A stretch of DNA of 64,000 nt from assembly GCF_009914755.1 (NCBI RefSeq), contig NC_060939.1; one strand, written 5' to 3'. The first letter of the stretch is position 1. Each line of letters starts with the position of its first letter. The notes under the pieces are model-generated. The model was not told the origin of the DNA. It searched no databases and saw only the letters and a program-made list of their open reading frames with translations. Origin of the DNA: the human T2T-CHM13v2.0 reference genome, Homo sapiens. Below, piece by piece: positions 1-64,000 of the stretch. Made by a program: the position numbers and the translations under genes.

Positions 1-460
1 CAGAGATGCCTCCTGGGCTTGTGGCTTGAATATCTGGATCTATGGAGTTGCAAACTCCTAAGACGGGAAACATGAAGGAGGGCCAGCAGCCTTACTATGT
101 CACCCCACATGTTTTCTTTGCTGTATTTACTGCCATAAACAAATGATAAGTTGTGGGCTGTAGCTCTTCCCTATAATGATGACAAATAAAGGGGGCAAAG
201 CTACCTCCAACACTCTCTGAGATAGCACCATGAATTCCCTTTCTGAATTTATCAATAGAAAATGTGCTAATGGATATTAATATTCAGTCATGGCAAATAT
301 GAATTCAGTTGTGTTTGAATCTCTCTCCAGCTGCCAGGAGAGCTTCACTATCAACCTCAGACATTCAGTGGATAAAACATAAAGTGTTTTTTAAAATTGC
401 CCCTATGCGATGTCTTGATTATGCATTCTGATGAAAGAGTTTATTTTTGAAACATTGTGA

Positions 461-790
<330 letters not shown>

Positions 791-954
791 TTATAATGTA
801 TTTCAATTTATGGACATCTATGCCTGAAGGCCTCCCAGCATTTTAAAAGAAAACAACCAAGAGAGTAACATAATCAAACAAGGCAATATGCCCAAATAAA
901 TAAATCCCATAGTTGGCTCATAAATAAACTTCCATACCTGGTACTCAACATTAA

Positions 955-1671
<717 letters not shown>

Positions 1672-2329
1672 TAGGTGCTTGAATAGAGTCTGGACCCTGG
1701 ACTATTTCACATACATTATTTTCCTCCACAGCTGACACCTATCATGTTGAAGGCTACTGATCATCTTTTCCTAGCCTCACCAACAGAAGCATCAATATGC
1801 CAATTTCCAACCTACCGTGCAGCAAAGATGCCGGCCTGAGAACTAGGCACCACTAATCAGATGTACCAGTAGGAGGATTTCCTTCATCTTAGCCGCTGGA
1901 GAAAAAGGCTTTGTGCAGGGTTTCCATAATTCCTGGTGGAAGGGATGATACAGCTGTCTAGCGTTTGGTGCAGCAGAGGCGACGGAGGTATTTACCCCTG
2001 TGGTTTCATGGCAGAAGTGGCACTGGGGACAGAGGAGAGGCAGCACTCTCTGGTGGTCAGGGTAGCAATGCCGCTCTTTCACCTGGCCATTTGTGCAATG
2101 TGATTTAGGCCTTGCTCCTGAAGGCTGAGCCTCAGAACTGGTCCTGCAATCCTTTGCCCAGCTATCTAAGTTACTCAGTATTTTTCCCCATACCTCTGAC
2201 GAACACGTGTATTATCTCCACCTAGCTTCAACAATTGGAACCTTTTACTATATTTATTTTATCCCTGGCTGCTTGTGTGTGTATATTTCTAATTTTATTC
2301 TTATTTTTGCTATAGCACTTGAAAGTTGT

Positions 2330-2970
2330 TGACCTCCTGACACTTAGCTAGCTCCTAAATACTTCAGAATACATCTCCTAAAAGTAAGTGTAATCTCTCA
2401 CAAAATCACAATACTGTTATCAAACCTAAGAAAATTATCAATATCATAATACTCTCTGGAGTACAACCCATATATAACTTCCTCCAATTGGAGAATAACT
2501 CTTATAACTATTCTTTTCAAAGCAGGATCTGATCCAGGTTCACTATTGCAGTTTATTTTCTTTTAGTCTGCAGTCTTTCTTTTAACAATTCATTCATGAC
2601 TTTGACTTTTTGAAGGATGAAACAGTTGTCTCATAGGCTGTACTACATTCCTGATTAGCCTAATAGTTTCCTTGTGATGCTGTTTAATTTATTCATCACT
2701 CTCCTTGTATTTCCTGTAAATCTTAAATGAGGGCTAGACGCCTGATTAAATTCAAGTTAACATTTTTTTGGAAAGCATATTTCATAAGTGGGCTTGTATG
2801 AATACACATCACATTACTGACAGGGGTTTCACTGTTGGTGGTATTATGTTTGGCCACTTGGTTAGGATGATCGCTGCCAGATTTCTCCACTGTAAATGTA
2901 TATATTTCATTACAGGTAACCTTGTAGTACGTAATCTGTGCTTTGCCATCTGTGAATATCTTTTTCTTTA
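2330..2970 (-). mobile_element. Ancient L1 (L1MC-like) 3' remnant
   Basis: Diverged similarity to the L1MC 3' UTR (CCTAAATACTTCAG...TCTCCTAAAA; GCCAGATTTCTCCACTGTAAA). Confidence 0.55.
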
Positions 2971-2980
2971 AATACTTTTC

Positions 2981-3309
<329 letters not shown>

Positions 3310-4379
3310 TCACCATATAATTTTTGTGTCTACTGGTGATTTTTGCCTGGCAATATCTTTTTAACAAACTCTTTTCCTCCTATATCAGCCCAAATTAGTA
3401 CCTGTTGCTTGCAGCTAAGAACTCTGATTTAGTGAGCTGTCTCCTGGGAATAAGAAACAGCCTGCAACTAGAAGATCTGAGCGCTAGTATGGGTTCATTA
3501 ACTGGCTGTGAGACCCTGAGCAGGTGCTTGACCCTCAGTGTGCTGCTGGCAGAACCAGTCACAATACACTTTCCTGGATTTAGTAAACTTTTCACTTCTG
3601 CTCACTTTGTTCCTTGCCTCTTCTTTTTCTCTGCTCCATTCTTTTGTCCATGGAATAGTAGGACAATGGGTAAAGGGGAAAAGGAACAAGATGGGCAAAG
3701 GGCTGAAGAGTTCTACCACACTTCACACAACGTTGCCCCAGATCAGTCTAAGAAATCCAATCATTTCAGCTCTCAGGTGCCGACTCCTTCATGGAATTCA
3801 GAGACTAATGCAACGGGAGCCTATTCTTTGGGGAACTCGTGGCTTGGTGGAGTATAATGTATGCAGGTTTTGTTGGATGCTTGCATGTGGACTTCTCATT
3901 TCCAATTCCAGCCTGTCTTCTTTTCTGCATTGTGAGCTCCTTTAGGGAAATGAAGCCCTTCCACATAGTGGAAACATTTAATGGCTGTCAAATGGATGAC
4001 AAATAAATACCAACTCATATATAAATATAATTACCCCTAAATTTATATCTCTCTTGACCTATATGTGTGTGTATATGTATACGTGTATATATCTATGTAT
4101 GATGATGCTTCAATGAAGTAGTAACGCATGTATTATAATCTCTGTGTAGCAGATAAAGAAACTGTGACACCAAGTGGTCAACTCGGTTGGCCAAGTTTCT
4201 AGTTAATCAATGGCAGAGGTAGAAGCAATTTTCCAATTTCTGGATCATTTCTCTGCATTTTAACTAAGTTCTGCAAAAAACCAGCATTGGCTTAAAGAAG
4301 AATACACCAGGCGTGGCCCACACAGACCTTAGTTAGCATCTTCACTCAGACCACTGCGGGCATGAAGCATTTCTTACTC

Positions 4380-4800
4380 TACAGCCAGCCGCTTACCTCT
4401 GAGCCATCACCTCACAGCTGGGCCAATAAACAGCAGAGCGTCCAGGCCTCAGGCCTCACCCAGCTAGGTGTGGGTGACCCTGCAGGTCTTGCGCCTGATT
4501 GCCAATTCCCGTAGATGCCCTTGGTTTTTAGTGTAATTGATGTGTCATAGGCTTCATCCTGTGATTTGTTACAGCCTCATTGATTAACGGGGGTTTGGCA
4601 GAGCCCAGTGTTTTTCTGCTGCTTTCTCTGGCAGGAGTGTTTGTTCAGCAAACAAGAAGGAAGCAGGTAGGGATGAAAGTACAGAGACTGTCTTCCCTTG
4701 TATCTCTTCCCCTCCGGGCATCACTGAATCAGCCAGGGTTGGATTAACCTAATGAGGTTTGGTGATGTGGGTTCCATCACGACCGGTTCCTTTAGTGCCC
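4380..4800. promoter_or_regulatory. Candidate developmental enhancer (non-repeat, motif-dense)
   Basis: Unique sequence with CCAAT, TGCCAA, TAATTG, TGATTAAC and GGATTA (K50 homeodomain) motifs. Conservation not verified. Confidence 0.4.
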
Positions 4801-5219
4801 CAGGGGAGCTGTCGTGCCCCTTTTAGCTTTATAAGGAACTAGAGGCTTAAAAGAATTTATGAAAAGTTGTGGGTATAGAAGACCTACCTGGGTTTCCTAG
4901 AAAAAACAAAACACAATAAAATATAATGCAGCCTGTTGACAAAATGAATCAATGGCAACCGAAGTCAGAATAGTTTATCTCTGGGGGTGGGTACTGACAG
5001 GGAAGAAGGCATAGAAATGGGCCTTCCATGATGGAAACATTGCATATCATGAGCTGGGTGGTAGTTATCTCTGTATGTGCATATTTATATAGATGTAAGA
5101 TTAAGATTTAGACACTTTACTCCGCGTATATTATGATCTTATTAAGTTTCTTATTCTTAAAATACAGCCTGTTGTAATGGCAGGAACACCATGTTCAGGG
5201 CCACCTTCTTATTGTTCAC

Positions 5220-5450
5220 ATTTTAGTTCTCGTCACTTCTTCAGTGAGGCCTTTACTGACCGTGGCTAGAGTAGCCCACCCTCCCCTCTGCACTCTATCC
5301 AATTATCTGAGTTGTTTTCTTCATTGCACTTATCATCATCTGAAAACGGCGTATTTACTGACGTATTTATTGGCTATCTCTCACCACTAGCATGTAGATT
5401 CTGTGACGGCAGAGTTTCTGATGGCCTTATTTCCTGTGGGATCCCCAGCA
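5220..5450 (+). mobile_element. L2 LINE 3' remnant
   Basis: GTCACTTCTTCAGTGAGGCCTT...TTTTCTTCATTGCACTTATCA...CTCTCACCACTAGCATGT resembles the L2 3' end. Confidence 0.6.
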
Positions 5451-5796
5451 GGAGACACGTGCTGATTTTCTGACTGACTGCGGCGGAGACACGTGAGCTG
5501 GTGTGAGGACTCAGTTATGGGACAAGTGTTACCAAAATGAGATCACGAGATCATAGGACGCTCATGGTCAGGACTTAGGACTGTGGTCAAAGACAAGAGT
5601 GAGAGTGAAGCAGGCCAAAGTCCAACATACTGGCCAGCAAACCAAGTGGAGGTCACAGTTAGGCACGAGTGGTCACCAGGCCAGCTGTGAGGGCAGCTCA
5701 GACCTGCCAGGCCAACGCTGCCCTCTCCAGCCAAGGCACGGCCCTGCTGGCAGGTCAGCTTAGAGGTCTGAGCCTGCCTCCTGAGGTAAGAACAGA

Positions 5797-6020
5797 CCAG
5801 TGGTTCTCAACCAGGAGCAATTTTACTTTCCAGAGGATAGCTGACAATATCTGAAGACATTTTTAGTTATCACAACTGGGGGAGGAGGCTACTGGCATTT
5901 ACTGATGAGAGGCCAGGGATGCTGCTAGACATCCTACAATGCACTGTACAGTCCCCAACCCTCCATAGACAAGAATCAGCAAGGCCAAAATATCAGTAGT
6001 GCCCAGGGTAAGAAACCTTG
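5797..6020. mobile_element. MER20 (hAT-Charlie) DNA transposon
   Basis: CAGTGGTTCTCAACC...TCACAACTGGGG...GAGGCCAGGGATGCTGCTA...AGAAACCTTG. Confidence 0.85.
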
Positions 6021-6033
6021 GACTCGAGGGTAG

Positions 6034-6607
<574 letters not shown>

Positions 6608-6789
6608 GGACATGGATTTTCTGAGAAAAAGAATTTCTACCCACAAGCCAGTTTTTATGGCTATCCCTTTCTTCACAAAGGCTGATCAATATTTAAATCT
6701 ATTTTATAGTGGCATTCTGGAATTTAAAACCTAAACCTGGTTTGAGTTTCCCTCACTGGATGAACTCCTAACTCCTGGCAGCTCTGTCT

Positions 6790-7600
6790 GACAACCAGTC
6801 ATTCTTGGGCTCCAGGCCAATTTCTTTAACGAATCTCTCTAATTTAATCCATATTTTCCCGCCTCTCTATTAAGTGCCACCCAGGCTCATTGAACCTAAT
6901 ATTTGAACCAAACATATTTAATGACTGTCCTTTCGTTAAACATTACAAGCTCTTTAAGACCTTGGCAGACGGGTGCCCCCTTGGATAACCTAGAGCCCCA
7001 GCAAAGTCAATAGTCAGGGCCAAGTTAATCCCTCTGCTCCCTTCCTCCCCGCTGGGCCTGGAGCCTTGTGGGTGAGACAGCCTTTATCACTGGGGAAGCA
7101 TACGTTTTCCAGGCCAATGGATTCAGTGCTTCGGCTGTATCTCATGCCTTGACACTAGATGTCAGCGAAGGGTAATTGTTGTCTCAATTTAGAGGCCAGC
7201 TTAGGTAGCTGCTGGCACCCTTGGTTCATGTTTTATAGCAAAGGTGAAGTATGGCTCCGTTCCCGTTGCACACATATATTACAATAAAAGGGGGTATCGG
7301 CGCCTAGTGTTTTTAAAGGCTAGTCATAAAAGATGAATAACGAGGCAGTTTAAAGCTAAAAGACAGCTGCCAAGTTCAATGGCCATGATGGATGCCAAAT
7401 ACCCAGTGTAGAGAAAACCCGTTCCTCTGACACCACCATCCAAAAAATTAATTACCACAATTCAGCATCTTTAAATGTGCCACTTAATATACTGCTACCA
7501 TAATTAAATTTCCAGCCCTGTGACCTTGAAACCATTTCCTGAGATAATAAATGAGATCAAGGTTTAATCGATGCAGATGCAAGTAGAAACTGTCCAAGGA
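6790..7600. promoter_or_regulatory. Candidate conserved non-coding enhancer with CTCF-like site
   Basis: TAATCC (6845, 7026), TAAGTG/CACTTA, TGATGGAT (7386), GTCATAAAA (7323), TGACCTTGA (7521), TAATTA, ATCGAT; CTCF-like GACACTAGATGTCAGCG at 7151. Confidence 0.5.
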
Positions 7601-8801
7601 TGCAAAGAGCCATTGCGCTCTGAGTCGAGGTTGGTGGGGGGTGGGCTGGGGAGGCTGAGGTGGGACAGAGCTCTGCCACAGGGTTGAGCTTGTCCTTCTT
7701 TCAGAGGGATGTCTCTTAAAGTTGCTGTATCTGCCAACTGGGATGGCACAGTGAGGTAGAAATGGAGCTGAATCCAGAGCCAAGAGGCTAATGTTCTTGT
7801 CAGAGCTGTGCTACTAAAATTCTGTTTGACCTCAGAGGAGACACACCTCCCTGGGCATTGGAGGCTGTTCTCATCTGTAGAAAGAAGGGCTAGAGAACAT
7901 AGCCTCCAGAGTTCTTTCTAGCCCTAATGTCCCATGATATACATATTTTTTATTTTTGGTCAAGCTTTATGAGAGCAATGTGCCTCTTTCCCTCCCAGAA
8001 ACAGCTCCCAGCCCCAGCTATCTTTTGGAAACTGTGTGGTACACAATTTTTCTGTCAGCTACTCAGGAGTTATGGATGACGGTGGTGGATGCATGGGGTT
8101 TGCTTGTATCTCCTCCTGTAGAATACCATCGTCTTACTATCTAGGTTCCTCAGGGGACTATTAACACTCCCTTGTCCAGCTAACCTCAGGGTGTACTTGG
8201 GGCACATTTAGATCCTCACCAAGTGAAGAGTTAATTCTCAAATAGAAGAGCACAGAACATAAAAGGCCTTCATAAAGAATCTGGCTAAAACAAAAGCCAG
8301 AGGCAGGTTTAAAAAGTGGAACCACATGCAGTCAGGGAGCTGTGTGTGAAGAAAGAGTGGGTGACCCTATCCCCATGCCTTGGACATGGGGTAGGGCAGT
8401 GCCCACATTTGGTGTCAATTAAAAACTGCTGAACACCAATGAGGCTCTAGGAACTGTGCCAGAGGGTGGTCCTTGCCCTTGATTTGCTCATAGCATTTTA
8501 GGGAAATGGGAAGAAATCATTTCACAACAGTGTCGTGGTATGATAATACAGGTAGGTATGTATATGGTACTTGCTGATCTGGGTGGAGCCTTGTTAGCTT
8601 TGCCTTTTATTAGCCCCTTATTTCCAGATGCCTTCTTGAATCCCTGCCAGTGGATTGGTTTTTGTAGCAGGGACATCCACCCTTAACATAAGCACAGAAA
8701 CTAAAAGCTGTAATTCACTAGCCTAAGAAGGGTTTGTTTAATGTTAGCCTTTTCCTCTCTATATCAATATTGAATAAATCTCTCAACCTATCTGCTTGCC
8801 T

Positions 8802-8827
8802 ACACACACACACACACACACACACAC
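8802..8827 (+). repeat. (CA)n microsatellite
   Basis: Directly visible in the sequence. Confidence 0.95.
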
Positions 8828-8835
8828 GTCTAAGG

Positions 8836-8975
8836 CAGTGGGTCTCAACTGGGAGTGATTTTTGGCAATGTCTAGAGACATTTTGATGATCACAACTGGG
8901 GTGTTGGTAACTGCTGGCATCTCACGGGGAGAAGCCAGGGATGCTGCTGAACATCCCATGATTCACAGGATAGCC
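8836..8975. mobile_element. MER20 partial
   Basis: CAGTGGGTCTCAACTGGG...GGCAATGTCTAGAGACATTTT...GCCAGGGATGCTGCTGAACATCC. Confidence 0.75.
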
Positions 8976-8999
8976 ACAGAAATTCTGGCTGAAGGCAGT

Positions 9000-9438
9000 T
9001 GCTATGGACTGAATGTTTCTGGCCCTCTAAAATTCATATGTTGAAATTCCAATTCTCAATGTGATGGTATTAGGAGGAGGGGCCTTTGGGAGGTAATTAG
9101 GACATGAGGGTGGAGCTCTCATGAATGGGATTAATACCCTTGTAAAAAGACACAAGAGAGCTTGCTTTGTCTCTCTCTGCAACCATCAGAAGGTTTGTCT
9201 GAGAGCTAAGGATCTGCCTCCAAGTTGGCACAATCACACCACTGGCAAGCTCATTGAGAATACAATGAGAAGATGACCATCTGCAAACCATCTGCAAACC
9301 AGGAAGTGAACCCTCACAAGACACCGCTGGTCCCTTGATCTTGGACTTCCCAGTCTTCGGAACTGTGAGGAATAGATTTCTGTTGCTTAAACCACCCAAT
9401 CTATGGTATTTCTGTTATAGTTGCCAGAATTAAGACAG
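9000..9438 (+). mobile_element. MLT1A-type MaLR solo LTR
   Basis: TGCTATGGACTGAATG...AAAATTCATATGTTGAAA...GGACTTCCCAG...CTATGGTATT...TAAGACA. Confidence 0.85.
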
Positions 9439-9559
9439 TAGTCTACCTAACATCAACTCAACCAGTTGAAAAATAATAAAAACAATCATACATCTGTTGT
9501 GACTTTGGTCTTAATGTATCAAAATAATTGGTTCCATTGATTTTTTTAAGTAGTGAATT

Positions 9560-11150
9560 ACTTTGATGTGGATTGGTGAAGGCACAGACTAAGTGCGCTG
9601 CCAGTTGATTAATGCAGGCATTGAGTGCTCAGAATCCTGAGCTTGAGCAGGGGTGATGACCAATGTGGATTCAAGCAGTCATCACAGAAGGTGGTCATAA
9701 TAATGGCAGGTATCTTGAGAAAGAAAATTGACTCAAGGACTGAGCCCGGGAACACTCTGACAATTAGGGTCAGGAAGATAGGAGGAAACCAGCAGAAAAC
9801 CTGGAAAGGAATGCTCAGAAAACTAGAAGGAGAGCAAAAAAGAGGAATGTCCCAGAAAGAAAGTGAAGCAAGCATTTCATGGAGGAGGGAGTGATCAATT
9901 TTGTCAAATGCGGCTGAGAGGTTAAACAAAACGAGAACACTGGATTTTAGTGTTGAGATCTTTTGAGAGTCCAGTAGAGAATCAAAGAAGACAAAGCAGA
10001 GACAGAAAATACAGACTTTCATTTGAGGGATTTTGCTGTGAAGGGGAATAGAGAAATACTGCTGTAGCTAGAAGGCAGTTGTGAGGCCAAGAGGTATGTG
10101 TTGCTTGCTTTTTTGATAGGAGATATTATAGCATGTTGGCATGCTGATGGTACTGATCCACTAAAGAGGAAAATATTGGTGATGCAGGAGTGAAAGGGGA
10201 CAATTGCTTGAACAATGTTTTTGAGTTGGTGAGAGGGGACTGGACCTCCGGTACAAGGGAAGTGTTTGCCTATGGTGGAATCGCAGATAATTCTTTTATA
10301 TTGTGTTATTGTGTTAGTAATCTATTGCCATATAACAAATGACCCCCAAATTTAGTGGCTTGAAAAACCCACATTTATTATTTCACACAATATATGTTGA
10401 TCAGGAATTTAGCAGCATCTAAGTTGGGTAGTTCTGGCCCAAGATCTCCTATGAGGTTGCAGTGAAGATGTTGGCCAAGGCTGGAACCATTAGAAAGCTT
10501 GTCTGGGAGCTAATGATTTGCTTCCAAGATGGTGCACTCACATGACTGGCAAGCTCATATTGGCTGCTGGTGGGAAGCCTGAGTTCCTCACTGATGGACT
10601 CCTTCACAGGGCTACTTGAATGTATTCACAACATAGCATCTTTCCCCAGAGCAAATGATCTAAGAAAGAACAAGGCAGAAGCCTCAATGCTTTTAAAACC
10701 TAGCCTGGGAAGTCACACACCTTCAGTGCCTTCACATTCTATTTTTTAGGACCAAGTCATTAAGTCCTCAGTCTAGGGAAGGGATTTTAGGCTCCACTTT
10801 TTGAAGGGAGTAATGTCAAAGATTTTTGCACATATTCTTAAACCACCACATTGTAGTAACAGGAAGAAAGCCAGGGAATGTGGCCACAGATGCCAGTATC
10901 ACATCCACAGATGCTGGTGGATATAGTGATGGCAACTGGTAGACTTTTCTGAGTGCTTCTATGTCTTCAATAAAATAGGAAGCAAGGCCATCAGCTGAGA
11001 GTGGCCATGGGGAGAAGGGGTTGGAATGGGAGAGTGAATGAACTGGTAGGACTTTCAGGTCAACTATGGGCTCCCTCAAGGTGAGTGGCCATGAACTTAA
11101 GCAAAAACAATCAACAGTGTAGATGTTTTCCTCCAAGTGGGCTCAGCTAA
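9560..11150 (-). mobile_element. L2 LINE remnant including an RT motif, interrupted by MLT1F
   Basis: The minus-strand ORF at 9609-10022 contains LFNLSAAFDKIDHSLL, matching the L2/CR1 RT motif LDLSAAFDTVDH. Confidence 0.75.
10305..10850 (-). mobile_element. MLT1F-type MaLR LTR
   Basis: CTATTGCCATATAACAAATGACCCCCAAATTTAGTGGCTT...CTTCCAAGATGG...TTTGCACATATTCTTAAACCACCACA. Confidence 0.75.
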
Positions 11151-11178
11151 GAGCACAGAGTGTGAGAAAAAATACCCT

Positions 11179-11595
<417 letters not shown>

Positions 11596-11669
11596 AGAAA
11601 AAATACCCTCACCTCCAAGAAGACCAGATTTTTATCTTTTTATTTAAGTATTCACAGACTTATTTCCTT

Positions 11670-11950
11670 TTTATTTTTATTTTTTATTGTTTGAGATGGA
11701 GTCTCACTATGTTGCCCAGGCTGGAGTGCAGTGGCACGATCATGGCTCACTGCAGCCTCAACTTCCCGGGCTCAGGTGATCTTTCCACCTGAGCCTCCTG
11801 AGTAGCTAGTACTACAGGCATGCACCACCATGCCCTGCTAAATTTTGTATTTTTAGTAGAGACAGGGTTTCACTATGTTGCCCAGGCTGGTCTTGAACTC
11901 ATGGCCTACCAAAGTGCTGTGATTATAGGAGTGAGCCACCATGCCTGGCC
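11670..11950 (-). mobile_element. Alu SINE (AluJ-like)
   Basis: GATCATGGCTCACTGCAGCCTC, typical of AluJ; left arm has an internal deletion. Confidence 0.9.
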
Positions 11951-13485
11951 TCCTTTTTATTTTTAAAGAACATATTTGCTTGTATCAACATAAGAACAGT
12001 GCTTCATATCTCTTTCCAATTCATATTATTCTGTCATGTTTTCCCAAATTAACTGCATGCAGGATTTCTCCTCCCTGTTCGCTTAACATGAGCAATGTAG
12101 GGGTGAATTAGAGCTGCACTGTGCCCACAGCTGGTTGAGCCCCAGCATGCTGTTGGGGACCAAATTGGAAGTGATGGTAGAAGCTACAGCAGGATAGATT
12201 TTTCTCTGTGCGAGGAAAGCATTCTCGTATGTAGAGCTACTTAAACACAAAAGGGGCTCCCTCACAGGTAGTGGATGAGCCCCGCTTTTGGAGAAGTGTT
12301 GATGCATCTCTAGGCTCCTTCAGAAGGAAAACCTACACCAGGTGGGAGGTTGGAGGAGTGGACTTGCAAGGACTCCTCCAGTTCTCTGATTCTGTGATCC
12401 GGTCACCTGGGGTCTTTTCATTGAACAAATATTTATTGAGCCCTTACCGTGTGACATGCACTGTGTATTGAACACCTCTTGAGCGCCACTTCAGGTCTTC
12501 TCAGACTTGCCTCTTGTGCCAGCCACAGCTGTGGTGCCCAGTTCCCTGCAGACTTCAACAAAGCTCCACAGATGCAGCCTGATGGGGCTTCGCCTCTGGC
12601 CTGCAGCGTGAGCCTCTTTGCTTCCTGCCCTGGCTTCTCTACAGCTGTGTCATCCGTTGGATTCCCAGGGGAGTCCACTTGGCACTCAGACCTGTGCAAC
12701 CCGGAAGGGTGGAGGAGTTAGAGCTCCATAAGATACCTGGACCAGTGGGGCATGGGGTTCCTCCCACTTTCTTCTTCTGAGAAGACGGCCTGAGAGGCAT
12801 TTCAGAAGTCTCCCCAGAAGGTCCTGCGGGATCCACCTGTTACTGCTGCAGCAGTTGACTTGATAATGTGACCTTGTACTGCTTCTCCCTCCTTTGCTCT
12901 TGCCCACTGGTGTCACAGTCTCAAATAACTATTCAAATACAGGCTTTGTCTTCCACTCCACTTTTGGGGAAATCTAGGCTAAGATAATTGTAATAGGTGA
13001 TAGGAATATAGTATTGATCAAAATAAATGTGACTTCAGTTGGCATGGGGATTATAGTCTTATGATATACGCTACCATGAAGGTCTATATTTCTATTTCAT
13101 CCACAGGGAGAAAGAGAAATACAGGTGCTTGGTCACTGCATATTCATGGGGGGTTTGATAGTTATAAGATCTTTCAGAGACACCTTTATCATATAATCTT
13201 GGCTGAAATTTTACTAGCACTGTTATTCACAGTTTATCATCATAGAACCTGAGTAACAGAGGTGTGAACCAGCTGTTGAAGCCTACATTCATTAGATATG
13301 CAATACGATCTAAGAAATTGGAAAATAGATTTACTAGAGTCCTTTTCAGATCAACATATGATATGAGCCTTTGGGTTTTTAAATTACTTCTTTGTAATTT
13401 ATTTTGGGGATACCTTCCTAAATGCTATTATTTGATACTAAGTTGCTGGTTTGGAAGTTTATCTTTGGCATAAAATGGAATGTTC

Positions 13486-13790
<305 letters not shown>

Positions 13791-13819
13791 TTAAGTTTCT
13801 TATAAAGTATGACTTTTTT

Positions 13820-14340
13820 GTAGTTTAATTTTTTTGAATACATAATGTATTCATATGGTTAAAATTCCCCCTCCTGCCCTCCATGTCCTCCAGTTCATAT
13901 TCTCTCCAAGAGGTAACTAGTTTTTAGTTTCTTATTTATTCTTCCAGAGAATTTGTATGCATATTAGAATCAACACACATACATATTTTTTTGCTTTTTA
14001 ATTTTGTTTATTTTTTTAATGGTAGTACACTATGTTTGTCATGGATCTTGCTGTTTTCTCTTAATATATCTTTGAGATCTTTCCATTCTATTATATAAAT
14101 AAATTCATTCATTTTATAGCTATAGAGTATTTAATTGTTATATATGTTGCAATGAGCTATCCTGTACAAATGTCATATTTACATGTGTAAGTATATCTGT
14201 GGGGTAAATGTTTTAAAAGAGAAAATGCTGCATTAAAGACATATGCGCTTGTCATTTTGATAGCCATTGACATATTGCTCTTTGGTGGCATCGTAGCAAT
14301 TTGCATGCCCACTGACAGTATATGAAAATGCCTATTTAGG
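13820..14340 (-). mobile_element. Ancient L1ME-like remnant
   Basis: CCAAGAGGTAACTAG...TCTTCCAGAGA...ATATCTGTGGGGTAAAT...CCCACTGACAGTATATGA. Confidence 0.55.
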
Positions 14341-14384
14341 CATAAAATGTTTACTTTTAAAAATTAACAAATGATTTACATTCT

Positions 14385-14870
14385 ATTATAAAAATACATG
14401 CACTCGTATGTTCACTGCAGCACTAGTCACAATAGCAAAGACATGAAATCAGCCCAAATGCCCATCAATGATAGACTGGACAAAGAAAATCTGGTACACA
14501 TACACCACGGAATACTATGAAGCCAAAAAAGGAATGAGATCATGTCCTTCACAGGGACATGGATGAAGCTGGAAGCCATTATCCTCAGCAAACTAACACA
14601 GGAACAGAAAATCAAACATCACATGTTTTCACTTATAAGTGGGAGCTGAACAATGAGGACACATAGACACAAAGAGGGGAACAACACACGGTGGGACCTG
14701 TCAGGGGAGGGCGGGGGTGGGGAGAGCATTAGGGAAAAGAGCTAATGCATGCTGGACTGAATACCGTAGGTGATGGGTTTAAAGGTGCAGCAAACCACCA
14801 CGGCACACGTTTACCTATGTAACAAATCTGCACATCCTGCACCTGTACCACGGAACTTAAAAAAATTAAT
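14385..14870 (+). mobile_element. L1PA (L1PA13-like) 5'-truncated 3' end
   Basis: GGAAGCCATTATCCTCAGCAAACTAACACAGGAACAG...GGTGCAGCAAACCACC...ACCTATGTAACAAA; degenerate TSD AAAATTAAxAxATGAxTTA. Confidence 0.9.
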
Positions 14871-15654
14871 ATATGACTTAAAAGTTTTTAATAGAAGTCA
14901 AGAAAGTGAATGAAACCACCTTTACCTACTGTGAAGCTTATGTTTTCAAGAAAAAAATTGAAATCAATATTACTCTAAAACAAAAGTCTGCAGAGAACAT
15001 TTTCTGATTTGAGCCCTAAGGTTAGATTTCTATTCCCGTCACCCGTGGATTTAGAAGTTTCTCCTCCAAAGACTGAACTCTTAGGCTTCTGATCTTTTTT
15101 CCTCTCTTGTGGATCCGTTAAATGAGTTTCTCAGCTCCCCTGATTGCTAGGAAAGGAGGGTCTCTCTGTTGCATGTCAGGATGGGCTGCAGTTCAAATAG
15201 CTCCCCAGATATCACATGTAATGAAACCCTGAACTCTCCCTGAACTAATGCATTTCTCCTAGGACTTTGTCTCCGCCTGGACACATTCCTAACAGTAACT
15301 ACTTTTTTCAGTTCTTTCTCAGTGATTTTCCTCTCATAGTTAGTAAACTCTTGAAGTTGTTTTAATCTACATTCCCCATTTCTCCAAAGAGTTCTGTTTT
15401 TAGCTTTTATGCCTAACTCCTGTTTAGTTTACTTATGTGATGTTAATGATTATAAGTTGACCTAGCAGTTCATATTTCATAGGTATTTAAGTGTATCTCA
15501 ACAAACCATATTTATGTGTGACCACTCTTTCCTCAACCAGGAGCAACACACATACATGTTGAGAAGGGGGCTCATACTCCATGGCAGTATGGGCTTGTGG
15601 GTACCTGGGATAGTTGGCTTTTGGGCCTTTGGGGCTTACGCTTTTATAGAGAAG

Positions 15655-15820
15655 TGGCCGTTTGCCAGACACTTCACACTCATTGGCTCATTTAACCCAG
15701 ACAATAAACTCATGAAGGAAGTACTGTTATTAATCCTGTTTTACAGATGAGGAATCTGGGGCATAGAGAGGTTAAGTTACTTACCTAAGGTCACACAGCT
15801 CCCACAGAGCCTAAACTCAA
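15655..15820 (-). mobile_element. MIR SINE
   Basis: TTTTACAGATGAGGAATCTGGGGCATAGAGAGGTTAAGTTACTTACCTAAGGTCACACAGCT, the MIR core. Confidence 0.8.
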
Positions 15821-15974
15821 ACCGAGTCCCCACCTGCCTCAGAGAGTTTAAAGGTAAACTGAACACACATTAAGAGAGTCATATTTGAAGTTTCCCATCC
15901 CCTTACCCCTGACATGCTATCTCCCTTCCACATTTGGCCAAATAAAAAAAAATCGTAATTTCTCTCCTTGTTTT

Positions 15975-16155
15975 GCTTTTATTTATTTATTTATTTATTT
16001 TTGAGACAGGGTCTCGCTTCATTGCCCAGGCTGAAGTGCAGTGGTGTGATCACAGCTCACTGCAGCCTTGATCACCTGGGCTCAAGCGATCCTCCCACCT
16101 CAGCCTCCTGAGGACGTGGGACCAATGGTGTTCACCACCACTCATGGCTAATTCT
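15975..16155 (-). mobile_element. Alu right-arm fragment (AluJ/FRAM-like)
   Basis: GAGACAGGGTCTCGC...GATCACAGCTCACTGCAGCC; single monomer. Confidence 0.85.
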
Positions 16156-16477
16156 TTTTCTTCTAAAGAATGATCATACCGTTCTCTGTAGTAAGACAAA
16201 GGAACAAGCAGCTAGTACTTGCCTTGATTCGTGCTCAGCTCTCTCATTTCACCTCACTCTGACTTTCACGTCTCACAGATGCAGCCACAAAAACTTTCCA
16301 AATTCAAGGCAAGAGAATAAGAGTATGTTCTGAAACTTTTAAGGAAAAGAAGGACAAAGCACAAATCTTACCTTTCAGACACACGTTGCTGGATTCAACA
16401 AATGTTTACTGATCTCTAACTCAATGCCAGATAGGAGACAGTGAGTCCTTATTCTAAGGCATTTTAAGAAAACTTCC

Positions 16478-16783
<306 letters not shown>

Positions 16784-19156
16784 CTTCCTGGGTTTGGGTG
16801 AAGACAGTCATATAAGCGACTATGACTAAAGGCACAATGTAAACAAATGTTTACATCTTGCAAATCTTCTCTCTTCATCATCCCACATTGCATCTCTCCT
16901 GCATAGAACTACATAGGGAACCTATCCAAAGAAAGGTTTCCCATCAAACAGGAAGAAAGGAAACATCCAAAACTGAGGCCCCAGATTATTTGCTACTGGA
17001 TTATTTGCACCTTTGAATTTATTTCTCTTTAGTAAATACAGGTGAAATGCGGAAAGATAAATGAAAGATGCCAACCATAATAACTGCGTTCATCACTATC
17101 TTTTAAAAAATAAAATTGTGAGGGAAGGATTATGCAAGTCAAAAAAGTATAAAAGTGTCCTATCAAGGAATAAAACTCAACTCCACCAAGGAATCCTATT
17201 ACTTTGTAGTCATACTTGTTGAACCTGGGGAGCTAGTTCTATAAGCCATAATCCCCCTACCTCTCAAAATAAAATAAACAAAAACCTGAGAAATTCTGTT
17301 ATTGCTTTCCTTTAACCTATATTGAAATAAACAGAGAGGATGGGTGAAAAAGGAAGTCATCAAATGATGTCCCCAAACACTGAGTCATCTTGTTAAGCAG
17401 ATCATGAAAAGACAAGATCATTGAGGAGGAGGCAAAAGCTGAGAGTGATTTAACTAGAAGCTCGACATACTGAAAGGCCAAACCCCAATGTGGTGAGTTA
17501 AGCTGAATTTTTAATTGTTTAATTGGGGGATTCCAACAGTTAAATGTAGCCAACCAGCAACAGCCCTTAAGGATCTAAGTCCATTGCTGTAGTGACATTG
17601 AACGACCTCTAGGAACACATTCCTCTTCCTATCTGCTGCTAAGGTAGACTGTGTTGTTAGCTGAAACCCCAAGATGGCATTCTTGCCTTACTTTTCTAAA
17701 CATTCCCTTTGGTTCAAAACCAAAACAAAACCTTCTGAAATCCTCATAAGGTTGGGTAATTTGATTTGAGGGGAGAGGGAGGAAGTGGCATTCTTTATAT
17801 TATCTAATAATCAGTGCTTTCTGAGGACTGGACGAGGCAGTTGCCTATTGGCTGTGATTTTAGGTATGCTGCAGAGAAAGGTCTTTGCTCAGGATGATCT
17901 CTGCCTGCTGCTCAGCCACGTGGCCTGCAATGGATTTTGAGATTCTGTGTATTATCGTTGAAGCTATAGGAGACCCCCTCACAGACATCTAGGAGTAGCA
18001 GTATGACAAGCCATGATCAGCCACAGATAACTGCGTGCATTAGCTATCTAGCCAGAACCTGGAGGAAGACGACATAGGAAAGATAAGCTTTGGCTGAACC
18101 CCAGGTTGAGGAGAAATAATAATTGCTGCACCTTTTTAATTCATTTTTATAGTTTAGAGTTCTGTTCACCTGTTGTTTTATTTTCATCTTCCCGACAATC
18201 CTGTGTGATGTTGCACTTCCCATTTTATATAAGATGCAGTTTAGGGAGATGCTCTGAATTGTCTAATATTGTGCAGAATAGCACAAAGTGGTTAAGCCAC
18301 TGGGATGATGTTGGACAGAATCCCAATGGAAGTCCTCTCTTCTCTCCTGCCAAGCAGAAGCTACCCACTGCTATTTAAACATGTTGAAATTCTGCCATCA
18401 CTTGCCATGTTGTTAAGTCAAATGTACACGTTTCAGTCTCAATTCTCTTGATTGCTTCTCAGAAATTGAGACTATTGATCATTCCCTCCTTCTTAGAACA
18501 CTTCCCTCTTGATTCTGAGATAATAGACTTCCCTGCTTTTCCTCCTAGTTAATCATTTCTAGTCTCCTATGGAGGCTTACTTGCCTCTGTTCAGTCATCA
18601 CATAGGGAAGTTCCTTCTGGTTCCCTCCTGGTTCTTGTTTCCCCTTATATCACTCCATATATCCCCAGTGTTTGAATTACTAGTGACTTCCAGATTTAAA
18701 TCTCTAGCTCAGACCCTCCTCTGAGATTGACTATTTCACAGATACCTCAAATTCAGCATGTCCAAGACCCAGAATCAAACCTGGTTCTCTCATGTTTTCT
18801 AACTAGCTAAATAATTAAACATTGTTTAAGCCAGAGACCTCAGATTTGTACTCAATCCGTTTTCCTTCCTCGCCTTCTGTAGCCAACTTATTACCAAGTC
18901 CTCTCCATTTTATCTAAATATCTCTCAAATTTGTCACCTTTCACCCTCATCACTGCTGCTTCACTGAATCTAAGTCACCACCATCTCGTCCAGACTTCCC
19001 ATTACACTCTGTGTATCCACTTTGAGTTCTTTTTAACCCATTTTCCACAATAAAGTTAGAAGTATTTTTTTCCAGAACGTAGGTCTGCTTATGTTCATCC
19101 CTTGTTTAAACTGTGTCAGTGGCTCTCTGTTGCCCTTGTGATAAGGAAAAAATCTT

Positions 19157-20517
<1,361 letters not shown>

Positions 20518-20658
20518 TAATCCCAAGCCCCAATCCTTAACTTTTTGTCTGTCAGATCTGAGATTAGGGGTCATCTTCTCAGGCAAGGCTTCCCTGACCT
20601 CTTCTCTCCTAAGTAAAGTTCCTTTGGTATTATCCACTTTGAAATAATGGTTATCACT

Positions 20659-21455
<797 letters not shown>

Positions 21456-23092
21456 CCTATGCTTCAGAGTGCTCACTACACATTCCTTGACATGATTATT
21501 TGATTAATGTCTATCTCCCCCCTTACATTCTAAGCTTGGCTTTTGCTCGACATTTTAATACTAACTACATAAGGCCTGGCATATAACAAGCGCTCAAAAA
21601 ATATTTGTTGAGAGACTGAATGGTGAAAAAGGAATAGCAAGAGCAACTTCATGTATTACTATTTTACCTAGTTCAAACCGTGCTATAGTTTTGCAGGGAG
21701 TGTATGATATGTCATACTTCAGGGGTTTTAAGGAATAAATTCTAGTTTGGTTACACTTTAATGGCATTAAACAAATCTCGTAGTTGTTTTTAAATGTAAA
21801 AACAAGGTGAGATAACCCTAAAAATAAACATCTGTTTATTGGAGCTCATATCTCTCTTAAGAAGGCATCCAGATATATTCCATAAGATACCGAGTTGGGG
21901 TTTTGTCATCAGGAAGAGGAGGAAATTCCATAGGTAGAAGCCCTTGATGGAAAAGACGAATTTTCTTGCCCAAATTTTAATCAGAGCAGAGTTGACTCTG
22001 TGCTGCTGAGAGAGTATTCATGAAAATCTGCCTGTTAAAATGTCACTACTGGAAAGTGGATTGAGAAGAAGGAAACTGTGTAGAAGTAGGAAAATAGCCA
22101 AGTTAGATGGGGCTAAATGTATATGACTCATCTACCACAGAGAATTACCGTGATGATCAAAATAAAAATATTATAATGATATGAAAATATTATACAAATA
22201 TAAAACATCCCATGGATTGTCCTTAGGGCCAATCCAATAAAAAGATTTCAAAGTGAAAGAAGCTAAAATTGGTAAGTATATTCTTCATGTTAAGTCTAAT
22301 GATTGCTAAATCCAATACTCACACTTAAAAAATGACATGGTTCCTCTGAAAATAAATTTGTACTTAAGAAAAGGTGACATTTCAGTGGACTGTAATTTTT
22401 ATGACAAACTTATACATTGTGTTTTTCTCCAAAGGTACCTTATGGGTATATTTATTCACACTGCCATTTAATTTATTCAAGCTACTTGTTAGTAGCTAAA
22501 TGTTTTCAAAGAATTTACCATTTTGGCAGAATTCAACAGTGAACTGGTGAATTATTTTCTAAACCAATTTGTTTGGAAAAAAATTCAACTGATATGTTTT
22601 TAAGCCCTGAAGTGTATAGGAAAATTAATTCCTAATTATAAATATGGAAACTTATGACAGTTAATTCATCTTTCGCATTTACTTGTCATATTTAGCCATC
22701 AAAATCCACTCATAACTAAGAAAACTAAATAAATATTACATTTCTCTCTTACATGTTAAACAACTCTAACTTTTGATTAATCTGCTAGACAAGTTGAGGA
22801 CAAATGCAAAGTCTGAGATGTATTTTTAAAGGTAGAGTTCTTTTCTTCAGTCTAATTTAAGATCGCTGGGATAAATAAGATATTTTACACACACCTCTAG
22901 AAATAATTGATAGTTCAAGCTTCTGTGTGTTACACTTGTTAAAATATTTGCATTCACAAGCAAAGTCAGAATTGTAGCTCAAGGCTATATGTATATCTTT
23001 CCTGAGGAATATAACACACAAGTAGCATTTTGAATTATAACTATTTTGAAATCATACATTTAAAGATACAGACCTGCCTTTTTAAAAAATAG

Positions 23093-23413
<321 letters not shown>

Positions 23414-23659
23414 TCAAGTTTTTCCTCTGAGTTTATATACGTGCCACACACTGTGGCAGGTATGAGATATAAAAGTAAGGTTGAGTGCTTACCCTTCAGA
23501 AGCTTGGGGTCCTATGGGGGCACACTGACTAATAATCAGGTAACTGGAATACCGTTCAATAAGTCCTGCAATTGTGGTAAGTACTGGGATTCTGTGATAG
23601 CAGCAAACTGAAAGATCTCTGTGCTGGTTCTTAGTGGCTTTCACTGATACTCTGCATCT

Positions 23660-23965
23660 TCTCCTTGGCACATAGCACGACATTTCACTTCTTCACCTCT
23701 TTATAGTTAGGCATCACCTATTTTGACTAATGGAATATAAGTGGAGGCAACACAAGTCACATATAGGTGGAAGTCTTTTTCCTTCATGGTGACTATCAAT
23801 ACTCCAGATGGGGGAGGCTCCTTCGGGCTAGGACCCTGAGGGAGGATAACAGGGAGCGCAGCCCCCAGCTAATCTGCAATGGATATGTAGTGTGTGTGAG
23901 AGAGAAACCTTTATTTTTTTTCAAGCCAGAGAGAATTGGAGGACATTTATTATTGCCTAACCTAT
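23660..23965 (+). mobile_element. Old MLT1 (MLT1I/J-like) LTR remnant
   Basis: TTTGACTAATGGAATATAAGTGGAG...TGTGAGAGAGAAACCTT...TCAAGCCAGAGAGAATTGG. Confidence 0.55.
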
Positions 23966-24690
23966 AAGGACCACTACAGGCTTTATTCCAGACTTGTAGA
24001 ATTACAGAAGGTTCCCAGTGGGCATGAAGTGTAACTGGGACCTGAAGGATGAATAAGTGCTGTCCAGGTAAAGAGTTGAAAGAAACAGCTTTCCAGAGGT
24101 AAAGGTACACGCAAAGGCTTGGAGCAGGATGAGAATTCCTTATGTTTAGGCAAGAAGTTTTTTTTTTTTTTTTCTTTTTTTTCCAACCAGAGTATAGCAG
24201 TCCAACAGAGCCACTGGAGAACTGGTCACAATAGGACTAATAGTGATTGCTCTTCAGGAATAAGACACCAAAGAGTTTTGACAGGTTTATTTGGGCTCTT
24301 GGACACAGAAAAGAGAATAAATAATCAAACTGCTGTGGACTCAAAGTAGTTGTCCCTTATGGAGAATTTGCCTGCAAAGCATAAAGTAGCTCTCCTCTTT
24401 CCAAAAGGGGTATTTATATTCCTTACTCTTAAAATCATTGCTTCAGTTCGTGCTTCTGTGCATATAGACTCAAAAGAATTTTTCATTGTATACAAGTCAG
24501 TTATGTTTATGTCTTTGCATGTGTACTGGTTTGTAAGCTCCTTGAAGACAGGGCCCATGTCATTTGCAATGTTATGCATTGTAAGTACTCAATAAATTCC
24601 CACTCAGCAGCTGTCATTATTTTAGGAATCTAATGGCTGATTAAGGCTTTGGCTAACTTCTAAATAATTGCTTTAAAAAGGAGATAATGA

Positions 24691-24980
24691 GGCCAGGTGC
24701 GGTGGTTCACATCTGTAATCCCAGCACTTTGAGAGGCCGAGGTGGGCAGATCACCTGAGGTGAGGAGTTTGAGACCAGCTTGTCCAACATGGTGAAACCC
24801 CGTCTCTACTAAAAATACAAAAATTAGCTGGGTGTGGTGGCGCGTGCCTGTAATCCCAGCTACTCAGGAGGCTGAGGCAGCAGAATCGCTTGAACCCGGG
24901 AGGTGGGGGTTGCTGTAAGCCATTGCACTCCAGCCTGGGCAACAGAGTGAGACTCTGTCTCAAAGGGAAAAAAAAAAAAA
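24691..24980 (+). mobile_element. Alu SINE (AluSx-like)
   Basis: Dimeric Alu; AAAAAGGAGATAA on both flanks. Confidence 0.95.
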
Positions 24981-25449
24981 GGAGATAAATCTCTCTATTC
25001 ACAGCTGGGGATATGTCCATTTAAAATTGCTCTGAGGTCTTTTGATGACAGTGAAGGCTGTGGACTCAGAATTTGCTGCCCAAGACCTAGATTTTAGGAC
25101 CATTTCCTGCCTGTGAGCCCTTAGGTTTAACTTTCACAGTCTTGGTTTCCTAACTTGTGAACTGCGTGGAAGCTCTGCCCTGCCAGAACCGCCCAGTATT
25201 GTGGGGCCAAAATGACAACTCTGAGACCTTTAAAGTGCCATACAAAATGTATGTGATATTCATGTTACTGCTGTTAGCATCACAATTCTTGGATCATTAG
25301 AGGGGGTAGGTTAATGTGAAACCCTTTATTAGACCTGGGTTTGAATTCTTTCTCCATCACTTAATAGTTGCATAATTTTGATCAAGCAACAAAATCCCAG
25401 CATATTACTAATCTCCCACCAATTTAAATTTAAACTATGATTTCTAAAT

Positions 25450-25463
25450 TATATATATGTGTA

Positions 25464-25510
<47 letters not shown>
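25450..25510 (+). repeat. (TG)n(TA)n microsatellite
   Basis: Directly visible in the sequence. Confidence 0.95.
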
Positions 25511-25513
<3 letters not shown>

Positions 25514-25739
25514 CAAATGTTCTTAGAGAAGAAGTCTGGCACACAAGAAGGCTACCAAGCTTTGAAGTCGTGCAGGTAGAGTTCAAATCTCACCTCCATC
25601 ACTTGTTAGGTGTGTGAACTTGGGTAAGTTAATTAACTTCCTGGAGTCCCAATTTCTAGCTCAATATAACTCAGTATAATGGGAACAGTACTACCCAGTT
25701 TTTCAAAGTTAAAAGACTACTTGAAGTAGAAAGTGCTGA

Positions 25740-26736
25740 CTTGGTGGGGCATCGTGATTCACACCAGTAATCCCAGCACTTTGAGAAGCTGAGACAGGAG
25801 GATGGCTTGAGCCCAGGACTTCGAGACCAGCCTAGGCAATATTGCAAGATCCTGTCTCAAAAAAAAAAAAAAAAATTAAAAAAAATTTCCAGGCGTAGTG
25901 GCACACCCCTATAGTTCCAACTGGTTGGGGGGCTGACTTGGGAGGATCACTTGAGCCTGGGAGGCTGAGGCTGCAGTGAGCTATGATCATATCAGAGGTG
26001 TTTAAACCAGAGTGACTCAATCTTGAATAGGGGCTGGGTAAAATGAGGCTGAGACCTGCTGGGCTGCATTCTCAGTAAGTTAGATACTCTAAGTCACAGG
26101 ATGAGATAGGAGGTTGGCACAAGATACAGGTCATAAAGACCTTGCTGATAAAACAGGTTGTAAGGAAGCTGGCCAAAGTCCACCAAAACCAAGATGGCGA
26201 CGAGAGGGACCTCTGGTCATCCTTACTGCTCATTGTATGCTAATTATAATGCATTAGCATGCTAAAAGACACTCCCACCAGCTCCAAGACAGTTTACAAA
26301 TGCCATGACAACATCAGGAAGTTACACTTATGGTCTCAAAAGAGGAGGAAACTTCAGTTCTGGAATTGCCTGCCCCTTTTTGGAAAAACTCATGAATAAT
26401 CCACCCCTTGGTGGATTATATATTGATTATATATAATATATAATCAATAATATAATATATTGATTATATTATTTAGTATATAATCAAGAAATAACCATAA
26501 AAATGGCCAACCAGCAGCTCAGGCTGCTGCTGTGCGTATGGAGTAGCCATTCTTTTATTCCTTTACTTTCTTAATAAACTTGCTCTTTCTTTACTCTATG
26601 GTTTTGCCTCAAATTCTTTCTTTTGTGAGATCCAAGAACCCTCTCTTGGGGTCTGGATAGGGACCCCTTTCCAGTAACAATCATGTCACTGTACTTCAGC
26701 CTGGGTGACAGAGCAAGGTACTGTCTCTTAAAAAAA
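25740..26736 (+). mobile_element. AluJ-like SINE interrupted by MER41B
   Basis: Alu sequence stops at GAGCTATGATCA (25989) and resumes as ATCATGTCACTGTACTTCAGCCTGGG (26680). Confidence 0.88.
25990..26679 (+). mobile_element. MER41B ERV1 solo LTR, 4-bp TSD ATCA
   Basis: TATCAGAGGTGTTTAAACCAGAG...CCAAGATGGCGACGAGAG...GGGACCCCTTTCCAGTAACA; ATCA at 25986-25989 and 26680-26683. Confidence 0.92.
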
Positions 26737-27216
26737 TGTGCTGACTTATTACACCTCTGAAATGCTGCCATATCTGTTTACCACACAGCATACTTCATCC
26801 CTAAAAATTCCAAGCTATTCATGGAAAAGCCTCACCAACACTCAGCTACTTAGAAAAGGACATGTCCCTTATCCCAGCATAGAGAAAATGACTGGGTAAA
26901 CTTATTTTTTCTATTTTTAATTTTAATTAATTAATTAATTTTATTTTTCTCTCTGTTCTTTGAAAGACAGTACATTTAAACCTAAACCTCAGGTCAATTT
27001 GTCACTCCTCACACCAGACCAGATTCCTACTTAACTGGAGGTATCTAAGGCAGCTCATGAGACCCCCAAGGGTCCTCATCTTCCTTTTTCTTTCTTTCCA
27101 TGGAACAACAATCATTTGTGTTCCCCAAGTTTATACAAGAAATTTCAGGAGAAAAATAAGAGATATGGGTCACATTCCAATAGAGATTATAGCACTACAT
27201 GGACAAGATACTCATG

Positions 27217-27340
27217 TTTCTTTCCTTCCTTCCTTCCTTTGTTTCTTTCTTTCTTTTTCTTTCATTCTTTCTTTCCTCTCTCCCTCCCTCCCTCTTTCTT
27301 TTCTTCTTTCTTTCTTTCTTCTTTCTCTTTCTCTCTTCTT

Positions 27341-27434
<94 letters not shown>

Positions 27435-27545
27435 TCCTCTTTCCTTCCTTCCTTCCCTCCCTCCCGTCCTTCCTTCCTTCCTTCCCTCTTTCTCTTTCTC
27501 TCTTCTCTTCTTTTCTTTACTTTCCCTTTCTTTCTTTTCTTTTTT
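27217..27545 (+). repeat. (TTTC)n/(TTCC)n polypyrimidine tract
   Basis: About 330 bp of almost pure C/T, forming the tail of the adjacent Alu. Confidence 0.97.
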
Positions 27546-27549
27546 CAGC

Positions 27550-27822
27550 TTCTTGCTCTGTTGCCCAGGCTGGAGTGCACTGGCATGATTATAGTTCACT
27601 GCAGCCTCCAGCTCCTGGGCTTAAGTGACCTTCCTGCCTCAGCCTCCCCAGTAGCTGAGACTACAGGTGCATGCCACCATGTCTGGCTAATATTTTATTT
27701 TTTATAAGGATGAGTTTTGCTATGTTGCCCAGGCTGGTCTTGAGCTCCCGGACTCAAGTGATCCTCCTGCCTCATCCCCACAAAGTTCTGGGATTACAGG
27801 TGTGAGCCACTGCACCGAGCTG
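27550..27822 (-). mobile_element. Alu SINE (AluJ-like)
   Basis: TCTTGCTCTGTTGCCCAGG...GATTATAGTTCACTGCAGCCTCC. Confidence 0.9.
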
Positions 27823-28052
27823 ATACTCAAATTTTTAGCTGTTTTCTTAAACACAGAATCCTGGCCTAATAAAATTGCTCCCTGTGGTCACTGTCATGTT
27901 CCAGTCAGTTGGCCACAGGATTAACTCTTCTCTAGAATGAGTGGATGGTCCATGAGCCAGGCATACAGATTTACCAGTTGACTAAGCTTCCCCTCACACA
28001 CAATCTCTGTGTTCCGTTCTTCACAAAACAGCAAAAGTGAGCTGTTTGCTAG

Positions 28053-28391
<339 letters not shown>

Positions 28392-28409
28392 TTTGCTTTC
28401 ATTTTGTGT

Positions 28410-28563
28410 GTGGTTTGTGCACCAGCAGCATCAGCATCACCTGGGAGCTGGTTGGAAGTGCAGACTCTCAGGCCCCACCCAGAATGACTGAATCAGATCT
28501 GCATTTAACAAGATCCCCTGGTGATTCATGTGCATTTTAAAGTTTTCAAGAAGCACTGGGCTA
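28410..28563. mobile_element. MER5A (hAT-Charlie)
   Basis: CCAGCAGCATCAGCATCACCTGGGAGC...CTCAGGCCCCACCC...AACAAGATCCCC...AGAAGCACTG. Confidence 0.85.
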
Positions 28564-29329
28564 GAAAGTCTAAATAATGCCTGATACCTGGTGCCAAAGG
28601 GAGTCATTCTTTAGGATTTATTGGGGACAAAGTTTGCAAATCTTTTCACCAAAATTCTTAAACTAGACACATTTTTCAAAGCACTGGCCTCTCTGTCCTA
28701 CTACATATGCTACTACTGCAAGTGCAATACAGATATTCTTCACTTTCTCACAAAGGATTTTTGAATTTCGAGACTTGCATAAAATCATATAGACAGGCAG
28801 ATGCTAAAACGTAAAATAACCTTCCTTTTCTATAACTATTGGTTTTGGCTGACAGAAGTCATGCATAGGGTCATATTTCAGAGAAATTACCATGCCTTAA
28901 TGAGAACTTTAGGTTGAAGGAAGACATTTCAGTGAAATGATAGTGGAATTGATACGATCAAAATGAAATATGTGGCATATTTATCTAATCAGCTAGAGCT
29001 GCAATCTCTAACCATAGTCATTTACAGCTCAATCAACTCATCTAGTCATTATCAGCTAATGATACAATGAGTGATTACCCTCACATTGAGATAATAAGTG
29101 AGTTCATGAAAATCAGCACTTCTATTATAAAGTGTGACAGGTAGGACTGAAAATAAAGTCTTTGAATACAGTGAGTACATGGCTTACATGACAAAAATGT
29201 AATAGGAAAAAATAGAAGTGCATAATTATAAGATGAGGTACCACTCTTTTGGAAAGCAACTTAGCAATTTGTATTAAGAATCATTAAAATTTTCACACCT
29301 TTGTACCATGTAAATTTTTTTATAAACAA

Positions 29330-30650
29330 TAACCAATTTCCAAAAATTGCAATTGGAGTACAAAGAACGTTTTCCATACCATTTGAGAGTAAGTTGCTGA
29401 TAGGATGCTCTTATCCCTGAATACTCCAGGGTGTATTTTCCACAAACGAATAAGTTTCCCTATATAACTACAATACAAACAATGAAAATTAACATGGATA
29501 CATTACTACCATCTTGTCCTCACACTCTATTCAGGTTTCACCAATGCCTCAATAACATCTTTATAGTAAAAGGATCCAGCTAAGAGTTACATGTTGCATT
29601 TACTTGTCATGTTTCTTTAGTTTCCTTCAATATGGAATGGTTTCTCCTTGTTGCCTGGCTTTTCACACTCATGCCACTTTTGAAGATTACTGACCAGTTA
29701 TTTTGTAGATGGTCCTTCCATTTGGGTTTGTTTGAGGATGCAATCCAGGTTGCATGTCTGCAGTAAGAATATCACAGAAGTGATGCTATGTTCTTCTCAT
29801 TGAATCCTATCAGGTGACACACAATTTTGATTAGCCCTATTACTGATTATATTAACAGTATTCACTTCATTAAGGTGGTAAACATGAGATTTCTTTACTG
29901 TGAAGTTATTCTTTTTCTCTTTTTAGTTAGTAGCCATTGTGTAAGGAGTTAACTTTGAGATGCTGTAAATATTCTGTATTTCACCAAACTTTCAGTTATT
30001 TATTTATTTGTATCATGTCTTTATTTAGATTAGCATGAAAGATTTTATTCAGTGAATTTTAAGCTATTATCTCATAATTTATGTTGCTGCTCAAATTGTC
30101 TCAGATTTGGCCAGCGGGAAGTCCTTCAAGTTGGTTTTTGTGTTTTGGCTTTGACATGCCCCCATCATTCTTTGTGCATTTTCTCTCCTTCTGGCCCAAG
30201 ATGTTTCAGGCTCATCTTGTGCTTTCCCTGCACCAGCACTGGAATCTTCCATTGTTTAAAGAACTCCCAGTTTCTTTTAGTGGAGAATGATATTTAGAAA
30301 CCAAAATCTCGGGGCTAAATTTGTTCATTGCACAGAGACACTGAGTATGACTTCCTGTTTTTTTCAGTAGACAGAGCTAGGGAATGAATATATATCTCTA
30401 TCTCTATAGATAGAGATATGCATAAAGGTATTTATATCTTTATGTTAAACCATGAGTATAAACTGATTCTTTCTATTTGAATCCAACACCTCATGGTTGA
30501 TTGCAGCTTTCTTCCTTTCAGTAATCCCCTTCTCTGACAATAAGAAACCTGGCTCCTGTTATTAATATATTTACTTACTGATTAACCCACTTGTATATAA
30601 CCAATCTCAAGTCACTGCTATCACCCTCCTTCCCCCCAGGACACCCTTAC
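29330..30650 (-). mobile_element. L1MC4-like ancient L1 3' remnant
   Basis: CCATTTGAGAGTAAGTTGC...CCCTGAATACTCCAG...GATTTGGCCAGCGGGAAG...CTTTTAGTGGAGAATG. Confidence 0.7.
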
Positions 30651-31887
30651 TGTCCTTCTCTCAGCTTCTAGGGCTCCCCCTACCGCATGTATTATAGTGC
30701 TTGGCTTCATGTCATAGCTTTTATGCCTAGCATGATTAATGGATTTCAAATTCAAATTCCTTATTTTCTGGGACTCATAGAAATATTTGGTGTATAGAAC
30801 CTTATATAAGCCAATCAAAACAGAGCTTATTTTAATTTAAAAGACTTTGTAAGCGTGTTTACTACATTCATGATGTGAGAGGTAAAGGACTTTCTGAATT
30901 ACAGACATATAGACAGAGTTTATAGCTTCAGTTGTACAGTTTTATTCATAGTTTAAAAGTAAAGACAGCAACACAAAAACTCACAGGGCCAGATATCGTA
31001 GACCCGTATGCTCTCCTGATGAGGATAAAATTTTCAATTGATTTGAGCTCAAAATGGACAAACAAATGAGACTAACAATCTGAATTCTCTATCCTTTTGC
31101 CCAATAGAGAATAGACCTCTTTGGTCCTTTAATTCACTTATCTAAATTACCAAATAGTATGAACATAAAGTCAAATTCCACTAATTATTGATGCCCCCAT
31201 AACTTATCCTTCATGCATAAACCAGAAACAAAAGCAAAATGCAAAATTAGCGAAGAGAGAAAAAAATACCAAGAGAAACATACAGACAGAAAAGTTAAAG
31301 TTCTCGTGCTGCCTGAGAATGACTTTCAGAAGCCAAGAAAAAAACATGCCTCATCTTAAGCCACCCCTGATCTCCCGTCACTCTCCCGAGTAGGTATAGT
31401 TCTCTAGCAGTGCAGTTTGGCTCTGTGAGGACATTGTGGTAGATGATCTCCCAAACTGTGAAAAGGCAATTAAAAAGAAGTAAAATCATGACTCCTATAC
31501 AAACATAAATGAACATGTGTCAAAGATTTTATTTAACTTGTTAACTAATGAAGAAACAATAAGATATCATCACCAGTTTCTATAATGACTTTTAGAAAAA
31601 GAGAAAGGAAAAGGAAACAAAGAAAGAGACAGAGACAGAGGAAGAAAAGGAAGAAGAGTTTACTATATAATTTCAATTCTAGGACCGGGTCCGAAGGAAA
31701 AATCTAAATTAAGGATGTAGTTTTATGCACAAAGATGTTCATTTTGGCATTTCTGCACTAGGACAATACATTTGAGGAGACAATGGACCATTTGCTACCA
31801 GAGGGTTGAATGGAAAAGACGGTGACCTGAGAATCTGTATCCAGTGTAAAATCTTCCGAATGAAATACTCAGAAATGCAAGTCTTTT

Positions 31888-32548
31888 AAAATTATTTTTA
31901 TGCTGACAAATACAAGTCGTACATATTTATCAGGTAGCACATGGCTAAATCAGGCTAATTCACATACTCATTACCTCACATAATTTTTTTTTGTGGTGAG
32001 AATGCAAAAGCTACTCTTGTAGCAATTATCAGGAATATAATATACAGCTATTAACAATAGTAACTCCGTTATACTATAGATCTCTTGAACTTATTCCTCC
32101 TATCTAACTGAAATTTCACATCCTTTGATCAATATCTCTTCCAAGCCCCTGCCCCTGAGCCCCTTGTCACCACCATTCTTTGTATTTCTCAGTTTGACTT
32201 TTTTGGATCCCACTATATGTGAGATCATGTGATATTTATCCTTCTGTGCCTGACTTATTTCACTTAATATGATGTCCTTCAAGTTCATCCATGTTGTTGC
32301 AAACGGCAGGATTTCCTTCTTTTTTAATGGCAGAATGGTGTCTCTGTATATCCATACACCAATTTGTATACGATGTATATATATACCACATTTTCTTTAT
32401 CCTTTCATCCATTGGTGCACACTTATGATGACTTCATATTTTGGCTATTGTGAATAGTGCCGCAATAAACTATAAAAGTGCAGACATCTCTTTGACATAC
32501 TGATTTCATTTCTTTTGAATGTATACCCAGTAGCGGGATTACTGAATT
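31888..32548 (-). mobile_element. L1MA-type 3' end with TSD GAAATGCAAG
   Basis: AGATCTCTTGAACTTATTCCTCCTATCTAACTG...GTTCATCCATGTTGTTGCAAA; flanks GAAATGCAAGTCTTTT and GAAATGCAAGCATTTT. Confidence 0.85.
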
Positions 32549-34007
32549 GAAATGCAAGCATTTTGAAACTACCAATGACATATCTCTATTTTAAAAATAA
32601 AAATATTTTGATTAAAAAGTGAGTCAAAATTAAGAACTTGATAATAGATAAGATGTAGTAGAAATGGTAGAATAAATAGAGACGATGCAAATGTTAAAAG
32701 AGTTAACAGCATCACAATGTAAAAGTATTAGTAATAAGGATCTAGGTTAAAAATCTCTGATCATACCAAGAAAAGAAGCAAGATGGAGAGAAAGGAAGCA
32801 AAATTATGATAAATTTCACCAGTTTCATAGGAAGAAGTTAACAGAAAGGTTTAATGACATTGATAAACAGATACACAGTCAAATACATTTTCGAAAATTT
32901 AAAGATGTAGTTATAGAAACAAACATAAAGAAAAAGACACCATTACAAAAGAAAAATCAAGGAAAATTAAAAAGCCAAATAAGACAAGAGAATAGAAGAA
33001 AGCACAGTTGTATCCATTAAGATAACTTTTCTTTAAAAAATAGAGTTCCTTAAAGCAAGTTAAAGTAAGATTTGAAAAACTGAAGAGAAATACCATGTTG
33101 CTGAATGGAAATATTTCACCTTGTACAAAGGAAGATTTTTTCCAAATAAAGCAACGAAAGTATTGCAATTACAGTAAAAATCCTATGGGAATTTTGGGAG
33201 ATCTCAACAATCTTAACCTAAAGTTGATCTGTAAATATAATAAGTGAGATCAGCTGAGTATATTTTCGCAAATGACAAAAATAAGTAGATAAGAATAGAT
33301 AGTCTCAAAGGCAAATCAGTTGATGAAAAACTTAAAATTTGATTTATGATTTATTTATATGTAAAAGTTAAATATATTTCAAATGTATGTGGACATTATA
33401 AGATACAAGCCCTTCATGTGACCATTGAGTAGATCATTCACAGGTGATGCTCAGTGAATGGTCAGTGGCAACACTAAACGTACAAGCATTTGGTATGCAC
33501 TCATGTTACTTCCTGGCATTCTCAAGTATAGCAGATTATATCTTCAAAGTAAATCTCAAATAATAACTACTATTTATACATGCCTAATATTTTTCTTGCA
33601 TTTATATTTAAATGCATATATATTTAAATATTTTAGTAAATCATATCATTAGTATCGATTTTTTTTCATTTTTAATGAAAATTTACTACCATTTTATGGG
33701 ACATTAATTCTCTGTAGAATGTAGTTTAAGCAATGCCATTTAAATATATTGGAAGATCTCATAAATTAACAAGAGAATGATGGGTATTACAGTGGAAAAG
33801 TGGTCAAAGAACACCAACAGGTAGTTACTGAAAAAAAATTAAATTGGTCAATAAAGATAAACATATGAAAAATATTCACCTTATTATCCAGTGAAGATAA
33901 ACATTAAATCGAAATTTTTAATTTTTTTTTTTTTTACTTATTAAATGTACAATGATTGTGTGTTACTCTCTCCACCAGCAAAGGTACATGCTTTTACATG
34001 TTAATGA

Positions 34008-34901
<894 letters not shown>

Positions 34902-35859
34902 TCCCAGCATTTCGGCATAAGAATTCTCCCTGTTTAGTTTTGTCTAATTTATAAAACAGAAGCGAATAAAAGTTTGTAAATAAATAATTAGTTAATTAAA
35001 TTATAACTTGTCCATGCACTAGAACACAATGCAGCCTTTAAAATATTACAGAAAATTATATAATTTCATTAAAAATTTCACAAATTTTATAATGAAAAAA
35101 CAGGCTTTAAAATAATATAATTTTATTTAAAAAATTAATAATGCCTTTACTTTAGGTGGTTGAATAGAATTTCTTTGTACTGTACTTATTTTTATTTTTT
35201 AAATATTATTTTTTAAAGCAATGAATAATCATTACTGAGATTCTGAAAATAATTTAGTACTATATATGAATATAAAAATATGAAAATATTTTAATATTTA
35301 ACATTTTAATTAGTTGATCTTGCAGCAACCTGGCCTAAAACAAATATGATATGTATACAAATGTTTAAAAGCCACAATATTACTTAAACTATTATATGTA
35401 ATAGTGAAAAACTGGAAACAACGCAAATTTTCAACATCATCAGTTTGGTTAAATAAATAATGGTGCTATCATGCTATAATATATTAGGCAGTTGTTAAAA
35501 GATGTTGTCAAATAATTTTAACATCATTGGGGAAATATGATACAATGCTAAGAGATAAAAGTTGGCAACAACATTGGTATAATATTCTGTAAGTGTATAT
35601 TCTACATATAATGTACAGAAATGCATTGAAAAATTTTGAAAGAAAATGCAGTAAAATTTAGTAGTGATTATACCTAGGTGATTTTAAATTTTCTTCACTA
35701 TACCTCCCTGAGTTTTCCCAAACTTTAAAACAATAAGAATTGAAAGAAATAGAGTTGGAAAAGTGAAAAGTTGGTTATGAAGACTGTGCAACAACATGAA
35801 GATCATGCATGATGAATGAGAAAGTCGAAGACAGAATTAGAGAGGTACCCTCAATATAT

Positions 35860-36515
35860 AGATGGAAAATTTGTGTTCCCCCAAAATTCATATGTTGAAG
35901 TTCTCATGTCCAGTGTGCTTGTGGAGACGGGGGCCTTTGGAAGTAATTAAGGTTAAGTGAGATCATTCTGGTGGAAACTTCATCAAATAGAGTGAGTGTC
36001 CTTATTGGACAAGACACCAGATAACTTGCTCTTCCTCCCTTTCTGTGTGGATGCACTGAGGAAAGGCCAGGTGAGGACACATCAAGAAGGTGGTGGCCAG
36101 GCAGGGTGGCTCACACCTGTAATCCCAGCACTTTGGGATGCTGAGGTGGGTGGATCACAAGGTCAGGAGATCGAGACCATCCTGGCTAACATGGTGAAAT
36201 CCCATCTCTACTAAAAATACAAAAAGTTAGCCAGGCATGGTGGCACATGCCTGTAGTCCCAGCTACTTGGGAGGCTGAGGCAGGAGAATCACTTCAACCC
36301 AGGAGGCGGAGGTTGCAGTGAGCAGAGATCACACCACTGCACTCCAGCCTGGGCAACAGACTCCATCTCAAAAAAAGAAAAAAAAAAAAAAAGAAGGTGG
36401 CCATTTGCAAACCAGGAAAATAACCCTCAACAGGAACTCAATTGGTTGGAACCTTGATGTTAAGCTTTCTGGGCTCCAGAACTGGGAGAAAATAAATTTC
36501 TGCTGTTTATAGGTG
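35860..36515 (+). mobile_element. MLT1A/B-type MaLR LTR split by Alu
   Basis: TGTGTTCCCCCAAAATTCATATGTTGAAG...CCAGAACTGGGAGAAAATAAATTTCTGCTG. Confidence 0.75.
36095..36392 (+). mobile_element. Alu SINE (AluSc/Y-like), TSD AAGAAGGTGG
   Basis: GGTCAGGAGATCGAGACCATCCTGGCTAAC; AAGAAGGTGG on both flanks. Confidence 0.93.
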
Positions 36516-36899
36516 ATAGATGGCAGGCCATGAGAACAAGTCCTAATGCTTCTGGTGGAGCACATGCCCAAGGTGGGCCACCCATGTGTGGCTTCCCTAC
36601 ATCTGGGGTATTGGTGCCTGATTTTAAAAGGAGGTCGTTGGCCCTTCAGAGGAGATTAGCAAGGTCTGTGAAGACTCTTTCAGAAACAATATGTGGGCTG
36701 GTGTGGTGGAGATGGAATTGTGTCTCCAAGTAATTATACTCAACACATTTGGCATTCTCTTTCACCACTAAGATTCCCTTAGAAATTCTTTTTAAATTTT
36801 AAAGTAACAGATAGGCATTTTAGTGATTATATATCAGACTTCAGCTTTGTTTATCTTCCTCCATTCTAAGTTAAGGAAAGAACAGAGGGTTTCATTTTC

Positions 36900-37500
36900 C
36901 ATTTTTGTAATAAAGTGGGGCAGGAAAAGAGCTAAGAGCATCACCTGTAATCTTATTACCTGGCCCAACACGCAAGCCAGTGTAGATTCAGAAGCTCCCG
37001 GGAGCGAGTGCGAGGGCGTGTCAGGGAGGAAAGGCGGCAGATGTTGGCACTTGTGAGAGTGGATTGCTTACCAGCCTATCATGGTATCCACATTAATGTG
37101 TCCTTCCCAAAAATCTCACAGCTTGTTCATTAAGTGGATAAAATTTCAATAACAATATAATCTGTACTTTTGCAAATTAGCCATTAACCACCTACTTTCT
37201 CACCAATTACTCAATATTTTTTATCTTCCTCTAAATGTTACTGACCTAAAAAAAAATTCTGATGAAAGGCTGTGGAAATTGTAAACCCCGAAGCAAGTAT
37301 TAAATTGGTCCATGCTGTGTCCTGTGCTGACAAATTGTTATACTGTAGAGCCTGACGACCCATGAGCGTCTCACTTAGAGGCATGGATGTAGCAGCAGTG
37401 TTATAAGACACTGGAGCAGCAGTGTCTACACTTGAGTTAATTCCTTTAAAACAACAACCAACCTGCCCAGCTTCCCCAAAGCCCCCCAAACCTATTAAAT
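36900..37500. promoter_or_regulatory. Candidate non-coding regulatory element
   Basis: Unique sequence with a small CpG cluster (36997-37020), CAGATG E-box, ACATTAATGT palindrome, TAAGTG and TGCAAATTAG. Confidence 0.35.
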
Positions 37501-38159
37501 AGAAATATCTTTCCTTCTGTACTCCAGAGCTGATGTGAGGGTGACTGCATCTCCTGGGGAGTCGTGTTACAGAAATCTCTTCCTTATAACCAGCTTCTTC
37601 TGCATTCAGGTTTCTCTTTATGTTGTGAAGATCCATGCATTTGCATGGAATCTTCTTCTTCATCTGCCTCACCCCTTCTTCCTCAGCCCATAACAGGCCC
37701 TGGTGCACTGGACCTTATTGGTTGCGTTAAGGAGGGCTTACAGTGAAGAACATGATACTGTATGTCAAACTCTGCCAAAGGAGAGGAAACTGAACCCCCT
37801 GACATCTTCTAAGCCATGGAATTGACTACGCTAAGGAACAATGGAAATGGAATGTTATGGCAAAAGTAATTTGGCACTTGGGAAAGGTTACCATTGTTTT
37901 GAGAAGTGATCTGTTTGATGTGACTAAATGTTAGCTTTCACAAAGGATTAAAGACTATTTTATGCATTCCTGCTGTATGTACTATCGCACCAGACGCTGT
38001 GTGAGACACAACATAAATGACATGTTACTTGTTAGGTTGAAAAGAACTACTTTCTGTCTGGTTCAGCAGAATACATTATATTACTATTTTTGTTCAGTGA
38101 ATTCAATGAACACACAGAGGGAACTGGTGGTTTTGGTACAATGCAGACTCTTTTATTTT

Positions 38160-38325
38160 TTCTCTTCTTTCTTTTCTTTTTTGAGCCTCTGTTGCTCAGG
38201 CTGGAGTGCATGCTCATAGCTCACTGGGGGTTCGACCTCCTGGGTTCAAATGATCCTTCTGCATCAGCCTCCAGAGTAGCTGGGACTACAGGTACACACT
38301 ACCATACCTGGCTTAATTTTTTTCT
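38160..38325 (-). mobile_element. Alu right-arm fragment
   Basis: CTCTGTTGCTCAGGCTGGAGTGCA...AGTAGCTGGGACTACAGG. Confidence 0.8.
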
Positions 38326-38377
38326 TGTTTGCCTACTGTATGCTTCTTAGAACTGTGTGTATCTGTGTGCAGGACTG

Positions 38378-38401
38378 CACACACACACACACACACACAC
38401 A
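38378..38401 (+). repeat. (CA)n microsatellite
   Basis: Directly visible in the sequence. Confidence 0.95.
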
Positions 38402-39142
38402 ACGTAAACTTTCTGAGAATCTAAATGACAACAGAACTTTTCTGACATCTAGTTTCTCTGACAGCCAATAACTGAAACAGTCAGCTGCAATTTACCTGTA
38501 CAACAGAGTTCTGACTGTTCATTGCTTTAATAGCCATTAGGACAGGCTGTTTTGCTTGAAAAAAATTAAATCTTTTGTTTAATATCTATGGAGTTTCTGC
38601 CTGGTGCATAGGGAGACCTAGTTTCCTGTGCCTGCAACAGTGCTGTTAACAGCTTCCACCCCACCCAATGGGCTCTGTAAAACACCTCATTCAACCTCTT
38701 CATTCTGACTCCATGGTGAATCTCTCCAGAGGGAATCTGAGCCACTCATATTTCTCTGTGCTGGTTCTAATTCCCTTTTGTTGCTGCCTTTCTATCACTC
38801 TGTTTGCATTGTCTTTTCGGTACATGACCGACACTTATTTTGGGATGTGGTTTCTCAGAAGCTCACTCCTTGCCCTACCAGATCAGGGTCTCAGAGCCAA
38901 ATCAGAGACCCGAGCTTCTGACTACCTCAGAGAGGAAGATCAGACATCGACATGCATTTTAGTCCTCACTATGTCACACAGCCTACAAATGCGAAAATGG
39001 GTTTCCTACCATCTTCACATTTGCGTGAGACTTAATCATGCAAATGAAAGATCTGTTACATCCTAAAAGGACAACCTTTTAATTCTTTGAGGTTTGTGGA
39101 AGAATTATGAAAAACACAGTGCCCGTGATACCAAATGAAGAG

Positions 39143-39450
39143 GCTGGTGGGGAGCGGTGGCTCAAGCCTGCAATCCCAGCACTTTGGGAAGCTAAGGCGG
39201 GTGAATCACCTGAGGTCAGGCGTTCGAGACCAGTCTAGCCAACATGGTGAAAACTGTCTCTACTAAAAATGCAAAAATTAGCCAGGCATGGTGGTGTGCA
39301 CCATAATCCCAGCTACTTGGGGGGCTGAGGCAGGAGAATCGCTTGAACCCAGAGGCGGAGGTTGCAGTGAGCTGAGATCATGCCACTGTACTCCAGACTG
39401 GGTGACAGAGTGAGACTTTGTCTCAAAACAGAAACAAAAACAAAAACAAA
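39143..39450 (+). mobile_element. Alu SINE (AluSx-like)
   Basis: Dimeric Alu; degenerate TSD CAAATGAAxAGGxTGG. Confidence 0.92.
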
Positions 39451-40950
39451 TGAACAGGATGGAATCTCATTGTAGACACATGCTGAAATACAAGGACCTG
39501 GGGTTCAAGCGGAAAGGGAAGTGAAAGTTTTTCTCCCTATTTGCCCCGTTTGGCCAGTTATCCTTTTAGTGATATTTTCCATTTAAAGTATATACAGGAA
39601 AAGCCACCAGGAAGAAAATAGAAGCAGGGCCATTTTCTTTAGCAATTTTAGCAATCAGGAAAATCAAGCCTTAACTCTCAAGTACACACCTCCTCTGCCT
39701 TGTTTAGAGGTTCTCCTAGCGGCTGTGTCATTCCCTCTCACCTTGCTGGTTTCCTTGGTATTGCTTGCTGCAGAGGCATGAAAAGTAGAAGGCCCACATG
39801 GCCCTATCTCTTCCAGTAAATATCTGACAAATCACTGGGGTTAGGATGTATGACCAACAGTTTGTTGTGAGGATTAAAGGAAACAGTTATGTGAAAAACA
39901 CCCAGCACATTAACTGCCAAATAGTGAGACTCAATACATTCTACCTGTTTGTTTATGTATGGATTTGTTTATTTGCTTGTACATGTATATGCCTACCATG
40001 ATTCCAGAGAGGATTTAAGGCAGCTTACCAAAATAATCACAGAGTCTAATGTGATATAAGATTCTGAGCGCTAGAGTTAAAATACAGAGAAGATTCTCTC
40101 TATATTTTTCCCACATCTTACCATTCAGCACCACCAATTTCTGCTCATAAATGCGTCTTGCAAGGCATTTTCTATTTAAGTTAATATGTCTGTGTTTACA
40201 AGAACGGCCCTGAGAGAAGCCATCTGCACATTGCATAAAAGTTCCAAACAGAACCCCATTGACTCTGTCACTATTCCTGGGATTTAGGTCCTCAGAGACA
40301 ATTAACACCACCATGGAGAAGGCAGACTCCATAAATATTAAGAGATCACCAAAGTATACCTGTGTCCAACCAGACAGTATATGCCAAATAGAATATAAGT
40401 ATTGAGATAATCCAAGCCATGTGTCTGAGAACGAAATCAGGTGTAGGAAGCAGTACTTCCAGACATATGAGCTGGGGAACTTCGTAGTGGTCCCCTGAGA
40501 TGGAAGGAGATGATGAGACATTCAGCTTCCTCTTCACATGGCCAGTCTATTCTGCAATGCAGCCATAGACAAGTAGGCCCAAATCATGAATATGGGGGTG
40601 CCTTTAGCTCCCACTAAACATATTCATTCCAGGAAAGGAATCTTAGACATAGAGCAGTAGGCCAGGCTCTTTGCTAATTCTGCACTGAGCAATTAAGACC
40701 AGGTACCAAATTTTTAATGAGACTTTATTTGAAGGTTCAGTGATGATAGAAGAAGCATTTAACACAGAAAATCACTTACACTACTACATAGGCTCAAACC
40801 TGCCTTAGATGACTAGGTGGGGCTCACTTCCAACCTCATTCCCAGCCTGCCATGTGGCTATGGAAGCTGATCCTCTAATGGGGCTTCTTTCAGCTTTTGG
40901 AACCCTTGGAGATTCAGCCATACTACCTCCCCGCCCTAGAAAGAGGTGAA

Positions 40951-41247
<297 letters not shown>

Positions 41248-41519
41248 AAGAGGAGAACTTTTCTTTAGTGCTCATTCCCTGCTTCAGGTTTAAACTCTTT
41301 CCAGGATTATTTTTCCCAGGATAACTTAGAGCACCCATCCCTTTCAGGGTAGACTCCATGCCCAACCACGTGGCCTTGATTTCTTTAATTAGATTCTAAA
41401 ACGATCACAACTAGGCTGATCATTTCCCAAAGGGAATTTAGTGGTGTCTGTGGTTTTATTATACCAACTCTTTATTCTTCACCTTGGAATAATTCTTGTT
41501 TAACATTTTATAATCACTT

Positions 41520-41650
41520 GTGTTTAACAGTAAACAGGGCTTTTACAAGCATTCTCTCATGTGATCCTTTCCAACAACACTGTGAGCCATACGTTGTCCT
41601 CATTTTACAGATGGGCAAACTGAAGCTTAGAGAACTTAAGTGGCCTGTCT
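41520..41650 (-). mobile_element. MIR SINE
   Basis: CTCATTTTACAGATGGGCAAACTGAAGCTTAGAGA, the MIR core. Confidence 0.7.
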
Positions 41651-41729
41651 CACTGCTCTTGGACGGATGTAGTGAAATTTCTGTTTCATCACAGTTGAAT
41701 ACTGCCTTGTGAGAAAATGCCAGTGATAT

Positions 41730-42700
41730 ACTATTTTATTTTTTTAATAAGAAAATCATGTACTTATTAGAATAAATTACTGAAGTACACTTAGTAGAAA
41801 ATGAAACACCTTCATCTCCCAGCTCATTTCTCTTCTCCAGAGGTAAGTCCTGTTAACAACTGGGGATTTGTCCAATCTAATATTTTTCTATTCACTTAAA
41901 AACATAGAATATATACATATATAATTTTTAAAAATATGTAAATAGGGATATTATATAAATATTTCTACCACTTGCTTTTTTCACTTAAAAATGTATCATA
42001 AAAATCATTCTTTGACATTGTGGTTGGACCTACATTTTGTAAAAGAGATCTATATGTATTCCATAGTGTAACTGTACCGTGATTTACATGACCACTTTCC
42101 TACTGATGAACTATTAGGTTGTTACTAATAGTTTGGGCTATAAATACAAAATACAAAAATTGCTCCAATAAACAACTTTGAATCTAAATAATTGTGCCTA
42201 GGTATACATGGAATGTCTTGGTCAAAAGACAAGCAAAATTTTTTTTTTCTTTTTGAGACAGGATCTTGCTCTCTTGCTCAGGCTGGAGTGCAGTGGAGTG
42301 ATCACGGCTCACTGCAGCCTTGACCTCCTTGGGCTCAAGGAATCCTCTCACCTCAGCCCCCCAAGTAGCTGGTACTATAGGCACGTACCACTGCCTGGCT
42401 AATTTTTGTATTTTTTGTAGAGATGGGAGGGGTCTCACTATGTTGCCCAGGCTGGTCTCAAACTCCTGAGCTCAAGTGATCCTCTTGTCTCAGCCTCCCA
42501 AAGTGCTGGAATTACAGGAGGGAGCCATGGTGCCTGGCCTGGGCTTGCATATTTTATAGTACTCAGTAGATACTACCAAACTGCCTTTTCACTTAAAGGG
42601 TAACAAGCTGCGTATGAGATTACTTGTTCTCGAAACCCTTGTCAAGCTGAAATATTATCAATCTTTATTGTCATTTTTACAGGCAAAGAAAGCCAATGCA
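41730..42700 (-). mobile_element. Ancient L1ME-like remnant (split by Alu)
   Basis: CTCCAGAGGTAAGTCCTGTTAACA...CACTTGCTTTTTTCACTTAA...ATTCCATAGTG. Confidence 0.55.
42238..42539 (-). mobile_element. Alu SINE (AluJ-like)
   Basis: GATCACGGCTCACTGCAGCCTTGACCTCC. Confidence 0.9.
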
Positions 42701-45700
42701 TTGTTGCAGCACCATCTTTCAGTAACAGTTCTTAGTCATTTGCTTGATCAGAGCATATTTTTATAAGTAATAACATGGTAAGAACAGGGATTGCTGCGGT
42801 GGCCTAGGGTTTCCTATATAGGAAACTCTTAGAAGTGTCAAGCTAGCTGGGATGGGTTTGTGGCAAGGAGGCGGCACTAGAGCTGTGCTTGCTAGGAGGC
42901 AAGTTTGTTCTTTATATTGTATGTTTTGTGAGTTGGCTTTGGGTACATTGATGAAGATTCTGGAATGGTTCAAGCCTCCCCCACTTTCCATTCTCCTTCC
43001 ACTTAGGCAGACATGGTAGTTTTAGGAGGGAGCCTGCCACCATGTCCATCAGTCCTCTAAAATAGAAAGTCTTGGTGATGAAAAGAATAACCTAGATCTG
43101 CCTCTATTCATACCATAGTAGCTCCCATTTCTGGACAAAAAGATTTAAGATGGAGCGTCAAAAACACCCAAGCATTCTATTTTTCATTTTAGTTCCAGGC
43201 CTGGCTACCTGGAGGTGGCTGATGCTGGAGTAGTTTCATATCAATTAACTTAGTTCCTATTGGGGATACAATTTTGCACCAATAGAGAAAACTGTGGACT
43301 ATGTTATCCCTACACAGCCTGGTGAACATTACAGTTCCGAAAGGTGCTTTGAGGTTTGATGTGGCACTAACTATATCTAGGTCTGAGCAGGGATAGCCAC
43401 CAGAGTGGCCTACTTCACTATTAGTTTGAGAAATTTACCACCCAGCTTGAACCAAATGATTTGGGGAGAATCAGAAAGACGACATCTGGGATTTCCCTTG
43501 CTGTGAAATCAAAACAACTTCCAAGTACTTCTTTTAATCCTGAACACAAACTTCATCCTAATTACCCTACTAGTGATAACTGAACAGTGTGAGATCCACT
43601 GTGAAATGAATATTACTGATGTAAAAAAAAACCCCAGCATATCCATCATTTTCAAATTTAGTATCTTAATATGATCCATGACTTAGTCACCTTTTGTACT
43701 GCTTTCTGTTTGATTATAATTTTACCTATTAATCATGTTAATCCAATAGAATCTGCCTTAATCAAATGTGAGTCAATTACCCAGTTCTTCAAATTATATT
43801 TTTTAATGAAAGACATTTTTTAAAATTGAATGCCAATTAGAGCCAAGCCAAACTTCTCAGGAAAGTTTGGTTTATGACAGAACAGTATGAGCCCTTGCCC
43901 ATACCTGAATTTCCAGCTCCTTCTGATGAGGGCGTGCTGTGTGCTTTTAGACACAGCCATTAACCTCTCTGTAATTCTCGGTTTTCCACCTGTGAAATGA
44001 GGATAATGATATTTCTGGCTTGGGAAATGATTTTATGACTCTTAGTTGAAAAATGCAGCCAGAATACCAATTTAAAAAAAAAAAACTCTTATGTAATTTT
44101 GCTCTTAATTTCTCACCATAGGTGGTTTTGTTTTTCCTTAGAACCAAACTGCTTTTCCACATCATTAGAGAACCATACATAAATCCAGCCAGGAGGAAGT
44201 CAGACTAAGAAGGGTTTATCTGAAACAGATTTTTTTTTGTACCACTGATGTTTATGGACAGAGTGACAAATATGTTTTATCCACAGGCTTGCTGAAATTA
44301 ATTCTGAGAGGCTTCTAGGAGCCCTGTGCCAGCAAAGGTTGTAACATTGCTTCCTAGTTCAACAGAATAGAGCTCCATGCACCATTAATGAGACCTGTTA
44401 CAGACACAAGATGGGGAGTGATGGCACGAGTGGAGAGAGAACTGGCTGATAGCTAAAGGGGCTCCATGGAGGGGCCTCTGTAAGTCTGTGTGGTTCACTG
44501 ATATGGTTCACTGGTATGTGGCAGAAGCCTGTGCATATGCACATTTCTCTAGAATAAAAGTCTATAGTTACTGATTGTCAGTGAGATTCTAAATGGAGTC
44601 TACAAACCACTGCTTTATTATCAAATCGATTATGAGGTCAGGGGCCCAAACCTTGGACTGGGACTGATGCCGGAAGATCATCTCCACCTGTTCTGGGGGA
44701 GAAGAAAGACATCTCATCAGCAGATAAGTGTCTGTACTTCTGCCCTGCAAAGCCAGCTGCCATTACACTGTCTGAAATTGGGGATGTGGACTTCTTGGGA
44801 AGAGGACACTTTCATGCTTGTTGAAATTTAGGGAGTTAATGATAGTTATTTCATTCTCTTTCTTCTCTGCTCCAAGTGCCCTACTCCTCTGGTATTTAGC
44901 CCTTGTAGTTTAGCTGAAATCATGTCAGTGTATTACAGGCTGATCCAGTCAAGTGCATTCTGCAGAGAAATGACAAGTGGCCTGGTGGTGGTAAAAGCTA
45001 TCCTAATGGCAGGTGGCGGCATGGTGCATTAGTGCTTCTTGATGGACAGCTAGGGATTCAATGTCAGTTTCCAGGTTCTGTGTCACCATGGTTCTAGAAA
45101 ATAATTTGTATTAACTATCACCAAGGAGAAGCTACCCTGGCAGAGAGCTGCTGTTTTGTAAGGTGGCCTGGACACCTGCATAGGTAAACTGAGGTATTTT
45201 GACCCTTCTGTTAATAACCCCTACTGGCCATTTGGCTTGAATTGAAGCCCCACATTTGGCTTGAATTGAAGCCTCACATTTCCAAGTGGCTCAAGGCCAC
45301 TTGGAACCAAGACTGTACAGGAGTAACTATTTCTGAGTTAAAATGGTACCATTAAGTGTTCCTGCAACGTTACTATTAAATGTTCATGGGCAGAGCTCTC
45401 AATTTGTGTAGGATTAGAATAAAGATGTTTTGCATTCCAATCTGTGGATCATCTGAGATTTTCTTTCTGTGTTCTGATCAGGCCCAGATATGGACTACTG
45501 CTGCAGGGCTGCAGGCTCCCTCACAATCACTGGGAATCATGAAACAAAACAGCAGGCAAACATCTTGTGTTCTGTAATTCTCTAGTACTCTTCTTGTTAA
45601 CTCTGAATGCTTGAATTGTGGGTTCTGTCTCTCTGCCCAGTTTCTCTCACTTTAGTTAGTTCCCAGCAAGGATACCAAGAACATCTTGAGTTAGAAAAAG

Positions 45701-45999
45701 AAAGGCCTTCCTATTCTTGAGTTAGATAATAAAAATTTCTCCTCCAAAATTTATGATTCTTTTAGATAGATTTTTAGCAGCAAAATTATTACGTGAAATA
45801 AAATGACTCTTTTGACTATCAAAAATTGGTTCCAAAGTATTGTATCAGTATTAGAGTTTATTTCTAGTTGGATTTCCTCCTTTGAAAATTGTCTTTTGGG
45901 AACTTTGTCAGTTTAACCTACATGAGTTTTAGCTTTTTTCTCTCCTATTTGTGCGAAATCCTTAAAGCCTAAAGATGATGGCCCTCTGCAATATTAAAA

Positions 46000-50516
<4,517 letters not shown>

Positions 50517-52105
50517 GATGCTAAATTCTTAACAAAATACTAGCTAACTGAATCCAACAACATATCAAAAAGATAACCCATCATGACCAACTGGGTTTCA
50601 TACAAGGGATGTAGGGATGTTTTCACATACACAAGTCAATAAATGTGATACACCACATAAACAGAATTAAAAACAAAAATCACATGATTATCTCAATACA
50701 TGCAGAAAAAGCATTTGACAAAATCCAGCATCCCTTTATGATTAAAACTCTCAACAAAATCGGCATGCAAAGGACAGACCTTAATGTAATAAAAGCCACC
50801 TATGACAAACCCACAGCCAACATAATACTGAATGGGGAAAATTTGAACGTATTCCCTCTGAGAACTAGAATAATACAAGGATGCCCACTGTCACCACTCC
50901 TCTTCAACATAGTACCAGAAGTTCTAAAAAGAGCAATCAGACAAGAGAAAGAAATAAAGGGCATCCAAATCAGTAAAGAGGAAGTCAAACTGTCACTGCT
51001 TGCTGACAATATGATCGTTTACCTTGAAAACCCTAAGGACCCCTCCAGATAAAAGAGAAACTCTACTGATAAAAGAATTCAGCAAGGTTTCCAGATACAA
51101 GATTAACGTACACAAATCAATAGCTCTTCTATACACCAGCAGGGACCAAGCAGAGAATCAAATCAGGAACTCAACCGCTTTTACAATAGCTGTGAAAAAA
51201 AAAAAAATCATATACTTAGGAATATACCTAACCAAGGAGTTGAAAGACCTCTATACGGAGAACTACAAAACACTGCTGAAAGAAATCATAGATAACACAA
51301 ACAAACGGAAGCACATTCTATGCTCATGCATGGGTAGAATCAACGTTATGAAAATGACCATACTGCCAAAAGCAATCTACAGATTCAATGCAATCCCCAT
51401 CAAAATACCACATCATTCTTCACAAACAATTCTAAAATTCATATGGAACCAAAAAAGAACCTGCATAGCCAAAGCAAAAATAAAAATTCTAGAGGCATCA
51501 CACTACCTGATTTTAAACTATAGTATACGGCCATAGTCACCAAAAAAGCATGGTACTGGTATAAAAATAAGCACATAGACCAATGGAACAGAATAGAGAA
51601 CCCAGAAATAAACCCCAATACTTACAGCCAACTGATCTTTGACAAAGCAAACAAAAACATAAAGTGGGGAAAGGACACCCTTTTCAACAAATGGTGCTGG
51701 GATAATTGGCCAGCCACATGGAGGAGAATGAAACTGGATCCTCATCTCTCACCTTATACAAAAATCAACTCAAGATGGATTAAGGACGTAAACCTAAGAC
51801 CTGAACTATAAAAATTCTAGAAGATAACATTGGAAAAACCCTTTTACACATTGGCTTAGGCAAGGATTTCATGACCAAGAACTCAAAAGCAAATCCAATA
51901 AAAACAAAGATAAACAGCTGGGACCTAATTAAACTAAAGAGCTTTTGGATGGCAAAAGGAACAGTCAGCAGAGTAAGCAGACAACCCACAGAGTGAGAGA
52001 AAATCTTCACAATCTATGCATCTGACAAAGGACTAATATCCAGAATCTACAATGAACTCAAACATATCATTAAGAAAAAAACAAACAATCCCATCAAAAA
52101 GTGGG
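50517..52105 (+). mobile_element. Inverted L1PB-type ORF2 segment (RT domain), disrupted
   Basis: Begins at DAK-ILNKILAN. Peptides [42 protein letters not shown]; ends at NNPIKKW. Confidence 0.92.
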
Positions 52106-53015
52106 ATTACCAGGCTGGATAGTGAAGGACCATCAGGTGGGGGCAGGGCTAGGCATGTCTGAACTCAGACTCTCCTTGGGTGGGTCTTGCTGTGGCTGTT
52201 GTGGGGGATGGGGGTGAGATTCCCAGGTCACTGGAGTTGTATACCTAGGAGGATTATGGCTGCCTCTGCTGAGTTATGCAGGTTGTCAGGGAAGTGGGGG
52301 AAAGCTGGGAGTCACAGGCCTCATCCAGCTCCCATGCAAACCAAAGGGCTGGTCTCACTCCCATCATGCCCCAGCCAACAGCACTGGGCTTGAAAACTTG
52401 CCCTGGGCTATCTGCCTCCCAGGTGTGAAAGCAAAGGACTTGGTTCTTCCCTGGCCTGTGGAGTCTGCACACCGGATTTGCGCACTCCCTCATTCTGGCC
52501 AGGAGGCTTCTCGCTCCATTCAAATTGTTACAAAGTTCAGCTGGAGATTTCCTTCTCCCTGTAGAGTTTTACCCCCTGCTCCTCTGGTCATCCTCCCAAT
52601 GGATCCCTGTGGTGCCAAGCAGCACTGGCCTGTTATGAGACGCAGCGAGCTCCCAGGGCCTTTCTGCTGCTTCCTCTACCCCTGTATTTTTCTCAGCTCT
52701 CTAAATTGACTCAGCTTCACATAAAGTCAGAAACTTCTCCCACAAACAGACCTTCAGCTTCCCCAGTGGGGGTGTGTGTTGAGGAGAGGCGGGTTTCCCT
52801 TTCCCACTTTCGCAGTTGGGGCACTCACAGTATTTGGGGTGTCTCCTGGGTCCTGCAGGAGCAGTCTGCTTCCTTCAGAGGTTCTGTGGGTCCTCTCGGG
52901 AATTGCTGGTTTGTTCTTGCAGTCGATCTCGAGCTAAAATTCACAATGCGAGCTTCTGCGAGCTGCTCTCTCCGGAGCTGCAGTCTAGTCCTGCTTCCCA
53001 TCCGCCATGATGATC
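52106..53015 (-). mobile_element. L1PB (L1PBa-type) 5' UTR
   Basis: Minus strand reads ATCATGGCGGATGGGAAGCAGGACTAGACTGCAGCTCC...GAGAGGACCCACAGA, matching the recalled L1PB 5' end. Confidence 0.8.
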
Positions 53016-53070
53016 CAACCACCACTCAATCTTTTATAAGTTTTGTTGCAGTGAGTCAGATTTGGAAAGT

Positions 53071-53262
53071 TGTCTTAGACCACTGGAACTGCTATAACAA
53101 AATACCATAAACTGGGTAGTTTATAACCAACAGAAATTTATTTCTCACAGTTTTGGAGGCTGGGAAGTCCAAGATGAAGACTCAGGCAGAATGGGTATCT
53201 GGTGAGGGCCTGCTTCCTGTACAGTGGTCTGTCTTTTCACTATAACATAAGATGGAAGAAGC
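53071..53262 (-). mobile_element. MLT1A LTR 3' part (R/U5-equivalent only)
   Basis: TGTCTTAG...GCTATAACAAAATACCATAAACTGGG...GGTGAGGGCCTGCTTCCT; truncated at 53262. Confidence 0.8.
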
Positions 53263-53593
53263 CCCTCTGCAATATTTACTGCAGATATTTTCCTAAGGCT
53301 TTTGGGAATTTTCTTGACATATGGAACTTTTCACTTTTATGAAATCAAGTCTACCTTCTTTTGTGACTTTCTTAGTCATTTTATTTCCATATTTATTAAG
53401 TGCATATGATGTGGCAGACATTGTGGTGGATTTAAATATAAGTAACATACTGCCTCTGCCTCCATGAGCTCGCAATCTGTATGAAGATATAATGGCATAG
53501 AAAATTTCAGCATAGTGGGTTGGGGGCCTTCCACTTCTGAAATTATGGTGGGCTAGGTACTCCAGGGAACCTTTGACTGCGGAACAGTGAAAG

Positions 53594-55352
<1,759 letters not shown>

Positions 55353-55399
55353 TAGCTAAATTTTCAAGGAAGTTGAAGTGCTAGGGTTTTAAAAATGTC

Positions 55400-56315
<916 letters not shown>

Positions 56316-56729
56316 ATACTTATAATAAACTATGGCAATTCATGCAGTGTAGTATTTAACACAGGGATAGGCAAATCAACCAGTGGAAAAGAAATATACC
56401 CACCTGCATACAGAACTTTAATATATTACAGAAATGACATGACAGATGAGTGGGGAAAGGAAGGGCTAGTCAATAAATCATGCTGGTTTGGTGTAACGTG
56501 GTAGGTTCAGGGAACTAGGAAAGGCAGACTCCTGATCTCAACTTCCAGCAGGCAGAGGTGGGATGGAGACCTAGAGGAGATGACAAGCATGGCTTCCTGG
56601 AGAAGATGGCGCATGAACTAAGTCTTGAAGGATGAGTGCACATTAGCTAGCCAAATAAGAGGTTAAAGTGTTCCAGAGACAAGGAACTGTGAACCAGCTT
56701 GGTGTTCACAGGGCATTTGAAATTGTTAT

Positions 56730-58501
56730 TGTTATGGAATCTTTGGGGTGTCATTTTCTGGCTGGAAACCTGTAGCTGGTGGCAGCTTTGCCTGAGTTTT
56801 GCTTGGGAGTCCTGGGCTTGTTCCACCCACTTGGTCTGGCAGGCTGTGCCTGGATCACACTACCGGCCTGGATCCCAAGCCTCCAAGGGAGACTGTGAGT
56901 CAGGTGTGGAGTGGCAAGGGGTGTGTGAGCGAGCATGGGGTCCGGCCACTGTGCAGTTAGACATGCTGGCTGCTGCCATGGAGCAGGCAGATCCAGGTGC
57001 TGGCGTGGGTGCCAGCTTTCTACGAGACTGCAGCTGGATCAGGCTCAGTGTAAGCAGCTTCCCTGGCTGGCACTGGGGAATGTGGTGGTGCCTGGAAGCT
57101 TGGAGACACCAAGAACCAAAGACCCCAAAGAGGAAGCCACAGCCCTGGCTCTGGGAGCTCCCCAGTCTGGGCTTTCCAAAAGGCAGCAACTCTTCTCTCC
57201 TTCTCTTCACCCACAAAATGGCAAGAAAGGAACATGTTTCAGGCATGTTGGTTTCACAGCTTTTTTAACCCTGCCATTTGAGGGGTCCTGAATTATTGTC
57301 CTGCAACCAGGAAGAATGAGGTATGTAGACAAGTGGAGGTTATGCAAGATGAAGAAGAGCTTTATCGGCGATAGAGCAGCTCAGAGGAGACCCGCAGTGG
57401 GAAGCTCAGAGATCTGCTTTGGGAAGCTCCGTTCCCTTCTGCAGCCAGGGTGTCCTGATGAGTGTTCAGCTCCTAGCAGAGAGGAAACCCTGGAGTGGGA
57501 AGCTCCTCTCTGCAGGCAGGTTGTCCTGTCATCTCTGCAGCTGTCAGCAGAAAGGATGCCCTGGAGTGGGTGGCTCCTCTCTGCAGCTGGTCGTCCTGAT
57601 GTCTGCAAATCTCAGCAGAGAGGAGGCCTGGAGTGGGTGGCTTCTCTCTGCAGCTGGTCCTCCGGATGTCTGCAGTTCTGGCTGAGCCCAGGGCTTTTAT
57701 GGGTCTCAGAGGGGAGGAAGTGCATACTGATTGGTCCATGGGTGGCCATGGGTGGTCCTAGAAAAGGCATCACAAGTTCCTACTCCTGGGGACTGGCAGC
57801 CCAGCCCCCAGCCATTAGGCCCTCCCTGGCCTTGAAGGTAGGGCCTCACCAGGGTTCTGCCTCCTTCCACCCAGGAACCTGTCTACCTCCTGCTGTGTTC
57901 ATGGAGCCCAGGTTGTAGGTGCCAAGGGGTGCCTGCAAGCCGGCCCCCAGCTGCTCTCAGGACCCCCTTGGCTTTCCTCTGTATTCTCACGTGCAACTTC
58001 TCTAGGGGGTCAAGGCAGCAGGGGGCTGGTGTGTCAGAACTGCCTTGAGTGTGTGCACACCTGGAAAGGCTGTGACGGTGCCTGGGCTTGGCCCTGAGAT
58101 CAGAGTGGGCGCTGACATCAGGGAGAAGCTAGGCAGCTGGAGCAGGTACTTCCAGCCTTCAAGGGCGGGGAGGGAGGTGTCGGGGGAGGCTTTCCGGGTC
58201 CCCAAGAGTAAAGAGATGTCTGGGTCTGTAGCCGCAACTTGCGCCGCTGCAGCTGTGCCCGGGAGGGTGGGGCTCCTGCCTGCTCCCAGGTCCCAAGAGC
58301 ACAGGAAGTCTCATGTCTGCAGCCGTGGCTTGGGTGGCTCCAGCGGCACCCAGAAAGCTCCCACCCCGACTTGGGAGGGGAGGGGCTCCCACTTGTCCCT
58401 GGCTCTGGGTGGCTCCATGGAGAGTGCAGCCCCTGCCGTGCCTCCCTGCTACAGCCGGCGTGATGGCAGTGGCCACTCCAGACGGCCTGCCGCTGCCATC
58501 A
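56730..58501 (-). mobile_element. MER52 (MER52A-like) ERV1 solo LTR, 4-bp TSD TTAT
   Basis: TGTTATGGAATCTTTGGGGTGTC...CCACTCCAGACGGCCTGCCGCTGCCATCA; TTAT at 56726-56729 and 58502-58505; about 1.77 kb and GC-rich. Confidence 0.88.
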
Positions 58502-59289
58502 TTATCCGGATGAAAAGTATACAATGGGAAGCAATGGAAAATGAGGATAGAAAAGGAGAGGATAAATATTAATACAAAATTCGAAGTCCAGGCATTTTCT
58601 TTCTCCTTAAGATATTTGATACATATTTATTTTTAACATTCTGTCTGTGTTTGACTACAAATTTTAATTTGAATCCATCCAAAATTTATTTAAGTGTATG
58701 ATGTGAGACAAATAAACAAGCTCATACACACCCACACATGCACTTCCCAAATAGCTAACTTACAGGTCTCTCACTATGTCCCGTATTTGATAAACCTTTC
58801 CCTGTAGTGAAATTAAAGATTTTATTAGCAGGAATTTTTATTACTGCATGCTGACTCAGTGACTTTAGGCGTATCCCTGTTAAACACAGATAAAAACAGA
58901 TTTTGATGCTGACACTAAGAAAAATTAAAGAGAGAGAGAGAGGAGAGAGAGAGAGGCAGGCAATCTTTCAATTTAAGTTAAATTTAGGTTTAAAATGAGT
59001 CCATTTTATTTGAAGAGCTTGTGTCAATAACTTACTATTCACCTATCTTTTTAATGAGCATAGTGACAGTTTAATTATCATGGACAATTAAAACAGTTAG
59101 TATTATTTTGAGTTTTTTATGTTATAGTAGATTATTTCACATTAAATATTAAATACCTATCAGTTTTCATTTCCTGTTAATAAATTCCTACATTCATCAA
59201 CCTTAAGTAGTATAACATTTTCTAATACCACACACACACACACACACAATCACACACACACAGGGAGATAGAGAGTGAGAGAAAGTGTG

Positions 59290-59960
59290 CAAGCAAACTG
59301 TTTTAGGCATTTGCAGGAAAATTATTCAGGCAGCTGTTGTCTTATTGGCGGTTTGGGTTCTGATTGATGACAGACAACATAATACATAATCTATTTACTA
59401 ACTCCTAACACCTAAATAATGCCCTTATTTTTCACCATTACTGAATTGCCAATACCATATTGACAAAGTGTCATAGAGTTGTAGCTAAACTGACCTCTTG
59501 TCACCATTTTTCTTTCTATAGAATCCGTGAAGACCCCAGAAAAAAAACCCTTTTACTCTGATTAATGGAAGGTACTAAAGGTTACCATTGAACTTGGTTG
59601 TATTTGTTTATTTACACTTAATTCACTGGTAAGGGGCAGATGGATGGAATTCACTTGGTAATGAAAAACACACTAATTTTTTTCTTCTCTCCCACACAGG
59701 CTACATAAATGATTGCTTTGCCAATGTAGGGTGCTTACTAGTGCAGACAACTTCTAATTCCCATTCCAAATGGCTGGAGTGGAATTTGTGCAGCACAGAA
59801 ATAGAATCTTCCCAGGGCTGAGCACAAGTATTTTGCCCCATAAATATTTGTTGATTTGGCTTGGAAACCATAGACCCTGCAAAGTAGATGGTGACAGGGA
59901 ATAATCTTCCATAATTTGGAAGAAAGCAAACATTAATAATCTGTCTTCCCGTGCCTTCCA
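59290..59960. promoter_or_regulatory. Candidate non-coding regulatory element with PBX-HOX/MEIS composite
   Basis: TGATTGATGACAG at 59361-59373, plus TGATTAAT, TGTTTATTT and ATTTGCAG in unique sequence. Confidence 0.4.
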
Positions 59961-60049
59961 AAACAACTGTTTAAAACCAGTTAAAACAAAAAAATCCCTA
60001 GTCTAGGTTTACGCAGTGGCCAGGGGATCTTCTGACCTTTGCCTCTATA

Positions 60050-60470
60050 GCAACTACTTTAGTTCTGGTCCTATCATTTCTGACACCTCTGAAGTCGTCC
60101 TCCTGTCTGTAACATAATCCTTCTCTGGATTCTGCAATCAGAGAGTCTTTCCAAAACTCAGCTCTGACCATGTCCTCCTCTTACTGAACAACTCTCATGG
60201 CCCCAGTAATTTACAAGCAAAGTCCAAACTTCTTAGCCTTTTAAAATGCTGTCTGCCATTGCCTTGTGCACTGTGCCCTCCTTTTTCCTCTTGACAGACT
60301 CTTTGTCTTTTCAAACTAACCTCAGATGTCATGTTCTTAGCGAAGCCTTCCCTGTCTCCCCCGGCGTGAGTTACACATTGCTTTCTTTGTATTTCCCATG
60401 CCTGGGTATCTGACTTCACCTTAGTGCTCATCACACCAGGTTGTAACCACTCAAATGTCTAATTCTTTCC
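60050..60470 (+). mobile_element. L2 LINE remnant
   Basis: GAGAGTCTTTCCAAAACTCAGCTCTGACCATGTC...AAAGTCCAAACTTCTTAGCC...GAAGCCTTCCCTG. Confidence 0.6.
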
Positions 60471-60604
60471 ATAACCACAGACTAACTTCCTCCTTGAAAC
60501 CCCAGAACTCACACTAATCCGGCTCCAGAGTCCAATGTATTTTGGGACCTGATTTGGTTCTGTCTTATTTCTGTAATTGTTTTAGATCTTCAAAGTCTTG
60601 TCTC

Positions 60605-60883
60605 CTTAATCAGTGATAAGAAATGTAATTGGGCTAGTTTGATTAGTGATTATTCCTATAGTGCTTCAAAGAGTTTGTCATTCTTATGGATTGTTTTTCT
60701 GCAGCAATGCAATCTGCAAAAAGATGTGTATTTCTAGGGAGGACACTGTGATGAATAAATATGAATTTGCTGTAAATTTCTCCATCATATTTTTAATCTA
60801 GCAAGTTCTTGGGCTCAGTATAATCACTTATTAAGAGTCTGAAACTGAATAAACTTGAAGGTGAGTAGAAATCTAACTTTAAA

Positions 60884-60919
<36 letters not shown>

Positions 60920-61136
60920 GAGAGAGGGAGACAGAGAGAGAGAAAGAGAGACAGAGGGAGAGAGAGAAAGTTCGTATTTATTCATCAGTGTCCAGTGTCC
61001 TCTCTAGAAATACACATCTTTTTGCAGATTGCATTGCTGCAGAAAAACAATTCATAAGAATGACAAACTCTTTGAAGCACTATAGGAATAATCACTAGTC
61101 AAACTAGCCCAATTACATTTCTTACTACTGATTAAG
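60605..61136. repeat. Long inverted repeat: arms 60605-60768 and 60968-61136, 199-bp spacer
   Basis: Manual alignment gives 157/164 identical positions plus one 5-nt indel. The spacer holds (TG)n(GA)n. Confidence 0.97.
60884..60967 (+). repeat. (TG)n(GA)n microsatellite
   Basis: Directly visible, inside the inverted-repeat spacer. Confidence 0.95.
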
Positions 61137-61746
61137 ATTAATCTGGACCTGCAAAAATTTGGTTGCTGGGGTGGGATTTTATAGTTGTATCACTATAAAT
61201 TTATACCTGCCATATAAAAATTGTCAATGTATATAATTAACTGCCAAAATATTCCCTGGGGTTAACTGTCAATTGAATTAACTAAGCAATACAGTTAAGT
61301 TTTAATTAGCCATTTTGGAGCCTGTAGAATTAGGTGCGCATAGCTGGGTGATAGTTTTATATTTAAAAAACCTCTTCTCAACTTTTAGTTTCACATGAAA
61401 TCCTAAATACATAGATATATATTTCCCAATGGAATCTTCCTTCTTTCCTTTCCCCTTCTTTCTCTTCCTTCCTTCCTTCTTGTAGTTTTGTTTGATTTTT
61501 CTTTGAACAGGAAAAAGTGAACACTTTTTAGAAAGGAACATTTCTGAGGGAGAGATATCCCACTATTCCAAAGCCTGGAATTTGAATATTATTACTAAAA
61601 TGTTTATTGGAGAAAATCTGTCTGCCATCTGTGAGTGGAGTTCTTTTACTTATCTTAAAAACAATCTTATTCAAATAGTTAAGAGTTCATAAATTTATAA
61701 AAGCAATTGGTCATGGTTGTTACATAGTATCTAACTCAAAAATGCT

Positions 61747-62055
<309 letters not shown>

Positions 62056-62759
62056 AAAAATGTTCTTTGTACATCTTTTGAAATCTTTGACCACAGCTAA
62101 TCTATCACAACTGTCTCATGTCTTCCCCAACACACACATGCACACACACACACATATGCACTCTGACTGCACTAATAAATCAATAAAATACCACCCACCT
62201 GGCTATGCCTAAGCTACATTTAGAAGTGATAGAAATTTTAATTATTTTATTGCATAGCATCTGGCCACCAAGCATCAGAATAAATTATGGAAGGGGCAGT
62301 TTATTTCAAAAGAATGAAGCTATTCTGACATTTTAACTGATGGTTATTTGATGTACTCTCGAATAGTAATTGACTTGATCCCAAGCCACTGGTCATCTGA
62401 ATACTGAATAAGTTGAAAATAAGACATGTAATATCTCATTCTAAAATCCTCTTTGGGTTTAGTTACCTGTCTTGAATAAATACATTGATCAAATAAACTA
62501 AAAGATGAATATACCTCCTCTTTGTACTGTGGAGCCAACCTGAGAATTTTTAAAAGATTATTTCAAGTATTTGAAAAAATTGATATCTTTCTCTGCTTTT
62601 ATCTTATTAAAAAAAGAAATCAGGATTAATGTGTTTTTATCAGGAAAGTTCTGTGACTTGGCAGCTTCTTAGGTATAGGATTTGCTTTTGTATGGGTCCA
62701 CAACCCACCAAGGGGACATTATCCCTCCCTGAATTTCAGGCAACAATTGAAGACTCCAG

Positions 62760-62950
62760 TGACCAGGGTTTGACATTCAGCTGTGTAGTCTTTAGTGAAT
62801 CACTTAACCTCTGTGAGCCGCAATTTTTGTACTTATGAAAAGGACAAAATGGTATCTTCTTTAAAGGGTCATTTGGAAGAGCAAATCAAATATATGAAGT
62901 GCTTTGCAAAACATTATGCTATCTAATTGCAAAACTGTCAACAGTATGTT
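62760..62950 (+). mobile_element. MIR SINE
   Basis: AGCTGTGTAGTCTTTAGTGAATCACTTAACCTCTGTGAGCC...ATGAAGTGCTTTGCAAA. Confidence 0.65.
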
Positions 62951-64000
62951 GTTATTATTACTTTTCTTTCAGATATTACTTCTCAAGCCATTTCCCCACC
63001 CCCAACCCCGCCCAGTGCACACTGCTCAAATAGTATGTGATAATTACCTACGCTTATTAGAAGAGGGAGATGTTACTTTTCTCTGGACCAATAGCCTTAT
63101 CTACTTTTAGAATAGCATTTAATACACTCAATTTTCTTGACTTCAATACTCTCTACACTTTTTTGACCAATTATAAATAAAAATTTGGATGGCACATGCA
63201 ACCTAATAGAGTATATATTATAAATTTGTATATAAATATCAGATATTCATATATGAATTTTACACATTTTAATATATTATCAGCATTATAAAACATATCC
63301 AGACAATAGTCAATTTAAAAGGATATAAGAGGCTTTGGGTTTCTAGATGAAAACATAAAGCCAGCTCTTCTTTTTCTTCTTGGAAACTACTCAAAAGCAG
63401 TAAGGAGAATGAGAAAGAAACAAACGAACTCCATTTCTGGTAAAACAAACAAAAATAGCTAGGACACCAAACTATAAAATAAATGCAAGTGTTACCAAAG
63501 TAGTGGAGATGATTTAGGAATGCATGAAGATAGAAGACATTGCTGAACAGATTTTGGAAAAAGACAAAATACACATCTCAAAGGTAGGGGTGCACCCTGA
63601 GAGGTGCAGAACTTAACACCTGGTGTGCAATAGCAGAAACAGAGTGTACGTCCTGGCAGTAGGAGTACCCTTATACCTGGTTTTATTTCATAAACATAAA
63701 AAGTAAGGCTAAAAGAGAAATCACAGACACAAATCATACTTGCAGGAAACAGTCTATCTCTGTGAGAGGGGAGAAAAGTAACTTTGCTTTGGAAAAAACT
63801 CATAGCTACTTCACCCCATCAACTTGAGAGAAACTTACTTACACAGCAAACTCTGCAATATAAGAATAGTTAGTTGGCTCTGGTTCTTCCCCAACATGAC
63901 CTTTTGCAAATATTCGGTCCAGGGAAGAGTCATCTTACGCAGATGAAAGTCAAAAAGAAACCAATAGTGGATGATATAATGACAGGAAAAAAATAAAACA

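What the first reader, a model, noticed from the sequence alone, without database searches (positions are those of the whole stretch)
60605..61136. Long non-repeat inverted repeat predicted to form a ~165-bp RNA stem with strand-biased G-U pairs
Arms 60605-60768 and 60968-61136 are reverse complements at 157/164 positions with one 5-nt bulge and a 199-nt loop. I do not recognise them as a transposon. All seven substitutions are transitions, and six give G-U wobble pairs on the + strand (they would be A-C on the minus strand), so a + transcript is almost fully paired. The chance of at least 6 of 7 is 8/128, so this is suggestive only. Such a hairpin could be an endo-siRNA/miRNA precursor, an ADAR or PKR/MDA5 substrate, or a splicing switch; as DNA it could be unstable or invert the spacer. 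It may also be a neutral fold-back duplication next to the microsatellite.
Basis: partly seen in the sequence, partly recalled or inferred. Interest (0 to 1): 0.8.

Follow-up and report, generated by a model that had tools for sequence, protein, structure and literature searches.

The report
Single-locus inverted duplication in human chr15
A real, roughly 170-base inverted duplication of unique intergenic human DNA sits beside a GT/GA microsatellite; it looks like an old replication or repair accident, and nothing seen here shows that it works as an RNA hairpin gene.

Summary
The inverted repeat is real and lies at the stated coordinates. The arms are 60605-60771 (+) and 60965-61136 (reverse complement). 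159 of 167 aligned positions match and there is one 5-nt indel. The 193-nt spacer is 111 nt of unique sequence plus (GT)9.5(GA)33.

It is not a detectable transposon. In the 3.1-Gb assembly the arm matches only its own two arms, and the flanks and spacer are unique. Three masked repeats used as controls gave 4,331-6,866 candidates each. Rfam has no match in the arms.

Both strands fold into a very long stem. For the arms alone the energies are -266.8 kcal/mol (+) and -248.0 kcal/mol (-).

The G:U bias is not significant: p = 0.0625 for a named strand and 0.125 for either strand.

Best reading: a neutral, locus-specific fold-back or template-switch inverted duplication, tens of millions of years old by arm divergence (about 5%). 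A function as dsRNA, siRNA or miRNA is unsupported, but it could not be tested here because no expression or orthologue data were available. Interest is low to moderate.

The parts
60605..60771 (+). Left arm of the inverted repeat (167 nt, 67% A+T)
   Evidence: 159/167 positions identical to the reverse complement of the right arm; only two places in the genome.
60772..60883 (.). Unique part of the spacer
   Evidence: 60772-60882 matches only itself in the genome; no residual inverted similarity to the other half of the spacer beyond a 6-nt TTTCTC.
60884..60967 (+). Compound microsatellite: (GT)9.5 at 60884-60902, then an imperfect (GA)33 at 60902-60967. It abuts and just overlaps the inner end of the right arm.
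   Evidence: TRF: GT 100% matches, GA 81% matches, direct-repeat family D1.
60965..61136 (-). Right arm of the inverted repeat (172 nt), the reverse complement of the left arm
   Evidence: second and last genomic match of the left arm, 92% identity counting the gap.
60986..61000 (+). Tandem CAGTGTC x 2.1 inside the right arm.
   Evidence: period 7, 100% matches; gap position.
60606..60611 (+). TTAATC, repeated directly at 61138-61143 just outside the right arm. It may be junction microhomology or a footprint, or chance. TTAA and TA also lie inside both arm ends.
   Evidence: the longest direct repeat found across 18 x 21 boundary offsets. By my own estimate, about 0.1 such 6-mers are expected by chance.
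61138..61143 (+). Second copy of the TTAATC direct repeat

Best explanation
This is a locus-specific inverted duplication of about 170 bp of unique intergenic DNA. It is not a mobile element and, as far as can be shown here, not a gene.

The most likely origin (inferred, not shown) is a single replication or repair error. A nascent or resected 3' end, probably stalled or broken at or near the (GT)n(GA)n tract, switched template or folded back. It then copied the neighbouring sequence in reverse-complement orientation for about 170 nt before rejoining the original template. This left two arms around a spacer. It is the same class of event as template-switch mutations and fold-back inversions, but longer than the short-range events catalogued in apes.

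Since then the arms have drifted apart neutrally: 8 substitutions and one 5-nt slippage duplication, about 5% divergence. That implies an age of tens of millions of years, roughly 10-50 Myr given the Poisson error and the range of published primate rates (rates recalled, not taken from a call).

With a 193-nt spacer the DNA is expected to be stable. If the locus is ever transcribed, either strand would form a dsRNA stem of about 160 bp, but that is a by-product and not a demonstrated function.
For: Shown:
- The arm occurs at exactly two places in the 3.1-Gb assembly, namely the two arms. BLAST-type search at E<=10 gave 2 candidates and 2 matches. A 35-mer pattern with up to 3 mismatches gave 1 forward and 1 reverse match and 0 for the reversed control.
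- The left flank 59600-60604 and the unique spacer each match only themselves. The right flank matches elsewhere only through a CTTC-rich low-complexity tract.
- The same search run on three masked repeats of the window gave 6,866, 4,331 and 4,575 first-look candidates, with scored hits mostly at 73-94% identity and one short piece at 64%. So the search does see repeat families.
- No Rfam family matches within the arms at E<=10, apart from a 1.9-E snoZ178 chance hit that runs from the microsatellite into the inner 39 bases of the right arm. No miRNA family matches.
- The inverted similarity stops sharply at both outer ends. The outer-flank local score is 12, against a shuffle mean of 12.2.
- The inner end of the right arm abuts the microsatellite.
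- The differences between the arms are ordinary: 7 transitions (one at a CpG, 60974), 1 transversion and 1 slippage indel.
- The G:U excess is not significant: 0.0625 for a named strand, 0.125 for either strand.
- The window shows no strand compositional skew that would suggest germline transcription: GC skew -0.004, AT skew +0.034.

From papers (passages read):
- Template switching creates new hairpins from unique sequence in primates, more than 6,000 of them, in events of 28 to 83 bases (PMC10710096).
- In great apes the copied segment has a median of 12 nt and a maximum of 128 nt among 1,503 gold-standard events (PMC7954356).
- Inverted Alus with a 52-bp spacer no longer stall eukaryotic forks (PMC7999016).
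Against: - No outgroup sequence was available. The single-event origin, the polarity (which arm is the copy) and the age are therefore all inferred.
- At 167-172 nt the copied tract is longer than the longest short-range template switch in the ape catalogue (128 nt). The event would be an outlier of that class or a different repair route.
- No clear microhomology was found at either switch point. There is only TTTCTC/GAGAAA near the inner junction and an offset TTAATC direct repeat at the outer one.
- If transversions are counted as a third class, 6 of 8 substitutions preserving + strand pairing has p about 0.02 for a named strand and 0.04 for either strand. That is nominally suggestive of RNA-level constraint, though it is post hoc and rests on 8 events.
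- The genome search uses a first-look filter and may miss a very old, low-copy family at about 70% identity or less. All three positive controls were high-copy families.
Confidence: 0.7

Rival explanations
1. A functional long-hairpin RNA locus read from the + strand. It would be an endo-siRNA or miRNA-like precursor, or an ADAR1/MDA5/PKR-relevant dsRNA, with selection having allowed only changes that keep pairing (G:U).
For: Six of 7 transitions are G:U on the + strand, and there is only one transversion, at the frayed inner end. Counting three classes of substitution, p is about 0.02-0.04. With arms only, the + strand forms 163 pairs at -266.8 kcal/mol and the - strand 156 pairs at -248.0 kcal/mol. 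The stem is far tighter than the other 24 inverted pairs listed for the window. It is also tighter than all 4 pairs found in 200 kb of random genome.
Against: The plain test gives 0.0625 (one strand) or 0.125 (either strand), and this finding was picked from many. No Rfam family matches in the arms, and the hub's table lists no gene or functional element there. The arm has no other homologous site in the genome, so there is no extended-complementarity target of the kind hpRNA loci have. The abstract of PMC12553114 (seen in the listing) says vertebrates lack long miRNA hairpins. Long, nearly perfect dsRNAs are selected against in transcripts, and most such human structures are unexpressed (PMC7006430, passages). 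A 5-nt bulge and an A:C mismatch were tolerated. The nearest annotated transcript is on the - strand.
Confidence: 0.07
2. A relic of a palindromic non-autonomous DNA transposon (MITE), for example a TTAA-inserting piggyBac-like or TA-inserting Tc1/mariner-like element with long terminal inverted repeats.
For: The overall shape is long terminal inverted repeats around a short core. TTAA (60606-60609 and 61132-61135) and TA sit at the very ends of the arms, where a palindromic target-site duplication would be hidden inside the repeat. The arm then begins ...CAGTG. That this resembles some hAT/pogo ends is my recollection, not a test.
Against: There is no family: the genome holds 2 matches, both the arms themselves, while real repeats gave thousands of candidates. 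Human DNA transposons are old (established knowledge, recalled), so independent decay would leave arms much less than 95% alike. No 8-bp hAT-type duplication is present. The only direct repeat, TTAATC, is offset and at chance level.
Confidence: 0.1
3. An older inverted duplication or palindrome whose arms are kept alike by intrachromosomal gene conversion or repeated template switching. Its centre would have been remodelled by microsatellite growth, making it much older than the 5% divergence suggests.
For: Mismatches are denser at the two ends of the arms (60615/16; 60762/66/69) than in the middle, where runs of 45 and 48 identical bases occur. The (GA)n tract starts exactly where arm similarity ends and could have grown out of the copied TTTCTC/GAGAAA motif. 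Template switching is reported to homogenise inverted-repeat arms (abstract of PMC8604942, seen in the listing).
Against: With 8 events, the clustering at the ends is not statistically distinguishable from chance; I did not test it formally. Arms of about 170 bp are near or below the length usually thought necessary for efficient mammalian gene conversion (recalled). No outgroup data were available.
Confidence: 0.1
4. An assembly or sequencing artefact (a fold-back chimera).
For: None specific. Fold-back chimeras do occur in long-read libraries (recalled).
Against: The arms differ at 8 positions plus an indel and are separated by 193 nt that include unique sequence. An artefactual fold-back would be a perfect, spacer-free palindrome. 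The hub text names the assembly as a finished telomere-to-telomere assembly.
Confidence: 0.01

Closest known systems
Template-switch mutations (TSMs) that create hairpins de novo in primate genomes (PMC8794818, title and abstract start only, in the listing; PMC10710096, passages; PMC7954356, passages)
   Same: An inverted copy of adjacent unique sequence is created in one step at a single locus. No mobile element is involved, and the result is an instant, near-perfect hairpin.
   Different: Scale. Catalogued ape events copy a median of 12 nt and at most 128 nt. The miRNA-forming cases cited are 28-83 nt, with stems of 30-55 bases. Here about 170 nt were copied, with a 193-nt spacer. The ancestral state could not be reconstructed, so membership is untested.
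Fold-back inversions / inverted duplications from hairpin-capped breaks or leading-lagging strand switching (ODIRA; abstract start of PMC10766183 in the listing; review PMC7999016, passages)
   Same: Head-to-head duplication around a short spacer, thought to start at replication obstacles or short inverted repeats.
   Different: Those events are usually kilobases to megabases long and are tied to amplification or terminal deletion. This one is 0.5 kb, interstitial and fixed.
Palindromic MITEs that give miRNA hairpins (for example MADE1/miR-548 and MER53-type elements; recalled, not tested by name)
   Same: Inverted arms around a short core, with TA or TTAA at the ends.
   Different: Those are families with many copies. 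This sequence exists once.
Inverted Alu pairs, the main human ADAR/MDA5 dsRNA source
   Same: Would form long intramolecular dsRNA if transcribed.
   Different: The arms are not Alu. The Rfam SRP/Alu-type hits lie at 61778-62054, outside the arms. Pairing is about 95%. That compares with 70-88% for the other 24 inverted pairs listed for the window and 85-92% in the random sample.
hpRNA loci of Drosophila (PMC10317233, abstract start in the listing) and hairpin endo-siRNA loci of mouse oocytes (recalled)
   Same: Long inverted repeat of hundreds of bases at a single locus.
   Different: hpRNAs are inverted copies of a target gene found elsewhere. Here no other homologous site exists in the genome, and no small-RNA evidence is available.
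PATRRs (palindromic AT-rich repeats; PMC7999016, passages)
   Same: Non-transposon, locus-specific, A+T-rich inverted repeat of a few hundred bases.
   Different: PATRRs are near spacer-free, more than 90% A+T and break-prone. This repeat is 67% A+T with a 193-nt spacer, so it is expected to be stable.

Membership tests
MITE / non-autonomous DNA transposon | Many dispersed copies of the same element in the genome | tested here: not met
   only the two arms match. Controls gave 4,331-6,866 candidates.
MITE / non-autonomous DNA transposon | Terminal inverted repeats | tested here: met
   Trivially met, since any inverted duplication meets it.
MITE / non-autonomous DNA transposon | Target-site duplication of the superfamily's length flanking the ends | tested here: inconclusive
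   TTAA/TA lie inside the arm ends and cannot be told apart from arm sequence. There is no 8-bp direct repeat. The offset 6-bp TTAATC is at chance level.
Known miRNA or other RNA family (Rfam 15) | Match to a curated covariance model | tested here: not met
   no miRNA hit in the arms at E<=10. The only hits touching the repeat are chance-level: snoZ178 (E 1.9), which spans the microsatellite and the inner 39 bases of the right arm, and MIR399 (E 1.2), which lies outside the arms.
Canonical animal miRNA precursor | Stem of about 35 bp with a short apical loop (PMC10710096, passage) | tested here: not met
   the stem is about 160 bp and the loop 193 nt.
Template-switch mutation hairpin | Ancestral sequence lacks the inverted copy, and the descendant is explained by one four-point switch | not testable with these tools
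   No primate or mammal orthologues are held; the answer to says the genome 'has no relatives here'.
Template-switch mutation hairpin | Copied segment within the described size range (median 12 nt, maximum 128 nt in apes) | tested here: not met
   The arms are 167-172 nt, against the range given in PMC7954356.
hpRNA / hairpin endo-siRNA locus | Arms homologous to a target gene elsewhere | tested here: not met
   no other match in the genome at E<=10.
hpRNA / hairpin endo-siRNA locus | Dicer-sized small RNAs mapping to both arms | not testable with these tools
   No expression data available.
Inverted Alu pair | Both arms are Alu elements | tested here: not met
   the SRP/Alu-type hits lie only at 61778-62054; the arms are single-locus sequence.

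The most novel reading that the evidence does not exclude
A primate-restricted long-hairpin RNA gene born by one large template switch and since kept paired on the + strand by selection, with only G:U-preserving transitions tolerated. It would be a rare non-repeat source of roughly 160-bp endogenous dsRNA, serving as a Dicer or ADAR1/MDA5 substrate in germline or brain.
Probability: 0.05. Interest if true: 0.7.

Novelty: new member of a known kind. Interest (0 to 1): 0.2.

Why it matters
As it stands this is a tidy example of how unique DNA can acquire a very long hairpin in one mutational step. The copied tract is longer than any in the ape template-switch catalogue I read (maximum 128 nt). 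It is therefore useful as a boundary case between short-range template switching and larger fold-back rearrangements. It also lies beside a GT/GA tract that could plausibly have stalled the fork.

It would matter more if the + strand were transcribed. A non-repeat stem of about 160 bp at 95% pairing is the kind of structure reported to be purged from human transcripts (PMC7006430), and it would be a candidate ADAR1/MDA5 ligand. I found no evidence for that.

Tried and rejected

2. A more sensitive search of the genome for old, diverged copies was not possible. A sequence-only covariance model was built but was not accepted for this genome. A very old, low-copy family therefore cannot be fully excluded.

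3. I wanted a genome-wide background frequency of comparable non-repeat inverted repeats. In the 200 kb there were 4 inverted pairs of at least 80 nt, at least 85% identity and a spacer of at most 2 kb. Three are 278-293 nt at 85-87% identity (Alu-sized). One is 119 nt at 91.6%. None is at least 150 nt and at least 92%. The sample is too small for a rate: the upper 95% bound is about 15 per Mb.
   - The 119-nt arm returned no match even to itself. I read this as the tool skipping very common words, which would make it a high-copy repeat, but that is an inference.

4. Outward or inward extension of the repeat: none was found.

5. Local strand skew as a sign of transcription or as a neutral cause of the G:U bias: no skew was found.

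6. Rejected as an artefact, because the arms differ and the spacer is unique.

7. No search was made for this locus by name or coordinate in the literature. I cannot say whether it is described in print, and supplements of the template-switch papers were not opened.

Full report
WHAT IS THERE

Reading the sequence, the repeat finder and two independent alignments agree. Window 60605-60771 on the + strand is the reverse complement of 60965-61136. 159 of 167 aligned positions are identical, and the right arm carries five extra bases (60988-60992).

Six are G:T or T:G on the + strand: 60615:61126, 60643:61098, 60689:61052, 60738:61003, 60762:60974 and 60766:60970. One is A:C (60616:61125).

Three details are new:
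- The pairing runs three positions further inward and there picks up a transversion (60769 G : 60967 A).
- Mismatches 60615 and 60616 are adjacent (GA against AG) and may be one event.
- The 'bulge' is a perfect tandem CAGTGTC x 2.1 at 60986-61000, that is, a slippage duplication.

The 193-nt spacer has two parts. The first is 111 nt of unique sequence. The second is a compound microsatellite, (GT)9.5 at 60884-60902 and an imperfect (GA)33 at 60902-60967, which runs right up to the inner end of the right arm.

IS IT MORE THAN CHANCE?

Yes, by a wide margin. The 552-nt region folds as RNA at -300 kcal/mol on the + strand (z = -25.6) and at -264.4 kcal/mol on the - strand (z = -29.4). As DNA it folds at -175.1 kcal/mol (z = -29.0). 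In each case none of 100 shuffles came close.

Among the 43 inverted pairs of at least 40 nt within 3 kb in the window, 25 were listed. The other 24 are 70-88% complementary.

In 200 kb of randomly placed sequence from the same genome the same BLAST scan found four pairs. Three are Alu-sized at 85-87% identity, and one is 119 nt at 91.6%. None is both at least 150 nt and at least 92%.

IS IT A TRANSPOSON OR ANY OTHER REPEAT?

The window's own 3.1-Gb assembly can be searched. Results for the locus:
- The left arm finds two places at E<=10, itself and the right arm, and the first look raised only those two candidates.
- A 35-base core with up to three mismatches gives one forward and one reverse match. 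The reversed control pattern gives none.
- The 1-kb left flank and the unique part of the spacer match only themselves.
- The right flank matches elsewhere only through a CTTC-rich low-complexity tract at about 61436-61506.

As positive controls, three stretches that NCBI masks as repeats gave 6,866, 4,331 and 4,575 first-look candidates, with scored hits mostly at 73-94% identity and one short piece at 64%. So the search sees repeat families. All three controls are high-copy, however, and attempts at a more sensitive profile search were not accepted. A very old, low-copy family therefore cannot be strictly excluded.

Such a relic would in any case not be expected to keep arms 95% alike.

At the ends, TTAA and TA sit inside both arm termini. 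Being palindromic, they cannot be told apart from arm sequence. There is no 8-bp direct repeat. The only flanking direct repeat is an offset TTAATC (60606-60611 and 61138-61143), which is at chance level given the 378 offsets scanned.

The defining feature of a MITE, a dispersed family, is tested and not met.

IS IT A KNOWN RNA?

Rfam 15 at E<=10 over 59500-62500 gives no miRNA hit in the arms. The Alu/SRP-type and Alu-derived miRNA-family hits lie at 61778-62056, in the neighbouring Alu. The only hits touching the repeat are chance-level: E 1.2 (MIR399, outside the arms) and E 1.9 (snoZ178, spanning the microsatellite and the inner 39 bases of the right arm). The hub's RefSeq table lists no gene or functional element at the locus.

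THE STRAND-BIASED G:U PAIRS

Each transition in a stem gives a wobble pair on exactly one strand, so the null probability is one half.
- Six or more of seven has probability 0.0625 for a named strand and 0.125 if either strand would have been reported.
- Dropping the adjacent doublet gives 5 of 5, or 0.031 and 0.0625.
- If transversions are treated as a third class, 6 of 8 substitutions keeping + strand pairing has p about 0.02 for a named strand and 0.04 for either strand.

That last figure is nominally suggestive. But it was computed after the fact, on eight events, for one finding chosen from many.

One of the six is a CpG transition (right arm TCG at 60974 against left arm TG), which is ordinary deamination. 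The window shows no strand skew that would point to transcription (GC skew -0.004, AT skew +0.034).

Energetically the effect is modest. With arms only, the + strand forms 163 pairs (6 G:U) at -266.8 kcal/mol. The - strand forms 156 pairs at -248.0 kcal/mol. Either strand would be a long dsRNA.

HOW IT MOST LIKELY AROSE (INFERENCE)

The repeat has four notable properties:
- It is made of unique sequence.
- Its outer boundaries are sharp (outer-flank score 12 against a shuffle mean of 12.2).
- It sits at a single locus.
- Its inner boundary abuts a GT/GA tract.

This is what a one-step inverted duplication leaves behind. In such an event a 3' end stalled or broken near the microsatellite switches to the complementary or nascent strand. 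It copies about 170 nt backwards and then rejoins.

Template switching of this kind is documented to create thousands of hairpins from unstructured primate sequence (PMC10710096, passages). However, catalogued ape events copy a median of 12 nt and at most 128 nt (PMC7954356, passages). This one would therefore be an outlier of that class or a small fold-back repair event. I found no convincing microhomology at the junctions, and I cannot say which arm is the copy.

Arm divergence is 8/167, or 0.0495 after Jukes-Cantor correction. The Poisson 95% interval is 2.1-9.4%. With per-lineage primate rates of 0.5-1 x 10^-9 per site per year (recalled, not from a call), this gives tens of millions of years. 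That assumes no gene conversion between the arms.

With a 193-nt spacer the DNA should be stable. Inverted Alus with a 52-bp spacer already fail to stall eukaryotic forks (PMC7999016, passages).

FUNCTION

None of the functional readings could be tested directly, because no expression, small-RNA, editing or orthologue data are reachable with these tools. The indirect evidence leans against them:
- There is no annotated transcript on the + strand.
- There is no second homologous site that hairpin siRNAs could target, unlike hpRNA loci.
- Vertebrates are reported to lack long miRNA hairpins (abstract of PMC12553114, listing).
- Long, nearly perfect dsRNAs are reported to be purged from transcripts and mostly unexpressed in human (PMC7006430, passages).

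I put the functional + strand hairpin at about 5-7%.

VERDICT

The structure is real, unusual in its tightness and not a detectable transposon. The best explanation is a neutral, old, locus-specific inverted duplication, with confidence about 0.7. It is a new member of a known kind and of low to moderate interest. The decisive test is the orthologous sequence in other primates, plus stranded RNA data.

Noticed in passing
window 61737-62060 (- strand): An Alu element. It gives partial Metazoa_SRP hits at 61778-61924 and 61944-62054, plus sub-threshold hits to Alu-derived miRNA families (mir-3135, mir-1268, mir-1285), all below gathering score.
   Followed up: no
window 51720-52108: A roughly 385-bp repeat. 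The 39 other scored genomic copies are all near full length (query positions 1-6 to 385-386) and 92-94% identical, out of 4,575 first-look candidates. This looks like a fairly young, uniform family such as a solo LTR; the family name was not determined.
   Followed up: partly
window 61435-61506: A CTTC/TTCC-rich low-complexity tract (TRF periods 4, 14, 15, 19). It is the only part of the right flank with matches elsewhere in the genome.
   Followed up: partly
window 1304-1633 / 2973-3303, 11306-11493 / 11659-11846 and other pairs: Many Alu-sized inverted pairs at 70-88% complementarity. One has only a 165-nt spacer (11306-11493 / 11659-11846, 75%). These are the ordinary background of inverted repeats in this window.
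   Followed up: no
L031:8663-8781 (random sample, G000:C19): The own-genome DNA search returned no match at all for this 119-nt arm of an inverted pair, not even its own location. Presumably every word in it is too common to be indexed. The caveat is that 'no match' from this tool can mean 'too repetitive'.
   Followed up: no
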